Source of the DNA: Patescibacteria group bacterium
Lineage (GTDB): Bacteria > Patescibacteriota > Minisyncoccia > UBA6257 > GWB1-50-10
Length of the DNA: 64,000 nucleotides
Reading direction: 5' to 3'
NCBI GenBank assembly: GCA_040757555.1
Contig: JBFLWN010000002.1
Coordinates: forward strand, 19,116-83,115
The notes beneath the pieces were generated by a model. It was given only the letters and a program-made list of their open reading frames with translations. It made no database searches and was not told where the DNA came from. Positions 1 through 64,000 of this stretch are shown in pieces (position 1 is the stretch's first letter; each line of letters begins with the position of its first letter). A program made the translations under genes and the position numbers.

Positions 1-114
1 TTTAAATTATTTAAGCATTAAAGCTTTTCTAGAAACAAAATAACCTAAATTTGATGAAATGTCAAATAAAATTGAATTTTTTGCTTTTCTGAGCTATATT
101 TATCCGTGTTATAC

Positions 115-201
115 GGAGGGATCGCATAGTGGTCTAGTGCGCAGTCCTGGAAAGACTGTATGCCAGAAATGGCATCGAGGGTTCAAATCCCTCTCCCTCC
201 G
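115..201 (+). tRNA. tRNA-Ser (anticodon GGA), class II with long variable arm; CCA not encoded
   Basis: Manual cloverleaf: acceptor GGAGGGA/TCCCTCC, 3-bp D stem GCA/TGC, anticodon stem CAGTC/GACTG with loop CTGGAAA, variable arm TGCCA..TGGCA, T arm GAGGG-TTCAAAT-CCCTC, discriminator G. Confidence 0.85.
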
Positions 202-348
202 CAAATGTAAATTAAGTATATCTTTATGGTACGCTTAATTTATATATTTCGGATGAGGGATTTGAACGGAACTTTTATGCTCGCGGGGCGAGATAAAATA
301 AAAGTCCGTGGCTTCGGAGGAATCCGCTATAGGCGGATAAGGGAGAAG

Positions 349-368
349 AAATCCCTCTCCCTCCGCAA
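349..368 (+). repeat. 20-nt direct repeat of the tRNA-Ser 3' end (aaatccctctccctccgcaa), preceded by a degenerate T-arm-like hairpin AGGGA-gaagaaa-TCCCT
   Basis: Exact 20/20 match to positions 185-204. An inverted partial T-arm copy (gagggatttgaa) also sits at about 256-267. Confidence 0.7.
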
Positions 369-375
369 CGAGAAA

Positions 376-406
376 AAAACCATCTCCTAAGAAAATGGTT
401 TTTTTG
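376..406 (+). terminator. Rho-independent terminator-like hairpin (aaaccat..atggttt followed by a T-run)
   Basis: Inverted repeat followed by tttttt. Confidence 0.5.
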
Positions 407-441
407 ACGATAAAATATGGTTTTATTGCTATAATTAATCA

Positions 442-1614
442 ATGAAGATACAGAAAGTATATATTGGGGGATGGTTTCAGAGAACTACACTTCACTTGAC
501 TGAACTTTGGCATTTTTTCAAAAATGGAAAATCCGAGATTGATTTTTCTCCGAGTGATATTGAAACATATAGAAAACAACTTTCTCTCATTGAGCTTTCG
601 CGTGAAAGCGGTCCACTTGAATATATTCTCGCGAAAACCTCAGTCGGAATAACGTTCCGAATATATGAAGACGGACTTATAATTCTTGAAAAAGATTTTT
701 CATCATTTGAAGAAGATTTTGCCGCAATAAAAACATATTATGACGAAAAACTCTCAAAGAGCATTTCGTTTATTTTCAGCAAAGGAGCACCGAATCCAAA
801 AGAACTTGCTAATATAAAATCGATTCTTCCATATATTATTACCGCACAAGGACTTTCAGACACTGAAATAAAAGATGTGTTTAAACATACGGACGAAGAG
901 GCTTACTCAACCACCTCAAGCAAAAAAACCGAGGTGTTCCGCGGAAAAGAACTTATCGTCATTAATAATCTCGAAAATGAAAATTTGGCGAGAGAAATTA
1001 TTGAATCAGAGATATTTTTCAGAGAATTTAAATCACAGCTTCACCGATACCTCGCTATACATCGGGCAGTGTGGGAAAAGATACAAAAAATAAAAGAAAA
1101 TGGAAATATAAAAGGAACAGACATTGATCCGCTGAGAAATCAACTTGCGATATATCAAAAAACCATCAATCTCATCGGAGCAAGAATTCAACAAATGCCC
1201 GCATATGTTCGCACGCGCCAAAAGACCGCTGATCTCCAAAAAATAGATGAATATCTCAAACCACTATTTCAATTTAAATTTGAAACACTCCTCGATACCC
1301 ATGAATATATAAAACATCTATGGACGATGACTCAGAATTATCTCGATTCCGCAGTGCAACAGTTTAACGAACTTCAGGCAAAAAGCACAAAAAACACCAT
1401 TTCTTCCCTCCAGCTCGTCACTACGATCGGGGTAGTTGCGGGAATTCTCGGATATCTTGGGAAAGATGCTCTTCCACAATTTACCTTCATTGGAATATTC
1501 TATTTCTGCCTCCTCTTATTCATGACGTGGGTGATCAATACGGTGATTTCAAAAATATATAAAAACAAAAAATACACGGTAAAAACCGGGGACTTGGAAA
1601 AAGACATAAAATAA
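442..1614 (+). CDS. hypothetical protein with a soluble N-domain and two C-terminal TM helices (CorA-like topology, no GMN motif)
   Basis: 390-aa ORF with hydrophobic C-terminus; stop is 1 nt before the kinase start, so probably co-transcribed. Confidence 0.5.
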   Translation: MKIQKVYIGGWFQRTTLHLTELWHFFKNGKSEIDFSPSDIETYRKQLSLIELSRESGPLEYILAKTSVGITFRIYEDGLIILEKDFSSFEEDFAAIKTYYDEKLSKSISFIFSKGAPNPKELANIKSILPYIITAQGLSDTEIKDVFKHTDEEAYSTTSSKKTEVFRGKELIVINNLENENLAREIIESEIFFREFKSQLHRYLAIHRAVWEKIQKIKENGNIKGTDIDPLRNQLAIYQKTINLIGARIQQMPAYVRTRQKTADLQKIDEYLKPLFQFKFETLLDTHEYIKHLWTMTQNYLDSAVQQFNELQAKSTKNTISSLQLVTTIGVVAGILGYLGKDALPQFTFIGIFYFCLLLFMTWVINTVISKIYKNKKYTVKTGDLEKDIK

Positions 1615-1615
1615 T

Positions 1616-3127
1616 ATGGAAGAAAATAAAATAACAATAGGGGAGTTAGGGTATAGGGAAAGCGAGGAAAAATATAGGGCCCTCTTTGAATCATCAAGCG
1701 ATGCTATTATGTTACTTACCAGCGATCAATTTCTTGACTGTAACCCAGCCACATTGAAAATGTTTGGTTGTAAATCCCGTGATGAATTTTTAGGAAAACA
1801 CCCTGGACAAGTTTCACCTCAATTCCAACCAAATGGGCGCGATTCATATGAAAATGCAAATGAACACATTGCAAATGCATTCAAAAACGGAAAAGAATCA
1901 TTCGAATGGATGCATCGCCGTGTAGACGGAACCGATTTTCCGGCGGAAGTTTTATTAACACCGATAAAATTTGAAAATCAGCCCATATTGCAAGCAACCG
2001 TACGCGATATCACAGAACGAAAACAAGCCGAAGAAGCGCTCCGTGAATCGAAAGCCCCTACCGAAACGATTGTAGAACACATTCCCCTTATGATTTTTCT
2101 AAAAGAAGCAAAAAACCTAAATTTTGTTCTCTTTAACCGTGCAGGAGAAGATCTTCTCGGATATAGCCGAGATAATTTAATTGGCAAAAATGATACAGAT
2201 TTTTTTCCCCCACGAGAAGCAGCTTTTTTTATGGCCAAGGATCGAGAAGTAATGAATGGAATGTCTGACGTTTTGGATATTCCGGAAGAATCTATTACAA
2301 CTCTCAAAAGGGGCCAGCGACTCCTTCATACAAAAAAAATATGCATAAGAGGGAAGGATGGAGTTACCAAATATTTAATGGGAATCTCCGAAGACATTAC
2401 TGAACGCAAAAAAGCAGAAGAGCATCTCAAGGAACTCAACGATGTTCGTAGTAAATTTATTTCAATTATTTCCCATCAATTGAGAACTCCTCTCACCGCC
2501 ATAAATTGGAATCTCGAAGCGATCCTCGAAGGAGATTTCGGTAAATTGGATGAGACAACGCATAAGTTTTTGCAAATTACCCACAAAGAAAGCGTAGAGA
2601 TGGCTCGACGTATTAACGATCTGCTCATCACTATTGATATAGAAGAAGGACGCATGGTGCTCGAAAAAGAGGAGATAAATCTTGAAAGCATCGTCGGAGA
2701 GATAGTGGCAGAAATGATGAAAAAATGTGCACTCAAAAATATCACGTGTCGATATATTGCCCCAACGGTAGACATTCCCGCCATTGACGGCGATGGTGAA
2801 AAGATCAGAACGGTGATCATTAAACTAATGGAAAATGCAGTTGCCTACACAAAGGACGATGGAAAAATTAGCATAAAACTTGAAATGGAAAACGATATGA
2901 TCCGCTTTGAAGTGAAAGATAACGGGGTCGGAATTCCTACGCACGAGCAACACCATATATTTACGCGTTTTTTTCGTGCATCAAACGCCTCAATTATGCA
3001 AACAGATGCATTTGGTCTTGGATTATTCATTGCAAAAAGTTTTGTTGAACAACATGGGGGAAAAATTGGATGCGAAAGTAAAGAAGGAGAGGGAAGTGTA
3101 TTCTGGTTTAAAATACCTTATCGATAA
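1616..3127 (+). CDS. cytoplasmic PAS-PAS sensor histidine kinase (HisKA + HATPase_c)
   Basis: H-box ISHQLRTPLTAI; G-box GLGLFIAKSFVEQHGGKI; N-terminal PAS-like repeats; no TM segment. Confidence 0.85.
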   Translation: MEENKITIGELGYRESEEKYRALFESSSDAIMLLTSDQFLDCNPATLKMFGCKSRDEFLGKHPGQVSPQFQPNGRDSYENANEHIANAFKNGKESFEWMHRRVDGTDFPAEVLLTPIKFENQPILQATVRDITERKQAEEALRESKAPTETIVEHIPLMIFLKEAKNLNFVLFNRAGEDLLGYSRDNLIGKNDTDFFPPREAAFFMAKDREVMNGMSDVLDIPEESITTLKRGQRLLHTKKICIRGKDGVTKYLMGISEDITERKKAEEHLKELNDVRSKFISIISHQLRTPLTAINWNLEAILEGDFGKLDETTHKFLQITHKESVEMARRINDLLITIDIEEGRMVLEKEEINLESIVGEIVAEMMKKCALKNITCRYIAPTVDIPAIDGDGEKIRTVIIKLMENAVAYTKDDGKISIKLEMENDMIRFEVKDNGVGIPTHEQHHIFTRFFRASNASIMQTDAFGLGLFIAKSFVEQHGGKIGCESKEGEGSVFWFKIPYR

Positions 3128-3166
3128 AAGAAATCAAAAATCCCTCAATGAGAGGGATTTTTCTTT
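3128..3166. terminator. bidirectional hairpin terminator between the kinase and plsY
   Basis: aaaaatccctcaatgagagggattttt flanked by A/T runs. Confidence 0.5.
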
Positions 3167-3804
3167 TTAAACGAGAATTTTGGTTCTGTCCCATTTTGCA
3201 GGCGTGCGAGATTTTTTCGATGCGTCCAGAGCACAACAAGAAATACCGTGGAAGAAAAACAAAACACAGAAATATGTAAATCATAGAACAAGCGCAACAC
3301 GAGTGATCCACACACTACGGAAATAATCGAGGAAATTGATGCAACAGACATATATTCCGTAGAAACGAGAAATATCAGAAAAGCGGGGATTCCAATCAAA
3401 AGCACGATCGGTGCCATTCCTATAATTGCCCCAAGTGCAGTTGCAATACCTTTTCCTCCCGTAAATCCAAAAAACGGGGAAAATACATTTCCAAGAACAA
3501 CTGAAATGGCAAATAAACACTTGAAGAAATCAAATGAAACATATGAATTTGGAATGTATTCCAAAAAACTTGAATACATAAGAGCGGAAAGATATGCGAC
3601 CACAATAAATGATTTTGAGATATCTATCAGTAATGTGAACACTCCATACTTCCATCCAAGTATTCGACTCATGTTTGTTGCACCCGGATTTCCACTTCCT
3701 AATGACCGTATATTTACTCTCTTAAGCCGAGAAATTATTCCTCCTGACGGTACTCCTAAACAAAACGGGAGCAGACAATAAAGACATATAAGTACAATGT
3801 CCAT
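3145..3804 (-). CDS. plsY: glycerol-3-phosphate acyltransferase PlsY
   Basis: GSGNPGATN motif, FGFTGGKG motif, multi-TM. Confidence 0.85.
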   Translation of the reverse strand: MDIVLICLYCLLPFCLGVPSGGIISRLKRVNIRSLGSGNPGATNMSRILGWKYGVFTLLIDISKSFIVVAYLSALMYSSFLEYIPNSYVSFDFFKCLFAISVVLGNVFSPFFGFTGGKGIATALGAIIGMAPIVLLIGIPAFLIFLVSTEYMSVASISSIISVVCGSLVLRLFYDLHISVFCFSSTVFLVVLWTHRKNLARLQNGTEPKFSFKKKNPSH

Positions 3805-3895
3805 GAAGCCTCCTTTGTTAAATAAAACTGGTTTTAATTTTATAAGGAATAATGGTCATTTTCAATAGACGTTTTTCGTGATACACTGAGTCGTA

Positions 3896-4429
3896 ATGAC
3901 GGCAAAAGAAAGAAAAAATAAGCCACCAGTAGGGGTTTCAATACGGGCAACACAATGGATCGGTACTTCCGCATCCCTCATTGTTCACACCATTGTTTTC
4001 ATAATTGCGATTGCACTTCCATATCTCGGAATAGTCCCCATGGACGAAGTTCTCCTTATTCTTACCACACTCGTTTCTCTTGAGGCGATTTATCTCGCAA
4101 TTTTTATTCAAATGTCGGTAAATAGACAAAATGAAAGTCTTGAAGAGGTTGAAAAAGATATTGATGAGATTCAGGAAGATGTGGAAGAAATCAGCACCGA
4201 TGTTGATGAGGTCTCAAAAGATATTGATGAGATTCAGGAAGATGTCGATGAAATTTCAAAAGATATTGATGAAATTCAGGAAGATGTCGATGAAATTTCA
4301 AAAGATATTGATGAAATTCAGGATGATGAGGAAATGGAAGTACATACAAAAACCACGCTCGAAAAAATAGAACAGGGTATCAAACAGCTTTCGATTGAAA
4401 TAGAAAAACTGAAAGCGGAAGAAAAATAA
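3896..4429 (+). CDS. membrane protein with acidic coiled-coil tandem repeats (KDIDEIQEDVDEIS)n
   Basis: Two N-terminal TM helices followed by 14-aa repeats encoded by a 42-bp DNA tandem repeat. Confidence 0.55.
   Translation: MTAKERKNKPPVGVSIRATQWIGTSASLIVHTIVFIIAIALPYLGIVPMDEVLLILTTLVSLEAIYLAIFIQMSVNRQNESLEEVEKDIDEIQEDVEEISTDVDEVSKDIDEIQEDVDEISKDIDEIQEDVDEISKDIDEIQDDEEMEVHTKTTLEKIEQGIKQLSIEIEKLKAEEK
4153..4335 (+). repeat. about 4 copies of a 42-bp in-frame tandem repeat (aaagatattgatgaRattcaggaagatgtSgatgaaatttca)
   Basis: Visible direct repetition; copies 2 and 3 identical. Confidence 0.8.
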
Positions 4430-4435
4430 CGTTCT

Positions 4436-6157
4436 ATGGTAAAAGAAACCGATCTTATAAAAAACAAACTCGAGATTGTCGAGTTTTTACGTTCGTACTT
4501 GAACTTATCTCCTGCCGGAAGAAATTTTAAAGCAGTATGCCCCTTCCATCACGAAAAAACCCCATCACTCATTGTGTCACCCGAAAAGCAAATTTGGCAC
4601 TGCTTTGGATGTGGTGAAGGAGGAGATATTATCAAATTTGTCATGAAATATGACAACCTTGAATTTCCCGAAGTACTCCGCTTTCTTGCGGAAAAAGCGG
4701 GAATTCCACTTCAACATTTAAATCCGGCGCAACAAAAAGAATACGGAATATTATATGACATCCATGTTGTCGCAACCGAGTTTTTTCAAAAACAACTTGA
4801 AAAAAACGAACAGGCACTCGCATACCTAAAGAAAAGAAAATTAAATGACGACACCATAAAAGAATTTCAAATCGGATACGCTATGGGAGGGGAATCACTC
4901 ACCCTCCATCTTTTGAAGCATGATTTCGATATCAACGACATATCAAAATCCGGATTGATATACAAAAACAACCGTGGATTGTTCCGTGATCGATTTGAAG
5001 AACGTATTGTATTCCCAATACACAACACCGTAGAAAAAGTGGTGGCATTTACCGGACGCTATATGGGAGAACGTACCGATGCACCAAAATATTTAAATTC
5101 TCCCGAAACCCCAATTTTTAATAAATCCCGAGTGTTATACGGATTTCATAAATCAAAGCATGAGATTACGAGATTGAATTCCGCATTTCTTGTCGAAGGA
5201 CAAATGGATTTTTTGATGGCCTGGCAATCGGGAGTCAAAAATGGAATTGCGGTATCCGGAACGGGGCTTACGCGACAGCACTTGGAAAAAATTCGCCGTG
5301 GAGCGGATACTATTATCGTAAGTTTTGATAATGATGCCGCGGGCCTCACCGCACTTGAGCGAAGTTTTGAAATATTTTCGGAATTTGATTTTCATATGAA
5401 GGCAATTCAGTTGGGGAAATATAAAGATCCTGCGGAAGCATGCGAAGAAAATCCGACATTTTTGGCAAAAGCAATAGAACATGCAAAACCCGCATTTTCA
5501 TATCTCCTCGATCATTATTTTGGAAAGGATGAAGAAAAACAAAATGATATTGCAGAGACAAAAAAAATAACCATGCATCTATTGGAAAAGGTAAGTAAGG
5601 TAAAAAGCGGAATTGAACAAAATATCCTCATAAAAGATCTCGCACGAATAACGGGAACACGAGAAGATATACTGAGTGTCGAACTCCAAGAAGTAAAACG
5701 GAAACAAGAAGAAAAAAATGAAGGGAAAGAAGAAAAGAAAGAAGTAAAATATCCAATAGGGGAACCCGCCACTCCGTCGCGAGTAAAACTCATCAGTGAA
5801 CGCCTTCTCGCGCTGGCATTTACTAATGAAGAACTCTGGGGTATAGTGAAGTCAGAAAAAGAGCTTATTGCTCATGAATACAGACCCGTATTGGAAAATC
5901 CGGACTCCGAACAAGCGTCGATTTTTAAGATGCGGGGGAGCTATGAATTTTCGGACACATCTCCCAAGGTATTAAAAAAGGAATTTGATGATTTAATTTC
6001 ATATCTACGGCTCGAAGATATGAAACAAAAACAACTTGAGATACAGAAAAAATTAAAACTCGCCGAACGAAAAAACGACGAAGAACAAATTAAAGCATGC
6101 CTGCAGGAGTTTGATTCAATAGTAAAAAAAATACACGAACTCAAATCAAAAATATGA
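4436..6157 (+). CDS. dnaG: DNA primase DnaG
   Basis: CHC2 zinc finger [17 protein letters not shown]; TOPRIM EGQMDFL; upstream of rpoD. Confidence 0.9.
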
Positions 6158-7338
6158 TGAAGAAAAAAATAAAAAAGGCGGTGAAAAAAACTAAGGAAAA
6201 AGTAAAAAAAACAGTTCATTCATCAAAAAAACCGGTAGTAAGCAAAAAAATTCTTGAAATAGAGGAAGAATACAATAAGTCACTTGAGGAGTTAGTGCGT
6301 CGCGGACGAACACGAAGTTTTGTCACCGATGCCGAAGTACTGAATTACTTTCCGGATATTGAAAAACACGTAAACTACCTTGAACACGTCTATAATCGTC
6401 TCGAAAAAGAAGGGATAAAAGTAAAATCACCGACCACCTCACTCATCAAATCCGAACACGAAGAAATTACCGTGAGTGAACTCAGAGATGCAACTCGCAT
6501 CGATCAAAATCTTCCTGACGCAGTACAAATGTATTTGAAAGAAATCGGAAGAACTCCACTTTTAAATTCAAAAGAAGAGAAGGAACTTGCAAAGAAAATC
6601 GAAAAAGGAGATGAAATATCGAGAAAAAAATTAATCCAGGCAAACCTTCGTCTCGTGGTATCCATCGCAAAGCGATATGTAAACCGTTCGCCGCATTTGA
6701 GTATTCTTGATCTTGTACAAGAAGGAAATATTGGACTTTCCCGTGCGGTTGATAAATTCGACTATCACAAAGGATTTAAATTCTCGACATATGCCACATG
6801 GTGGATCCGTCAGGCAATCACTCGTGCACTCGCTGACTACTCACGTACTATCCGTATTCCTGTGCACATGGTTGAAACCATCACGAAATATACACAAATA
6901 CGACGCAAGTTGATGCAGGAACTTGGACGTGAAGCGCTTCCGGAAGAAATTGCGAACGAAATGGGAATGAATGTCGAAAAGATTCATTACATTCAGAAAA
7001 TTTCACAGGAAGTTATTTCACTTGAAGCTCCAGTGGGGGACGATGATGAAGATTCAATGCTTGCCGATTTTATCAAAGATGAAACAAGCTTGAGCCCCGA
7101 TCAGCTCGCAAATCAAGCATTGCTCCGTGATTACATTAAAGAAGTATTGGTTGATTTAACCGAACGCGAAAGAAAAATTCTCGCAATGCGTTTTGGACTT
7201 GATGACAACATTTCACACACACTGGAAGAAGTAGGGAAGGTGTTCGGAGTTACTCGTGAACGTATCCGTCAAATTGAAGCAAAAGCGCTCGAGAAAATCA
7301 GAAATCATCACAAGATAAAGAAACTGGAAGGATATTAA
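6154..7338 (+). CDS. rpoD: RNA polymerase sigma-70 factor RpoD
   Basis: Region 2 [29 protein letters not shown]; region 4 [22 protein letters not shown]. Confidence 0.9.
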
Positions 7339-7345
7339 ACAAAAA

Positions 7346-7370
7346 AACTCCCTTTTTGGGGAGTTTTTAA
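7346..7370 (+). terminator. hairpin terminator after rpoD
   Basis: aactccctttttggggagttttt. Confidence 0.5.
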
Positions 7371-7373
7371 TTT

Positions 7374-7703
7374 TTAGACCAAAATTTTTCCTAAATCATC
7401 GCAAATAATAAGGAATGATTTGGATAGAGAACCACAAGAATTTCCAAAATATGGAGAAGGAACCATCGAAATAATTTTTACTCTTTCCTTTTCTTGGAGC
7501 TCATTCAATGCTAATTCAATTCCTTTAGTATTATTTTCCATAATAGATACAATCTCATGGTCTGGGGACAGGGATTCGAGTGATTCTTTTATAGAAATAT
7601 GAGAATTAATACTAAGTCCATATATCTTTACCATATTTACCTCAAAAAAGTTAATAAGCTGAATCCATATTAACAACCAATTATTTAGTATGTCAAGGTT
7701 CAA
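7374..7703 (-). CDS. hypothetical protein (TTG start, weak)
   Basis: ORF only; start codon is TTG. Confidence 0.2.
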   Translation of the reverse strand: MNLDILNNWLLIWIQLINFFEVNMVKIYGLSINSHISIKESLESLSPDHEIVSIMENNTKGIELALNELQEKERVKIISMVPSPYFGNSCGSLSKSFLIICDDLGKILV

Positions 7704-7747
7704 AGATACAACAAAATCATATAAAATATCGATATAATTCAGTATTT

Positions 7748-9517
7748 ATGAGAACGACGGAAGAAATAAGAAAACTCTATCTGGAATTTTTTAAATCAAA
7801 GGGACATACCATAATCCCTTCGGCGTCTTTAATTCCGGAAAATGATCCATCCGTACTTTTTACCACTGCCGGCATGCATCCACTTGTGCCATATCTTTTA
7901 GGTGAACCGCATCCGGGAGGAAATAAAATCACTTCGTGCCAAAAATGTATTCGTACGGGAGATATTGATGAAGTGGGAGATGCAACACACCTCACATTTT
8001 TTGAAATGCTCGGAAACTGGAGTTTGGGAAATGTGTACTGGAAAAAAGAAGCGATTGAAATGAGTTTCGAATTTTTAACTTCAAAACAATGGCTTGGTTT
8101 GAATAAAGAAAAAATTGCGGTTTCGGTATTTCAAGGCGATGAAGACGCACCATTCGATCAGGAAGCTTTTGATATATGGAAGTCCATGGGAATTTCAGAA
8201 AAAAGAATTGCAAAACTTCCGAAGAAAAATAATTGGTGGGGACCTGCCGGAGAAACTGGCCCCTGCGGACCCGATACGGAAATGTTTTATTGGACAGGTA
8301 ATCCAAACGAAGTTCCGGAATCATTTAATGATGATAATGTGCTTTGGGTTGAAATCTGGAATGACGTCTTCATGCAGTACAATAAAACGAGAGATGGAAT
8401 ATACGAACCACTGAAACAAAAAAATGTTGATACGGGAATGGGACTTGAACGCACGGTGGCAGTATTAAACAATTGTGACGTATATCTTATTGATACATTT
8501 AAACCAATTATTAAAAGAATCGAAAAATTATCGGGAAAGAAATATGGTTCCGATGAAAACATCACACGATCAATACGGATTATCGCCGACCATGTACGTG
8601 CAGCGGTGTTTATCTCGGGTGATGAACGGGGGATTATTCCGTCAAACGTAGGTCAAGGATATGTGCTCCGCAAACTTGTGAGAAGAACAGTGAGATACGG
8701 AAAAAAAATCGGGATCGAAAAAAAGTTTATAAAGGAAATCACTGAAGAGGTTATTCAAATATTTAAACACGTGTATCCGGAATTTGAGAAGAATAAAGGA
8801 AGAATTACCGAAGAAATGGAAAAGGAAGAAGAAAAGTTCGCGATAGCACTTGAAAAAGGACTTCGTGAATTCGAAAAACTCTCTTCAATAGATGGAAAAA
8901 TTGCCTTTGATCTTTATCAATCATATGGTTTTCCTATTGAACTTACTGAGGAATTATCAAAAGAAAAGGGATTGGAGATAAATAAAAAAGAATTTGAAAA
9001 TGAATTTAAAAAACACCAAGAACTTTCCCGTACTGCCTCTGCGGGTGCATTCAAGGGAGGACTCGCGGATCATTCCGAAGAAGTCATAAAGTATCACACC
9101 GCGACACACCTACTCCATAAAGCACTTCGCGAAGTACTTGGTGAACACGTGGAGCAAAGGGGGAGTAATTTAACTGCGGAACGCCTTCGATTTGATTTTT
9201 CCCATCAGGCAAAAATGACCCCAGAAGAACTCTTGAGAGTTGAAAAAATAGTGAACGAAAAAATACAGGAAGACTTTCCCGTGCGTTTTGAGATGCTCAC
9301 CGTTGAAGAAGCAAAAAAGAGGGGCGCAATTGGTCTTTTTGAAAACAAATACGCAACACTCGGAGAAAAAGTAAAAGTATATTCCATTGGAGACTATTCA
9401 ACAGAAATTTGTGGTGGGCCACATGTTGAACATACTGGGCAGATTGGGAAGTTTAAAATTACCAAAGAGGAAGCAGTAGCAGCAGGGATACGAAGAATAA
9501 AAGCAGTAGTAACGTGA
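7748..9517 (+). CDS. alaS: alanine--tRNA ligase, short form (catalytic domain plus minimal editing domain, no C-Ala)
   Basis: N-terminal class II AlaRS motifs (FTTAGMHPLVPY, WGPAGETGPCGPDTE); editing-site HTATH..CGGPHV. Confidence 0.85.
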   Translation: MRTTEEIRKLYLEFFKSKGHTIIPSASLIPENDPSVLFTTAGMHPLVPYLLGEPHPGGNKITSCQKCIRTGDIDEVGDATHLTFFEMLGNWSLGNVYWKKEAIEMSFEFLTSKQWLGLNKEKIAVSVFQGDEDAPFDQEAFDIWKSMGISEKRIAKLPKKNNWWGPAGETGPCGPDTEMFYWTGNPNEVPESFNDDNVLWVEIWNDVFMQYNKTRDGIYEPLKQKNVDTGMGLERTVAVLNNCDVYLIDTFKPIIKRIEKLSGKKYGSDENITRSIRIIADHVRAAVFISGDERGIIPSNVGQGYVLRKLVRRTVRYGKKIGIEKKFIKEITEEVIQIFKHVYPEFEKNKGRITEEMEKEEEKFAIALEKGLREFEKLSSIDGKIAFDLYQSYGFPIELTEELSKEKGLEINKKEFENEFKKHQELSRTASAGAFKGGLADHSEEVIKYHTATHLLHKALREVLGEHVEQRGSNLTAERLRFDFSHQAKMTPEELLRVEKIVNEKIQEDFPVRFEMLTVEEAKKRGAIGLFENKYATLGEKVKVYSIGDYSTEICGGPHVEHTGQIGKFKITKEEAVAAGIRRIKAVVT

Positions 9518-9550
9518 TAAGAAAACTAGTGATATAATAATATCATCACA

Positions 9551-10720
9551 GTGAAAAAAAATATTTTTGAATTTATGAGAAAAACGCTCGCCATGCTCCG
9601 TGGCGAATATTGTGTCGTACTCAGAAAAACAGAAACCGGATTGGAAATTATTGAAGGATTTATAAAAGAAGGCGGAAAAACGCTCAAAATATTCAACAAA
9701 ATATCGGGATCGAACATACAGGAATTTAAAAAACCACTTCTCAAAGCGGATCGGCTCATTTGCGGACTTGATTCAAAATCAGCAACCACACTAAAAGATT
9801 TTGTGGAGGTGAAGAGAAATAAGAAAGAAGAGCACATCACCGAACGCGAACTCGAGCACCTCATCTTTCAAGGACTTTGGAATTTTTTAAACTTGAATCG
9901 TCCGTGGATTGCCCAAAAAATGAAAACAAAAGAAAGTGATCTTATTCTCGCACACATAGAAATCGTGAGTATCGAACTTGATGGAAATAAGGTTATTAAT
10001 CCAACAGAATTTCCTGGAGAAACAGTTTCGTTCTGTTTTCAATGTACATTCATCCCGCGTGAAATAATGCCCCTCATGGAAACCCTCCGCATGTGGTCTC
10101 AAAATATGACCACATGCGAAGAAGGCGCAGCACTCTCATATTTTATGCTCGGCGACGAAATTGATGTCACCGCGTTTTGCCGCGAAGAATCGACCGAAAT
10201 CTTCTTCGCTGGAGAACGGAAAGTCTCTTATATTGACGAGATTCCTCTTGGGATGAAACATCTCTCATCATTTCTTGTGGAAAAATTTGGAGTAGGCCCC
10301 GATGTTGCGGAAGAACTGGTGGTATACTACACACAGCACGGAGTGTCGAGACACGTGGAACACTTTTTCAAAGAACAGTTTAACGGATTTGTTTCTGATC
10401 TATTTTTGGGAATTGAGACTATACTCGCAAAAAATAAAAAATCAAAAACAGAAAAAGAAAAAAGAAAACCAACCATCCATCTAAATTTCAAAAACGCAAT
10501 CACTGAACCTCATCGGTTACTCAATAAAAACATAAAAGGAACAATAAATTTACTTGAACAAAAATTGTATCATATGGATTTTTTGATTCTCCCCGAAGAA
10601 GAAAAAACCAACATATCAATTATTGGGCTTTTTCTTTATCCGTTCTCACAAAAAAAACTGGAATTTGCAAATCAATTACTTCACCGTCGAGCAAAATGGC
10701 TTATTGCCAATATTTCATAA
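9551..10720 (+). CDS. hypothetical protein, possibly an actin-like ATPase (FtsA/PilM-like)
   Basis: GTG start; C-terminal IPLGMKHLSSFLVEKFGV resembles the FtsA/PilM fold; weak. Confidence 0.35.
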   Translation: MKKNIFEFMRKTLAMLRGEYCVVLRKTETGLEIIEGFIKEGGKTLKIFNKISGSNIQEFKKPLLKADRLICGLDSKSATTLKDFVEVKRNKKEEHITERELEHLIFQGLWNFLNLNRPWIAQKMKTKESDLILAHIEIVSIELDGNKVINPTEFPGETVSFCFQCTFIPREIMPLMETLRMWSQNMTTCEEGAALSYFMLGDEIDVTAFCREESTEIFFAGERKVSYIDEIPLGMKHLSSFLVEKFGVGPDVAEELVVYYTQHGVSRHVEHFFKEQFNGFVSDLFLGIETILAKNKKSKTEKEKRKPTIHLNFKNAITEPHRLLNKNIKGTINLLEQKLYHMDFLILPEEEKTNISIIGLFLYPFSQKKLEFANQLLHRRAKWLIANIS

Positions 10721-10729
10721 CATATCCAT

Positions 10730-12430
10730 ATGAAAAAGGAAAAGAAAATATTTGTAGATAAAAAATATACACTCGAAAAAATATTGGACGAAATAAAAGA
10801 AACGAATGCCGATCGCATTATTTTAAACATTTCAAAAGACTCGATAGCGGATGAGGGAATAGAAATATTTCAGGATATACAAAAAGTGGGAGAAGAAGAG
10901 AAAAAAGAAATTATTATCGAATCCATTAACGACCACATTCTCGAAATTGCCTCACTTGCAAAATTAAAGGCAATAAATCCCGTATTTCGAATTCGTGAGC
11001 GCGCGGTATCGGATATACTGCCAAACAGAAAAAAGATCGTACAATTCCCAAAAATCGAACCAACCGTGGTTGATACCCCCGTCATTGAGGAACCTGCACC
11101 CAAAAAAAGAGGGAGAAAAAAAGTAGAGAAAGAGATCCCCATACAAATAAAAAAGAGAGAAGAGGAACCGGAAAAGGAAAAAATTGAAGAAGAAGTGCCC
11201 GAAGATATAAAAACAACAGAAGCATTTGTTTTTACTCCTCCCGTTAAGAAAAACAAAAGAATTTCACTCGGAAATAAATATATATTTATATGGGGAATTG
11301 CCATAGTCATAGTTTTTGTGAGTGTATGGTATGTTGCCCTTAGACTTCCTTCCGCAGAGATCAGCTTATTCTTAAAAAAAGTTGCAACCGACTTTAATGA
11401 AACGGTTGAGGTAACAACGGCGGCGACTCGCTATTCAATAGAAAATCAGGGAAAAATAATACTTCCAGGAGAACTTTTGCGAGCAACGCAAAACATGCAA
11501 ATGACGTTTAAGGCGAACGGAAAAGAAGCAGTGAAAGAACGGGCAAGGGGAATTCTCACTGTGCACAATTCATTTAGTTCAACTCCTCAGATTTTTATCG
11601 CAAAAACCCGTTTTGAATCTCCAAATGGAAAAATATTCAGAACAGAAAAACAAATAACAATCCCAGGATCACGTGTCCAAAACGGCAAGGTAATTCCTTC
11701 TTCTATTGATATAGAAGTGGTTGCCGATGAACCGGGTGAAGCATACAACATTCCTCCATCTTCTGGATGGAAGGTGCCTGGATTAAAGGGAACCCCAAAA
11801 TATAATGCATTCTACGGAGAAAATACAAAACCAATTTCCGGAGGGGCGGTGGGAGAACATTTATCAGCCACAGATGAAGATAAAAAAAATGCTGAAATTG
11901 CAATCACTGCAGCACTCAAAGACTCGCTCCAAGCTCAAATGGTTGTTCTTCTCTCAGATAAATTTAAGACGCCTGAAGAGGGAATGTTATTTCAAATTAC
12001 AAAAAAAGAATTTCAATATCCCAGTGGTGATCCTGAGAATTTTGTTCTCTACGCAGAAGGAGAAATGAAACAATTTGCATTCAATGAAGAAACATTAAAA
12101 GAGGCAATTTTGAAAAAAATAAGAAAAACAATTTCCGGGGATATTCTTATGAAAGCAGAAAATTTTAATATTTCATATTCGCTTCTTCAACCGATATTTG
12201 ACGACGAAAAATTAACGCTCTCCGTTTCAGGAAATACCACATTTGTTCCAGACATAAACACCGAAGAATTAAAAAACGAACTAAGGGGAAAAACAAGAAG
12301 TGAAATGCAACAAATTATTTATTCTATTCAAGGACTCGAAAACGCACAAACATCACTTGAACCAAAGTGGGCGTTCTGGCTCGGAAATGTTCCAAAAAAC
12401 GAGAGAAGAATTTTCATTACAACGGAATAA
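10730..12430 (+). CDS. hypothetical single-pass membrane protein (K/E-rich cytoplasmic N-domain, TM, large extracytoplasmic domain)
   Basis: TM helix IFIWGIAIVIVFVSVWYVAL; low-complexity lysine-rich N-terminus. Confidence 0.5.
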   Translation: MKKEKKIFVDKKYTLEKILDEIKETNADRIILNISKDSIADEGIEIFQDIQKVGEEEKKEIIIESINDHILEIASLAKLKAINPVFRIRERAVSDILPNRKKIVQFPKIEPTVVDTPVIEEPAPKKRGRKKVEKEIPIQIKKREEEPEKEKIEEEVPEDIKTTEAFVFTPPVKKNKRISLGNKYIFIWGIAIVIVFVSVWYVALRLPSAEISLFLKKVATDFNETVEVTTAATRYSIENQGKIILPGELLRATQNMQMTFKANGKEAVKERARGILTVHNSFSSTPQIFIAKTRFESPNGKIFRTEKQITIPGSRVQNGKVIPSSIDIEVVADEPGEAYNIPPSSGWKVPGLKGTPKYNAFYGENTKPISGGAVGEHLSATDEDKKNAEIAITAALKDSLQAQMVVLLSDKFKTPEEGMLFQITKKEFQYPSGDPENFVLYAEGEMKQFAFNEETLKEAILKKIRKTISGDILMKAENFNISYSLLQPIFDDEKLTLSVSGNTTFVPDINTEELKNELRGKTRSEMQQIIYSIQGLENAQTSLEPKWAFWLGNVPKNERRIFITTE

Positions 12431-12477
12431 TATATAATTTGTGGTTTCACTTCTCATAGAGTAAAATCAAAGAGTAT

Positions 12478-13698
12478 ATGATTGAACCCAAAATGGCAAA
12501 AAAGGTTATTGTTGCGTGCACCACCGCATTGTTTTTAATTGTGGTTTCATTTTCTTTGGGAATAACTGTGGGAAAAAACGATGGCAGGTTTTCAGCATCT
12601 GCCGCGACTCCCGAAAATTCAGTGTTAAATGCAGATCTTTCTGTTTTGTGGGAAACAGTAGGACTTATAAAAGAAAAATACTTTGACGCAAAAAATATAA
12701 AAGACCAAGACCTTCTCTATGGAGCGATTGAAGGAGTGGTAAAATCACTTGATGATCCATATTCCGATTTTTTCAATCCAGGAGATGCAAAAAAATTCTA
12801 TGAGGATTTGAATGGAAGTTTTGGTGGTATTGGTGCAGAAATTGGAATGAAAGAAAAAGAAATAGTCATTATCGCCCCTCTCAAGAACAATCCCGCAGAA
12901 GCTGCAGGACTTAAAGCGGGGGATAAAATAATAAAAATAGACGATAAGGTAACTACAAATATGTCTGTTGAGGATTCGGTGAAAATCATCCGTGGCGAAC
13001 CGGGAACCGAAGTGCGTCTCATGATATTTCGAGAAGGATGGAAGGAAACGAAGGAATTTAAGATTACAAGAAAAGTTGTAGTGGTGCCCACACTTGATTG
13101 GGAAATGAAACCCGATGGAATCGCATATTTCAGACTTTATAACTTCAACGCAAACGTTCCCTCACTTTTCTTTGATTCGGCATTAAAGAGTCTTGTTTCG
13201 GGAACAACGGGAATTGTGCTTGATCTTCGGAATAACCCCGGAGGATTTCTCGATGTCGCAACAAACCTTTCCGGGTGGTTCCTTCCACGGGGAGAAATAG
13301 CGGTAAAAGAAAGGTTCTATTCCTCGGAAGAAAAAAATTTCTATGCGAACGGAAATCAATCATTGGCGAATATTCCGGTAGTGGTATTGGTAAATGAAGG
13401 ATCGGCATCAGCATCAGAGATTCTTGCTGGAGCCCTAAGAGATCAACGGGGAGCAAAACTCGTGGGGGAAAAAACATATGGAAAGGGAACAGTACAGGAA
13501 GTTGATACCCTAAAAGACGGATCGTCAATAAAAATTTCGATTGCCGAATGGCTTACTCCGAATGGACATTCAATAAATAAAAGGGGACTTACTCCGGACG
13601 TTGAGGTAAAAATTACTGAAGATGATATAAAAAATAAAAAAGACCCACAACTCGAAAAAGCAATAGAACTATTGAAAGAGGTGATGATAAAAAAATAA
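12478..13698 (+). CDS. ctpA: C-terminal processing peptidase (S41, Ctp)
   Basis: PDZ domain [12 protein letters not shown]; S41 core [29 protein letters not shown]. Confidence 0.85.
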
Positions 13699-13700
13699 TT

Positions 13701-14141
13701 ATGAAGGTTATTTTTCTAAAAGACGTAAGGGGAGTTGGGAAAAAATCGGAAGTAAAAGAAGTAAATGACGGATACGCAAGAAACTTTCTCATCCCCCGTG
13801 GATTTGCAAAAATGGCGATTGAACGGGAGGTGGAAAAACTCAAACGAGAAACAGAAGAGCAAAAAGTGAAACACGAAAAATTGGTGCAAAAATTTGTCGC
13901 ACTCGGAGACGAATTGAAAAAACAGCCGATGATTTTTACATTGAAAACGGGAGAAAAAGGAGAAGTATTTGGATCGGTAAGCGCAAAAGACATTGAAGGG
14001 AAGTTACAAGAAAAGGGGATAGCGCATTCAAAAATAATTATTGAAAAACCAATAAAAAAAACCGGCCCTCACGAGGTGGAGGCCGATTTTGGAAGTGGTA
14101 TCAAAATAAAACTTTTAATCGAAGTGAAGTCTGAAAGTTAA
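13701..14141 (+). CDS. rplI: 50S ribosomal protein L9
   Basis: [32 protein letters not shown]. Confidence 0.9.
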
Positions 14142-14148
14142 GTAAATA

Positions 14149-14430
14149 TTACTTTACAGGAACGACATTTACGAATTTCACTGTTCTTACTTTTCCGTCG
14201 TATCGAGTTTTTCTTTTTGTGGTAAATTTTACTACTCCTCCTTTCAATGCATAGAGAGTGTCATCGGCACCCTGTTTTACATGCTCACCAATATGATATT
14301 TGGTGCCTCGCTGACGAATAATAATCTCTCCCGGCTTCACCGATTGTCCATCCGCAATTTTAACACCAAGACGCTTCGATTCCGATTCGCGTCCTAATTT
14401 AGTAGATCCTTTAGCTTTGGTATGTGCCAT
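14149..14430 (-). CDS. rpmA: 50S ribosomal protein L27
   Basis: [24 protein letters not shown].. Confidence 0.9.
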
Positions 14431-14792
14431 ATATTAAATAAATCCTAAATTCCAAACCCTAAATTCTAATGACAAATAGACAGGGCCTGTTTTTGTTTTT
14501 CGTGTATAATAATAGGAAAATACAGGGAAAATGTCAATTATCTATGTTTGAACGACAAAGGGGGTACATCACACAAAACAAAGATTATATCCTGTTTTTT
14601 ATCGGTTTTTTCATTCTCCTCATTACCGCATTTGGTATTGGCTTTTTATTGGGAAATCAAAACAATCCGGCACCCATCATTATAGAAAAATGTAGTGAAC
14701 AATAGGGGACCACTATTTCTTTGACAAAACAATATGGGAGTAGCACACTAAAACAAGTTCCTAAATTCCTAAAACAATATAGAGGAGCAGAG

Positions 14793-15200
14793 ATGAAAAT
14801 ACTCATTTGTGATCTAAAAGAACAAATCAAAGGCGACGCCGAATACCTCGAAAAATTCATGAAAAATAATGTTGAAATAGTGGAGGACTACGACGAAGCA
14901 GTACAAAAAATGAAAGAAACAAATTATGACCTTCTAATCCTTGAGCCATGTATTATTCCGCCAATGGTTTTACATGGAGATTATGAAGCACGTCTCAATC
15001 GTGGTCTCATTTTCATAAGTAAAATAAAGGACACGGCAAATCCAGATATTCCTGTTATCGCTCTGACTGCGATACACCCAAGTCGTTTCAAAAAAATAAA
15101 AGCGATCAATCCCAAAATAGAAATAATTGAAAAACCGGGAGATCTTGAAAATCTTGGCTCCGCTGTCACAAAGTATGCGAAAGTAGAAAATAAAGAATGA
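14793..15200 (+). CDS. stand-alone CheY-like receiver-domain protein with Glu in place of the phospho-acceptor Asp (pseudo-receiver)
   Basis: KILICDL..YDLLILEP..PVIALTA..KP; GAGGAG RBS before the ATG at 14793. Confidence 0.55.
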   Translation: MKILICDLKEQIKGDAEYLEKFMKNNVEIVEDYDEAVQKMKETNYDLLILEPCIIPPMVLHGDYEARLNRGLIFISKIKDTANPDIPVIALTAIHPSRFKKIKAINPKIEIIEKPGDLENLGSAVTKYAKVENKE

Positions 15201-15234
15201 AATCAAAAAAGAAAAACGGCATTTATGCCGTTTT

Positions 15235-15987
15235 TTATAAATACCCAACTTGCTTCAAAATTTCCTCATTTTCCCATTCCCAAAGTTTTTTTGCCCCGAG
15301 AAATGCCTGATAATCCGCTTTCCATTCGGGAAATTCTTTGAGTTCTATAATCCCTTCCATTTCACCCCATTCATGTTTGCACTTCCACATCTCCCTGTTT
15401 CCGAATTGTGTTTTTACATTTAACCGCCCGCCTTTCTTCCTTAGTAAGGCTCCACACTTCACACATTTCTGCACCTGATCGATACGAAGAATCCATCGTG
15501 TCTCAAGAGTAGGAATATCATTTTTCAATGCAGCAACATATGCGGATGTTTGTAAGTTATAATCACGGTAAATTTCCTGTGATGTTTTTATATCCAGTAC
15601 GCCGGTCTTTCCTCCAATCGTCGCAATCGCATCGAGTGTTCCCGCATATCGCTCATCTCGATTTACCAAACGCAATTCCACAAACTCCGAACTCACTTTT
15701 ATGTTATTTTCTTCTTCAAAACGCAAAAAAGCGCTCACCGAGGGGTAAATAGACGGATCAACTTCAGGCGACTTTCCCATGAGAAAAGCTTCCACGGTTT
15801 CATGCACCAATGTTCCTTCTTTTGCCGAAAGCTCTTTCATGCGTTCAGCTGCATCAAAACTGTCCATTTTTGCATAAAAACGATAGAGTGCCGGCTTCGC
15901 TTTTATCTCAACTATTTTGGTCACCCTTGGGTACCAAATACCATCAACGGAATATCCATGAGACTCTTTATATTCATCGATTGTCAT
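15235..15987 (-). CDS. PD-(D/E)XK family nuclease (RecB/Cas4-like) with a zinc-ribbon insert
   Basis: GTLDAI..LDIKTSQ and QTSAY motifs; CVKCG..C..H cluster. Confidence 0.6.
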   Translation of the reverse strand: MTIDEYKESHGYSVDGIWYPRVTKIVEIKAKPALYRFYAKMDSFDAAERMKELSAKEGTLVHETVEAFLMGKSPEVDPSIYPSVSAFLRFEEENNIKVSSEFVELRLVNRDERYAGTLDAIATIGGKTGVLDIKTSQEIYRDYNLQTSAYVAALKNDIPTLETRWILRIDQVQKCVKCGALLRKKGGRLNVKTQFGNREMWKCKHEWGEMEGIIELKEFPEWKADYQAFLGAKKLWEWENEEILKQVGYL

Positions 15988-15990
15988 ATA

Positions 15991-17382
15991 TTAGTTTTTC
16001 AATAGCTTTTTCGTTTCTTCATTTATCGTTCCCGCACCCATCATAATCACTACTGCATCGGAATTTATTTCTTTCAATCTTTTGGTGAGTTCTTGTTTTA
16101 AGTCTTCTTTGTTCTCAATATAGAAAACATTTTTTGTTCTCTTTTGAATTATTTTTGAAAGATTTTCCGATGTGTATTTTTTTTCATTTTCATCCCGTCC
16201 TGCAACTTTATAGATGGGGAGGAGGAAGAGGTGATCGGCCGAATCAAATGCATGAGTAAATTCTTTAAATAGTAATTTCAGTCTTTTTGTTTGATGTGGT
16301 TCAAATACACACACAATGTTCTTGTTTTTGAAAAATTTCTTTGCACCGGAAAGTGTCGCTTTGATTTCTGTTGGGTGATGTCCATAATCATCATAGACAA
16401 CAATTTTGAATTTCGAGTTTTGAATTTTGAATTGTCCTTTGTACTCCATTCGCCGCCATACTCCATGATATTTTTTAAATGCCCCAAGTATATCTTTTTC
16501 TTTTGCTCCAACATACTTTGCAACATAATATGCGGCAAGTGCATTTGAAATCATATGAATTCCCGAAATATGCTTCATCGCATTTTGTATTTTTTTTGAT
16601 TCTCTATCTTTTAATGAATACCAACAAACTTCAATTTGTTTTTTCTTGCATATTAACTCAATTTGTTTTTTTAAGAGAAATAGATTCTTATCATCTTTAT
16701 TCACCACAAGCATTCCATACGATTGTATTTTCCCAATAAAAGAAAGAAATGTTTTTTTTATGTTTGAAAAATTCTTGTACCAGTCCAAATGTTCTTTATC
16801 AATGTTCGTAATTATTGCAATAGTAGGGGAGTAGTTCAAAAAAGAACTATGAAATTCGTCTGCCTCAAGAACAAGTAAATCACCCCTTCCTTTGCGAAAA
16901 TTTCTGTCGCCAAATTCTTTTAATTTTGTTCCGACAATTATTGTCGGATCATATTTTCCTTCTGTAAGTGCAAGTGAAAGCAATGAAGTAGTAGTGCTTT
17001 TTCCATGCGCTCCGGAAACAGTACATGTTTCATAATGGCGGGTGATTACCCCCACGGCTTCGGCATACGAGAGGACCGGAACCCCCAATTTTTTTGCCGA
17101 AACCAATTCTGGATTAGTGGGGGAAATTGCATGATTGTAGATAAAAAGCCCCATTTTAGGCCCTAGAATGCCCTTTTTTTGGCCTATTTTGACCCCTATA
17201 CGGTCTTTTCTTAATCCTTGTATAATTTCACCCTCAGCTATGTCAGAGCCAAAAACTGACCATTTTTCAGACTTGAACCAACGCGCAAGAGCACTCATCC
17301 CAATGCCCCCAATACCGATAAAATAAACCCTCTTTGGGGTTATATTTTCAAATGGTTTTATACTTGTATTCTTATCTCTCAT
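15991..17382 (-). CDS. murC: UDP-N-acetylmuramate--L-alanine ligase
   Basis: VYFIGIGGIGMSALA; GAHGKSTTTS; Mur ligase C-terminal domain. Confidence 0.9.
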   Translation of the reverse strand: MRDKNTSIKPFENITPKRVYFIGIGGIGMSALARWFKSEKWSVFGSDIAEGEIIQGLRKDRIGVKIGQKKGILGPKMGLFIYNHAISPTNPELVSAKKLGVPVLSYAEAVGVITRHYETCTVSGAHGKSTTTSLLSLALTEGKYDPTIIVGTKLKEFGDRNFRKGRGDLLVLEADEFHSSFLNYSPTIAIITNIDKEHLDWYKNFSNIKKTFLSFIGKIQSYGMLVVNKDDKNLFLLKKQIELICKKKQIEVCWYSLKDRESKKIQNAMKHISGIHMISNALAAYYVAKYVGAKEKDILGAFKKYHGVWRRMEYKGQFKIQNSKFKIVVYDDYGHHPTEIKATLSGAKKFFKNKNIVCVFEPHQTKRLKLLFKEFTHAFDSADHLFLLPIYKVAGRDENEKKYTSENLSKIIQKRTKNVFYIENKEDLKQELTKRLKEINSDAVVIMMGAGTINEETKKLLKN

Positions 17383-17421
17383 TACCTATATTATAAGCAG
17401 AAATTCACAACTGAAAAGGAG

Positions 17422-17754
17422 ATGGATATGAAAAACGGGAAAAAACTGACACAGTACAACATAACTTATACGGGAACTTTAAAAAAGATTAAGAATACCA
17501 AACCACAAAAGTTCTCAATAAGATGGGGAGAGGGATATGAACATATTATTGATGAAAATGGAGAAATCATCAAAAAAATGAGATTGGGAAACGTCCCGAT
17601 TCTATTAGAAGATATTTCAATATTAGACCAGAAAATGTTCGAATCATTACCAAATGGAACAACGGTAAAATATTATGAATCCGGAAAACGAATAATGATT
17701 GGTAAAAAAGTTATTGAACTGGAAAAATCTGTTCATGTAAAAGTGACTGAATAA
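17422..17754 (+). CDS. hypothetical protein
   Basis: ORF with GGAG RBS. Confidence 0.45.
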   Translation: MDMKNGKKLTQYNITYTGTLKKIKNTKPQKFSIRWGEGYEHIIDENGEIIKKMRLGNVPILLEDISILDQKMFESLPNGTTVKYYESGKRIMIGKKVIELEKSVHVKVTE

Positions 17755-17777
17755 TCAATAAAAAAGACGAGGTATAT

Positions 17778-18341
17778 ATGTCAGCAATTATCAAAGAAAC
17801 TGTGGAAATAAATTCTGGAAAAAAGACGACATATGTAAACCCAAAAGTGAGTAATGCTCTCGCGTTCGGTAATTTATGTATACGGCGGGTATTTCCGACG
17901 GCGAATGCAGACGATTCATATATCGAGAAATGTGTATTTTTTGAAAATGCAGAAAAACACATTGCAGCGGTAACAGAAGAACTAAAACATCCGGAAATTG
18001 TGGAGCGACAGATACGCGCCGATGCACAACATCATGCCGAACGATCATTTGTTGATACACAGGGAAAAGTCGGCCTCAAAAGCGCCAAACATGACATTTG
18101 TCCCATTGCTTTGTTTCACCTCATGGTACGGAGAAATATGGGAACAACCTGTGGCGTCTCATCATGTCCATATGGAGGATTAAAACGAACCGACGAGAGA
18201 GCCGAAAAAAGTGCAAAAAAGTTGGCAAAAGACATTGGAGAGGTGATAAAGTCATCGGGATTGAAAAAGAAATATAATTCACCGCATGACTTTCTTGATG
18301 AAACAGTTTTCATTGCAGAAAGTGATAAACCCAGTAGATAA
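17778..18341 (+). CDS. hypothetical protein
   Basis: ORF with GAGG RBS; no recognised motif. Confidence 0.45.
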   Translation: MSAIIKETVEINSGKKTTYVNPKVSNALAFGNLCIRRVFPTANADDSYIEKCVFFENAEKHIAAVTEELKHPEIVERQIRADAQHHAERSFVDTQGKVGLKSAKHDICPIALFHLMVRRNMGTTCGVSSCPYGGLKRTDERAEKSAKKLAKDIGEVIKSSGLKKKYNSPHDFLDETVFIAESDKPSR

Positions 18342-18351
18342 CATATGACAC

Positions 18352-18390
18352 AAAGACCGGTAGAGGAGTACTCCTGCACCGGTCTTTTTC
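18352..18390. terminator. hairpin terminator (aagaccggt..accggtcttttt)
   Basis: Inverted repeat plus T-run. Confidence 0.5.
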
Positions 18391-18443
18391 TCTATTGTAC
18401 CTGTCGCACAATATACCTTTTGCGACAGTACTATTGCTCTCAA

Positions 18444-18839
18444 TTATACAGGCAGATATGAGAGGCCTACCTTTAAGAGTTTTACCACCAACTCAAATCC
18501 CCAAACTATAAAGTTTCCGATAACTCGCAATATCTCGGAAAAACTGACTCCAAGATTCTCCATAAGCCAAGAATTTATTTTATTCCACCATTCCCCAATT
18601 TGTGATTCACTAATCACTCTTTGTCCGATAAGTTTCTCCCCTCCTTGGATATTATCAGGTAATTTTATAACACTATTGTCAAGCTTTATCTTATCTAAAG
18701 AATTCATAAAATCCGTAATCGGGCTGGGAAGGCTTATCGAAGGTGAAGATCCCACCGTGTCTACAGGCACAGATGACTGTGCAAACACCGTGAGTGGAGA
18801 GAGTATAACAATAAAGAAATAAATGAGAGATTTTTTCAT
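18444..18839 (-). CDS. hypothetical secreted protein (signal peptide)
   Basis: N-terminal MKKSLIYFFIVILSPLTVFAQS. Confidence 0.45.
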   Translation of the reverse strand: MKKSLIYFFIVILSPLTVFAQSSVPVDTVGSSPSISLPSPITDFMNSLDKIKLDNSVIKLPDNIQGGEKLIGQRVISESQIGEWWNKINSWLMENLGVSFSEILRVIGNFIVWGFELVVKLLKVGLSYLPV

Positions 18840-19070
18840 TTCTTTATTATAACAAAAAACCGGCTCTTTGTATGCCGGTTTTTATATATATTATCCGAAT
18901 AAAAGGTTGAGTGCGGCAGATATAACAAGTCCTGAAACAACCATATCAAAAACGATATTTCTTATACGTTTTCGCTTTTCGTACATGAGTTGTTCACCGC
19001 GATCTTCAAAATACAATACCATACTGCCTCCGTAATTGGTTAAAATACTGAATAATAAAATACCAGAAAC

Positions 19071-20387
19071 CTAAAGAAGTTTCAATTCTTCTTTTACCAC
19101 CACACGATCATCCCATGGGATCTGCCCTTCTTTTACCTCCATACTTTGCTCAGCTCCTTTTCCCGCAATCAGGACCGCATCTCCCGATGTTGCGAGTGAA
19201 AGTGCTTTTTTTATTCCCTCCCGGCGATCATTTATCACAAATAGATCTTTTCCCCGAATTTTCCCCGCATCCTCGCTTCCACGTGCAACTTCTTCCATTA
19301 TTTGAACAGGATCGTCTTGATAGGGATCTTCGTTGGTAATCACCACATAATCAGCCATCTGTGCCGCTATCTGACCCATAATAGGGCGTTTCTTTTTGTC
19401 TCTTCCTCCGCCTTGGCCACCAAGAAGAACAATAACATTCCCCTCCTTTTCTTTTTTTAAATTTTTTATCGACAAAAGCGCCGCTTCAATACTTACCGCG
19501 TCATGGGCATAATCAACAAACACAGAAAATTTTTGTCCTTCATCAATTTTTTCCATACGTCCCGGAACAAGACGAATATTTTGCAATCCATTTTGTATTG
19601 CTTCGTTTGACACCCCATATGCAGAAACTGTTGCAATTGCCGCAAGTGCGTTCCCTACATTAAAATCACCCAAAATACCAAGTGTGTATACCACACCCGA
19701 AATCGAAAAAGAAACTTGAGAAGAAGAAATATTTATTTTTTCGGGGACAATATCTGCGCCTCCGTGTATCGCATAAGTAACTTTTATATCTGATTTATGT
19801 TTTAGAAACCGTTCCTTTTCCTCAATTTCATTATTTACTACAATTACTTTTGAAATATTTTTTTCTCCTATTTTTTTTCTTGGTTGTAAATGAAGTATTT
19901 CAAATATTTTTTCATCCATATCTTTACATCGCTCAAAACTCCAATTATGCACCGCAAGATATTCAGGATATAACGTGGTCATTACTGCGGCATCATATGC
20001 GATTCCCTTATGTCTCCATTGTTCGACACCTTCTGATGGTGTTTCAACCACAACGCATCTACACCCCTTATCGTACATTTCCTTCAAAAGCCTCTGTAAT
20101 GTAAACCTTCCCGGCATAGTCATGTGATAAGGATTCATTCGTTCCTCATCTCCGATGCGAATATTTGCGGTCCCGGTAAGTCCTGTTTTATATCCTGCCG
20201 CCGTAAAACACGACCAAATAAGGTTTGCGACAGTGGTTTTTCCGCGCGTACCGAGTACACCGATCACAATCATTTTTTTTGATGGAAAACCATAAAAACA
20301 GGCTCCGACATAGGCAAGAATAAGATGATACCAACTAATCAAAAACTTAGGGGTAATTTTTCTTATTAATTTCTTTATCATATTCAT
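19071..20387 (-). CDS. murE: Mur ligase, MurE-like, lacking the canonical N-terminal domain
   Basis: GTRGKTT P-loop; DYAHDAVSIEAAL; LLGGQGGGRDKKKRPIMG; AGKGAE. Confidence 0.6.
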   Translation of the reverse strand: MNMIKKLIRKITPKFLISWYHLILAYVGACFYGFPSKKMIVIGVLGTRGKTTVANLIWSCFTAAGYKTGLTGTANIRIGDEERMNPYHMTMPGRFTLQRLLKEMYDKGCRCVVVETPSEGVEQWRHKGIAYDAAVMTTLYPEYLAVHNWSFERCKDMDEKIFEILHLQPRKKIGEKNISKVIVVNNEIEEKERFLKHKSDIKVTYAIHGGADIVPEKINISSSQVSFSISGVVYTLGILGDFNVGNALAAIATVSAYGVSNEAIQNGLQNIRLVPGRMEKIDEGQKFSVFVDYAHDAVSIEAALLSIKNLKKEKEGNVIVLLGGQGGGRDKKKRPIMGQIAAQMADYVVITNEDPYQDDPVQIMEEVARGSEDAGKIRGKDLFVINDRREGIKKALSLATSGDAVLIAGKGAEQSMEVKEGQIPWDDRVVVKEELKLL

Positions 20388-21316
20388 ATTATTTTTTTTA
20401 AAAGGTTATACGAAATATATTTCGGCACATGTAATACATAATCCCACGTTCCCTCATATTGTATCTCACGTCCCCCAAAACTCTTTTTAAATGCGGTAAC
20501 TCCCGCCCATTCTTTTTTTGTATTACTAATTCCCCAAAAATCAAAGATTTTCATTTTGTATTCTTGTGCAGTCGTTATGGCGTTCCATAATAAAAATGTT
20601 GGTGCATTATAGCGCCCATATCCATATTCTGATGCGGCATAAAGATACGTCGCCCGTTCACCGAAAAATACAACGACAGCAATCGCAATAATCTTTTGTT
20701 CCACAATCGCACAAAACACTTCCGATCGACACTCCCCTTCCAATGAAAAAATTTCTTCGTAATATTTTTTTGGATATGCTTGTAGTTGATGCCGTATATT
20801 TGTTTCCTTAAATAAATCCCAAAATACATCAAAATATTTTTTCTTCTCGTCAAAAGTTTTTGCGCATAGTACTGTCACTCCTCTTTTTTCTGCAGCACGA
20901 ACCGAATATCGGGTATCATGTTCCATTTTTTTTAGTAAATCGTCCTTCGAAAGCGTGAGATCAAGGAGAAGTGTTTCTTCGGGTTGTACCGAGTTGACCT
21001 TTCTAAATCCAAACGTGAAAAGCATTTCAGTTAGTACATCAGATTTTCTTTCAAATGGATCAACACGAATAAAAAAAGAATTGTGAGAACGCGCCATTTT
21101 TTTTATTTCATCCAAAAAACTTTTTATATTTCTTTCATTCCATTCTCCGATAAATCCATGGGGAATATAGAGATATGATTGACCCAGAGGCAATGAATAT
21201 TTGATTACAAGAGAAGAAATTGAATCTGTGTGCAACCGAAAAACATCTCTTCCAAGATGCTTTTGTAATCTCTCCCACTCCTGTGATTGAAGAAATGAAA
21301 TATCCTTATGTAACAT
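20384..21316 (-). CDS. FemAB-family peptidoglycan interpeptide-bridge aminoacyltransferase
   Basis: FemAB-like layout; YLYAASEYGYGRYNAPTFLLWNAI. Confidence 0.7.
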   Translation of the reverse strand: MLHKDISFLQSQEWERLQKHLGRDVFRLHTDSISSLVIKYSLPLGQSYLYIPHGFIGEWNERNIKSFLDEIKKMARSHNSFFIRVDPFERKSDVLTEMLFTFGFRKVNSVQPEETLLLDLTLSKDDLLKKMEHDTRYSVRAAEKRGVTVLCAKTFDEKKKYFDVFWDLFKETNIRHQLQAYPKKYYEEIFSLEGECRSEVFCAIVEQKIIAIAVVVFFGERATYLYAASEYGYGRYNAPTFLLWNAITTAQEYKMKIFDFWGISNTKKEWAGVTAFKKSFGGREIQYEGTWDYVLHVPKYISYNLLKKII

Positions 21317-21346
21317 GTTTTTATTTTTTTAAAAATTCACTGTCCA

Positions 21347-22630
21347 TTACGATTTAGATAGATAAAGCGTTGGATTGATATCTCCCCCAACTGGCATCGG
21401 TCCACACACACGGGATGCCTGCGTTCCTTCTGGAAATCCCGCACGTGCAGGAGTAAGTGTTTGAGAGGAAAAGACTGTAAAGTGTAAGTGTGGGCCAGTA
21501 GCCCATCCGGTCTTTCCCATATATCCAATAACTTGGCCCCTCTCTACTTTATCGCCTACAGAAACAATTTGGTGAGAAAGATGTCCATATAGTGTGGTAA
21601 GTCCGTTTTCATGTTTGATGACAATGAACTTTCCATATGCCGCTTTTCTACAAAATTTATCCTGATCACCCACATTTATTACTGTCCCTTTTTCGGCTGC
21701 AACAATTTCTGCACCTAAAAATCTCCCCATATCCAACCCATTATGATATTTGCTTTTATAATTTTTAGCTGCAAATGCGGTGGCCCCGTATCCTTGGGTT
21801 AATCTTCCTTCCGGCACCGGCCACAACAGAACTCCGGGACGCGGAAGAGGAAGAAGGTTGGGATCAATATTTTTTCTCATTTCAGTTTCTATTTTTTCAA
21901 TTTCTAGTGAAATCTCATCTTGAAGTTTTGTTAATTCTTCAATTTGCTTTTCATAAATGAGTTCCTGATTTTTTGTCTGTGATAACACCACCTGCTTTTC
22001 CTTTTTTTGATCAGCCAAAATCACCTGCCTATTTTGAAAATTCACCTTTTCAGCCGCCTTCTCTTGTTTTTTATTTTCCCCCTCCCTTATTTTTTTTGTT
22101 AAATCCATCTGAAGATTTTTCAATGCCTCGAGATTTTCATAGAGGTTACTATTGAGCGTTGAAATAGTACGTGCTTCAGCAACGCTTTCGGCAAGACTCT
22201 TGTTTCTTAAAAAAATAGTTAAAAAGTTTTCATTGTCCTTTTGTTGTAATTCAGAAAAGAGCTTCCCTATCGTTTCTTTTTTTTGGGCGATGTTTTTTTC
22301 TGTGTTTCCTATATCTCCAGTGAGGGAATCAATCTCGAGTTCAATTTTTTCTATAGCAAGGTTGTTTGATTTTACCAAAAGGTCGAGTTGGCTAATGGTA
22401 TTATCCATAGTCTTTATCTCCTTGGAAAGTTTCGTATTTGATTTGGCTACGGTCTCTAAATTTTTCTCTAGTGCCGCTCTCTGTTCCTGAAGTTCTTTTA
22501 ATCGTTCGCTTTTTTCCGCAATAAGATCCCGAAGACTTCCCCCGCTCGTTTGGGATTGAGCATAGGAAAAAAATGGCGCACAGAGCACAAATACAAGAAA
22601 AATACTAAAAACGAAAATAATTTTTTTCAT
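21347..22630 (-). CDS. M23 family peptidase with N-terminal coiled coil (EnvC-like)
   Basis: Signal peptide, long coiled coil, C-terminal HxxxD..GHLSH..GPHLHF. Confidence 0.8.
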   Translation of the reverse strand: MKKIIFVFSIFLVFVLCAPFFSYAQSQTSGGSLRDLIAEKSERLKELQEQRAALEKNLETVAKSNTKLSKEIKTMDNTISQLDLLVKSNNLAIEKIELEIDSLTGDIGNTEKNIAQKKETIGKLFSELQQKDNENFLTIFLRNKSLAESVAEARTISTLNSNLYENLEALKNLQMDLTKKIREGENKKQEKAAEKVNFQNRQVILADQKKEKQVVLSQTKNQELIYEKQIEELTKLQDEISLEIEKIETEMRKNIDPNLLPLPRPGVLLWPVPEGRLTQGYGATAFAAKNYKSKYHNGLDMGRFLGAEIVAAEKGTVINVGDQDKFCRKAAYGKFIVIKHENGLTTLYGHLSHQIVSVGDKVERGQVIGYMGKTGWATGPHLHFTVFSSQTLTPARAGFPEGTQASRVCGPMPVGGDINPTLYLSKS

Positions 22631-22640
22631 AGTAATAATA

Positions 22641-24059
22641 CTACGAACTTAGTTTTGCTATCGCGACAGAAATTCTTTCTAATGATTCTTTCTTTCCTAA
22701 TATCTCAAGAAGTTCAAATGGTCCGGGAGAGGCGGACTTTCCTGAAAGGGCGGCTCGAAGTGGCCACAATACATCTCCCCTCCCCCGCAGTTCAGCGATT
22801 GGATATATGAGATTTTCCAATGATGTGTGAGAAAAATCTTCATGAGGAATTAACGCATTTTGTATAAGCTTCAGATTTTCAAGCATTTCTTTTTCATTCG
22901 ATTTTTTCCATACAAGAAGTGTTTTTTCATAATCCTGAAGTTCGAAGAAAAAGCCGGCAAGAGAAACAAATTCCCCAAGACGTTTTATGCGTTCTCTTTC
23001 CACCTTAATCACCTTTCGAATGCGCTCTTTATCTTTTTTCCATTGTTCTGGAATAAATATATCGAGTGCGTCCACTAATTCATCATTACTCTTTGATCGG
23101 ATGTAATGCGCGTTCAACCAATCTAATTTTTCCGGATTAAAAATACCTCCCGCTTTCTGTACCCTCTCGAAACTGAATTCTTCAATCATCTCTTGAATAC
23201 TTAAAATTTCTCTATCTTTTTTTGGATGCCATCCGAGAAGTACAAGAAAATTTATCATTGCCTCAGGGAGATACCCTTCGATTTTATAATCATAAATCGA
23301 CTTTGCGAGATCTCTTTTAGAAAGTTTTTTCTTATTTGATCCAAGAATCAATGGAAGATGGGCGTAGACAAGCGGAGAAAATCCAAGTGCTTCTTGAAGA
23401 GCAATTTGACGTGGAGTGTTTGAAATATGCTCTTCTCCTCGCACTACGTGGGTAATATTCATTTCAAAATCGTCAACCACATTTGCAAAATTGTAGAGTG
23501 GCTCATCTAATCCTTTTGCAATAATAATATCTCCAATGAGTCTCGTATCGAATGTTACTTTCCCTCGAACAAGATCGTGAAACGAGATTTCTTTTTCAGG
23601 CACCCTAAAACGTATCACTCCACTTTCCTTTTCGAGGCGCTTTTTTACTTCTTCATCGGAAAGTGACAAACATTTTTTACTGTATTTTGGTGCCATTCCC
23701 TGGCTCAATTGTGCCTGATATTCATCTTCGAGTTCTTTCTCAGTGCAGAAACAGTAGTATGCATATTTTTTCTCCAATAACTGCTCAAGATAAAATCTGT
23801 ATCGTTCAAGTCTATCGCTCTGTCGATACAACTCGTCCCATGAAAGACCCAACCATTCCAAACTCTTTTTTATATCTTCTTCATATCGCGCCTCAGAACG
23901 CTGTGTATCGGTATCCTCAATACGAAGCACAAATAATCCTCCTTCGTGTCGGGCAAACAACCAATTAAACAACGCGGTACGCACCCCTCCGATATTTAGA
24001 GGCCCGGTCGGCGATGGAGCAAATCTCAATTTTACTTTTTTTCCTTCTTTTGGTGGCAT
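22641..24059 (-). CDS. gltX: glutamate--tRNA ligase
   Basis: LRFAPSPTGPLNIGGVRTALFNW (HIGH-like); KLSKR. Confidence 0.9.
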   Translation of the reverse strand: MPPKEGKKVKLRFAPSPTGPLNIGGVRTALFNWLFARHEGGLFVLRIEDTDTQRSEARYEEDIKKSLEWLGLSWDELYRQSDRLERYRFYLEQLLEKKYAYYCFCTEKELEDEYQAQLSQGMAPKYSKKCLSLSDEEVKKRLEKESGVIRFRVPEKEISFHDLVRGKVTFDTRLIGDIIIAKGLDEPLYNFANVVDDFEMNITHVVRGEEHISNTPRQIALQEALGFSPLVYAHLPLILGSNKKKLSKRDLAKSIYDYKIEGYLPEAMINFLVLLGWHPKKDREILSIQEMIEEFSFERVQKAGGIFNPEKLDWLNAHYIRSKSNDELVDALDIFIPEQWKKDKERIRKVIKVERERIKRLGEFVSLAGFFFELQDYEKTLLVWKKSNEKEMLENLKLIQNALIPHEDFSHTSLENLIYPIAELRGRGDVLWPLRAALSGKSASPGPFELLEILGKKESLERISVAIAKLSS

Positions 24060-24063
24060 ATAT

Positions 24064-25191
24064 TTATTTCTTTAATCCAAACATAATAATCTCTTCCGCA
24101 ATTTCTTTTGCTGCGTTTGGTTTTGAAAAATTCTTTGCGGCAACTTCCATTGTCCTCAACATATCTTCATGAGAAAGAAGTTCTTTTATTTTCGAAAGAA
24201 CAATGTGGGGAGTAAAGTTTTCCTTCTCCAACACAATTGCGGCTCCTGACTTTGCGTAACTATACGCATTTGCACGCTGATGATCATTTGCGGCACTTTC
24301 TAATGGCACAAGAATCGATGCCTTTCCAAAAAACGCAATTTCAAAAATAGTTGATCCGGAACGGGAAAGAATAATATCCGCTGCGGAAAACGCATTTTTA
24401 TACTGCAACACATCCAAAAGTTCAAATGAACAATAACTTGCATTGAGTTGCTCGCCCATCTCACGTTGTAATGATCTCACTATATCATCTGCTTCTCTTT
24501 TATTTCCGGGACCCACTTGATGAATAAGTTGTATACCATCCTCAATAAGTGTTTTCAAATTGTTAAAAATAAATGAATTTATCTGTGCCGCTCCCTGAGA
24601 TCCTCCCAAAACAAGAATAGTCGGTTTTGAAGAGTTCAACTTAAAATATTCTCTTGCTTGTTCTTTCCTGAATGCTCCTTCCATAATCTCTTTACGTATT
24701 GGATTTCCAACTACTGCAGTCTTTGATTTTGAAAAATATTTTACGGCTTCAGGAAAAGATACTGCGATACGTGTAGCAAAATGACCACAAAGACGGTTGG
24801 TAAGTCCCGGAACAGCATCCGAATCTTGAATAATAACGGGAATAAAATAAAATCGTGCGGCAAGTACTACGGGAAATGCACCTGGACCTCCTTTTGAAAA
24901 CACCACATCGGGCATAATTTTATATACCCAAAAGAGTGACTGGAAAAAACTCCAAAACAATTTTGGGATATCGATAAAGTTGGCAACAGAAAAATATCTC
25001 CTTAGTTTACTCGACGCAATTGAATACACCGCAATATTTTTTTCTCCCAAAATTGCATCAAATTGTCCCGGTGGCCCTACATACGAGAGTTGGATATTTA
25101 CATCGGGTATATTTTCAAATTCCTCAGTAACCGCAAGGAGCGGATATATGTGTCCTCCACTTCCTCCGCCGGTAAGTAAAACTCTAATCAT
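24064..25191 (-). CDS. murG: lipid II synthase MurG (undecaprenyl-PP-MurNAc-pentapeptide GlcNAc transferase)
   Basis: LTGGGSGGHIYPLLAV; GT28 fold. Confidence 0.9.
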   Translation of the reverse strand: MIRVLLTGGGSGGHIYPLLAVTEEFENIPDVNIQLSYVGPPGQFDAILGEKNIAVYSIASSKLRRYFSVANFIDIPKLFWSFFQSLFWVYKIMPDVVFSKGGPGAFPVVLAARFYFIPVIIQDSDAVPGLTNRLCGHFATRIAVSFPEAVKYFSKSKTAVVGNPIRKEIMEGAFRKEQAREYFKLNSSKPTILVLGGSQGAAQINSFIFNNLKTLIEDGIQLIHQVGPGNKREADDIVRSLQREMGEQLNASYCSFELLDVLQYKNAFSAADIILSRSGSTIFEIAFFGKASILVPLESAANDHQRANAYSYAKSGAAIVLEKENFTPHIVLSKIKELLSHEDMLRTMEVAAKNFSKPNAAKEIAEEIIMFGLKK

Positions 25192-25228
25192 AAAAGTGTA
25201 AAAAATAAGGAAAACTCAGCGTAAATCC

Positions 25229-26335
25229 TTAACGCCTATACCTTGATATGTTACCAATAATGCCACTCATCGTCAAAAAAACAGCAAGAGCGGTACCTCC
25301 ATAACTTACAAACGGCAATGGAACGCCGGTAAGGGGAAGGAGACCCGAAATTGCGCCAATATTTATAAATGCCTGGATCCCAATAAGAGAAACAAATCCA
25401 GTGGTAAGTATCTTACTAAAACTATCCGGCGAACGACGAGCAATCATAAATCCCCTTCCAAGAAATACCAAAAATCCAAGTAACACTGCCATCGAACCAA
25501 TAAATCCGAACTCTTCTGCAATAACCGCAAAAATAGAATCACCAATAGGTTCCGGTAAATATTTTAATTTTGTCGTCGATTTTCCAAACCCAACCCCATC
25601 AAGTTGACCCGATCCAATTGCCTGTTGTGCTTGATTAATATGGTAGGTCGCACCAAGCGGATCAGAACCCCCATCAAAAAATGTTTTCACTCGTTCCATA
25701 CGATATGGAGTAACGAGAATGAGGCCCACAAACATTACTACTGCGAGAAGGAGCGTGACCGCAATAAAACGAGCACGAGCTCCGGCAGTGATGTAGGAAA
25801 TAAGAGAAGTAAGAAAAATAATCACCGCTATAGTAGTAGAGGGTTGCATCACCAATAACCCCAACACCACTCCAAGAAAAAGGAGAAAAGGAAGAAGTCC
25901 CTTGGTTACTGTTTTACTTCGGGCTTGATTTCTACTTACCCATGAGGCAAGAAATAAAATAAATGTGAATTTCATCAATTCCCCCGGTTGAAACGAAAAA
26001 AAACCAAAAGAAAGCCATCGTTCAGATCCTTTTATTTCCAACCCAAATGGGGTAAAGACGAGAATGAGACAAATAACACTGAGGATGAGAAATGGAAGCG
26101 CAAATTTTTCCCAATATTTTAATGGAATAAAAAATGCAAGAAAAAAACCCACGATGCCAGGAATAAGTCCAAACATAATCTGATGTTTCAGATAATAATA
26201 GCTATCACCAAATTTCGCCTTGGAAAGATCCGATGACGCGCTGGTAAGCATAACAAGTCCAAATATTGTAAGGAGGAGCACGATAACAATAAAAACGAGA
26301 TCAGTGGTATGAGTTTTGTATGTTGAACCTCTCAT
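25229..26335 (-). CDS. ftsW: SEDS-family peptidoglycan glycosyltransferase FtsW/RodA
   Basis: About 10 TM helices; FQPGELMKF; SYGGTAL. Confidence 0.85.
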   Translation of the reverse strand: MRGSTYKTHTTDLVFIVIVLLLTIFGLVMLTSASSDLSKAKFGDSYYYLKHQIMFGLIPGIVGFFLAFFIPLKYWEKFALPFLILSVICLILVFTPFGLEIKGSERWLSFGFFSFQPGELMKFTFILFLASWVSRNQARSKTVTKGLLPFLLFLGVVLGLLVMQPSTTIAVIIFLTSLISYITAGARARFIAVTLLLAVVMFVGLILVTPYRMERVKTFFDGGSDPLGATYHINQAQQAIGSGQLDGVGFGKSTTKLKYLPEPIGDSIFAVIAEEFGFIGSMAVLLGFLVFLGRGFMIARRSPDSFSKILTTGFVSLIGIQAFINIGAISGLLPLTGVPLPFVSYGGTALAVFLTMSGIIGNISRYRR

Positions 26336-26341
26336 TTTTGT

Positions 26342-27841
26342 TTAATATGCTTTCAAAAGTGTTTTTCCTCCCCGCACATCTTCAATAACCCCTTCCTTCA
26401 TCACGTGTACTCCATTTACAAACACCTCAAACGCCATTGAGTCTTTAAAAATAACAATGTCGGCATAATATCCTTCTTTTATCTGTCCCCGCTCGCGAAT
26501 TCCATATTTTACTGCTGGAATTGAGGTATGTTTTGATATCAATCGCTCCAATGCAATATTTTCTTCTTTTGTAACAGCACTCATTGATGTAAAAATTGGC
26601 TGCCGTGGTTTTGAACTAAACTCGGATTTCGAAAAACTTGCACTCGCCGATGAAATAATGGAAACAGGAGAACTAATAAAGTCCCTCAGGGTTTTTTTAT
26701 CTACATCTTCTATCGCACACAGTATTGTCATGTGGGAAATTTGCATGAGGTATAACAGTGTGTTTCCGACTGACATTCCAAAACTTTTTGATATTTCTTT
26801 TAAAGACCTCCCGACAAGAGACGATAAATATTTCGGAGCAACCGCAATCACCACACTCTTCAGATCCAAATCAGAAAAATGATTCATAATTCTTTTTTTA
26901 AAACGTGGATTATGGAGGTGGATGAACGTTTCTTCAATGTGTTCATCATGAATCCAATGGGGAAGGAAACGATGAATAGGAATAATCCGCTCAAATGAAA
27001 TGGGAATATCAAAATTTATATTTGCCATCGCCGATTCTTGTTCGATAAGTGTTTTTGCTCCCTGATAATCATCGCTGTATTCTTTCGTCGGTATAAAATG
27101 GCTTATCTCTATTTTTATCCCGGTTTCTTTAGCAACCCTCAACACATCGTGGACAGCGGATCCAAGATGATCTCCAAAATTTCTTATATGAGTCGCGTAT
27201 ACCCCTCCTTTCTCTCCAACTATTTTAATGAGATTCGATATCTCTTTATATGGAATATGTTCTTCATGAGCCTCTTCAAAACCAGTCGAAAGACCAAATA
27301 CACCCTCTTTCAGTGCATCCTTCAAAATATTCTCCGTCATCTCATATTCGGAATCCGTGAGATCTCTCAATGCCCCTCCTGTTATAAAATTCCGAATTGT
27401 AGTGTATCCGATCAATGTTCCAAAATTGACTCCAAATTTTTTATTCTTTAATACACGGAATAATTCACGCATATCGTGCCAATGTATATTTGCGGATGAC
27501 ACTTGTGTATGTCCCCAGTCGGTTGAAACACCTTTTCTTGCAAGAGAGAATGGCGCAAGTGATTCACCACAATTTCCTCCGATGATGGTAGTAATTCCCT
27601 CTTTTAAAAAATCCCGTTGGAGAGGATCCGAAAAAATACTGAAATAATGATCCGAATGTGTGTTTATATCAATAAATCCGGGACATACGATAAAACCCGT
27701 TGCATCAATAACTTCATCCGCTTTTATTTTCGACAGTGATCCAATCCGTACAATACGGTCATTTTGTAGTAATACATCCAACTTTTGTGGCGCATCCAAT
27801 GTGCCGACATATAAAAGCCCGTTCTTTATAAGGGTCGTCAT
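26342..27841 (-). CDS. amidohydrolase-family protein (N-acyl-D-amino-acid deacylase-like)
   Basis: GFIDINTHSDH metal-binding start; amidohydrolase_3-like length. Confidence 0.65.
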   Translation of the reverse strand: MTTLIKNGLLYVGTLDAPQKLDVLLQNDRIVRIGSLSKIKADEVIDATGFIVCPGFIDINTHSDHYFSIFSDPLQRDFLKEGITTIIGGNCGESLAPFSLARKGVSTDWGHTQVSSANIHWHDMRELFRVLKNKKFGVNFGTLIGYTTIRNFITGGALRDLTDSEYEMTENILKDALKEGVFGLSTGFEEAHEEHIPYKEISNLIKIVGEKGGVYATHIRNFGDHLGSAVHDVLRVAKETGIKIEISHFIPTKEYSDDYQGAKTLIEQESAMANINFDIPISFERIIPIHRFLPHWIHDEHIEETFIHLHNPRFKKRIMNHFSDLDLKSVVIAVAPKYLSSLVGRSLKEISKSFGMSVGNTLLYLMQISHMTILCAIEDVDKKTLRDFISSPVSIISSASASFSKSEFSSKPRQPIFTSMSAVTKEENIALERLISKHTSIPAVKYGIRERGQIKEGYYADIVIFKDSMAFEVFVNGVHVMKEGVIEDVRGGKTLLKAY

Positions 27842-27919
27842 GTGTATTTATTATACCTCAAGTATGGCAGATATTAATCCACAAAAGAAAAACTGCAGGG
27901 ATATTCCTGCAGTTTTTTA

Positions 27920-28414
27920 TTAATCGATTTTAAAAAGAAAAGATGGTTTATTATTTAATCGGGTAAGGTTCTGATAATCGAGAACCTTGGGATTTCCCAT
28001 GAGCCAAGAGATGGACACTTCATAATCTTCTGATCGTGCATTCTTATTCAAGGATTTCATTATTTTTTCCGCATTTTCATAAAATGGGGAACGTATTCCG
28101 GAAGTCAATTCTAATGGACCATCATTATTTCCACTCAGCGTCCACTGCTGAATATCTTTATATGACGAGATTCTTGCCATACCGGAAAAATTCCAAAGTA
28201 TTTTTGTGTATCTACGTTCTCTTAAAAATACAAAATTCAAAATACCCCAACTCTTTGCCTTTCTTTTTCCATTTTTCTTTTCAACGTTTATACGAAAACT
28301 TGTAAAGATGAGCTTCTTTCCCCGAATTATTGAAAAGAGTGCCTCAATCGAAGAAAAGATCATTTCTCCAAAATCACTTTTTATTTCCATTGCTACCTCC
28401 AATATAGTTTTCAA
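27920..28414 (-). CDS. hypothetical protein
   Basis: ORF only. Confidence 0.4.
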   Translation of the reverse strand: MKTILEVAMEIKSDFGEMIFSSIEALFSIIRGKKLIFTSFRINVEKKNGKRKAKSWGILNFVFLRERRYTKILWNFSGMARISSYKDIQQWTLSGNNDGPLELTSGIRSPFYENAEKIMKSLNKNARSEDYEVSISWLMGNPKVLDYQNLTRLNNKPSFLFKID

Positions 28415-28446
28415 AAGCTATTTACACGATAACGCCCTTTCTCAAA

Positions 28447-29592
28447 CTATGTCAACTTTTTTAAAGATTCATTTTTGAACTCATTAAATCTATTTTCTTT
28501 TATGGACGTTCGTATTTTTTCCATAAGTGTATTAAAGAAAAATATATTATGAATACTCACTAAAGTTCCCGCTTCATTATCCTTTGATTTAAACATCTCT
28601 CTCAATTGTTTTTTTGGAATACCGGAAGCGCAGGCTTCACATCCACATCCGTGTTCTATCACTTGTGCATCGTCCTTGTATCTCCCCTTCTTTAAATCAA
28701 TTCTCCCCTGTGTGGTCCATGCGGAACCGTGACGAGCTTCACGCGTCGGAATCACACAATCAAATGTATCAATTCCTTTTTCCACTCCTAAAAATAAATC
28801 TTCGATTTTCCCGATCCCAAGAAGATGTCTCGGTTTTTCTTCGGGAAGATAATGAATCACCCACTCGAGTACTTCCCCCATTTTTTTCTCTCCAAACGAT
28901 CCCCCAATTCCAAACCCATCAAAAGGAAGCGCACCGATATATTTCGCACTTTCTTTTCTTAAGTCCTCAAAAATTCCTCCTTGCACAATACCATATAATT
29001 TCTGTGCACTTTTAGATTTCGACTCCAAACATATGTGCGCCCACCTATGTGTTCTTCCAAGTGCCTCCTTTTGGTATACATAATCATGTTCGGGGGAAGT
29101 ACATTCATCAAATGCAAATATAATGTCCGCCCCAAGTTTCTTTTGTATCTCCATTGAAAGTTTTGGCCCCAAAAAATGCTCTCCATTTTCGTCGGTAAAA
29201 AACACCCCCTCTTCAGTGATGCGCGTAAGATTTTCACTCGCCTTTTTCTTTTCTCCGCCCAACACCTTTCCCACTCCATGTTCACGACCGAATCCGAGGC
29301 TAAATACTTGAAATCCACCACTGTCCGTCATAATCACCGTGTTTGGAAGTTTCATGCGCGCATGCACTCCTTCAAATGAATCTAATTTTTCTCCAAGGGT
29401 AAGCCATAAATGATATGTGTTCGCGATGATGAGTTGTGTTTTTGCCTGCAATAATTGATCTGGAGAAACCGAACGCACTTCTGCATGCGTCCCCACAATC
29501 GCATATGATGGCGTTTCGACATCACCACTTGAGGTATGAATAATGCCCGCGCGAGCGCGGGAATCTTTATCGTTCTGTAAAATTTCAAACAT
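28447..29592 (-). CDS. tgt: queuine tRNA-ribosyltransferase
   Basis: ETPSYAIVGTHAEV; DECTSP; zinc site CGCEAC. Confidence 0.9.
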   Translation of the reverse strand: MFEILQNDKDSRARAGIIHTSSGDVETPSYAIVGTHAEVRSVSPDQLLQAKTQLIIANTYHLWLTLGEKLDSFEGVHARMKLPNTVIMTDSGGFQVFSLGFGREHGVGKVLGGEKKKASENLTRITEEGVFFTDENGEHFLGPKLSMEIQKKLGADIIFAFDECTSPEHDYVYQKEALGRTHRWAHICLESKSKSAQKLYGIVQGGIFEDLRKESAKYIGALPFDGFGIGGSFGEKKMGEVLEWVIHYLPEEKPRHLLGIGKIEDLFLGVEKGIDTFDCVIPTREARHGSAWTTQGRIDLKKGRYKDDAQVIEHGCGCEACASGIPKKQLREMFKSKDNEAGTLVSIHNIFFFNTLMEKIRTSIKENRFNEFKNESLKKLT

Positions 29593-29598
29593 TATAAA

Positions 29599-30621
29599 TT
29601 ATTTTTTGAAAAGCTGCGGATAAATATTAAAAAGAGTAAACAACAAACTGATAATCACTGGACCAAGAATAAATCCCATTGGGCCAAAGAATTGGATTCC
29701 TCCGATGACACCAAGAAAGATGATAAATGGATGAATATTTACTGTTTTTTCTATAAGTATGGGACGCAACACATTGTCGGCCATGCTCACCACAAAAATC
29801 CCCCATAATAAGAGCCCAAGTGCAAATAGCGGATTCACAAAAAAGAAAAGATATGCGACTGCGGGGATAATGACAATCATTGCTCCCACCGCAGGAATAA
29901 GCGCAATCAAAATGAGTACCAACCCCCACAACGCCGGATTGGGAATGCCAAAAATCCAAAACCCTATTCCCGCTAAGATTCCTTGTAATATGGAAATCAC
30001 CAACGTCCCCCTCACCACAGAACCCGCGGTAATCGCAAGGGTATCTAAAATTTGTCTATCAAATTTATCTTCAAGTGGACTATATGCGAGAATTGCTTCC
30101 CTAAATTTTGTTCCATCTTTCAAAAAGAAAAAGAGAGAAAGAAACATAATGATGAGCCCAACAACAAACTGTGTAATCCCGGAAAAAATAGATCCAAAAT
30201 TATTAAATACCCAATCAATTCCTTGTTTTGCATATTCATTTGCATTTGAAGAAAACGATGGAATGTAGTTTACAATTTTTCCCTGAATATATGTCACTAC
30301 TCCCTCACCTTCAAATATATTTCTTCCCGGCTCCGAAACATATTGATACATACTTTTACTCTCTTGAAATACTTTCGCACCGAAGAAAAAGAGCGGAACA
30401 AAAATAAGAAGAAACACAATAATGAGAGTAACCAACGCTCCAATTCCTTCCTTTCCACCAATAAATGTAGAGATTTTTTTATGCATCGGACCGAACACAA
30501 CAGCAAAAACTGCAGCCAAGATAATCGAATAGAGGTATGGGCGAAAAATAAAAAACGCAAGCACAATAGCTATTCCAAGTAGTATAAACAATGTGGTAAT
30601 TTGAAGTTTTTTATCTGCCAT
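29599..30621 (-). CDS. AI-2E family (PerM/UPF0118) transporter; start moved to the internal ATG at 30621
   Basis: 8 TM helices; AI-2E-like C-terminal region. Confidence 0.65.
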   Translation of the reverse strand: MADKKLQITTLFILLGIAIVLAFFIFRPYLYSIILAAVFAVVFGPMHKKISTFIGGKEGIGALVTLIIVFLLIFVPLFFFGAKVFQESKSMYQYVSEPGRNIFEGEGVVTYIQGKIVNYIPSFSSNANEYAKQGIDWVFNNFGSIFSGITQFVVGLIIMFLSLFFFLKDGTKFREAILAYSPLEDKFDRQILDTLAITAGSVVRGTLVISILQGILAGIGFWIFGIPNPALWGLVLILIALIPAVGAMIVIIPAVAYLFFFVNPLFALGLLLWGIFVVSMADNVLRPILIEKTVNIHPFIIFLGVIGGIQFFGPMGFILGPVIISLLFTLFNIYPQLFKK

Positions 30622-30652
30622 ACTATGAGTATATAGTATTTTATATTTGGTA

Positions 30653-31402
30653 TTAAGCCTTTTTCTCGTACATACCAGCGGCGTCACGATACGGACAGTA
30701 TTCACACTTATCCCCAGCATGAGGAATTGTTTCGCCGTCAAGACATTTTTTTATTTCGAGAAGCGTGCCCTCTATCCATTTATCATCTCCCGTATATGAA
30801 ATAATTTGTACCTTAAATTCAAGTTTTGCATCAAATGCTTCCTTATCTTTATCTCCATTTGCATACACAAAATATCCGGTATCGGAAACTTTAAAATCAC
30901 TCTTTCGCAACAACCATTGATATATTTCCATTTGTCGCTTGTATCCCCCACGATATTCTGCATCAAGGGTGATCTCACTCGTCGTTGATGTTGCTTTGTA
31001 ATCAACCACAATCAATTCTTTTTTTGGATTTACCCAAATATCGTCAACCGCACCGGTAATTACAAAATTTGTCGGGCGGTGAAAATATTGAATTCCCTTG
31101 AAATTTTCCCGCCATTCATCCATCATCTCATGCTGAAATGGCACCGCATCAATTCCATATACCTCCATAAGTGGATGTTTTGATCCGCGTGCACGATGGA
31201 TATCGAATTCTTTTTTAAGGAGTGTATCTACCGCGGAATTCAATGTAAAAGGAAATCCCGGGGGACGTCCCACCCCAAGTCTCCGATCGAGATAAAAACA
31301 CCGCGGACATTCCGTAAATAATTCTATCTTCGATCGACTCAACTTAAACGGATCTGATCCATTCGGATTATATAGGTTTCGAGAACGTTGTCCTTGTATC
31401 AT
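30653..31402 (-). CDS. Cas4/RecB-like PD-(D/E)XK nuclease with N- and C-terminal Cys cluster; start moved to MIQGQ
   Basis: CPRC..; VDDI..IVVDYKAT; QMEIYQWLL; C..C-x2-C at C-terminus; start codon abuts the upstream stop. Confidence 0.6.
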   Translation of the reverse strand: MIQGQRSRNLYNPNGSDPFKLSRSKIELFTECPRCFYLDRRLGVGRPPGFPFTLNSAVDTLLKKEFDIHRARGSKHPLMEVYGIDAVPFQHEMMDEWRENFKGIQYFHRPTNFVITGAVDDIWVNPKKELIVVDYKATSTTSEITLDAEYRGGYKRQMEIYQWLLRKSDFKVSDTGYFVYANGDKDKEAFDAKLEFKVQIISYTGDDKWIEGTLLEIKKCLDGETIPHAGDKCEYCPYRDAAGMYEKKA

Positions 31403-31403
31403 T

Positions 31404-32351
31404 TTATTTTGTGGGAACAATTGGAGGATACAGATCTTTATCAATAGATCTCGAGAAACATTCTTCTCCGATTTTATGTTCCCAATTTCCACCCCATCCT
31501 CCATATAGGGCACGAGGAGCAGTTGCATCATTTATTGCACTATCGGTTTCAAATGTAGCGCACAATACAAATGCCTCAGGCCCATTCACCATGTATGCAT
31601 ATGCTTTTTTTGTACTCGGATCGGTCGGGGCGCTGAATCCCTTTATCGAGTCGTTCAATGCGCTGAGACTTTCGGGAAGGGTATGTTTTCTTTGCCAATA
31701 ATTTACAATTTCCGATTGCAACATCTGTAAATCGGATATTCGCTGCTCATCAAAACGTCGCGCACGCTCTGTTTTTGGAGAACCCGCAATGAAAAAGCCC
31801 ACAATAATCGCTATTCCCGCAATCGCCGAAACAATATATATGAATGTTTTTACCTTCTTTGTGAATTCCTTATTTTTTAACTCCCAAAGATAATATCCAA
31901 ATATTGATCCTGCCACAAAGAAAATGGTGAGCACCTTAAGAAGAAAACGGATGGTCAACTCCCCGCGCATAAAATTTAAAAGGAGCGCAACAAGATCGCC
32001 AAGAATAATAAGTGCGGTCACAAAAAGAGTAAAATATAAAAGCCATTTTCTGATACGTAATTCCTTCTTTTCCGGAGACGCGAGATATTCCTTATTTAAA
32101 AACATACTCGTGGCGATATGTGTCGGAAAGAATACCACAAGCATCGCAATCGCCCATCGCATTGCCTCAAACGATGCGGAAGAAGAATAATATCCGGCAA
32201 GTATATCGGGAAACCAATAATTAATACACTGAAACACAAGTGTCGAAAAACTGATCGCACTTGCGTAGAGCGTCACAATCGACAATAAATGGAGGAAAAA
32301 ATCCTTTGGTGATGTTTCCGGTTTTTTTGTTATTTGTGTTGTTTGTTCCAT
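31404..32351 (-). CDS. hypothetical polytopic membrane protein
   Basis: 6 or more TM helices; start trimmed to avoid overlap with the SOD gene. Confidence 0.45.
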   Translation of the reverse strand: MEQTTQITKKPETSPKDFFLHLLSIVTLYASAISFSTLVFQCINYWFPDILAGYYSSSASFEAMRWAIAMLVVFFPTHIATSMFLNKEYLASPEKKELRIRKWLLYFTLFVTALIILGDLVALLLNFMRGELTIRFLLKVLTIFFVAGSIFGYYLWELKNKEFTKKVKTFIYIVSAIAGIAIIVGFFIAGSPKTERARRFDEQRISDLQMLQSEIVNYWQRKHTLPESLSALNDSIKGFSAPTDPSTKKAYAYMVNGPEAFVLCATFETDSAINDATAPRALYGGWGGNWEHKIGEECFSRSIDKDLYPPIVPTK

Positions 32352-32355
32352 ATTT

Positions 32356-32958
32356 TTATTGATATTTATCAACCCCATATTTTTCGACTAGAGTATTCAC
32401 AAAGTCCCAGTTGAGTGTTGTAAAGAATGATTCAATATACGCTTTCTTGTTTGTTCCATGATCCATAAAGAATGCGTGCTCATACATATCCATTGCAAGA
32501 AGTGGTGTTGCATTCCACACCGCACCAACATTTTGCGAATCCATTCCGTAGTTATGTAACCCATGATCTTTCCAGTCATATGTGAGTATCGCCCATCCAC
32601 GTGCGGACATTCCCGTCGCAATAAAATCTTCTTTCCATGCATCATACGACCCGAAATCTTTTTGAATCATTTCGAGTATTTTTCCTTTCGCTACCCCATC
32701 CCCGCCAAGAAGTGGAAAATATGCCTCGTGAAGTTTCATTCCATTCACCGCAAATGTCTCCTCGCGCTTTAATTCGCCGATATAACTATAGACCGCATTC
32801 GCTTCCGATTTATCGGCCTCTTGAATCTTCTTTTGAATTTCATTCACCTTCTTTACATATCCCTCATAGAGCTTCTGATGCTCTTGAACCGACTTTAAAC
32901 TGATTCCGGAAAGATCCTTATCTAATTTCAAAGGATCGGCAATAAAATCTTTTAACAT
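32356..32958 (-). CDS. Fe/Mn superoxide dismutase
   Basis: DMYEHAFF (compare DMWEHAYY); N-terminal His pattern. Confidence 0.85.
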   Translation of the reverse strand: MLKDFIADPLKLDKDLSGISLKSVQEHQKLYEGYVKKVNEIQKKIQEADKSEANAVYSYIGELKREETFAVNGMKLHEAYFPLLGGDGVAKGKILEMIQKDFGSYDAWKEDFIATGMSARGWAILTYDWKDHGLHNYGMDSQNVGAVWNATPLLAMDMYEHAFFMDHGTNKKAYIESFFTTLNWDFVNTLVEKYGVDKYQ

Positions 32959-33073
32959 AAAAATAATAAATAACTAACGACATATTTATCATACATCAAT
33001 TTACCATACATGGAAAAACCCCATAATTTTATGGGGTTTTTCTTTACTATTAGTTGCGAGTTACTGATTGCTC

Positions 33074-33487
33074 TTATTCCGTCGTCTTTCCGTCAAAGTG
33101 ATCTCCCTCATCAGCTACTGCATCGGCTTTTGTCACATGAATCGTTCCGTCCTTATGTTCCGGTGGTGAATATAATGTGTAAAGCTTCATCGGTCCGACT
33201 CCTTTGTTTATCACATTATGTTTCGTTCCTGCAGGAACAATAATCGCAAATTCGCTTTCAATGGCTGTTTCAACCCCATCCAAAATTGCCACACCACTTC
33301 CCTCCTCGACTCGAAGAAATTGATCAAGCGTATGTGTTTCTTCGCCAATTTCTTCTCCTGGATTTAAATGCATCACGACTAATTGCGTATTTTTCGCGGT
33401 ATACAACACCTTTCGGAAATTTGTATTTTCCTTTGTCTCCTTCTCTATATTGTTTATGTATCCTTTCATATCTATATTATACACCAT
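33074..33487 (-). CDS. cupin-domain protein
   Basis: G(x)5HxH..E-type cupin motifs: HLNPGEEIGEETH, PAGTKHNV. Confidence 0.7.
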   Translation of the reverse strand: MVYNIDMKGYINNIEKETKENTNFRKVLYTAKNTQLVVMHLNPGEEIGEETHTLDQFLRVEEGSGVAILDGVETAIESEFAIIVPAGTKHNVINKGVGPMKLYTLYSPPEHKDGTIHVTKADAVADEGDHFDGKTTE

Positions 33488-33506
33488 CCAACATCACCCC
33501 ACATAC

Positions 33507-33540
33507 TATTCTCCTATTCGCGCGAATAGGAGAATAGTAT
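33507..33540. promoter_or_regulatory. perfect 34-bp palindrome (actattctcctattcg|cgaataggagaatagt), candidate operator
   Basis: 16+16 perfect inverted repeat, no U-tail, placed between divergent genes and next to a TTGACA-like box. Confidence 0.4.
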
Positions 33541-33617
33541 AACCTTCATTATCATGTTGACAAAATAACAAAAAATATTATATTCCAAAATAGCACATAA
33601 CAATTTGGAGTATAAAA

Positions 33618-33917
33618 ATGGCAAGCTGTGAAGCATGTATAATCGAAATCAAAAGCGAAAATGAGGAAATCGACAAAACAGTCAGATGGTACCCACGACG
33701 ACACCTCGTTCTTATTTCTGAACAAATAATGATTGAAAAATATCGAGGACGGATATATACCCGACCATTTCTCTTAAAAGAGATTGGCGAATTTAAAGAA
33801 ATGAAAAGAGTAAAAGTCACCGAAAAATTCGCTTATGCAATGATAGATGCATTTACAAAAAATGAATTAATTCAAATGCATGCGGACGAATTCGATAAAG
33901 TAGTAGGAATTGAATAA
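33618..33917 (+). CDS. hypothetical protein
   Basis: ORF only. Confidence 0.4.
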   Translation: MASCEACIIEIKSENEEIDKTVRWYPRRHLVLISEQIMIEKYRGRIYTRPFLLKEIGEFKEMKRVKVTEKFAYAMIDAFTKNELIQMHADEFDKVVGIE

Positions 33918-33923
33918 TAAAAT

Positions 33924-33950
33924 ACCCCATACATATGGGGTATTTTTATT
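33924..33950. terminator. bidirectional terminator (ataccccat..atggggtattttt)
   Basis: Hairpin between convergent genes. Confidence 0.55.
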
Positions 33951-33953
33951 TTA

Positions 33954-35057
33954 TTAAAATTCAATCAATAGAATTTCCGCGTTCGTTCCAACGCGCAACG
34001 GAGGCCCCCACGTTCCCACTCCATCGGAAGTATATATCATCATGTTTCCAAAGGGTTTCAATCCATAATCATATCCTTTATAAACAAGTTTTGTAATAAA
34101 ACTGAGTGGCCACATTTGAGCACGATGGGTGTGTCCAGAAAGCTGTATGTTTATTCCCGCTTTTTCCGCAATATCCAAGTCAAACGGCACGTGTTTTAAT
34201 AGTATATTTGGCTTACTTTTATCAACTAAACTTCTTAATATCTCTTCAAATTTTTTGCGATCCGATGAATCTTTATAATCAACACCAATAATAGAAACTC
34301 CCTGAATTTCTTTTTTCTCATTATTTAAAGTTGTTATTCCCACATTCCGCACTTCAGTTAAATATTTTTCGTTATTAGAGAACTCTTCGTGATTTCCTGT
34401 AATAAAATAAGTACCCCACGGTGCATTTAATTTTGAAAATGGCTCTGTTACATTTTTTATATCCACTTCTTCCCCATCATATAAATCACCCCCAATAAAT
34501 ATAATATCGGGACGTAACTCATTCACTTTCTCCACAATTTTTTCGGAAAACGCCCTTCCATGAATCTGCCCAAGATGAACGTCGCTGATCCACACCACTT
34601 TTTTTCCCTGCCACGCAAACGGCATATTCGGCACATGAATTTTTGATGAATTCACCACAAGTATCTCGGCGTGCACCAATCCATATACCCCAGCGATAAT
34701 TGCCAGTGAAAAAAGTATCTTTCCCAATAATGCCGAACTAAGCATCCCTAATGGAAAATTTATCAATGCAACGGCAAGCCAATATACGCACACCGCAAAA
34801 AATAAATAAAGAACAAATCCAAGCCACACGGATGAGCCTGTATAAAACATACGAGTGAATGCGTTGTAATATCGTGAAGCAATAATCGAAGCAACAATAA
34901 AACTTACTGAAAAAATACCTAGTACGATTTTCAATGTAAACAACGACGTTGGGTTACTTATCAAAAAAACCGACTCAATTGTCTTATAAATCAAAAAATG
35001 GACACAAAAAAGAATAATCTGAATTATCAATAAAACAAAAATAAATATTGAAGGCAT
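33954..35057 (-). CDS. membrane-anchored metallophosphoesterase (calcineurin-like)
   Basis: ISDVHLG; GGDLYDG; GNHE; N-terminal TM helices. Confidence 0.8.
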   Translation of the reverse strand: MPSIFIFVLLIIQIILFCVHFLIYKTIESVFLISNPTSLFTLKIVLGIFSVSFIVASIIASRYYNAFTRMFYTGSSVWLGFVLYLFFAVCVYWLAVALINFPLGMLSSALLGKILFSLAIIAGVYGLVHAEILVVNSSKIHVPNMPFAWQGKKVVWISDVHLGQIHGRAFSEKIVEKVNELRPDIIFIGGDLYDGEEVDIKNVTEPFSKLNAPWGTYFITGNHEEFSNNEKYLTEVRNVGITTLNNEKKEIQGVSIIGVDYKDSSDRKKFEEILRSLVDKSKPNILLKHVPFDLDIAEKAGINIQLSGHTHRAQMWPLSFITKLVYKGYDYGLKPFGNMMIYTSDGVGTWGPPLRVGTNAEILLIEF

Positions 35058-35131
35058 ATAAAGATTATAGCGAATAAACCAATCTTATACGACATAAAAA
35101 GCGAGCTCTTAGCTCGCTTTCTGTTAAACTC

Positions 35132-35560
35132 CTATTTCAAATCACCTATCAAATATGTCTGAAGTGCTTCCCACGCTTTTTCCGGATGTGGTGTTCCGTT
35201 CGCTCTTTTTTCAAACATCTCCGTCGAATCTTTTCCACATCCTTTCAAAATACCGGGACCCCCTGGATGTTTCGAGGTAAATGAACTTATATCAAACACC
35301 TTCCCTCGTGTCACTGTCCAACAATCTCCCTCAACCGCATGTGCACCCACATCGGTAAGCGTATAGGTTTTCACCTCCTCCGTTGCACTTGTTCCGCTTC
35401 GATCGGTGGGAGCCGATTGATTTACCGCCTCTATATTCTGAGATTCATAATCTCCCGACTGTTTCTTTGTATTCACAAACACCACCACCCCCACAAATAC
35501 TATTAGTACGATAGCAAAAATAATAATAATTTTTTTCATATATATAACTATACCATACAA
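35132..35560 (-). CDS. membrane-anchored cytochrome b5-like heme-binding protein
   Basis: HPGG motif with flanking His; N-terminal TM. Confidence 0.6.
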   Translation of the reverse strand: MYGIVIYMKKIIIIFAIVLIVFVGVVVFVNTKKQSGDYESQNIEAVNQSAPTDRSGTSATEEVKTYTLTDVGAHAVEGDCWTVTRGKVFDISSFTSKHPGGPGILKGCGKDSTEMFEKRANGTPHPEKAWEALQTYLIGDLK

Positions 35561-35583
35561 AACGGACTCTTCTTTTTAAAAAT

Positions 35584-36036
35584 CTATAATTTTTTTGATT
35601 TGAATGCTTCTTTTGTGGCAAAAGCGAAAAAAGTCAATATTTTATCAAATACCGATGGTTCGAAAAGACTCCTATTTTTATAGAGATAGATCAAAATTCC
35701 AAGTGGCAAAATGGAAATAATTGGATTTATAAAAATACCAATAATCACAATAAACCCGTAGAACCAAAGCGCCCATCTCTTTTTTCTTGCCATTCCATGT
35801 ACCGTGCCGAGCGACAAAAATCCAACTATAAATCGTAAAATATAAAATCCAAATCCTTCTGCGTTCGGTCTTACAACATCAGCAAATAAACTTCCGACAA
35901 TACTCAGTCCACCAATAAGGGTAAATAGTGCGATAAGCTTGATTGATGGTGGCAACCCTACAGACGGTAAATTGATATTTAATTCTTCTGCCAATTCTTC
36001 AACTTCCCCCTTTTCTTTCTCATCTTCTTTTTTCAT
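35584..36036 (-). CDS. hypothetical membrane protein
   Basis: 3 or 4 TM helices. Confidence 0.45.
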   Translation of the reverse strand: MKKEDEKEKGEVEELAEELNINLPSVGLPPSIKLIALFTLIGGLSIVGSLFADVVRPNAEGFGFYILRFIVGFLSLGTVHGMARKKRWALWFYGFIVIIGIFINPIISILPLGILIYLYKNRSLFEPSVFDKILTFFAFATKEAFKSKKL

Positions 36037-36155
36037 ATGAAATAATTATAACATTTACTTTTTCGTTTTTTTAAATTAGAATCAAATTATATCTATTACA
36101 GACCAAAAGCGGTAATAGTCGAACGCCGTTGTAGAAAATTGTGAAAAAAAATAAT

Positions 36156-36317
36156 ATGTATAAATGCGAAATGTGTGGGGCAGTTTCTGAAGTAGAAGCA
36201 AAATGCCCAAAATGTAACGTTGATATGAAAAAGGTTGAAGCGACTCCAGAAGCAGCGCCTGTAACACCACAACCAACAACGGAAGGTCAGGTAACTACCG
36301 AAGAGCCGAAAGCATAA
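36156..36317 (+). CDS. small zinc-ribbon protein (53 aa; CxxC..CxxC), below the ORF-track cutoff
   Basis: MYKCEMCGAVSEVEAKCPKCN; terminator hairpin at 36340-36368 on the same strand; competing minus-strand ORFs look spurious. Confidence 0.5.
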   Translation: MYKCEMCGAVSEVEAKCPKCNVDMKKVEATPEAAPVTPQPTTEGQVTTEEPKA

Positions 36318-36339
36318 TGGCACAGCTCTTTCTTGTGAA

Positions 36340-36368
36340 AAACTCGCATACTCTGCGAGTTTTTTACT
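36340..36368 (+). terminator. hairpin terminator (aactcgca..tgcgagtttttt)
   Basis: Inverted repeat plus T-run. Confidence 0.55.
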
Positions 36369-36440
36369 GAAATAATGAAATAAATCATTACTCCCAGATG
36401 TAGTATATAGTGTAAGGAAAAGGTCAAAATAATAAAAAAT

Positions 36441-36779
36441 ATGGAAGAAATTAAAAAAGAGCATACTGGATTATGCGAACACATGTGTCAAACCGGATGG
36501 TGTAAGAAAATGTGCTGTGGGGGGAAACACACTCTCCTTCGTTGGATATTCGGCATTATTATCCTCATTGCCGTTTTTTCGCTTGGAGTAAAAGTCGGTG
36601 AATTTAAAAGTATTATAGATGGATACAAAGGAAGTTTTGGATGGAATTCTCACCGCGGAAATCCGATGATGTTCTATGGATATGATGATGCGGGGCATGG
36701 GGACAACTTTGGTCCCAGAAGAATGATGCGCGGAATAAACCAAATTCCACAACAAAACGCTACGAGCACACAAAAATAG
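36441..36779 (+). CDS. small Cys-rich single-TM protein
   Basis: CEHMCQTGWCKKMCCGG followed by a TM helix. Confidence 0.45.
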   Translation: MEEIKKEHTGLCEHMCQTGWCKKMCCGGKHTLLRWIFGIIILIAVFSLGVKVGEFKSIIDGYKGSFGWNSHRGNPMMFYGYDDAGHGDNFGPRRMMRGINQIPQQNATSTQK

Positions 36780-36796
36780 TTTTTGGTTTTAGTTCA

Positions 36797-36826
36797 AAAT
36801 TCCCCGATATATATCGGGGAATTTTT
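36797..36826. terminator. perfect 30-bp palindromic terminator aaaattccccgatatatatcggggaatttt
   Basis: Directly visible; shares the TCCCCGATATA core with hairpins at 38667 and 61494. Confidence 0.6.
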
Positions 36827-36899
36827 ATACACGTTGACAAATATCAAGCTCATCGCCATACTGAAAAAAGTTTATTTCACATAGACGAGGAGTTGCGCC

Positions 36900-37073
36900 A
36901 TGGGAGTATCAATTTCTGATATTGGTTTTCTTGAAGAAAAAATAAAAGAACTTACCCTGAAGAAGAATGATCCACATAGAAGAAATCCAAAACGAATACG
37001 TTCGTTTCAAGATCAAATTATGGATCTTGTTCGACAAAAGGAAAATGTGATTGCTCTATTAAAAGGATATTAA
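36900..37073 (+). CDS. small hypothetical protein (57 aa)
   Basis: GAGGAG RBS; terminator aaaaccctgagattttcaggggttttt at 37077-37106. Confidence 0.45.
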   Translation: MGVSISDIGFLEEKIKELTLKKNDPHRRNPKRIRSFQDQIMDLVRQKENVIALLKGY

Positions 37074-37183
37074 AAAAAACCCTGAGATTTTCAGGGGTTT
37101 TTCATTTATAAAAAATTGACAATGAATGGGAGGAGCGCTATAAAAAATACAGCAAATGTCATCAATTAACAAATGGAGGAAAT

Positions 37184-37810
37184 ATGAAACGCGATGTATC
37201 TTTTCTGACAAAAGGAAGAAAAATACTTGTAAAAACAAGTAGATCCGCGAGTTTTACCAAAGGAGAAATAAAGGAATCGTACACTACATATTCACATAAA
37301 AAACAATGTGATGTTCTCATGGTCGTTCTCGAAAACGGGAAAAAGGTTGAATACAACGGAAAAAACATTATTCCCCTCCTTCCGGCACTCCCTAATCATT
37401 TTCCATTCAACAAACTTCTTCTCGAAGGAAAACTCTCCGCAAAAACAAGAGACTGGAAATGGAACTATGATGGATTTGTATTACTCTACACCTCAAGCAG
37501 AACGAACAATGATGTAATCCGTGCTCATAACATCAATCCGGCAACGCATGAAAAATGCACGCTTGTTGGTATAGGAAAGTTATTGCCGGTAAGGGAAAAT
37601 ACAAAAATCGAGAAAAAACTGATCGAAAAACAATTCGGCAACGGAAAAAAAATCAATGTTTGCGCCGGTCAATTCCGATATGAATTTGAGTGGCTGGAAA
37701 AGTTTTCTCGTCCAATAGAATGGATTCCACCAAAGGGTGCAGTATCGGTTTTTTATGTTCCTGCAAATGCAATAAGCAATGAACTGCATAACGTTTTAGA
37801 ATTTAATTAA
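37184..37810 (+). CDS. hypothetical protein
   Basis: GGAGG RBS; terminator at 37813-37845. Confidence 0.5.
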   Translation: MKRDVSFLTKGRKILVKTSRSASFTKGEIKESYTTYSHKKQCDVLMVVLENGKKVEYNGKNIIPLLPALPNHFPFNKLLLEGKLSAKTRDWKWNYDGFVLLYTSSRTNNDVIRAHNINPATHEKCTLVGIGKLLPVRENTKIEKKLIEKQFGNGKKINVCAGQFRYEFEWLEKFSRPIEWIPPKGAVSVFYVPANAISNELHNVLEFN

Positions 37811-37859
37811 CAAAAAAATAGCTGGAATCTTCCAGCTATTTTTACTTGATGATGTGCCA

Positions 37860-38585
37860 TTATTTTTCCCGTCCACGATCTCGAGTGGGATTCGATTTCT
37901 TCGGATTTTCTTTTGAGGATTTTTCTCGAGTTGGATTGTTTTGTGGAATAACACGAGTTGGCTCCTTACGCTGTCTATCAGTATTTTGATCTTTTCTTGG
38001 AGGAACTACCTGTGGCGGTGGATCTTTTTTTATTTCATCGCGACTACGTACTCGACTCCCATCAGTCCTTCCGCGTGGAGGGTTTTTTTCGGAATCCTTG
38101 GGTTTTACATTAGATGGATTCTGTTCTTTGCGTCTATCGCGTTCGTTAAATCCTCTCTCCCCGGTATTATCCCTAATTCTCGATGGAATAAACCAATTAT
38201 TATCAAATCGGCGATATGTTCGTAAACCGCCCGGATTGAAGGGTGGAGGAATATAGTAGCGATAGGGATAACTGTACCAATGATTCCAAATTCCAAATTT
38301 ATACCCATCCCAATAGGACCCGAACCAAAGATTGTCCCAAGGACTATACCAATATACGCTGCGATACCAATAAGGATAGCGATACCCAAAGTGCCAATTG
38401 GATTGAAACTGGAAATCATCATATTGATTACCAGAATCCTGAATCGATAGTCCATCTGATGAATCGGGAATGACCGATTCATATGTGCGTTCTCTTTCTT
38501 GAATTTTGAAAGAAGTGTAACACCCACTCAAGATAAAAAGAGAAGAAAAAAGAAATAAAACGAAGCTGAAATAAAGCCTTTTCAT
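37860..38585 (-). CDS. lipoprotein with a Trp/Tyr-rich domain and a basic Pro/Arg/Lys-rich low-complexity tail
   Basis: Lipobox LSGC; YRYPYWYRSVYWYSPWDNLWFGSYWDGYKFGIWNHWYSYPYRYY. Confidence 0.5.
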   Translation of the reverse strand: MKRLYFSFVLFLFSSLFILSGCYTSFKIQERERTYESVIPDSSDGLSIQDSGNQYDDFQFQSNWHFGYRYPYWYRSVYWYSPWDNLWFGSYWDGYKFGIWNHWYSYPYRYYIPPPFNPGGLRTYRRFDNNWFIPSRIRDNTGERGFNERDRRKEQNPSNVKPKDSEKNPPRGRTDGSRVRSRDEIKKDPPPQVVPPRKDQNTDRQRKEPTRVIPQNNPTREKSSKENPKKSNPTRDRGREK

Positions 38586-38666
38586 AACTTACCTCCTTTA
38601 TTAAATTTTAAATATTTATATCCTGTTTTAAGTGTATCAAATTATTATGTTAACTATAAATAAAAA

Positions 38667-38692
38667 AATTCCCCGATATACATCGAGGAATT
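38667..38692. terminator. hairpin aattccccgatatacatcgaggaatt (one mismatch)
   Basis: Shares the TCCCCGATATA core. Confidence 0.45.
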
Positions 38693-38705
38693 TTATTTAT
38701 AAATA

Positions 38706-39254
38706 TTAACGTTGGCGACGAACAATGAAACACATCGCGACGTTGTACGCGATGGTTTCCCACGCCACTACTGTTCCGACAAATGTCCAATCGGAACCAA
38801 GAATGGTGAATAAAGCGGCAAGAGCGGTGAAAAACCAGACAGGAAACGTGTCCCGAACTGGCACGCGAATCATATCGAGCATGATCGGAATTCCGCTCAT
38901 AAAAATTGCAGCAGCTCCAGCGATAACCCCCGATGAAGGACCGAGCCAAATCCAAATAAAAACAGCAATTCCCGTTGATATGGCGGATAATGTTTCCTTA
39001 TAGGACCACATCCACGACCCGCTCTTTAGTGTCATGAGAACCACAAATCCCGCACCGAGTGACCATCCCAACGGAAGACCAATTGGTTTTCCGGAAAGAT
39101 AAGTTACAATCAACACTGTTGTATCGATAATCCACCATAAAATCCATGATGCCGGATTTGGCGGTTCATTTTTACCAGAACGGATTCGCCATGCATACCA
39201 GAATAATATTCCGGCACTTGTGATACCCGCGAGATTTCGGAATAACTCTTGCAT
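38706..39254 (-). CDS. hypothetical polytopic membrane protein
   Basis: 5 or 6 TM helices. Confidence 0.5.
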   Translation of the reverse strand: MQELFRNLAGITSAGILFWYAWRIRSGKNEPPNPASWILWWIIDTTVLIVTYLSGKPIGLPLGWSLGAGFVVLMTLKSGSWMWSYKETLSAISTGIAVFIWIWLGPSSGVIAGAAAIFMSGIPIMLDMIRVPVRDTFPVWFFTALAALFTILGSDWTFVGTVVAWETIAYNVAMCFIVRRQR

Positions 39255-39424
39255 CTAATACCTCCACTATTAATTTTCTGGTCATAATTATAGCACACGA
39301 ATGTATAATTGTCAATAACTCCCATGATCCTACACCACTCCGAAAAAAGACTAATAGGACAAAGATTGTGGATCTTTGCCAATATTTTTTATCTTTTTCC
39401 AAACACCCGAATTTCTTCCAAGCT

Positions 39425-40348
39425 CTAAGTATTGTTATCGCTTAAATCCTTTATTTTCTTCTCCAGTTCCATTATTTCATTTTTGAGTTCTATCATCTTC
39501 AATTCTCTTCCCACTAAAAGCTGCGTTAATTTATCAAACTCGTCTATTTTGTCTTCGAGTTTCTTTTTTGAAATTTCCAAATTTTGTGTTCTTTCCGCAA
39601 TTTTTTCTTCCATATTTCTTGTATATTCACTCAACTGCTCTCCCATCGCATTGAAAGATTTGGAAAGTTCCCCTATTTCATCTTTTTTTATTTTATTCTT
39701 AACACGAAATGAGTAATTCCCTCTTCTAATTTCAATCACGGCTGATTTTAAATTTAAAATCGGTTTAATAATCTGCCAACGTAAAAATACATAATTTAGG
39801 ATCAAAAAGAAAACAAGAAGAATACCGTAGTATGCAGATGATCTTATCGCAGACATCATAATATTTCTTTCTATTTTCTCAAGTGAAAAATTAATCTCAA
39901 CTGTACCCTCCAACTGCCCTGATATAAAGAGAGGAGAAATAACTGATAATATCTCTCCATTATTGGTCTGAATGGTTTTTGAAAGAGATTGTTTGTTGGT
40001 AAAAACATCGAGATTTGCCAAATCTCCCTTTCCCACCCTTTCTTGATTACTTGAAACAACAGTGTTTAATTTTCCATTTTCAAAAAGACTTAAGGAAATT
40101 TCATTAATGTCCCCATCGAGCCACATGGACTTGTAAATACTGTTAAGAAATCGCCTTTTGTCTTTAAAATCTTCCTTGCCTGCAATGCATGCTTGCAGCG
40201 AATAGCTCGTCGCATTGGCACGATCAACAAAAGAGTTCAATAATTCCTTCTTTTGGTTCTCAAAATTTAGGTATGACAGGGATAAAAAAAGAAAAGCAAA
40301 AAGAAAAAAAAGAAAAAGAGAAATTTTAAAACCGATACTTTTTTTCAT
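39425..40348 (-). CDS. HAMP-domain membrane protein with no output domain (sensor-like fragment)
   Basis: TM, periplasmic domain, TM, HAMP (IRRGNYSFRV..EIGELSKSFNAM), coiled coil. Confidence 0.55.
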   Translation of the reverse strand: MKKSIGFKISLFLFFLFAFLFLSLSYLNFENQKKELLNSFVDRANATSYSLQACIAGKEDFKDKRRFLNSIYKSMWLDGDINEISLSLFENGKLNTVVSSNQERVGKGDLANLDVFTNKQSLSKTIQTNNGEILSVISPLFISGQLEGTVEINFSLEKIERNIMMSAIRSSAYYGILLVFFLILNYVFLRWQIIKPILNLKSAVIEIRRGNYSFRVKNKIKKDEIGELSKSFNAMGEQLSEYTRNMEEKIAERTQNLEISKKKLEDKIDEFDKLTQLLVGRELKMIELKNEIMELEKKIKDLSDNNT

Positions 40349-40363
40349 ATAAAACTACTTAAA

Positions 40364-41197
40364 TCATTTCCACTTTTTTTCTAATTCATTTAAATACCCC
40401 CCACTCTTCATCTCCCTAATAATCTCATTTATCGCCATAATCAATTCACTGTTTTCTTTCTTTGCCACCACTCCATAATATTCCTCGGTAAATGGATCAC
40501 CCAATAATTTAAGAGTCGGATTTTTTTTAACAATGGAAATTGCACTAATATAGTCCGTAATAATCACATCAATGACTCCTTGATCCAAGTCAGATACTAT
40601 CCCATCCTTCACATAAGAATCGGACATTTCTTTATAAGTAAAAATATTTTTTTCATCGGTATATTTTTTCGCCTCAATATAACCGGTGGTATCGGTTTGA
40701 ACTCCAATTTTTTTCCCGTTGATATTATCGAATGAATTAATGTCCTGAGAGTTGCCACGAACTATCACTGCTTGTCCCCCAGAAAAATAAGGGGTAGAAA
40801 AAAGAAACTTCTCGGATCTTTCCGGAGTAATGGAAACCGAAGAAATTATCAAATCAAATTCCCCATTTTCTAATGCGGGAAATAATGAATCCCAATCATA
40901 GTCTTTATACTGCAATGTCACCCCCAATCGATCTGCTATGTTTTTTGCAAAGTCCACATCAAATCCATCGGGTTCGCCACGATCATTTAAAAATTCCATA
41001 ATTCCATATGGGATATCGCCCCCCACTGTTAAAATTCCTGGAACTCTCAAACGTTTCAGAATTTCAGCATAATTCGTATCTTTCTGTTGGGAAAAATACC
41101 AATAACTACCAAAAGAAATAAGAAATAAAATAAATACCGATACGGCGCCAATGAAAAAAACTCTTCTACTCATGTATTTATTATACACTTTCAACAT
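40364..41197 (-). CDS. membrane-anchored family-3 solute-binding protein (amino-acid ABC SBP-like)
   Basis: ILTVGGDIPYGIMEF..GFDVDFAKNIADRLG; N-terminal TM. Confidence 0.65.
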   Translation of the reverse strand: MLKVYNKYMSRRVFFIGAVSVFILFLISFGSYWYFSQQKDTNYAEILKRLRVPGILTVGGDIPYGIMEFLNDRGEPDGFDVDFAKNIADRLGVTLQYKDYDWDSLFPALENGEFDLIISSVSITPERSEKFLFSTPYFSGGQAVIVRGNSQDINSFDNINGKKIGVQTDTTGYIEAKKYTDEKNIFTYKEMSDSYVKDGIVSDLDQGVIDVIITDYISAISIVKKNPTLKLLGDPFTEEYYGVVAKKENSELIMAINEIIREMKSGGYLNELEKKWK

Positions 41198-41218
41198 GGA
41201 CCCATGTTCAGAATATAG

Positions 41219-42013
41219 TTAATACAGTTTTTTATTGTAGATATCCAACAAGAGTCTCCCCTCTCTTCCGAGATTTGGATTTCCTTTATACACTGTTACC
41301 CCGCAATTTATTGGGGTTTCGTTTATATTCACATCCATAAATTTCTCGCGATCCCAGTGTTCCAGGTTTGCGCGGAACGAAAGAATGGTTAAATGATGTG
41401 ATATCACCAATACATTTTCGTTTGCACGTTCTCTCACAATGGTTCCCAAAAAATCTCGAACACGATCGCGCACATCCGATTTACTCTCCCCATTCAAAAA
41501 ACGATATTCATATCCTCCCTCCAATTTATATAAGAGTCCCTGAAGTGGATTCATTACGTTATAAATACGCCAATCATTAAACAACGTTGAAAGTCCGTGT
41601 TCTTGTTCGCGAATTCGCTCTTCGGAAATTGTTTTTACTTTTTTTAATTCCGGCCATCCTTTTTTTATTTCTGCAAAGGTTTGCCGAGTACGCAGATAAG
41701 GAGAAACATACACCACATCAGGAAATTCAATGTGTTTTTTCAGATTTTTTCCTACTTTCTTTGCCTGTTCAAGTCCGGTTTTTGTGAGTGGAGTATTATA
41801 ATCACTCATCGGAAGATTTATTGCGTGCCACATCTTTTTTGTGAGTACTCTCAATTCTTCACTTGGCCAATTTTCATCTTTTGCTTTTGCAAAATCCCGA
41901 TCAAAAAGCTCACAAAAACGTCCATAATCAATGTGATCCTGTTTTTTGAATTTCAGCGCATTATATTCGGATTCCCCGTGTCGTATAAATGTTAATGTAT
42001 GTGGCCATTTCAT
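41219..42013 (-). CDS. histidine phosphatase family (phosphoglycerate mutase-like)
   Basis: LTFIRHGESEYN. Confidence 0.75.
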   Translation of the reverse strand: MKWPHTLTFIRHGESEYNALKFKKQDHIDYGRFCELFDRDFAKAKDENWPSEELRVLTKKMWHAINLPMSDYNTPLTKTGLEQAKKVGKNLKKHIEFPDVVYVSPYLRTRQTFAEIKKGWPELKKVKTISEERIREQEHGLSTLFNDWRIYNVMNPLQGLLYKLEGGYEYRFLNGESKSDVRDRVRDFLGTIVRERANENVLVISHHLTILSFRANLEHWDREKFMDVNINETPINCGVTVYKGNPNLGREGRLLLDIYNKKLY

Positions 42014-42092
42014 ATATTCAGAATATCATATATTCTCAAAAAAACGCAGAAAAATTGACATAAATAAGATCACATAGTATAATTAAGCCCTT

Positions 42093-43355
42093 ATGACAGA
42101 AAGCAAAAAAGATTTTTACGGGTTAGGAATCGCCCCGGGTATTCTCGATATCATTTCGAACAAACTCAACTTTAAAGTTCCAACTCCAATTCAAGAACGC
42201 TCAATCCCTATCTTGATTGAAGGAAAAGATTTAATGGGAATTGCACAGACAGGAACGGGAAAAACACTCGCGTTCGGAATTCCATTATTGCAACGGGTGC
42301 TTCAAGGTGTAGGAAATGGCCTTGTGGTGGTTCCCACACGTGAACTCGCACTACAGATTGACGAAACACTTCGAAAAATCGGCACTCCACTCAGTTTGAG
42401 AACTGCGGTGATCATCGGCGGAGAACCTATTTCGAAACAAATCCGGGATCTTCATCGAAATCCACAAATTATCATCGGAACCCCAGGAAGAATTCTCGAT
42501 CATTTGGAACAAAAAACACTTTCACTAAGTAAGGTAGGAATTTTTGTTTTGGATGAAGCGGATCGAATACTCGACATGGGATTTGCTCCACAACTACAGC
42601 GCATTCTTTTTATTCTCCCGAAAAATCGACAAACAATGCTCTTTTCGGCAACTATGCCGGAACAAATTATTTCTATTGCGAAAACATACATGAAACTCCC
42701 CGTACGAGTCGAAATCGCGCGACCGGGAACCACGGTAAAAGACGTGACACAGGAATTATTTTTTGTGAAACAGGAAGAAAAACCGAGGCTCTTGGAAAAA
42801 ATGCTTCAGGATTATCGCGGTTCGGTGTTGGTGTTCTGTCGAACAAAATATAGTGCAAAAAAAATAGCGGCACTCGTACGTGCACTGGGACATAAATCGG
42901 TTGAAATGCACGGCAATCGATCACTCAGCCAAAGAAAAGATGCATTAGAAGGATTTAAAACCGGACGATATCGAGTGCTCATTGCAACCGACATCGCTGC
43001 ACGAGGAATTGATGTCACCAACATTGAATTGGTATTAAATTATGATCTTCCTGAGAATGCGGAAGATTACGTACACCGCATCGGTCGCACCGCACGAGCG
43101 GGAATCGCCGGTCGCGCCATTTCATTTGCGCAACCGAATCAAAAAGCGGATGTGCGTTCAATTGAACGACTCATCAGAGGAACACTTCCTATTTCAAAAA
43201 TCCCCCTTCTCCCCCCTCCGTTGCCCTCAAAGTTTAAGGTTGAAAAAATGGAAGAAAGATTTGATCCACGAAAAAAACGATTTCATCCGCGCGATCGCAA
43301 AAAGAAATTTCACGGCAAGCGCCCCTACTCGAGTTCATTCAGAAAAGGAAGATAA
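42093..43355 (+). CDS. DEAD-box ATP-dependent RNA helicase
   Basis: AQTGTGKT, PTRELA, DEAD, SAT, HRIGRTARAG; basic C-tail. Confidence 0.9.
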   Translation: MTESKKDFYGLGIAPGILDIISNKLNFKVPTPIQERSIPILIEGKDLMGIAQTGTGKTLAFGIPLLQRVLQGVGNGLVVVPTRELALQIDETLRKIGTPLSLRTAVIIGGEPISKQIRDLHRNPQIIIGTPGRILDHLEQKTLSLSKVGIFVLDEADRILDMGFAPQLQRILFILPKNRQTMLFSATMPEQIISIAKTYMKLPVRVEIARPGTTVKDVTQELFFVKQEEKPRLLEKMLQDYRGSVLVFCRTKYSAKKIAALVRALGHKSVEMHGNRSLSQRKDALEGFKTGRYRVLIATDIAARGIDVTNIELVLNYDLPENAEDYVHRIGRTARAGIAGRAISFAQPNQKADVRSIERLIRGTLPISKIPLLPPPLPSKFKVEKMEERFDPRKKRFHPRDRKKKFHGKRPYSSSFRKGR

Positions 43356-43364
43356 AATCACATT

Positions 43365-43395
43365 ATAAAAAATCCCCGTTCCAACGGGGATTTTT
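43365..43395. terminator. hairpin aatccccgttccaacggggatttttt
   Basis: Inverted repeat plus T-run. Confidence 0.55.
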
Positions 43396-43399
43396 TATA

Positions 43400-43795
43400 T
43401 TACTTCTCTAGTGCCATACAGCCTCCATATGTTTCTTCATCACTCTCGAGAAGAAACGCACCGTTTCCTTTCGTCCAAAAAATAATTGATTCATCATTAT
43501 TCGCATAACGAACACCGCTTGCCGAAATTGTTTCCGGAAGAGATAGTGTGCGTCCATCGCTCAATATAATATGAACACTACCGTTTGGTATTGGTCGTTC
43601 ACCAGGTTTTACGGGAATTGGAGTACCAATTATATACGTTGCTTGAATTGTTTGAGCATTTTCGCAAACATATGAAACATTATTTTCGCGTTTTGAATCC
43701 AACGTTTCGTTTTTTTGTTGTGAAACACTGGGATAGAAAAACCATATCCCCAAAATCACTGCCATTAAAATTATTGCCGCAAAAATTGTTTTCAT
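43400..43795 (-). CDS. MliC-like (membrane-bound lysozyme inhibitor) family candidate
   Basis: Signal/TM; SASGVRYANNDESIIFWTKGNGAFL resembles the MliC SGSGAxY..FWxKG motif. Confidence 0.45.
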   Translation of the reverse strand: MKTIFAAIILMAVILGIWFFYPSVSQQKNETLDSKRENNVSYVCENAQTIQATYIIGTPIPVKPGERPIPNGSVHIILSDGRTLSLPETISASGVRYANNDESIIFWTKGNGAFLLESDEETYGGCMALEK

Positions 43796-43881
43796 AATTT
43801 ATGTTGTATCTATAAAGAATACCACAACCAGAAAATCTGTTATTATTTATGTAGTTCAATAATAATTTCAAAGAAAGGAAG

Positions 43882-45477
43882 GTGGCTATGAAAGGCCTAT
43901 CTAAGTCATGGAAAATAATCCAAGGTGGCATGGGGGTATATATCTCCGGCTGGCGTTTGGCTCGTGCAGTCTCACTTCCAAAATCTTTTGTATCCTTCTG
44001 GAGATTTGTTGCATGGATATTCAATATTTTTGGAAAGAAATACATATATGGAGGCGGTCAATTGGGCACCCTCTCCGGCGTTGCACTTCATCGAATCGTT
44101 CCCCGTATTCTCCAAATGGGTGATCCGGGCGGTCATATTCGACGCGCACTTTCACATTTCCCATTTCCAGCTATTGCCCAAAAAGTTATAGATACATTCT
44201 ATGTGGAGGGCGGGATTAAAAAAGGAACTCCATTCAAAGCGGTACCTGTGTTTACTATTAACCCAACACATCTTCTCATCTGTACTACCATTTGCTCCAA
44301 CTATGCATTTGTGTGGTTGGCAAAAGAAAAAAATCCGAACCCGATAAGTATTAATTATCTGGAAAAGGTGGCAATGCCCCATGTATATGCAATCTTTGGC
44401 GCAATACTTGCGGGGGTTGATTTCATCACTATGGGTGCGGGTATCCCTCTTCAAATTCCGAAATTGATTGAAGATATTGTGGAGGGTCGAGAAGCAACCT
44501 ATCGCATACCGGTCATTGGAAAAAATATCACGAGTTACACAATGACATTCGATGCAAAGAAATTCTTCGGAAGTGAATTGCCAAAAATGAAAAAACCGGG
44601 ATTCATTCCGATTATTTCATCAAATCTCTTGGCAAATATCTTTATGAAAAAATTGCCTCCGGGGAGTGTATTTGGATTTGTGGTTGAGGAACCTACTGCA
44701 GGAGGACACAATGCTCCCCCACGAAAACCGATTTTTGATGAACATGGAAACCCCAAACCAATCTATGGAGAAAAAGATGTAGTTGATTATCCCGCGCTTG
44801 CTTCACTCGGTGTCCCTTTTTGGATTGGCGGTTCGTATGCATCTCCGGAAAAACTCAAATGGGCACTCTCGGTTGGCGCAGCAGGTATCCAAGCGGGTTC
44901 AATTTTTGCTCTTTCTGAAGATTCAAATATGGATCCTAATATCCGCAAAAAAATCCGAAAACGTGGTTTTGAAGGAACACTTATTGTGAAAACCGATATG
45001 CGAATATCGCCAACCGGTTTTCCATTTAAAATAGTGGATCTTGAAGACACCATAGCAAATTCGGAAGTGTATGAAGCAAGAACGCGTATTTGTAACCAAA
45101 GCGAACTTGTTTCTCTCTATGAACGCCCCGATGGAAAGGTTGGTTATCGATGTCCAGCTGAACCAGTGGATGATCAATTCGTGAGAAAAGGCGGAGACCC
45201 AGCCGACACTGTCGGAAGAGGTTGTCTCTGTAATGGACTTATCACCACTGGAGGGTTAGGCGATGAAGAAGAACCACCGGTAGTCACGCTTGGTGACGAT
45301 GTGAGCTTCCTTCCATTCCTCATGAAGAACGCCGAAGATTCATATTCCGCAGACGAAGCAATAAAATATCTGTTAGGAAAAATAAAAGACCCGAAATACT
45401 CAGGGTCTTTTTTTAAAATACTATCCACGCAATTGATGCGACCGCCCAACTCGCTTCGTTCCAGATTTCGCTTATAA
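43882..45477 (+). CDS. FMN-dependent nitronate monooxygenase/FabK-family oxidoreductase with insertions and a Cys-containing C-terminal extension
   Basis: IIQGGMG..QLGTLSG..TAGGH motifs; 531 aa, longer than typical. Confidence 0.55.
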   Translation: MAMKGLSKSWKIIQGGMGVYISGWRLARAVSLPKSFVSFWRFVAWIFNIFGKKYIYGGGQLGTLSGVALHRIVPRILQMGDPGGHIRRALSHFPFPAIAQKVIDTFYVEGGIKKGTPFKAVPVFTINPTHLLICTTICSNYAFVWLAKEKNPNPISINYLEKVAMPHVYAIFGAILAGVDFITMGAGIPLQIPKLIEDIVEGREATYRIPVIGKNITSYTMTFDAKKFFGSELPKMKKPGFIPIISSNLLANIFMKKLPPGSVFGFVVEEPTAGGHNAPPRKPIFDEHGNPKPIYGEKDVVDYPALASLGVPFWIGGSYASPEKLKWALSVGAAGIQAGSIFALSEDSNMDPNIRKKIRKRGFEGTLIVKTDMRISPTGFPFKIVDLEDTIANSEVYEARTRICNQSELVSLYERPDGKVGYRCPAEPVDDQFVRKGGDPADTVGRGCLCNGLITTGGLGDEEEPPVVTLGDDVSFLPFLMKNAEDSYSADEAIKYLLGKIKDPKYSGSFFKILSTQLMRPPNSLRSRFRL

Positions 45478-46066
45478 GCGAACCTCTTGTGTTTCTATTC
45501 CATCCTTGATGGTTTGAAACTACAAGATGAACAATTCGAGTAATGATGGTGATATTTCCTAACAATATCCACCATCCGGACAATCCACGTTCTCCATAAA
45601 GATAAATACTGAAAGCAAGTGCAACCTGCGGTACTGACTTAAAGAACACCGCAAGCCCAGCTTTCACGTACGCATCCAATAATGGGAGTTTTTTTATCTT
45701 TGCAATCGCGATAGTAAGAATCACACCAGCGATAACAATAAATAAAGTTACGGTATCGGTGTGTTTCCATACTTCGGGCATTTTGAAGAAAGCAATAAAG
45801 AAATGTCCTCCGATAAACAGAGACCACATTGCATAAATGAATATGCTCTGTTTCTTTATTGTCCTTTCGCCATCTGTGGATTCTTTGAATGCAAGAACCG
45901 AGAGCCACAAATTGATGACCGCAAATATAAAATGACAGAGAAAAAACGAAAGAAGATTTCCTTCGGTGCTCTTCATCATTTTTACCGCCTGCGTCGCAAA
46001 GAATATTGTCGCGCAAACAATTTGGAACCAAAACAGCAGGTTCCCGAAAATTCTTCTTTTGGGCAT
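45413..46066 (-). CDS. hypothetical polytopic membrane protein (convergent 65-nt overlap with the preceding CDS)
   Basis: 5 or 6 TM helices. Confidence 0.45.
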   Translation of the reverse strand: MPKRRIFGNLLFWFQIVCATIFFATQAVKMMKSTEGNLLSFFLCHFIFAVINLWLSVLAFKESTDGERTIKKQSIFIYAMWSLFIGGHFFIAFFKMPEVWKHTDTVTLFIVIAGVILTIAIAKIKKLPLLDAYVKAGLAVFFKSVPQVALAFSIYLYGERGLSGWWILLGNITIITRIVHLVVSNHQGWNRNTRGSLISEIWNEASWAVASIAWIVF

Positions 46067-46173
46067 TCGGCCCTCCTGTTTTGATTGGAAAAATTATTAC
46101 TTAAGTTACTATTTTAAATATAGCACAATATCTTAAGTTTGTCAATGTATGCCAATAATGTGAGATAATAAGG

Positions 46174-46482
46174 CTATTTTTTATCTTTATCTTTTTCACT
46201 TGGACAACCCCAATTCCAATGCGGTTTCTCCCCTTTCTTATATGCAATCCGGATAAAAACAGCAGTGAGTAATACGACAGGAAGAGCAAAAGTAAAAACA
46301 ATTTCATTTTTGGGCGACTGCTCATCAATAGTGAGTGAAAACAAAACAATGAGCGCAATGTAACCAATGGTAATCGCCCACCCCTGCCACGTTACGGGTG
46401 TCCATCCCCATCCAAAACATTTTGCCTTGAACCAATACCCTTCCGGATTATTTTTTAAATATTCAATATATTTTTTTATCAT
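46174..46482 (-). CDS. small 2-TM membrane protein
   Basis: ORF; hydrophobic segments. Confidence 0.4.
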   Translation of the reverse strand: MIKKYIEYLKNNPEGYWFKAKCFGWGWTPVTWQGWAITIGYIALIVLFSLTIDEQSPKNEIVFTFALPVVLLTAVFIRIAYKKGEKPHWNWGCPSEKDKDKK

Positions 46483-46536
46483 ATGTATATTCTACATCAA
46501 ATTTGTTTATATAATCCACGTTGTCTTATGGACAAA

Positions 46537-46566
46537 AAAAAGACGACTGAAAAAGTCGTCTTTTGA
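46537..46566. terminator. hairpin aagacgactgaaaaagtcgtctttt
   Basis: Inverted repeat plus T-run. Confidence 0.5.
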
Positions 46567-47745
46567 TTATGTGAATATCTTTCGATATATCAGAATCCCC
46601 ACTATTCCGAAAACAAGAACCGTTCCCCCCAACACCTGGAGAGCAAGCGGAAGTCCCGATGTGGTGAGAAAAAATCCAAATGCGCCAAGTGACACAAACT
46701 GCATCCCTCCCGAAATCGCCGATTGAATGGAAAGAACGGTTGCCCTGTTTTTTGAATCGATGTGACGATTCAAAAATTCCGAGAAAAACGGACGCGACAA
46801 CCCTCGCACCATGTTTTGCAGAAATATCATCCCAATGGCAAAAACCGAAACGAACGAGCCCATAATAAATACGGGAATCCCCACAAGTGCCACAAGCAGT
46901 ACAATAATATTTTTTTCACCAACTCTTTTTGCAAGTCCGTCGGCGTTCCTGCTGAAATACCAGGCGATACCATTCAAAAAGAAAAAGATAACGCCGTAAT
47001 ATTTCACGTCGAGTAAAACGAGTTCAAAATACGGGTTGTAGGTAAAAAACCATATCTTTGATGCAACACTTATCATGGTGGCGAATCCAAATATCCATTT
47101 CACTTCCATGCTCCGTGCAACAAATGCAAATCCTGATTTCATGATGTGTATCTGTTCCTTCGGAGTGTATTTTTTTTCTGTGGGAGGTTCCTTCAGAAAA
47201 AATGTTGCTCCCAACGAAACCACTGCACCGGGAATCGAAAGAAATGCGGGAAGACGAAGTGAAATGCCGGCGAGAAATCCAACCGCAAGAGAGCAGAACG
47301 CAACAAGAATAAGATAGTTTCCTGTTGCACGCCCTTCTATTTTTCGGTATTCGTCTTCACGTCCCGATACTTTCAGTGAATCATAAAGAAACGCGGAATC
47401 CGCACCGGAAGTGAGTGAAGCGCCGATCATCCACATGATATTTGCGGTCCATACATCACCGGGCGAGTTCATACAGGCAAAAATAATTCTACTCGCGAGT
47501 TGAAACATTGCACCCGCGACAATAGTTTTTTTTCTGCCGATGAGATCGGCAAGTGCCCCGGAAGGAATTTCAAGAAATATGAAACCAATAAGCACAATAG
47601 ATTCCAGATAATAGATACCAGAAAGATTCATCTTTCCGAGGTGAATGAGACTTGAGATGAGCACGGGTCCCCAAAAAAGCGGTTCTGCAAATGTCACATA
47701 CCAGGTGTAGAACCGAACGTTTCGCGATACATCGTGAGCGTTCAT
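46567..47745 (-). CDS. MFS transporter
   Basis: 12 TM helices; GRKKTI motif. Confidence 0.8.
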   Translation of the reverse strand: MNAHDVSRNVRFYTWYVTFAEPLFWGPVLISSLIHLGKMNLSGIYYLESIVLIGFIFLEIPSGALADLIGRKKTIVAGAMFQLASRIIFACMNSPGDVWTANIMWMIGASLTSGADSAFLYDSLKVSGREDEYRKIEGRATGNYLILVAFCSLAVGFLAGISLRLPAFLSIPGAVVSLGATFFLKEPPTEKKYTPKEQIHIMKSGFAFVARSMEVKWIFGFATMISVASKIWFFTYNPYFELVLLDVKYYGVIFFFLNGIAWYFSRNADGLAKRVGEKNIIVLLVALVGIPVFIMGSFVSVFAIGMIFLQNMVRGLSRPFFSEFLNRHIDSKNRATVLSIQSAISGGMQFVSLGAFGFFLTTSGLPLALQVLGGTVLVFGIVGILIYRKIFT

Positions 47746-48082
47746 TGTTTTCTCCTTTATTTATTTGTGAAAGATCATTTTTATGCTGAATAAAAAAATT
47801 CCGGCTTCTATTCAGCCGGGATGTCCCAAAAAAGAAATGTTTTTGCTTACTTAGGAGTGTTTCAAAGGTTGAAAAAACATATCGGCTGAATACAAATTAA
47901 ATCCATGTCCGTATGACACGACAAAATCGGCCACCGGGGTGATGGTGTTCCAATTGTTTGTATTAAGTTGTCGACACATTTTTCTCATGGATATACTATA
48001 CCATAACTCACAAAAAATGCAATGGACGTCATAAAGAACCCAACACAAGAGGAGATTCTTAATTTAACTTACATTTACTTTC

Positions 48083-48586
48083 TTAGGAGTCACAATTAAC
48101 TAACAACACAACGCTTTTTTCTCTATTCTCTTCGAGGGTATTTTTCACAAATTTCTCCCACTCCGATGACAGTTTTTCATTTTCCCCGTCGTTCTCACTC
48201 CATCCCCTTTCAACCCAACTACAATCCGAATTCATTATTGCCTGGGGAAATAAATCATTGAATATCTCCGAGTCGCCAAGAAGGTATTCGGGAAGAAAGA
48301 TATCATTGAGCGTCCAACTATCAAATTTTCTGTTTTCATCTTCAGTATTCCCATTTCCCCCGTATTCATTGAGGGGTTTTTCCACTTTTTGTCTTAATAC
48401 ATACAACAACTTTTCATATTCATTCGGTTTTCTATTCTTATAGAAAACTAGCTTTTCATTGAATGTCATTTTTTCAATTTCATTCTTCATTCGTTCCATT
48501 TCCATATCATTCTCTTTAATGATCCCGGGAACATTTTTTCGCATAGATTCGTCAATATTTACAATTACAAAAGTATAATAATGCAT
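48083..48586 (-). CDS. hypothetical acidic protein
   Basis: ORF; last gene of the rsgA-containing minus-strand operon. Confidence 0.4.
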   Translation of the reverse strand: MHYYTFVIVNIDESMRKNVPGIIKENDMEMERMKNEIEKMTFNEKLVFYKNRKPNEYEKLLYVLRQKVEKPLNEYGGNGNTEDENRKFDSWTLNDIFLPEYLLGDSEIFNDLFPQAIMNSDCSWVERGWSENDGENEKLSSEWEKFVKNTLEENREKSVVLLVNCDS

Positions 48587-48594
48587 GGTTATAT

Positions 48595-50202
48595 TTAAAT
48601 AATTTTTGCGCTTTTCAATACTTTCCTTACGGAATATTTATACTGATGATTTTTCTCCAATGCTTTGCGGGCCTGATCTTTCGTGATAAATCCAACGGTC
48701 ACCTCTCGCGCAAGACGGGTTGCATCAGGATGAAATCCGAGCATTCTTCGCGCTTTGCTTTCCGCGGCACGAGCGAAAAGACAGGAATTGGAATTCGATT
48801 CCACCAAATCCTCTCCCCTTGGAATTTTCCATCCGAGTTTTTTTAGAATTTTCTTTGTATCTCCGATTTTTCTCTGAAGAAGAAATGGAAGATGCACCAC
48901 GTACACTGCGGGTCTGTTTTTAAATGGCTGTAATTTTCTTAACGACGAAAAAACAAATTTCTTTGATTCGCTGTTTTGGCTAAGCCCCGCCCATTCATTG
49001 ATGCCAAGTGCAATCACCCGCACTCCATGTTTCACCGCTTCTCCGTAATATGATCGAATAATCACCCGCCTGCACAATTGGCAGGTTCGAATGAATGGAA
49101 TGCGATGTTCACATTTTATGGAATAATGCCTCCGTCCTTCCGTGTACCATTTTCGAAATTTCTCTTTTAATTCGGGAGATTCGCGCTCGTCGTATAAATC
49201 CGCTGTTTTTTGAAAACTTGCGCGATCTGCCGGACGGATATATTTTCTCGCATCAATTTTTTCGTAATCAACTCCCAATTGCGCAGCAACCTGTTTTGCC
49301 CTCTGGGGTATGTGCTTTGGGTAATAGCCGGAATCCAATGAAAACGCGAGAGGAGTAAATCCCATCTTTTTGATTTCATACAACATCGCCGTACTGTCCT
49401 TTCCTCCGGAAATACCCACCATCGCATCATATTTTCCCTTCCCACTCTTTCGTAAAGACAATAAAAGCTTTAATTCTTTCTCAAGTGGCTTTTTGCTAAA
49501 ATTTTGTTTGTACTTTTCGCATACCTCGCAAAAACCCGACTTTCCTATTGCATAGGACAAATTGGCACTTGAGTTGATACATCGCTTACACTCCCGTATT
49601 TCCACCAGCGCCTTCAACTGTGAAATTATTTCCTTCTCTGTGGTAACCGCAGTATTGAATGAGAGATGCGCAATCTTTTCTACTTTGTTTGTGGAAAAAA
49701 GTCGTTCCTCGATTTCTTGCTCTTTTTCCGCGAGTTTCTTTGAAAAGTTTTCCCTCTTTGCGAGTCGGTATGTTGTTTGTGTGTCGGGCGTTTTCAGATA
49801 CACCACAAAATATCCGTTTTTCTTGAAATACAAAGAATTCCGATATCCGCGTATTCCCGCCACAATGGGAAATTTTTGGGGAAAATCTTTTTTGTGGAGA
49901 TATATGATTGTTTTTGCAATAACCGATGAAGAATATTTATTTTTGAGATAGGTGAAAAAATCTCGCGCCTCTTCACGGGAAAAATGTTTTCGAACCGGTT
50001 TCTTATAAATTTTTCCAACCGCCCGGATAAACCCATCTTCTTTCTTCGGTAATTCCGTTAACGTTGATGCGGGATATATCACCAAATGAGATGCCTCGAT
50101 GTGTTTCGCATGAGAAAAATGATGCACAAGTGATTTTGCCAGTGTGGTTTTCCCGGTCCCTGGGGCGCCAAACACGACGATTCCCTTATAATTCCGTTTC
50201 AT
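48595..50202 (-). CDS. fusion protein: N-terminal P-loop kinase-like domain, CxxC-x16-CxxC zinc finger, PP-loop ATP pyrophosphatase domain (TtuA/Ncs6-like arrangement)
   Basis: GAPGTGKTT; CKRC..CEVC; SGGKDS; later C-x9-C-x2-C. Confidence 0.6.
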   Translation of the reverse strand: MKRNYKGIVVFGAPGTGKTTLAKSLVHHFSHAKHIEASHLVIYPASTLTELPKKEDGFIRAVGKIYKKPVRKHFSREEARDFFTYLKNKYSSSVIAKTIIYLHKKDFPQKFPIVAGIRGYRNSLYFKKNGYFVVYLKTPDTQTTYRLAKRENFSKKLAEKEQEIEERLFSTNKVEKIAHLSFNTAVTTEKEIISQLKALVEIRECKRCINSSANLSYAIGKSGFCEVCEKYKQNFSKKPLEKELKLLLSLRKSGKGKYDAMVGISGGKDSTAMLYEIKKMGFTPLAFSLDSGYYPKHIPQRAKQVAAQLGVDYEKIDARKYIRPADRASFQKTADLYDERESPELKEKFRKWYTEGRRHYSIKCEHRIPFIRTCQLCRRVIIRSYYGEAVKHGVRVIALGINEWAGLSQNSESKKFVFSSLRKLQPFKNRPAVYVVHLPFLLQRKIGDTKKILKKLGWKIPRGEDLVESNSNSCLFARAAESKARRMLGFHPDATRLAREVTVGFITKDQARKALEKNHQYKYSVRKVLKSAKII

Positions 50203-50209
50203 ATATTGA

Positions 50210-50479
50210 TTATAGCCCAGAACCTATCAAAACAAGTTTTTTCTTGCGTGACCAACTTTTGATTTCAATTTCCCGTTTTAATGCTTTGCTTTTTGTCTTA
50301 TATTTTTCCGAATAGACGAGCGCCACTGGCCGGCGAGATTTTGTGTATCGCGCTCCACGTTTCGAGGTGTTGTGTTGCCCCACCCGTTTTTTAAGATCGG
50401 TGGTGTATCCCGTATAGAGCGAACTATCCGCGCATTTAAGAATATAAACAAAATGGTTCACAAATTTATTTTTTATCAT
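50210..50479 (-). CDS. GIY-YIG nuclease family protein (UPF0213/YhbQ-like)
   Basis: FVYILKCADSSLYTGYTTDLKKRVGQHN..RRP..LVY..E. Confidence 0.8.
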   Translation of the reverse strand: MIKNKFVNHFVYILKCADSSLYTGYTTDLKKRVGQHNTSKRGARYTKSRRPVALVYSEKYKTKSKALKREIEIKSWSRKKKLVLIGSGL

Positions 50480-50987
50480 TCAACAATTCATGAATGTCGG
50501 CGTTTTTGGAATCATTAATGAGAATCATTTTTTCCTCTTTCATTCCTCCTAGGAGAGAAAATATTTTCGTTTTATTGTCCCTATTCCATCGGTATATCCA
50601 CAAAAGAAACGGAATGCTGAACCTTTCCCCGCCTCCTTCCGGAAGCCCGTGTCTTTTTTCGAGACCAATCACAATTCTCATCATTCGCCTCAACACACGA
50701 TAGAGTTGCACTCTCGTCGGAATATCAATAAAAATGATGCGGTCCGCCCACATTGCTCTTTCGAGAAACAGCACTTTAGTATAATTCCCTTCCGCCACTC
50801 CGACGTCTTTTGATAAAAATTGCTTGCACACTTCCTCCAATTTTTCTTTTTCTTTCTTTTTCCACTGTGGATCCAAAAATAATGCATCCAGATGATACAC
50901 GGGATATCCGGTAGCAAGAGAGATTCTATTTGCCAGTGTGGATTTCCCGGAACCACTTCCCCCTAAAATCATTATTTTTTTATACAT
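50466..50987 (-). CDS. P-loop kinase of the topology-modulation (FlaR)/adenylate-kinase-like family
   Basis: IMILGGSGSGKSTLANRIS..PVYHLDALF. Confidence 0.65.
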   Translation of the reverse strand: MYKKIMILGGSGSGKSTLANRISLATGYPVYHLDALFLDPQWKKKEKEKLEEVCKQFLSKDVGVAEGNYTKVLFLERAMWADRIIFIDIPTRVQLYRVLRRMMRIVIGLEKRHGLPEGGGERFSIPFLLWIYRWNRDNKTKIFSLLGGMKEEKMILINDSKNADIHELLNDKK

Positions 50988-51015
50988 AGAAGTAAAAAAT
51001 ATACATTAAAATCCT

Positions 51016-52125
51016 CTAATAGCCCTTATGTCCAAAATCTTTTAATTCCCTCTTCGCTGTTTTGATGAATTTTCCGAATTGCCGATCTTTTTTCCTTTTT
51101 TCAAAATCACTCATTTCGTAATATTCCGATTCTTTTTTCAGGGTAATATAATTTGAATGTTTTTCTTTATCCAATGTTCCCGAATTCACCGCATCAATAA
51201 CTTTACAGCCGGGTTCTTGAGTATGCGTGCAATTGGTATATTTACAATTTTTGGCCAATTCCGTAATTTCATCGAACGTAGCATTGATTCCCTGATCAAC
51301 GTCGGTGATCCCGACCTCACGTATTCCAGGATTATCAATCACAATCCCCCCGTTTTTGAGAAAATACATCTGCCGAGTTGTAGTGACATGCTTTCCTCTG
51401 CCGGAATATGCGCTGATGTCCCCCGTTTTTATAGATTCCTCGCCGAGAAGTTTATTGATGAGTGAAGATTTTCCCACACCGGATGAGCCGAGAAAACAAT
51501 ATGTGTTGCCCTTCTTAATATATTGTTTCAAATCTTTGAGCCCTTCGTTCTGGATGGTGCTTGTCGGAATAATATCAACGCCCTTAAATCTGTCTTTCAA
51601 CTCTACTATCTTTTCATCCAATCCCTCCTTCGAGAGGAGGTCGATTTTGTTCAATATAATAACAAGTTCCGCACCGCCGTTTTTTACGATGGCGAAATAT
51701 CGTTCAAAGCGATTCAAATTGTAGTCGCGATCAACCGACTCCACCACAAACACAACATCAATATTCGTTGCGATAACCTGCGTTTCGTTTTTCTCCCCAA
51801 TTCTGTTTTTGTCCCCGGATTTTCTCTTGATGATTGTTTTCCTCTCCAATATTCCGCGAATAACCGCCTGTTCTCCATCAAGTTCGGAAATCGCAACCCA
51901 ATCGCCCACAGCAGGATAATCTTCTCTCAAAGAGGCTTTAAACATCTGTTTCCCCGTCACTCTCGCCAGATATTCCCCGTCTGCATTTTTAACTTTATAC
52001 ACTCCTCTGGCCTCAGAAATAACTCGCGCAACCGAAAAATTGCCGAGATCAAGTTTATTTCTACTCGACTCAAAAAATGAGTTGTATCCAAAATCCTTAA
52101 TGTTCATTTTTTCACCTTTTTCCAT
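51016..52125 (-). CDS. rsgA: ribosome small-subunit-dependent GTPase A
   Basis: NKID; GSSGVGKSSLIN; C-terminal zinc CxxC..H..C; OB-fold N-terminus. Confidence 0.85.
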   Translation of the reverse strand: MEKGEKMNIKDFGYNSFFESSRNKLDLGNFSVARVISEARGVYKVKNADGEYLARVTGKQMFKASLREDYPAVGDWVAISELDGEQAVIRGILERKTIIKRKSGDKNRIGEKNETQVIATNIDVVFVVESVDRDYNLNRFERYFAIVKNGGAELVIILNKIDLLSKEGLDEKIVELKDRFKGVDIIPTSTIQNEGLKDLKQYIKKGNTYCFLGSSGVGKSSLINKLLGEESIKTGDISAYSGRGKHVTTTRQMYFLKNGGIVIDNPGIREVGITDVDQGINATFDEITELAKNCKYTNCTHTQEPGCKVIDAVNSGTLDKEKHSNYITLKKESEYYEMSDFEKRKKDRQFGKFIKTAKRELKDFGHKGY

Positions 52126-52202
52126 AGTATTACTAATAACAAACCATTTTATAGTTTATATTAGCACTAATTTTTCGACGAATCTCAAACTTACGTATTT
52201 TA

Positions 52203-52919
52203 CTAAACATCATACTTTTTACGCACTTCCTCTTTCCGTTGAATCTCACCTCTCTCTAAATTTTCAAACACAAATTGAGTGCTCCTTATTGATTCGTCTT
52301 CCAAATGATCCCAGATAGTACTAGATAAATCGAAGTCGTTAGAGAGTTTGTTAAATGTTTGCTGTATCGTTTTGATTAATGCTTCAATTTCATTCGGTAC
52401 GAACGTGCCATTAATAGCTTTCATGTCGGTGTGTGCGAGTTGTTTGTCACGGATGTTTTTTAAATTTGTAATAAGTACTTCATGTGATTTTCGGAGTTGT
52501 TCGATTTGATTAATGGTTTCCTGTTTAATGGGCACATAGTCGTCTTTTATGGCACCAATTTTATCAAGATTTGGATATACGCTTCTGATAATATCCGCCG
52601 TGAACAAACTTTTGTTTTTCTCAATTTTTTTTATTAATCCTACAATGCTCAAGGCTTGCGAGTCTTTGTCAAAGAACTTCATTAAACCAACAATGAAGGT
52701 TTGTAGGTGACTTTGCTCGGTCGGTATGAAAAAATATTTGTAGAGACTCAATAACGCAGCATTTTTCTCGGCCTGTTCTTTTCCGACTTCTGGTATCGAA
52801 CGTGAGAATGTAAGTGTTCTCCAAATATGATACGACTCAACTACAGCAAAAATCTCGTGACTCATTCGGTTAAAGAGTTCTTTTACTTCTATAAATTTCT
52901 GCTTTGCTTTATCGTCCAT
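52203..52919 (-). CDS. hypothetical protein with an HEPN-like Rx5H motif (Abi-like candidate)
   Basis: IRDKQLAHTD near C-terminal helices; AT-rich. Confidence 0.4.
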   Translation of the reverse strand: MDDKAKQKFIEVKELFNRMSHEIFAVVESYHIWRTLTFSRSIPEVGKEQAEKNAALLSLYKYFFIPTEQSHLQTFIVGLMKFFDKDSQALSIVGLIKKIEKNKSLFTADIIRSVYPNLDKIGAIKDDYVPIKQETINQIEQLRKSHEVLITNLKNIRDKQLAHTDMKAINGTFVPNEIEALIKTIQQTFNKLSNDFDLSSTIWDHLEDESIRSTQFVFENLERGEIQRKEEVRKKYDV

Positions 52920-52925
52920 GATTTC

Positions 52926-53546
52926 CTATTGAGTTATTTGAGAAATTTTCCAATCACTAAAATCTCCATTAATCTCAACTTTATGGGTTATTGATTTATC
53001 TCCAAAAGAATTTCGGAACTCCGTTACAGAATAGGAATAGCCGTCTGCTCCCGAATTTAAAAGACCGACACAAAATACCGCCTCAAAATTGTGCCGTTTG
53101 AAAATAGCTTCTCGAATCTTGTTTCTAAAAAACCATCCAGCTCCATCGAAAAACGCAACCAGAATTTTATCCTGCGCATATTCAGGTCCTCTGGCGATTT
53201 TTATGTTTATAGCTTGAATAACTCTATCTTCCCCAGTGGGCAAATTTTTACCTGCTGGTATATCAAGAGCGCAAACATGCTCAGTTGGGAAAAATAATTC
53301 TTTTTCTCTGTCGACAATAAAACCATCTCCTCCAATTACATCTTCCGCAAAAGTTATAAATTTATTTTGCAGATGGCTTAACACAACAGAAATTAACCAG
53401 TTTGCCCACGCTTCCCTGGGAAGCAAATTAAAATTTGCCATTCTTCTTCCGTTCCATAGGTATTTAGGATTTTTCACCATTGGCTCAAAATCCTTAAGTA
53501 CAATCCTTAAATCCTTGATTACATTTATGCTTTTTTTCATACTCAC
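52926..53546 (-). CDS. hypothetical protein (partner of the HEPN-like gene, 6-bp spacing)
   Basis: ORF only. Confidence 0.4.
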   Translation of the reverse strand: MSMKKSINVIKDLRIVLKDFEPMVKNPKYLWNGRRMANFNLLPREAWANWLISVVLSHLQNKFITFAEDVIGGDGFIVDREKELFFPTEHVCALDIPAGKNLPTGEDRVIQAINIKIARGPEYAQDKILVAFFDGAGWFFRNKIREAIFKRHNFEAVFCVGLLNSGADGYSYSVTEFRNSFGDKSITHKVEINGDFSDWKISQITQ

Positions 53547-53615
53547 TTGACGCTCCTTGGGCGGGATAACCTGTCACGACTTTATTTATAGTATACAGAC
53601 ACGCTTTTAGTGTTT

Positions 53616-54071
53616 TTAAAAGTGATAAAGAAAATAATACAATACAGGAAGCTCAAGTAAGAAAGATAAGCCAATTATCGTGGATAAGGTACTTTTTGGT
53701 AGTAATAATCCTGCTTTAGTATAAGATAATTTACCGTTGTAATTTTTTATTTCCCACAACAAGTCTGGAATTCTTAAAATCATGATTACTAGTGCTACTG
53801 CCATGACGCCAATATTCCAAAAATGAAACAGTAAATAAAGATAAACTACAATTAATGTGAGGGAAAAAAAATTAGCTCTCCTATTAGCGCGCTGAGATTC
53901 TTTAATTTGATTTTTAATAAATTCATCACCCTCCGATTTTATTTTGTTAAGTTCCGGATCTGAAAACAAACCCCTTACTAAAAGACCCAATAGATTTACG
54001 CTTAAATATACTAGAACAAAGTAAAATGCTATAGATATTAATATGTGAATAATCATATAAGGCGATTTCAA
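53616..54071 (-). CDS. hypothetical 4-TM membrane protein
   Basis: Hydrophobic helices. Confidence 0.4.
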   Translation of the reverse strand: MKSPYMIIHILISIAFYFVLVYLSVNLLGLLVRGLFSDPELNKIKSEGDEFIKNQIKESQRANRRANFFSLTLIVVYLYLLFHFWNIGVMAVALVIMILRIPDLLWEIKNYNGKLSYTKAGLLLPKSTLSTIIGLSFLLELPVLYYFLYHF

Positions 54072-54077
54072 GTAGTT

Positions 54078-54713
54078 TTATTTTATCATCTGTATGTCTT
54101 TAATCAGAACCGACAAATCACTTCCCTTCTCCCTCACCTTGTCGGTCATAAAATAGATACCTCTATAATATTTTTTAACATAATAATACATTTTTAGATC
54201 GCATGTTAAAATTTTAGCATCTAAAAACACTCCCTCTGTTGCAATATAAAAATCAAGTGGGTGCATTTTAGATATTTTTACATGAGAAAATCTCTTGTAT
54301 TTTTGTATTATCTGTGAAATTTCAAGAGTTCGACTATGCCTACAATCAATCTTTGAAAGAAATTTATCAATTTTTTGTACACATTTTTTGACAGGAATTT
54401 TATTGATTCTAATTAAACGAGAAATTGTCTCAAGATAAACCAGTGCTGGAATATAAAAAGTTGGCTTATAAGGAAGAACTGCCCCCAAAGAAGATGTGGC
54501 TGCAATATAATGAGTATCATTTTCATCTAAGATCGCGATTAACCATGAAGAATCCGGAACTATTTTTAATTTTGGTATGACTTCTTCATTCTCATTCAAA
54601 GGGCTATCTCCGATTCTATTTTGCGCCTCATCTTTTCCTAATGAATCTTGTAAAACTTTTACCTGTTCCAATAGCGAGTTTATTTGTGCATGAAGTTCTT
54701 CAATTGTAGTCAT
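54078..54713 (-). CDS. PIN-domain-like protein with N-terminal coiled coil
   Basis: IVPDSSWLIAIL (hhxD[TS]S start) and ILTCDLK (TxD) near the C-terminus. Confidence 0.4.
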   Translation of the reverse strand: MTTIEELHAQINSLLEQVKVLQDSLGKDEAQNRIGDSPLNENEEVIPKLKIVPDSSWLIAILDENDTHYIAATSSLGAVLPYKPTFYIPALVYLETISRLIRINKIPVKKCVQKIDKFLSKIDCRHSRTLEISQIIQKYKRFSHVKISKMHPLDFYIATEGVFLDAKILTCDLKMYYYVKKYYRGIYFMTDKVREKGSDLSVLIKDIQMIK

Positions 54714-54757
54714 TTTAAAAAAATAAATTCAATCAAACCTATTTTCGAATAGTTAAG

Positions 54758-55471
54758 TTATGTTTTGGGAGTATCTCTCTTTTGAACAGCTTGTTTTGCT
54801 CCATCAGGCAATTCATCATAAAACGCCCTTATTTCTTTTGGTTCTGTTATCATCTTTTCGGCGATAAAATTTAATAGGCCAAATAACTTAACGACACGCG
54901 TGGTATCTTCTTTTAAATCTAATTCTCCAGGATGAACTGCATTGTTCCCCGTAATACGAAGTGCATCTAAAGATTTTTGTATTGTTGGATTTAATCCTTT
55001 TTTAACTAAAGCTGCAATATCGTCATTGATATTTTCCCCCTTTTCTCCAAGTTGAATACAGAGCTTTTGCAATGCCAATCTTAAAATCGCCGCAGCGGAT
55101 CGTGGAGAGTCGTCCAATATATTCGCAGCTTCCAAATAATCAGATTGAATTTCTTCCGAAAGATCGGAATTAGGTTTTTCCACAACGATTTTTTTGGGAA
55201 AAATCATACTGGAATCTTTCCAAACTGAAACATTACTGCAATGTTCGCATATTGAAATAGTCCACGTTTCTGGAAGATTTCCAGTAATCGGCGTTAAATT
55301 TCTAATATTAGAATCATAAACTTGGCCAGAGTATCTGTTTCTGTTTGCTGTTGTATAACAGTCTCCTACCGCGCTTAGGTGTGACCATCGCTGCTTTGCA
55401 AAAACACCACAATGTGGGCAATGGAACTTGCCTTCTGCGTGTTCTGGTGGAAAATGTTCTTCTTTACTCAT
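54758..55471 (-). CDS. zinc-ribbon plus DUF4145-like (HEPN-related) protein
   Basis: CPHCG..CEHC; SAAAILRLALQKL..LDALRITGNNAVH. Confidence 0.5.
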   Translation of the reverse strand: MSKEEHFPPEHAEGKFHCPHCGVFAKQRWSHLSAVGDCYTTANRNRYSGQVYDSNIRNLTPITGNLPETWTISICEHCSNVSVWKDSSMIFPKKIVVEKPNSDLSEEIQSDYLEAANILDDSPRSAAAILRLALQKLCIQLGEKGENINDDIAALVKKGLNPTIQKSLDALRITGNNAVHPGELDLKEDTTRVVKLFGLLNFIAEKMITEPKEIRAFYDELPDGAKQAVQKRDTPKT

Positions 55472-55587
55472 AAGCTGTCATTTTGATTATACTCCTACTC
55501 TATGATTTTATATTAAAACCCCCACACAAATGCGCAAGTGTCTTTATTTGAATTTTTCGCCCTTCGTTGATATGATAGTTTTGCCAT

Positions 55588-55661
55588 TGCGGGATCGTCT
55601 AATGGTAGGACAGCGGACTCTGAATCCGTCAATCTTGGTTCGAATCCAGGTCCCGCAGCCA
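55588..55661 (+). tRNA. tRNA-Gln (anticodon CTG), CCA encoded
   Basis: Acceptor TGCGGGA/TCCCGCA; anticodon stem GCGGA/TCCGT with loop CTCTGAA; T arm TTGGTTCGAATCCAG. Confidence 0.85.
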
Positions 55662-55676
55662 AGTAATATAAATATC

Positions 55677-56111
55677 ATGGACCTAGAGATAGATATAAAG
55701 GGTACTTTTTTAAACATTAAAGTTGTGATTTTGGTCAAAACAAAAAATGGCTTTATTCTTGAAAAAAGTCCAAACGGATATTTTTATTTTGTCGGTGGGA
55801 GGGTAAAAATAAATGAGACATCAGAAGAAGCTGCAAAAAGAGAAATTTTTGAAGAAATAGGCATTAAAATTGAAGAATTGACGTTCAAAACCATAATCGA
55901 AAATTTCTTTACTCTAAAAGAAAATCAGCACGTTCATGAAATCTGTTTTGTTTATACAATCGATCACAAACTAGAGATAAATGATTTAGCGTCAAATTAT
56001 GTAGAGTGTCCAATCACCAACTTTGAAAACACAGACATTAGACCACGCGCCCTAAAAGACTACATTTTAACAAACGACGACAGACCACATATCATCTACA
56101 GGAACCTCTAG
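55677..56111 (+). CDS. Nudix hydrolase (start trimmed so the CDS no longer overlaps the tRNA)
   Basis: Nudix box GGRVKINETSEEAAKREIFEEIGI. Confidence 0.75.
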   Translation: MDLEIDIKGTFLNIKVVILVKTKNGFILEKSPNGYFYFVGGRVKINETSEEAAKREIFEEIGIKIEELTFKTIIENFFTLKENQHVHEICFVYTIDHKLEINDLASNYVECPITNFENTDIRPRALKDYILTNDDRPHIIYRNL

Positions 56112-56124
56112 CCTCTGGAAATAC

Positions 56125-56160
56125 AAAAGCACCACTATGACGCGTCATAGTGGTGCTCAA
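56125..56160. terminator. 12-bp perfect-stem hairpin gcaccactatgacgcgtcatagtggtgc
   Basis: Between convergent genes. Confidence 0.45.
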
Positions 56161-56183
56161 GAAGAAAAACAATTCTCCCCAAC

Positions 56184-56432
56184 TTAAAATTGAAGAACCT
56201 CTAAAACCCTATGTATCACGAGTGCAGGCCACGCGATCGCTTTCAAAACACCTAAAACTCCCATCCAGAAAGTTTCCGAATGTTGTATGAAATATACCAA
56301 TGCGCCGACAAACCCCAAACAATAAATAAAACATCCGGAAGCGCACCCACTCCCGCATTTTTTTGACCCACACTTCGTCAAATCACAGCACTTTGTTTGT
56401 TTTTCTTCTCCCCCGCCTTGTTCGTTAGTCAT
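56184..56432 (-). CDS. small Cys-rich 2-TM protein
   Basis: CCDLTKCGSKKCGSGCASGC followed by TM helices. Confidence 0.45.
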   Translation of the reverse strand: MTNEQGGGEEKQTKCCDLTKCGSKKCGSGCASGCFIYCLGFVGALVYFIQHSETFWMGVLGVLKAIAWPALVIHRVLEVLQF

Positions 56433-56481
56433 GCGTTCATTATATCATAAGAAAAAACGTGCTTCATCAGCACGTTTTATT

Positions 56482-57162
56482 TTATGAAAATACAAAATTT
56501 TCCTCGACCGACACCACAAGATAATCCTTTTCAACTGAAGGAATAATAACAATCTTCTTCCCCCACCGTTCGGCAGTGATACATTCGTTGGCAACAAAAA
56601 GATTCGAGAAGTAGCGACGCGAAAGATAATTTTTCATCGCAGTACGAAAAGATGAAATAATTTCATCTTTTTCTTTTTGATAAAGAAAGATTTTAAATCT
56701 GCTTTTATAATTCATTGCAATAGCATCCTTCGTCGCATTTTCAATCCATTTTTTTTCATCTTGCACTTGATCGTGAAAATCAAATACATCCGAGACCCTC
56801 TTTTTCAATTCCCTCCCGATAGATTCCTTCATTTCCGTACATCCGCTAGGGAGCATAGAAACGAGAGTAGAAAGAGCACACTCTACCTCTTCGTTCGAAT
56901 ACGCTGAAAATGTCCCTAATGCAATACTTTTACACTCATGAAATGATTTTTTCTTCCAATATGGCATATTCTTCGGGAATGTCTTTTCTAACTTCTGGAA
57001 AATACGGCTCACCCCTGTAGCATACGGGGTATTTCTCATTTTTCTCAATTTTAAGAGTGAAATGAGAAATCTTAAAAATGCATTCTGATCAGGTATTTCC
57101 TGTACTTCACGTAAAAAATTAGCGATGGTTTTTTGTAGATTTACCTCTTTCGTCTTTTCCAT
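56482..57162 (-). CDS. hypothetical protein
   Basis: ORF with its own terminator. Confidence 0.45.
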   Translation of the reverse strand: MEKTKEVNLQKTIANFLREVQEIPDQNAFLRFLISLLKLRKMRNTPYATGVSRIFQKLEKTFPKNMPYWKKKSFHECKSIALGTFSAYSNEEVECALSTLVSMLPSGCTEMKESIGRELKKRVSDVFDFHDQVQDEKKWIENATKDAIAMNYKSRFKIFLYQKEKDEIISSFRTAMKNYLSRRYFSNLFVANECITAERWGKKIVIIPSVEKDYLVVSVEENFVFS

Positions 57163-57253
57163 TTTTCCTCCATATTTAAATTTCTAAATAAATAGTGGAA
57201 TATTTCGGTGAGTTTGTCAAACAAAAACCCCACTATCAGCGGGGTTTTATTTT

Positions 57254-58375
57254 TTACAATTTTACTTTCTCTTGTGCTAATTGTAATACAAAAAGAAATG
57301 TCGGATCTTCATAATGCGATCCTTTCTTCCTGATTTTTTCGGTGAGCCATTTCTCGGCACGGAGTACATATTCTCGGAGAACTTTTTTCGAGCATTTCAG
57401 TTTTTCATCGAATGCAATGCGAGACAGATTTACGATAAAACATTTGAAACATCCGCCACATTGAGCCTCATAAAACGGAAATTTCGGATATTTCGACCAA
57501 AAGATTCTCTTTTGCATTCTGTCTTTCAACAACGGATAGGAAAAACAACTATTCGTGTGCGCGAGATCGAGCGGATATTCCCGTATCATTATCTCGAGTA
57601 TCTCCCATTCTTTTTTATCGTCCCACACAACATCAACCCAAAATCCCAGTGCATAGAGGAGTTGATTGAATTCCCTCATATACTTTTCCTGTCCGCTGAA
57701 GAGATCATATACGGTTTCATCGCCAAATCCCTCGATTACAATGTTTCCTGCTCCATATTGATATGCATACGGAATCATAAGCGCGACGAGAAACATGTCA
57801 CGGCTTTTCATTGTTTCGAATCCATTTCGTGGAGTTCCATTTTTCAAATGCACCGTATCGAGATGCACCTTCTTCCATTCAGCATATTTTTCCGCGTACT
57901 TTTTTTCCTCCGAACAACACGAAAGATTTAGATTTTGGATGTGCACGAGATGTGGAGATTGACCATCTTTCAATGCTTTCAAAAAATGATACACACTGTC
58001 TTTTCCGCTCGAAAAAGGAACAATAACTCCTTTGTCATCCAACGAAGGTACTTCTTTTTTCAAGTAAGAAATTCCGGGAATTTCTCCTCCCTGCGAAACA
58101 ATCTTCGGAGCGGGTTTTCCTGATATTTTGTACATTCTCTTGATAAAATCACTCACCTTTTTTTCCAGTTTATAATTCACGAGAGTAATTTTTTCCGGCA
58201 ACAATCCACTTACCATGTGCATTGTCCCAAATTGAGAGAATAAAAACTCGCTTTTCTCGTCATACGGATAATCCTTGCTTCGTATTGAAAGACTTATGTG
58301 CTGTTCCTTCTTTCCAACCAAAATCCGATTTTTGGTCTTTAACTCAAAATCTTCATACGCTATCTGCATTTCCAT
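57254..58375 (-). CDS. PP-loop (SxGKDS) ATP-pyrophosphatase-like protein with C-terminal CGGCxxC
   Basis: VIVPFSSGKDSVYHFL; CGGCFKC. Confidence 0.5.
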   Translation of the reverse strand: MEMQIAYEDFELKTKNRILVGKKEQHISLSIRSKDYPYDEKSEFLFSQFGTMHMVSGLLPEKITLVNYKLEKKVSDFIKRMYKISGKPAPKIVSQGGEIPGISYLKKEVPSLDDKGVIVPFSSGKDSVYHFLKALKDGQSPHLVHIQNLNLSCCSEEKKYAEKYAEWKKVHLDTVHLKNGTPRNGFETMKSRDMFLVALMIPYAYQYGAGNIVIEGFGDETVYDLFSGQEKYMREFNQLLYALGFWVDVVWDDKKEWEILEIMIREYPLDLAHTNSCFSYPLLKDRMQKRIFWSKYPKFPFYEAQCGGCFKCFIVNLSRIAFDEKLKCSKKVLREYVLRAEKWLTEKIRKKGSHYEDPTFLFVLQLAQEKVKL

Positions 58376-58476
58376 GCTTCACCTCTTTTTCAAGTTTTAA
58401 AATTCTAACTTCTTTATAGTCCCATAAGGACGTGAAGTCAAACAAAAAAGAGGTGTACTTTACACCCCTTTTTCTT

Positions 58477-59409
58477 TTAATATGCCCCTTCTTGGTTTTC
58501 CAGAATTTCTTTACGTAAAGGAAGAACTTTTTCACTTAGTTCGATTTTTTTTCTTATAAGCACATATGCTTCAGCAATTTTTCTATTTTTGAGAAGTGCT
58601 TCTTCGAGTGAAAGTGTCTCTCCTATATCATCAACATTCGTTGCAAGTTTAGTGATATACTCCACATCTTCTCGTGCCAATAATTCCCAATTTTTCACAA
58701 GAAAACCGAGTTCACCCAAATTGTATAACACGTTGATAAACACATCGCGATGTTCAATGAGTTTCTGAGGAATTTTTTTGTATTTCAGAAAATGACAATC
58801 CCATGCGGCTGTTGAAAGTTTATACATGAAATCAATGAGAATCTCATCTGTGTGTGAATTAACTTTATGCTGTATATTCTTTTCAAGTGAAAAAAAATCA
58901 ATAACCTTCGGAAAAATCTTTGAATCCGTATCCATGATCATATTCCACCATGATGGTTTATCATGAATTTCTTTAAACTTGTTCACAGAACGTATATCCT
59001 TCAAAAATTTCTGACAAAGGACAGTGAGCGCTTTTTTGGCAATTATCTGCTTATACCCCTGTTCGGTTGTATTCCGCATCATATTATTCTGATCTAATAC
59101 ACTTACGGAATATTCGTGACGAGAATCAATCTCTGGGTTTCTGAAAGATCCGTAATTATCATATCCATATGCATAATCAAAATATATGCATATTGCATCA
59201 GATATAAAAAGATCTCCGCTTTTTACATCTTCGTCGAGACCTCGATGTAACAAACCTATAATCTCTTTATAATTTTCCGCTTTGCTTATTGCATCCATCC
59301 ACATGTCGTATGTGTAATATCCATGAATGGATCGATTCGCAAGCACTTTGTTCCGTTCGAGTTCAATCTCCCGGAGAATTTCTTCTCTTGATTTTTCCTT
59401 CTTTTTCAT
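58477..59409 (-). CDS. hypothetical protein
   Basis: ORF only. Confidence 0.45.
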   Translation of the reverse strand: MKKKEKSREEILREIELERNKVLANRSIHGYYTYDMWMDAISKAENYKEIIGLLHRGLDEDVKSGDLFISDAICIYFDYAYGYDNYGSFRNPEIDSRHEYSVSVLDQNNMMRNTTEQGYKQIIAKKALTVLCQKFLKDIRSVNKFKEIHDKPSWWNMIMDTDSKIFPKVIDFFSLEKNIQHKVNSHTDEILIDFMYKLSTAAWDCHFLKYKKIPQKLIEHRDVFINVLYNLGELGFLVKNWELLAREDVEYITKLATNVDDIGETLSLEEALLKNRKIAEAYVLIRKKIELSEKVLPLRKEILENQEGAY

Positions 59410-59520
59410 TTCAGACCTCTTCTTTTATGAATGAACTATGCCCAGTTATTTAGGGCTTGTATTCGCAATATAAAAAGAACAGGTCTCTTTGTCAATCTCC
59501 TTGGAACGAGATCAAAAAAC

Positions 59521-59538
59521 AACATTCTGCAGAATGTT
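59521..59538 (-). terminator. 18-bp perfect palindrome aacattctgcagaatgtt followed by a T-run on the minus strand (rlmI-like terminator)
   Basis: Directly visible. Confidence 0.5.
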
Positions 59539-59565
59539 GGAATATTCGTGATCAATGAAAATATA

Positions 59566-60438
59566 CTACTTACTCCACCGAGCAAAAATGCCGCACGGGA
59601 GTAATCGTTTTGCTTTTGATTCCTCAATCGTGAGTTCACCTATCTCTATCTCACCCCCATACTTCTCCATAATATTGGCGAGATTATTTTTATATGCGGT
59701 TGCCGAATATCCGGATGCATATCCATTTACCAAAAAGAAAACCGGATCCGAAGATAACACTTCCTTACACAAATCGAAAAGCGGAATCAAATCGTCTTCA
59801 ATTTTCCATAATTCCCCTCCCGGTCCATGACCAAACGCCGGAGGATCCATAATGATTCCATCATATTTGTTTCCTCGTTTTATTTCACGTTTTAAAAATT
59901 TCACCGCATCATCAAGAATCCATCGGATTGGAGCATCTTTCAAATCCGAAAGTTCCGCATTTTCCTTTGCCCAGTTGATTGCTACTTTCGATCCATCGAG
60001 ATGACAGACCTCTGCCCCCGCGCGTGCAGCCGCGAGTGTCGCTCCTCCCGTGTATCCAAACAAATTCAATACCGAAACCTTTTTCTTTGATTTTTTTATC
60101 TGGTCTTCAATCCATTTCCAATTGGAAGCCTGCTCGGGAAACACACCCGTGTGCTTGAATGCCCCGAGGTGAATCCAAAAACGCAGTCCATCAATTTCAA
60201 TATTCCACTTTTCGGGAAGATTATTTTTTGTTATCCATTTTGCATTTCGTGCATCGCGGGAAAATATTCCACTCGCCTTTTTCCATTCCATTTCTTGTTT
60301 TGTCTTCTTCCATAATGCCTGCGGATCGGGGCGGGAAAGAATGAATTCTCCATATCGCTCCAATTTCTCCCCCTCTCCACTGTCGAGCAGTTCATATTCA
60401 CCGGATGATTCAGTTTTCAGAATGAGAAAGTTATCCAT
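59566..60438 (-). CDS. class I SAM-dependent methyltransferase, RlmI/RlmK-like
   Basis: LNLFGYTGGATLAAARAGA; IIMDPPAFG. Confidence 0.7.
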   Translation of the reverse strand: MDNFLILKTESSGEYELLDSGEGEKLERYGEFILSRPDPQALWKKTKQEMEWKKASGIFSRDARNAKWITKNNLPEKWNIEIDGLRFWIHLGAFKHTGVFPEQASNWKWIEDQIKKSKKKVSVLNLFGYTGGATLAAARAGAEVCHLDGSKVAINWAKENAELSDLKDAPIRWILDDAVKFLKREIKRGNKYDGIIMDPPAFGHGPGGELWKIEDDLIPLFDLCKEVLSSDPVFFLVNGYASGYSATAYKNNLANIMEKYGGEIEIGELTIEESKAKRLLPCGIFARWSK

Positions 60439-60509
60439 ATCTGATATATGCCATACTTTACCACACTTTCGCTTTTTCTCAATAAATACTGTAAAAATAT
60501 CAATAATCT

Positions 60510-61487
60510 ATGTATGATGAACCTATGCTTGTTGATGATGTAAAAATAAAGGTAAAAGCCGGAAACGGAGGAAATGGCGCAGTTGCGTTCAATAAAAACA
60601 TGAAAAGTCTCGGACCCTCTGGGACGCATGGAGGCAATGGAGGAAACGTATATGTGGAAGGAGTCAGTGATTTAAGCGCATTAAACCAATACCGCTTCAA
60701 AAAAGAACAAAATGCGGAAAACGGAAAAGACGGACGTTCACAATTCAGGGACGGCCAGACCGGCAAGGATCTTGTGCTTCCTGTTCCCGTCGGAACAATT
60801 GTGCATAATCTGAGTAATGGGTTTGACGAGGAAGTAACGAAAATTGGAGAAAAAATATTGGTGGCAAAAGGCGGAAGAGGAGGAAAGGGAAACTTTCATT
60901 TTCGATCATCGATAAACACCTCTCCAAAAGAGTTTAATTACGGAACCCCGGGGGAATCGTTTGAAATCCGACTTGAACTGAAACTCATCGCAGATGTTGG
61001 GCTTATTGGTCTTCCGAATGCCGGAAAATCAAGTTTATTAAACGCGCTCACGAACGCAAAAAGCAGAGTGGCAAATTATCAATTCACCACACTCGAACCT
61101 CATCTTGGGGTCTATTATGAACTTATCCTCGCCGATATTCCAGGACTCATAGAAGGCGCTTCATCCGGAAAAGGATTGGGAACCAAGTTTTTGAGACATA
61201 TCGAACGGACAAAGGTGCTTTTTCACCTCATCTCTTCGGAATCCCTTGATATCCCCCGTGATTACAAAATAATCAAAAATGAGTTGGCATCATTCAGTAA
61301 AACTCTTGCCGAAAAAAAGGAATATGTATTTCTCACAAAAAGTGACTTAATAGACGAAAAGGAATTAAAAGAAAAAATAAAAGAACTGAAGAAAATAAAA
61401 GTCTCCCCCATTCCTATTTCGATTATTGATGAAGATAAAATTGAAGAGGTAAAAAAGATTCTCAATAAAATACAAGAAAAAAAATAA
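60510..61487 (+). CDS. obg: GTPase Obg
   Basis: Gly-rich Obg fold KAGNGGNGAVAF..GGNGGNV; GLIGLPNAGKSSLL; DIPGLIEGA. Confidence 0.9.
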   Translation: MYDEPMLVDDVKIKVKAGNGGNGAVAFNKNMKSLGPSGTHGGNGGNVYVEGVSDLSALNQYRFKKEQNAENGKDGRSQFRDGQTGKDLVLPVPVGTIVHNLSNGFDEEVTKIGEKILVAKGGRGGKGNFHFRSSINTSPKEFNYGTPGESFEIRLELKLIADVGLIGLPNAGKSSLLNALTNAKSRVANYQFTTLEPHLGVYYELILADIPGLIEGASSGKGLGTKFLRHIERTKVLFHLISSESLDIPRDYKIIKNELASFSKTLAEKKEYVFLTKSDLIDEKELKEKIKELKKIKVSPIPISIIDEDKIEEVKKILNKIQEKK

Positions 61488-61493
61488 AAACAA

Positions 61494-61521
61494 AAATCCC
61501 CCGATATACCTCAGGGGATTT
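61494..61521. terminator. hairpin aaatcccccgatatacctcaggggattt
   Basis: Shares the TCCCCGATATA core. Confidence 0.5.
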
Positions 61522-61524
61522 GTT

Positions 61525-61980
61525 TTATAAAGCGAAAAATATTTCCGGCTGCGTCTCAAGTAATCCAACGAGTGTCAAGACATTATCGGCATAAAGTTTT
61601 GCATTCTCGTTATTCAGTCTCACCCATCCATTACCAGAACAAAATGTCCATTCTTCAATGAACGTAGCGACAACCTTGTCTTTTTTGAGTTGTGATATTG
61701 TCTGAAGAAGTTCAGTTCTCAATGATTCCAAACGAACACGCATATCATCTCTTTTTACTTCCCCTACACTTTGAAGAAAATCTCCGGAGAGAAGAAAATC
61801 AACAAATGCAACCTTCGCCTCACATATAAGTTGAAGACTCAGTTCGTTTTTTGAGACAAATTCATGAATAACAGATGGACCAGAAAGAATGAATGGAGAT
61901 AAAACATCTTCTGCTTCTTTTGAATATCCAGTGTTCTTAAAAAACACTTTTACAATTTCGATTGAAGTGAACGACGACAT
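61525..61980 (-). CDS. hypothetical protein
   Basis: ORF only. Confidence 0.4.
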   Translation of the reverse strand: MSSFTSIEIVKVFFKNTGYSKEAEDVLSPFILSGPSVIHEFVSKNELSLQLICEAKVAFVDFLLSGDFLQSVGEVKRDDMRVRLESLRTELLQTISQLKKDKVVATFIEEWTFCSGNGWVRLNNENAKLYADNVLTLVGLLETQPEIFFAL

Positions 61981-62076
61981 GTGACCCTCTTATTAATAAG
62001 TGAAATTTCTGTTTAGTAAGATATCATTAAAATAGCAATAAGTCAAGGTTTTTAAACCCCATAATGTAAAAAAGCC

Positions 62077-62508
62077 TCATATCGAGGCCTTTTTTCTTAT
62101 TGAAACAATTTCCTTTGTTATTCTCCCTAACAAACCCGCAATAGACGGCTCAAATTCGCATATTCCTTCCTCCTTCAACAAAACCTCAACTTGAAAACTT
62201 GCCCGTGTGAGTGTTATTTTTGCCAAAGAAACGGAATACGGAGATGACTTATCTGTTTTTTCCTTCAAGACATTTATGAACGCCATATCTTTATACACTA
62301 CGAGAGAAAACGGCATGTTATCAACTGTTCCCGTATAGGTCTCCACAATTGAGTTAGGAACCTCATTATCCATGTTCCGAGTCATAAGTGATCCATCATC
62401 TGCGAATTTCAGAAATACCTCCGAAAGGATACACGGAATTGATCCTGTGGATTCCACTCCAAGAAATTTTTTAATATTTTCACGAATCTGCTCTTTTGAA
62501 ATATTCAT
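62077..62508 (-). CDS. hypothetical protein
   Basis: ORF; terminator at 62060-62095. Confidence 0.4.
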   Translation of the reverse strand: MNISKEQIRENIKKFLGVESTGSIPCILSEVFLKFADDGSLMTRNMDNEVPNSIVETYTGTVDNMPFSLVVYKDMAFINVLKEKTDKSSPYSVSLAKITLTRASFQVEVLLKEEGICEFEPSIAGLLGRITKEIVSIRKKASI

Positions 62509-62525
62509 CCTCTTTTCTCCTTAGT

Positions 62526-63122
62526 TTATTCTTTGTTTTTAAACTTTATTAACAAAAAAATCATTCCGAGCAACATGAGTGTAGATCGTGTTGAATACAC
62601 AATTGAGATTAACTCACCAAAAAACAAAACCGGCACAAATGAAACAACACTTGCGATGAAATAAGATCCCCACAACACAAACGATTCGTTATGTTTCTTT
62701 TCTCTGAAAATATCGATTACGGTAGGAGCATATCCGACACAAATAAGTGCCTGAACGAGAAAATTCGAGAACTGTGCATCTTTGGAAATCCACCACAAAA
62801 TCAGAATCACACCCGAAGCCACAAGACACCATCTATCAAATTTTGTAAGGCGAATATGATATTTATAGAGAAAGAGAATAACTGTGATAACCACACAAGA
62901 GAAAAAATCAGAGGCCTGAAGCGTCATAACCTGCCAATGTAATGCCTTGATGTTTTTACTGACAAATGTGGCAACACCAATACCTGTCGCAACGCTAAAA
63001 ATTATCCATGTCGCCAGTTTTGGAGTTACTTTCTTCCTGTGAACGAAAAAAGAATAAAAGACACAAGCAAATAGATAACAACCCGCGACGAAAACCGCAG
63101 AAATATCCCTGAATGCATCCAC
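62526..63122 (-). CDS. hypothetical polytopic membrane protein
   Basis: About 6 TM helices. Confidence 0.45.
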   Translation of the reverse strand: MDAFRDISAVFVAGCYLFACVFYSFFVHRKKVTPKLATWIIFSVATGIGVATFVSKNIKALHWQVMTLQASDFFSCVVITVILFLYKYHIRLTKFDRWCLVASGVILILWWISKDAQFSNFLVQALICVGYAPTVIDIFREKKHNESFVLWGSYFIASVVSFVPVLFFGELISIVYSTRSTLMLLGMIFLLIKFKNKE

Positions 63123-63230
63123 CTATTCCTCCTAAAATTGTTAATTTACACTGAGTACACAGTAAAATAAGTTAACCCTTACGTCAATGAGACACTTTAC
63201 AAAAAAGTAAATCTATATTAGAATATAGAA

Positions 63231-63560
63231 ATGGAATACATAATGGAAAAACTCACATGGGCGTGGAATGACCTCAATTTTGTCATTGTGGGAGCGGTAT
63301 TTATCGCATATTTCATCTATGACGTGCTGTATGCATCTTTCACCCTTTCCGTCACGGGTCTTAAGGCGGGACGCGCAGCCACAATCAGTTCAATGTTGTA
63401 TATTATCGGTACGGTCGGAGTGTTAAGTTATGTTGAAAACTTCCTCTACACCATCCCCATTATTATCGGCGGATGGTTTGGCACTTATATTACCGTGCGA
63501 AGAGAAAAAATGAAGAAAGATGGAGAGATAGGTCTTCAAAAAATCCCTTACAATAAGTAA
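63231..63560 (+). CDS. small 3-TM membrane protein
   Basis: ORF; hydrophobic. Confidence 0.4.
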   Translation: MEYIMEKLTWAWNDLNFVIVGAVFIAYFIYDVLYASFTLSVTGLKAGRAATISSMLYIIGTVGVLSYVENFLYTIPIIIGGWFGTYITVRREKMKKDGEIGLQKIPYNK

Positions 63561-63568
63561 GGGATTTT

Positions 63569-64000
63569 TTACATCATTCTTCGGAGTTCGCAAAATTCAC
63601 ACTTCGGATCATCGCAAAACCTGTCCCAAAACGAAAGATCGAGTATTTCCTGAGAAACTTTCAAAATAAGTTTCTTCAACTCCTCGACGTCTTCATTGGT
63701 AATTTCGAAACGTTCTTTTTTGTATCTCCCCTTCTCATCCGGTTCGACGAAATCAATATCTCCCGAAACCATACGAAATTTTTCTCCATCTTTATAGAGA
63801 TCCAAAAGGAGAAAATAAAACGCAAGTTGACGCTTAATATCTCCGTCGGAAGATTTTGTCGTTCCCTCTATCACCCCACGAGATTTTGGCTTTCCTGTTT
63901 TATAATCGACGACATTCACGTGCCCCTCGTCATCCAAAATTTCCATTTTATCAATGATTCCCGTAAGACGAACATCGGGAGTCAAAAGTGCTCCTTGTAT
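63569..64000 (-). CDS. Cas4/RecB-like PD-(D/E)XK nuclease, C-terminal part (N-terminus lies beyond the window end)
   Basis: VVDYKTGK; QLAFYFLLL; C..CEFC. Confidence 0.55.
   Translation of the reverse strand: MQGALLTPDVRLTGIIDKMEILDDEGHVNVVDYKTGKPKSRGVIEGTTKSSDGDIKRQLAFYFLLLDLYKDGEKFRMVSGDIDFVEPDEKGRYKKERFEITNEDVEELKKLILKVSQEILDLSFWDRFCDDPKCEFCELRRMM

What the first reader, a model, noticed from the sequence alone, without database searches (positions are those of the whole stretch)
52203..55587. AT-rich 3.3 kb block between rsgA and tRNA-Gln: candidate abortive-infection or defense island with HEPN-like, PIN-like and DUF4145-like proteins
Five minus-strand genes with no housekeeping assignment sit between the core gene rsgA and tRNA-Gln, in sequence visibly more AT-rich than the flanking core genes. 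They form three apparent units. The first is a Cys4 zinc-ribbon protein whose C-terminal half carries DUF4145-type signatures (SAAAILRLALQKL ... LDALRITGNNAVH). The second is a PIN-like protein (IVPDSSWLIAIL ... ILTCDLK) 6 bp upstream of a 4-TM membrane protein. The third is a 206-aa unknown protein 6 bp upstream of a 238-aa protein carrying an Rx5H HEPN-type motif (IRDKQLAHTD). HEPN and PIN RNase domains combined with a membrane protein recur in abortive-infection and toxin modules. I do not recognise this particular combination as a described system.
Basis: partly seen in the sequence, partly recalled or inferred. Interest (0 to 1): 0.7.

Follow-up and report, generated by a model that had tools for sequence, protein, structure and literature searches.

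The report
Mosaic phage-defence island beside tRNA-Gln
The AT-rich block between rsgA and tRNA-Gln in this Patescibacteria genome is a small, swappable anti-phage island built from separately acquired genes: one is a homologue of the recently solved RAZR/PD-T7-4 RNase, and only one gene family in it, a nuclease-like protein that keeps turning up beside HEPN RNases, is undescribed.

Summary
Five minus-strand genes fill the 3.4 kb between rsgA and tRNA-Gln(CTG), and this is the lowest-GC stretch of the window (34.1% against 37.9%). Four related contigs keep both anchor genes but carry different genes between them.

- **A** (237 aa) is a RAZR/PD-T7-4 homologue (PADLOC E 8e-83; PDB 9y9c E 2e-52). 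It has the zinc ribbon and the catalytic Arg/His. This system is already characterised.
- **C**, the membrane ORF, is never found beside homologues of B.
- **E** is an AbiU2-family HEPN protein (Pfam E 9e-21; invariant Rx5H).

D's relatives, almost all in candidate phyla radiation (CPR) genomes, sit among defence genes. They lie directly next to AbiU2 genes of four divergent subtypes, next to two other HEPN families, and one is fused to a DUF4209 HEPN protein.

A and D each recur elsewhere as single-gene blocks at 90-93% nucleotide identity. The block is therefore a mosaic island, not one five-gene system. The D-HEPN link is the only new lead.

The parts
52112..55509 (.). Variable interval (the island) between the conserved rsgA block and the conserved tRNA-Gln block
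   Evidence: blastn against L001-L004: homology to rsgA ends at 52097-52111, and homology to the tRNA block starts at 55510-55540. The relatives carry other genes here: HNH + LCM methyltransferase in L001-L003, an APH-like gene in L004. GC is 0.341, the lowest 3.4-kb stretch of the window.
54758..55471 (-). A: RAZR / PD-T7-4 homologue (N-terminal Cys4 zinc ribbon + C-terminal DUF4145 HEPN RNase)
   Evidence: PADLOC PD-T7-4 E 8.3e-83 over 3-208 of 211 profile positions. Pfam DUF4145 E 1e-15. PDB 9y9c chain OA E 1.8e-52, with R172/H180 aligned to the catalytic R146/H154 of E. coli RAZR. About 24 extra residues lie between the two CxxC knuckles.
54712..55518 (-). Single-gene block carrying A
   Evidence: 93.4% nucleotide identity to L078:229-1037. 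Homology stops about 47 bp before A's start and at B's start codon, and the flanks in L078 are different.
54078..54713 (-). B: solitary VapC-type PIN-domain RNase with an N-terminal helix (4-27), a disordered linker and a conserved C-terminal extension
53616..54071 (-). C: orphan small membrane ORF (146 aa from the ATG at 54056 in GenBank), about 4 hydrophobic segments
   Evidence: No hit in Pfam, NCBIfam, PADLOC or PHROGs. Singleton cluster at 90% identity. Absent from every locus holding a B or D homologue. No viral-contig relative.
53547..53582 (-). Conserved 36-nt leader of D (AGTCGTGACAGGTTATCCCGCCCAAGGAGCGTCAAG..., includes a Shine-Dalgarno-like AAGGAG)
   Evidence: Part of the 90% identical block shared with L075/L076. 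In L075 it starts directly after a direct repeat of the tRNA-Gln 3' end. Its first 26 nt also follow such a repeat in L004.
52926..53546 (-). D: member of an undescribed, mostly CPR family with a probable PD-(D/E)xK-like fold and invariant E45, D74, E89, K116 (206-aa numbering)
52203..52919 (-). E: AbiU2-family HEPN protein, predicted RNase
   Evidence: Pfam HEPN_AbiU2 E 9.2e-21, covering 11-214 of the protein and 3-190 of 193 profile positions. R157-x5-H163 is invariant in 21 homologues. 69 of the 70 homologues carry PF18734.
55588..55661 (+). tRNA-Gln(CTG), conserved anchor of the hotspot
   Evidence: ARAGORN. 97-99% identical in L001-L004. Its 3' end is repeated next to inserted genes in L075/L076 and L004. 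In the window only the tRNA's own copy is present.
51016..52125 (-). rsgA, conserved anchor
   Evidence: Pfam RsgA_GTPase E 1.6e-46. 88-93% nucleotide identity in L001-L004.

Best explanation
The rsgA-tRNA-Gln interval of this Patescibacteria MAG is a recombination hotspot. It has collected several independent, horizontally exchanged nuclease genes of the anti-phage / toxin type. It is not one five-gene system.

**1. A is a RAZR (PD-T7-4) homologue.** By homology to the E. coli protein, its zinc-ribbon domain would bind a ring-shaped phage protein such as a portal. The protein would assemble around that ring. Its DUF4145/HEPN site (R172/H180) would then cut single-stranded RNA, stopping translation and aborting the infection.

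**2. E is a stand-alone AbiU2-family HEPN RNase.** Its Rx5H site is intact, and it probably acts as an abortive-infection effector.

**3. D is a predicted metal-dependent nuclease.** It would be of the PD-(D/E)xK superfamily, in the rare variant where the lysine sits on the second core helix. D is functionally linked to HEPN RNases as an optional partner, giving a DNA-directed nuclease alongside an RNA-directed one. This is the HEPN + restriction-endonuclease theme already described by comparative genomics.

**4. B is a VapC-like PIN RNase without a recognisable antitoxin.**

**5. C is an unrelated orphan membrane ORF.**

**Shown:** the family and fold assignments, the catalytic-residue conservation, the variability of the interval, the single-gene block structure, and the D-HEPN adjacency and fusion. 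**Inferred:** every activity, every trigger and any phage-defence phenotype.
For: **Hotspot.** Four related contigs keep rsgA (88-93% nucleotide identity) and tRNA-Gln (97-99%) but hold different genes between them. The interval is the lowest-GC stretch of the window.

**A.** PADLOC PD-T7-4 E 8e-83. PDB 9y9c (24 chains, 'DUF4145 domain-containing protein') E 1.8e-52, with the catalytic Arg and His aligned. The RAZR mechanism is taken from PMC13017515.

**A and D as single-gene blocks.** Window 54712-55518 is 93% identical to L078, which has different flanks. Window 52927-53582 is 90% identical to L075/L076, and that homology ends at D's stop codon.

**E.** Pfam HEPN_AbiU2 E 9e-21 and invariant R157x5H163.

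**D-HEPN link.**
- AbiU2 genes occur 6 times in 413 kb of D loci. Each time the gene is directly next to D and never elsewhere in the locus. They fall into four mutually divergent subtypes and occur in both gene orders.
- D lies next to a DUF7380-DUF4209 protein in L007 and is fused to one in P0317. DUF4209 is a HEPN family.
- D lies next to a weak HEPN_RiboL-PSP match in L026.

**Other immediate neighbours of D are defence proteins.** These include PifA, an Old/GajA/AriA-like ATPase, HerA, a Dsr1-like protein, a PD-T7-5-like protein, an MvaI/BcnI endonuclease and a type I S subunit.
Against: - No activity or phenotype has been tested for any of the five genes.
- 35 of 41 D loci have no AbiU2 neighbour. 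None of 18 loci with closer relatives of E has D. The pairing is therefore optional and could reflect shared insertion preferences.
- CPR genomes are densely packed, so short same-strand gaps are weak evidence of operons.
- B has no detectable antitoxin, so its control is unexplained. It could be a housekeeping or selfish RNase.
- A's zinc-ribbon domain carries an extra ~24 residues compared with E. coli RAZR. Ring-triggered activation may not carry over to this protein.
- No integrase and no flanking repeats are present in the window itself.
Confidence: 0.72

Rival explanations
1. D is not a partner of the HEPN gene. It is a free-standing selfish nuclease gene, homing-endonuclease-like or a solitary restriction-type gene, that spreads as a single-gene block and lands in the same tRNA-proximal or defence-island 'sinks' as AbiU2 genes. 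On this view the D-E adjacency is a by-product.
For: - D moves as a 656-bp block at 90% nucleotide identity whose homology ends exactly at its stop codon, while the neighbouring gene is replaced.
- D is unusually conserved (60-90% amino-acid identity) across CPR classes.
- Most D loci (35 of 41) lack AbiU2, and 18 of 18 loci with E relatives lack D.
- D lies close to a tRNA-Gln gene or its 3'-end sequence in L075, L018, L005 and the window.
- Small GIY-YIG nuclease genes also come and go in these genomes.
Against: - When AbiU2 is present in a D locus it is always the immediate neighbour. This holds for 4 independent subtypes and never at any other position within 6 kb either side.
- There is a D fusion to a DUF4209 HEPN protein, plus adjacency to two further HEPN families.
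- No target-site or intron/intein context typical of homing endonucleases was seen.
Confidence: 0.25
2. D and E form a toxin-antitoxin pair. E is a HEPN RNase toxin, and D neutralises it by binding or by modifying it, as minimal nucleotidyltransferase (MNT) proteins do for HEPN toxins.
For: - The two genes are tightly coupled, with gaps of 4-6 bp in the window and in L075.
- HEPN toxins commonly have a cognate neutralising partner (PMC3710099).
- The conserved partner stays while the HEPN gene is swapped.
Against: - Relatives of E occur alone in 18 of 18 loci with no recurrent neighbour, so this HEPN subfamily does not need D.
- Most D homologues have no HEPN neighbour.
- D's invariant residues look like a nuclease active site, not an MNT or a DNA-binding antitoxin.
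- L. lactis AbiU2 alone was not toxic in E. coli (PMC3985639).
Confidence: 0.1
3. All five genes, or B-C and D-E as the first reader grouped them, act together as one new multi-gene abortive-infection system that combines HEPN, PIN and membrane components.
For: The five genes share a strand and lie close together with short gaps. HEPN, PIN and membrane proteins do co-occur in some known systems (general knowledge).
Against: - None of the fetched loci holding a homologue of A, B, D or E repeats the combination.
- A and D recur as separate blocks with different flanks.
- A is a single-gene system in E. coli.
- C has no relative anywhere I could look.
Confidence: 0.04
4. The block is decaying cargo of an old mobile element with no current function: pseudo-functional remnants.
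For: - No integrase or attachment-site repeats remain in the window.
- Relatives show short remnants between repeats of the tRNA 3' end.
- The composition is AT-rich.
Against: - All five reading frames are intact.
- Catalytic residues of A, B, D and E are conserved.
- A and D are 90-93% identical to copies elsewhere with no frame disruption.
Confidence: 0.08

Closest known systems
RAZR (ring-activated zinc-finger RNase), formerly PD-T7-4, of E. coli (Vassallo et al. 2022, PMC9519451; Nature 2026, PMC13017515; PDB 9y9c)
   Same: Protein A shares the full architecture: an N-terminal Cys4 zinc ribbon and a C-terminal DUF4145/HEPN domain. It also shares the R-x7-H catalytic pair (R172/H180 against R146/H154), and the HEPN half aligns well over 165 residues. 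Both are single genes.
   Different: - The host is a Patescibacteria MAG.
- About 24 extra residues lie between the two zinc knuckles, in the domain that senses the phage protein in E. coli.
- The residues at the E. coli dimer-dimer contacts (D179, D180, R184) are E, K and E here. This is my own reading of the alignment.
- The trigger, the oligomeric state and any defence activity are untested.
AbiU2 of the Lactococcus lactis AbiU system / Pfam HEPN_AbiU2 (PF18734; Anantharaman et al. 2013, PMC3710099)
   Same: E matches the family model end to end (E 9e-21) and keeps the HEPN Rx4-6H motif. The paper reports that the family is found in restriction-modification-type operons, which fits a nuclease-like neighbour.
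   Different: No AbiU1-like partner is present, and PADLOC gives no hit for E. The neighbour here is D, an undescribed family. The biochemical activity of AbiU2 proteins has not, to my knowledge, been shown.
VapC toxins of VapBC type II toxin-antitoxin systems (PIN domain, PF01850)
   Different: - No VapB-like antitoxin gene lies upstream in the window or in six other contexts.
- B has an added N-terminal helix, absent from many homologues, and a conserved ~40-residue C-terminal extension.
- The Pfam score is below the curated cut-off.
PA4535 / DUF1780 (PDB 1y0k), a divergent PD-(D/E)xK superfamily protein with the PD-EXX-K active-site variant (Steczkiewicz et al. 2012, PMC3424549)
   Different: Only 15% identity in the structural alignment, and profile searches detect no sequence similarity. 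DUF1780 is restricted to Pseudomonadales, has a conserved gene context and has no known function. D is mostly in CPR genomes, mobile and linked to defence genes.
HEPN + restriction-endonuclease-fold combinations (operons and fusions) catalogued by Anantharaman et al. 2013
   Same: D-E, D-DUF4209 and D-RiboL-PSP-like pairs, together with the P0317 fusion, fit the described theme of HEPN RNases coupled to restriction-endonuclease-fold DNases in defence loci.
   Different: The nuclease-like partner is a family not covered by Pfam, NCBIfam, PADLOC or PHROGs. The same conserved partner combines with at least three HEPN families and with swapped AbiU2 subtypes.

Membership tests
RAZR / PD-T7-4 (protein A) | Full-length match to the PD-T7-4 profile and to the solved RAZR chain | tested here: met
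   PADLOC PDLC04109 E 8.3e-83, profile positions 3-208 of 211. PDB 9y9c_OA E 1.8e-52.
RAZR / PD-T7-4 (protein A) | N-terminal Cys4 zinc-ribbon domain | tested here: met
   C18-x2-C21 and C75-x2-C78 are seen in the sequence. Both knuckles align to the RAZR chain (FHCPHCGV / FNCPHCGV; ICEHCS / TCSHCG). The domain carries a ~24-residue insertion.
RAZR / PD-T7-4 (protein A) | C-terminal DUF4145 HEPN domain with the catalytic Arg and His (R146, H154 in E. coli) | tested here: met
   Pfam DUF4145 E 1e-15. R172 and H180 align to R146 and H154.
RAZR / PD-T7-4 (protein A) | Activation by assembling around phage ring proteins; ssRNA cleavage; abortive infection | not testable with these tools
   Needs biochemistry and phage assays.
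HEPN_AbiU2 (protein E) | Match to PF18734 above the curated cut-off over the whole domain | tested here: met
   74.6 bits against a cut-off of 26.8; profile positions 3-190 of 193.
HEPN_AbiU2 (protein E) | Conserved HEPN Rx4-6H motif | tested here: met
   R157-DKQLA-H163, invariant in 21 homologues.
AbiU two-gene system of L. lactis (AbiU1 + AbiU2) | Presence of an AbiU1-like partner gene | tested here: not met
   No PADLOC hit for D or E at E up to 1. D has no family match at all.
VapC / PIN domain (protein B) | PIN fold | tested here: met
VapC / PIN domain (protein B) | Four conserved acidic active-site residues | tested here: met
   D54, E95, D154 and D172 are invariant in 22 sequences.
VapC / PIN domain (protein B) | Pfam PF01850 match above the gathering score | tested here: not met
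   20.2 bits against a cut-off of 23.6 for B itself. Many homologues carry a precomputed PF01850 hit.
VapBC type II toxin-antitoxin module (B with a partner) | Adjacent small antitoxin gene (VapB) conserved with the toxin | tested here: not met
   No small ORF lies upstream in the window. Neighbours differ in six other contexts.
PD-(D/E)xK nuclease superfamily (protein D) | Restriction-endonuclease-like alpha-beta-beta-beta-alpha-beta core fold | tested here: inconclusive
PD-(D/E)xK nuclease superfamily (protein D) | Catalytic D ... (D/E)xK signature or a documented variant | tested here: inconclusive
   The canonical ExK is absent: strand 3 reads E89-H90-V91. The family-wide invariant residues E45, D74, E89 and K116 (on helix 2) match the PD-EXX-K variant documented for 1y0k.
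Any described defence system (protein D, protein C) | Match to a PADLOC, Pfam, NCBIfam or PHROGs model | tested here: not met
   No hits for C or D. None of 39 diverse D-family members has a consistent Pfam hit.

The most novel reading that the evidence does not exclude
The D family would be a previously undescribed, largely CPR-specific nuclease module. It would work together with interchangeable HEPN RNases (AbiU2 subtypes, DUF4209, RiboL-PSP-like), and perhaps with other defence effectors. That would make a new two-component anti-phage system in which the nuclease partner is conserved and the HEPN partner is swapped by recombination exactly at the gene junction.
Probability: 0.3. Interest if true: 0.55.

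Novelty: new member of a known kind. Interest (0 to 1): 0.4.

Why it matters
Patescibacteria have tiny genomes and mostly lack CRISPR-Cas (cited in PMC12455944). How they resist phages is therefore largely inferred. This locus shows that such a genome keeps a compact, exchangeable set of single-gene nuclease defences beside a tRNA gene, including a clear homologue of the newly solved RAZR sensor-RNase.

The practical value is modest. The island consists mostly of known kinds. It does give a natural RAZR variant with an altered sensor domain. It also points to one uncharacterised, highly conserved protein family (D) whose repeated pairing and fusion with HEPN RNases is directly testable.

Tried and rejected
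1. **One five-gene system.** Rejected, because no fetched locus repeats the combination and A and D recur as separate blocks.
2. **PIN + membrane protein module.** Rejected. tblastn and blastp with C found nothing beside B homologues in six contexts.
3. **C related to the small membrane ORFs beside D homologues** (L013, L032, and the ~290-aa membrane proteins in L008, L009 and L034). No detectable similarity.
4. **A separate VapB-like ORF in relatives corresponding to B's N-terminal helix.** The 74-aa ORF upstream of B's homologue in L070 shows no similarity.
5. **Classical integrated island with flanking repeats or an integrase in the window.** No significant direct repeats, and no second copy of the tRNA 3' end.
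6. **Phage origin.** No relatives of B, C or D in the viral contig collection. A does match phrog_1305.
7. **Promoter and terminator scan.** Counts were no higher than in shuffled sequence, so it was uninformative.
8. **Sequence-profile links of D to solved structures or Pfam.** Only chance-level hits. Foldseek against the PDB was uninformative. The afdb50 library was unavailable.
9. **A conserved partner for E.** An all-against-all comparison of neighbours in 15 loci found none.


Full report
**Source and observation**

The window comes from a Patescibacteria (CPR) metagenome-assembled genome. Proteins A, B, E and rsgA are identical to GenBank MEW6617057, -56, -53 and -52 on a 148-kb contig. 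C and D match MEW6617055 and -54 once the ATG starts are used.

The interval 52112-55509 has GC 0.341. The window mean is 0.379 (sd 0.015 for windows of that size), and this is the lowest such stretch in the 64 kb.

**The interval is a variable hotspot**

Four contigs encode rsgA proteins from the same 90%-identity cluster. They share rsgA at 88-93% nucleotide identity and the tRNA-Gln block at 97-99%. Between these two anchors, L001-L003 carry an HNH protein and an LCM-type methyltransferase, and L004 carries an APH-like gene. None carries any of the five window genes. The conserved blocks end at about 52097-52111 and 55510-55540.

**Protein A is a RAZR/PD-T7-4 homologue**

- A matches the PADLOC PD-T7-4 model almost end to end (E 8.3e-83).
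- It matches Pfam DUF4145 (E 1e-15).
- It matches the 24-copy chain of PDB 9y9c (E 1.8e-52).

PD-T7-4 was found by functional selection in E. coli (PMC9519451). It was renamed RAZR in a 2026 Nature paper (PMC13017515). That paper reports four things:
- The N-terminal zinc-finger domain senses ring-shaped phage proteins: Gp77 of SECphi27 and the portal proteins of T3, T7 and SECphi18.
- RAZR assembles as a 24-mer around the Gp77 ring.
- The DUF4145 domain is a divergent HEPN RNase with catalytic R146 and H154.
- The activated protein cleaves single-stranded RNA, inhibits translation and causes abortive infection.

In the alignment, A's R172 and H180 sit on R146 and H154, and both CxxC knuckles align. 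A has about 24 extra residues between the knuckles, inside the sensor domain. This part of the finding is a known system in a new host.

A also behaves as a single-gene block. Window 54712-55518 is 93% identical to a 1.6-kb contig (L078) whose flanks are unrelated. The homology ends at B's start codon.

**Protein B is a solitary VapC-type PIN protein**

Pfam PIN scores just below its cut-off (E 1e-3). The other evidence is clear:
- 41 homologues were found. Those that carry a taxon name are Patescibacteria MAGs, and many have a precomputed PF01850 hit.
- D54, E95, D154 and D172 are invariant.

I examined six distinct genomic contexts of B homologues. The neighbours were:
- a DpnI-like gene and a GIY-YIG gene;
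- leucyl-tRNA synthetase;
- the suf operon;
- a methyltransferase + HNH pair;
- a methyltransferase + EcoO109I-like endonuclease pair;
- a GIY-YIG gene upstream and an NYN gene downstream, with a ParE-like toxin gene further along (L072).

There is no shared upstream antitoxin-like ORF, and no relative of C.

**Protein C is an orphan**

C has no hit in any HMM library. It is a singleton cluster at 90% identity. It was not found in any fetched locus or in viral contigs.

**Protein E is an AbiU2-family HEPN protein**

Pfam HEPN_AbiU2 matches with E 9.2e-21 over the whole domain. R157-x5-H163 is invariant in its relatives. Of the 70 homologues, 69 carry PF18734.

In 18 metagenome loci with E relatives (42-73% identity) there is no D homologue. 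In the 15 of these with enough flank to examine, there is no recurrent neighbour of any kind. This HEPN subfamily can evidently stand alone. PADLOC gives no hit for E, and there is no AbiU1-like partner.

**Protein D belongs to an undescribed family**

D has no match in Pfam, NCBIfam, PADLOC or PHROGs. None of 39 diverse family members has a consistent Pfam hit. The family is real and well conserved:
- 224 homologues in the word-indexed search;
- 289 representative clusters at E 1e-3 or better in the exhaustive search;
- 38 loci among GTDB species genomes, 34 of them labelled as CPR lineages.

*Active site.* Across 39 members at 24-68% identity, the only invariant polar residues are E45, D74, E89 and K116 in 206-aa numbering. 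K116 lies on the second core helix. Steczkiewicz et al. (PMC3424549) describe exactly this arrangement for PA4535: the lysine has moved to the second core helix, giving the motif PD-EXX-K. The fold match and the invariant residues are two separate lines of evidence, and both point to the same unusual variant. I therefore read D as a probable active PD-(D/E)xK-type nuclease, with moderate confidence.

**D keeps company with defence genes, and specifically with HEPN RNases**

Immediate same-strand neighbours of D homologues include:
- PifA (E 6e-85);
- an Old/GajA/AriA-like ATPase;
- HerA (E 1e-170);
- a Dsr1-like protein;
- a PD-T7-5/PD-T7-1-like protein;
- MvaI/BcnI endonucleases;
- a type I specificity subunit;
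- RecQ.

AbiU2-family genes occur six times in 413 kb of D loci (five distinct loci plus a duplicate contig), in addition to the window. Every time the gene is directly next to D and never at any other position in the locus. They fall into four mutually divergent subtypes, and both gene orders occur.

The closest D homologue is 91% identical in protein and 90% in DNA (L075/L076). Its DNA homology to the window stops at D's stop codon. Four base pairs later comes a 223-aa AbiU2 protein that aligns to E only over 96 residues at 25% identity. The nuclease-like gene has stayed while the HEPN gene was exchanged.

Three more HEPN links were found:
- D is followed by a DUF7380-DUF4209 protein in L007 (PADLOC PDC-S39; it carries an RNNFAH motif).
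- D is fused to the C-terminus of such a protein in P0317. DUF4209 is a HEPN family according to PMC3710099.
- In L026 the upstream neighbour gives a weak HEPN_RiboL-PSP hit.

A functional link between D and HEPN RNases is therefore likely, but it is optional. That same paper already catalogues HEPN domains fused to, or in operons with, restriction-endonuclease-fold nucleases. The D-E pair is thus a new instance of a described theme, built with an undescribed nuclease family.

**Link to tRNA-Gln**

- **L075:** D lies on the 3' side of a tRNA-Gln(CTG). It is separated from the tRNA by two short segments, each ending in a direct repeat of the tRNA's 3' end (CCAGGTCCCGCAGC). The 36-nt leader shared with the window starts right after the second repeat.
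- **L018:** D starts about 100 bp after a tRNA-Gln(TTG).
- **L005:** a tRNA-Gln 3' end lies 135 bp before D.
- **L004:** a repeat of the tRNA 3' end, followed by the first 26 nt of the same leader, precedes an acetyltransferase gene. An inverted copy of the repeat sits immediately before the APH-like gene on the rsgA side.
- **Window:** only the tRNA's own copy remains, and there are no flanking repeats.

These are the marks of repeated site-specific insertion at tRNA-Gln followed by decay and rearrangement. I did not reconstruct the history.

**Verdict**

The finding is real, and its family-level guesses were good. The island is a mosaic of independent nuclease genes of known kinds. One of them is already mechanistically characterised elsewhere (RAZR), and the proposed PIN-membrane unit does not hold. 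The one new lead is the D family and its repeated pairing, partner swapping and fusion with HEPN RNases.

All functions are inferred from homology, fold prediction and gene context. Nothing here tests activity or phage defence.

Noticed in passing
L075:5589-5960 (also L076); L004:5250-5660; window 53547-53582: Direct repeats of the tRNA-Gln 3' end (CCAGGTCCCGCAGC) lie downstream of the tRNA in L075/L076 (two copies) and in L004 (one copy with one mismatch). Each is followed by a shared leader, AGTCGTGAYAGRTTATCYCGCYCRAG, which in the window sits in front of D on the other side of the tRNA and in inverted orientation. L004 also has an inverted copy of the repeat directly before the APH-like gene. 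This suggests serial site-specific insertions at tRNA-Gln and an inversion. No integrase was seen.
   Followed up: partly
window 50466-51005 and L001:4034-5763, L003:4034-5275: The other side of rsgA also varies. The window has a 173-aa P-loop kinase-like gene there. L001 and L003 have a 153-aa ORF and a methyltransferase instead, and L001 has a GGACT-family gene as well. No GIY-YIG gene is called in L003, although the blastn match extends through window 50210-50471.
   Followed up: partly
window 55665-57240: The region on the 3' side of tRNA-Gln holds a NUDIX protein, an 82-aa Cys-rich membrane ORF and a 226-aa ORF with no family. It is largely not conserved in L004, which has an acetyltransferase and a 281-aa ORF there. 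Only window 56121-56458 finds a 74% identical stretch in L004.
   Followed up: no
L008:6596-7474, L034:2804-3682, L009:4955-5974: A roughly 290-aa protein with two C-terminal hydrophobic segments recurs directly next to D homologues in three loci (79% identity between the L008 and L009 copies). It has no Pfam or PADLOC match. Small unrelated membrane ORFs also follow D in L013 and in L032/L033.
   Followed up: partly
P0267 (376 aa) and L075:7401-8201: One D-family representative is fused to an N-terminal histidine-phosphatase (His_Phos_1) domain. A His_Phos_1 gene also lies just beyond the D-AbiU2 pair in L075. This could be a real association or a gene-calling read-through.
   Followed up: no
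P0177 (homologue of E, 66% identity): One close homologue of the AbiU2 protein E is annotated in a 'Nanoarchaeota archaeon' MAG (4.3-kb contig). This is either transfer between CPR bacteria and DPANN archaea or a binning error.
   Followed up: no
window 48595-50202: A 535-aa protein conserved in the relatives combines an N-terminal P-loop kinase-like domain with a PP-loop ATPase-like region (weak QueC and NAD_synthase hits). It has no clear family assignment.
   Followed up: no
L019, L027, L026, L041: Four D-family loci come from MAGs labelled Gammaproteobacteria (two), Bdellovibrionales and Alphaproteobacteria. They may be transfers out of CPR genomes or mis-binned contigs. In L019, D is followed by a PifA homologue.
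   Followed up: no
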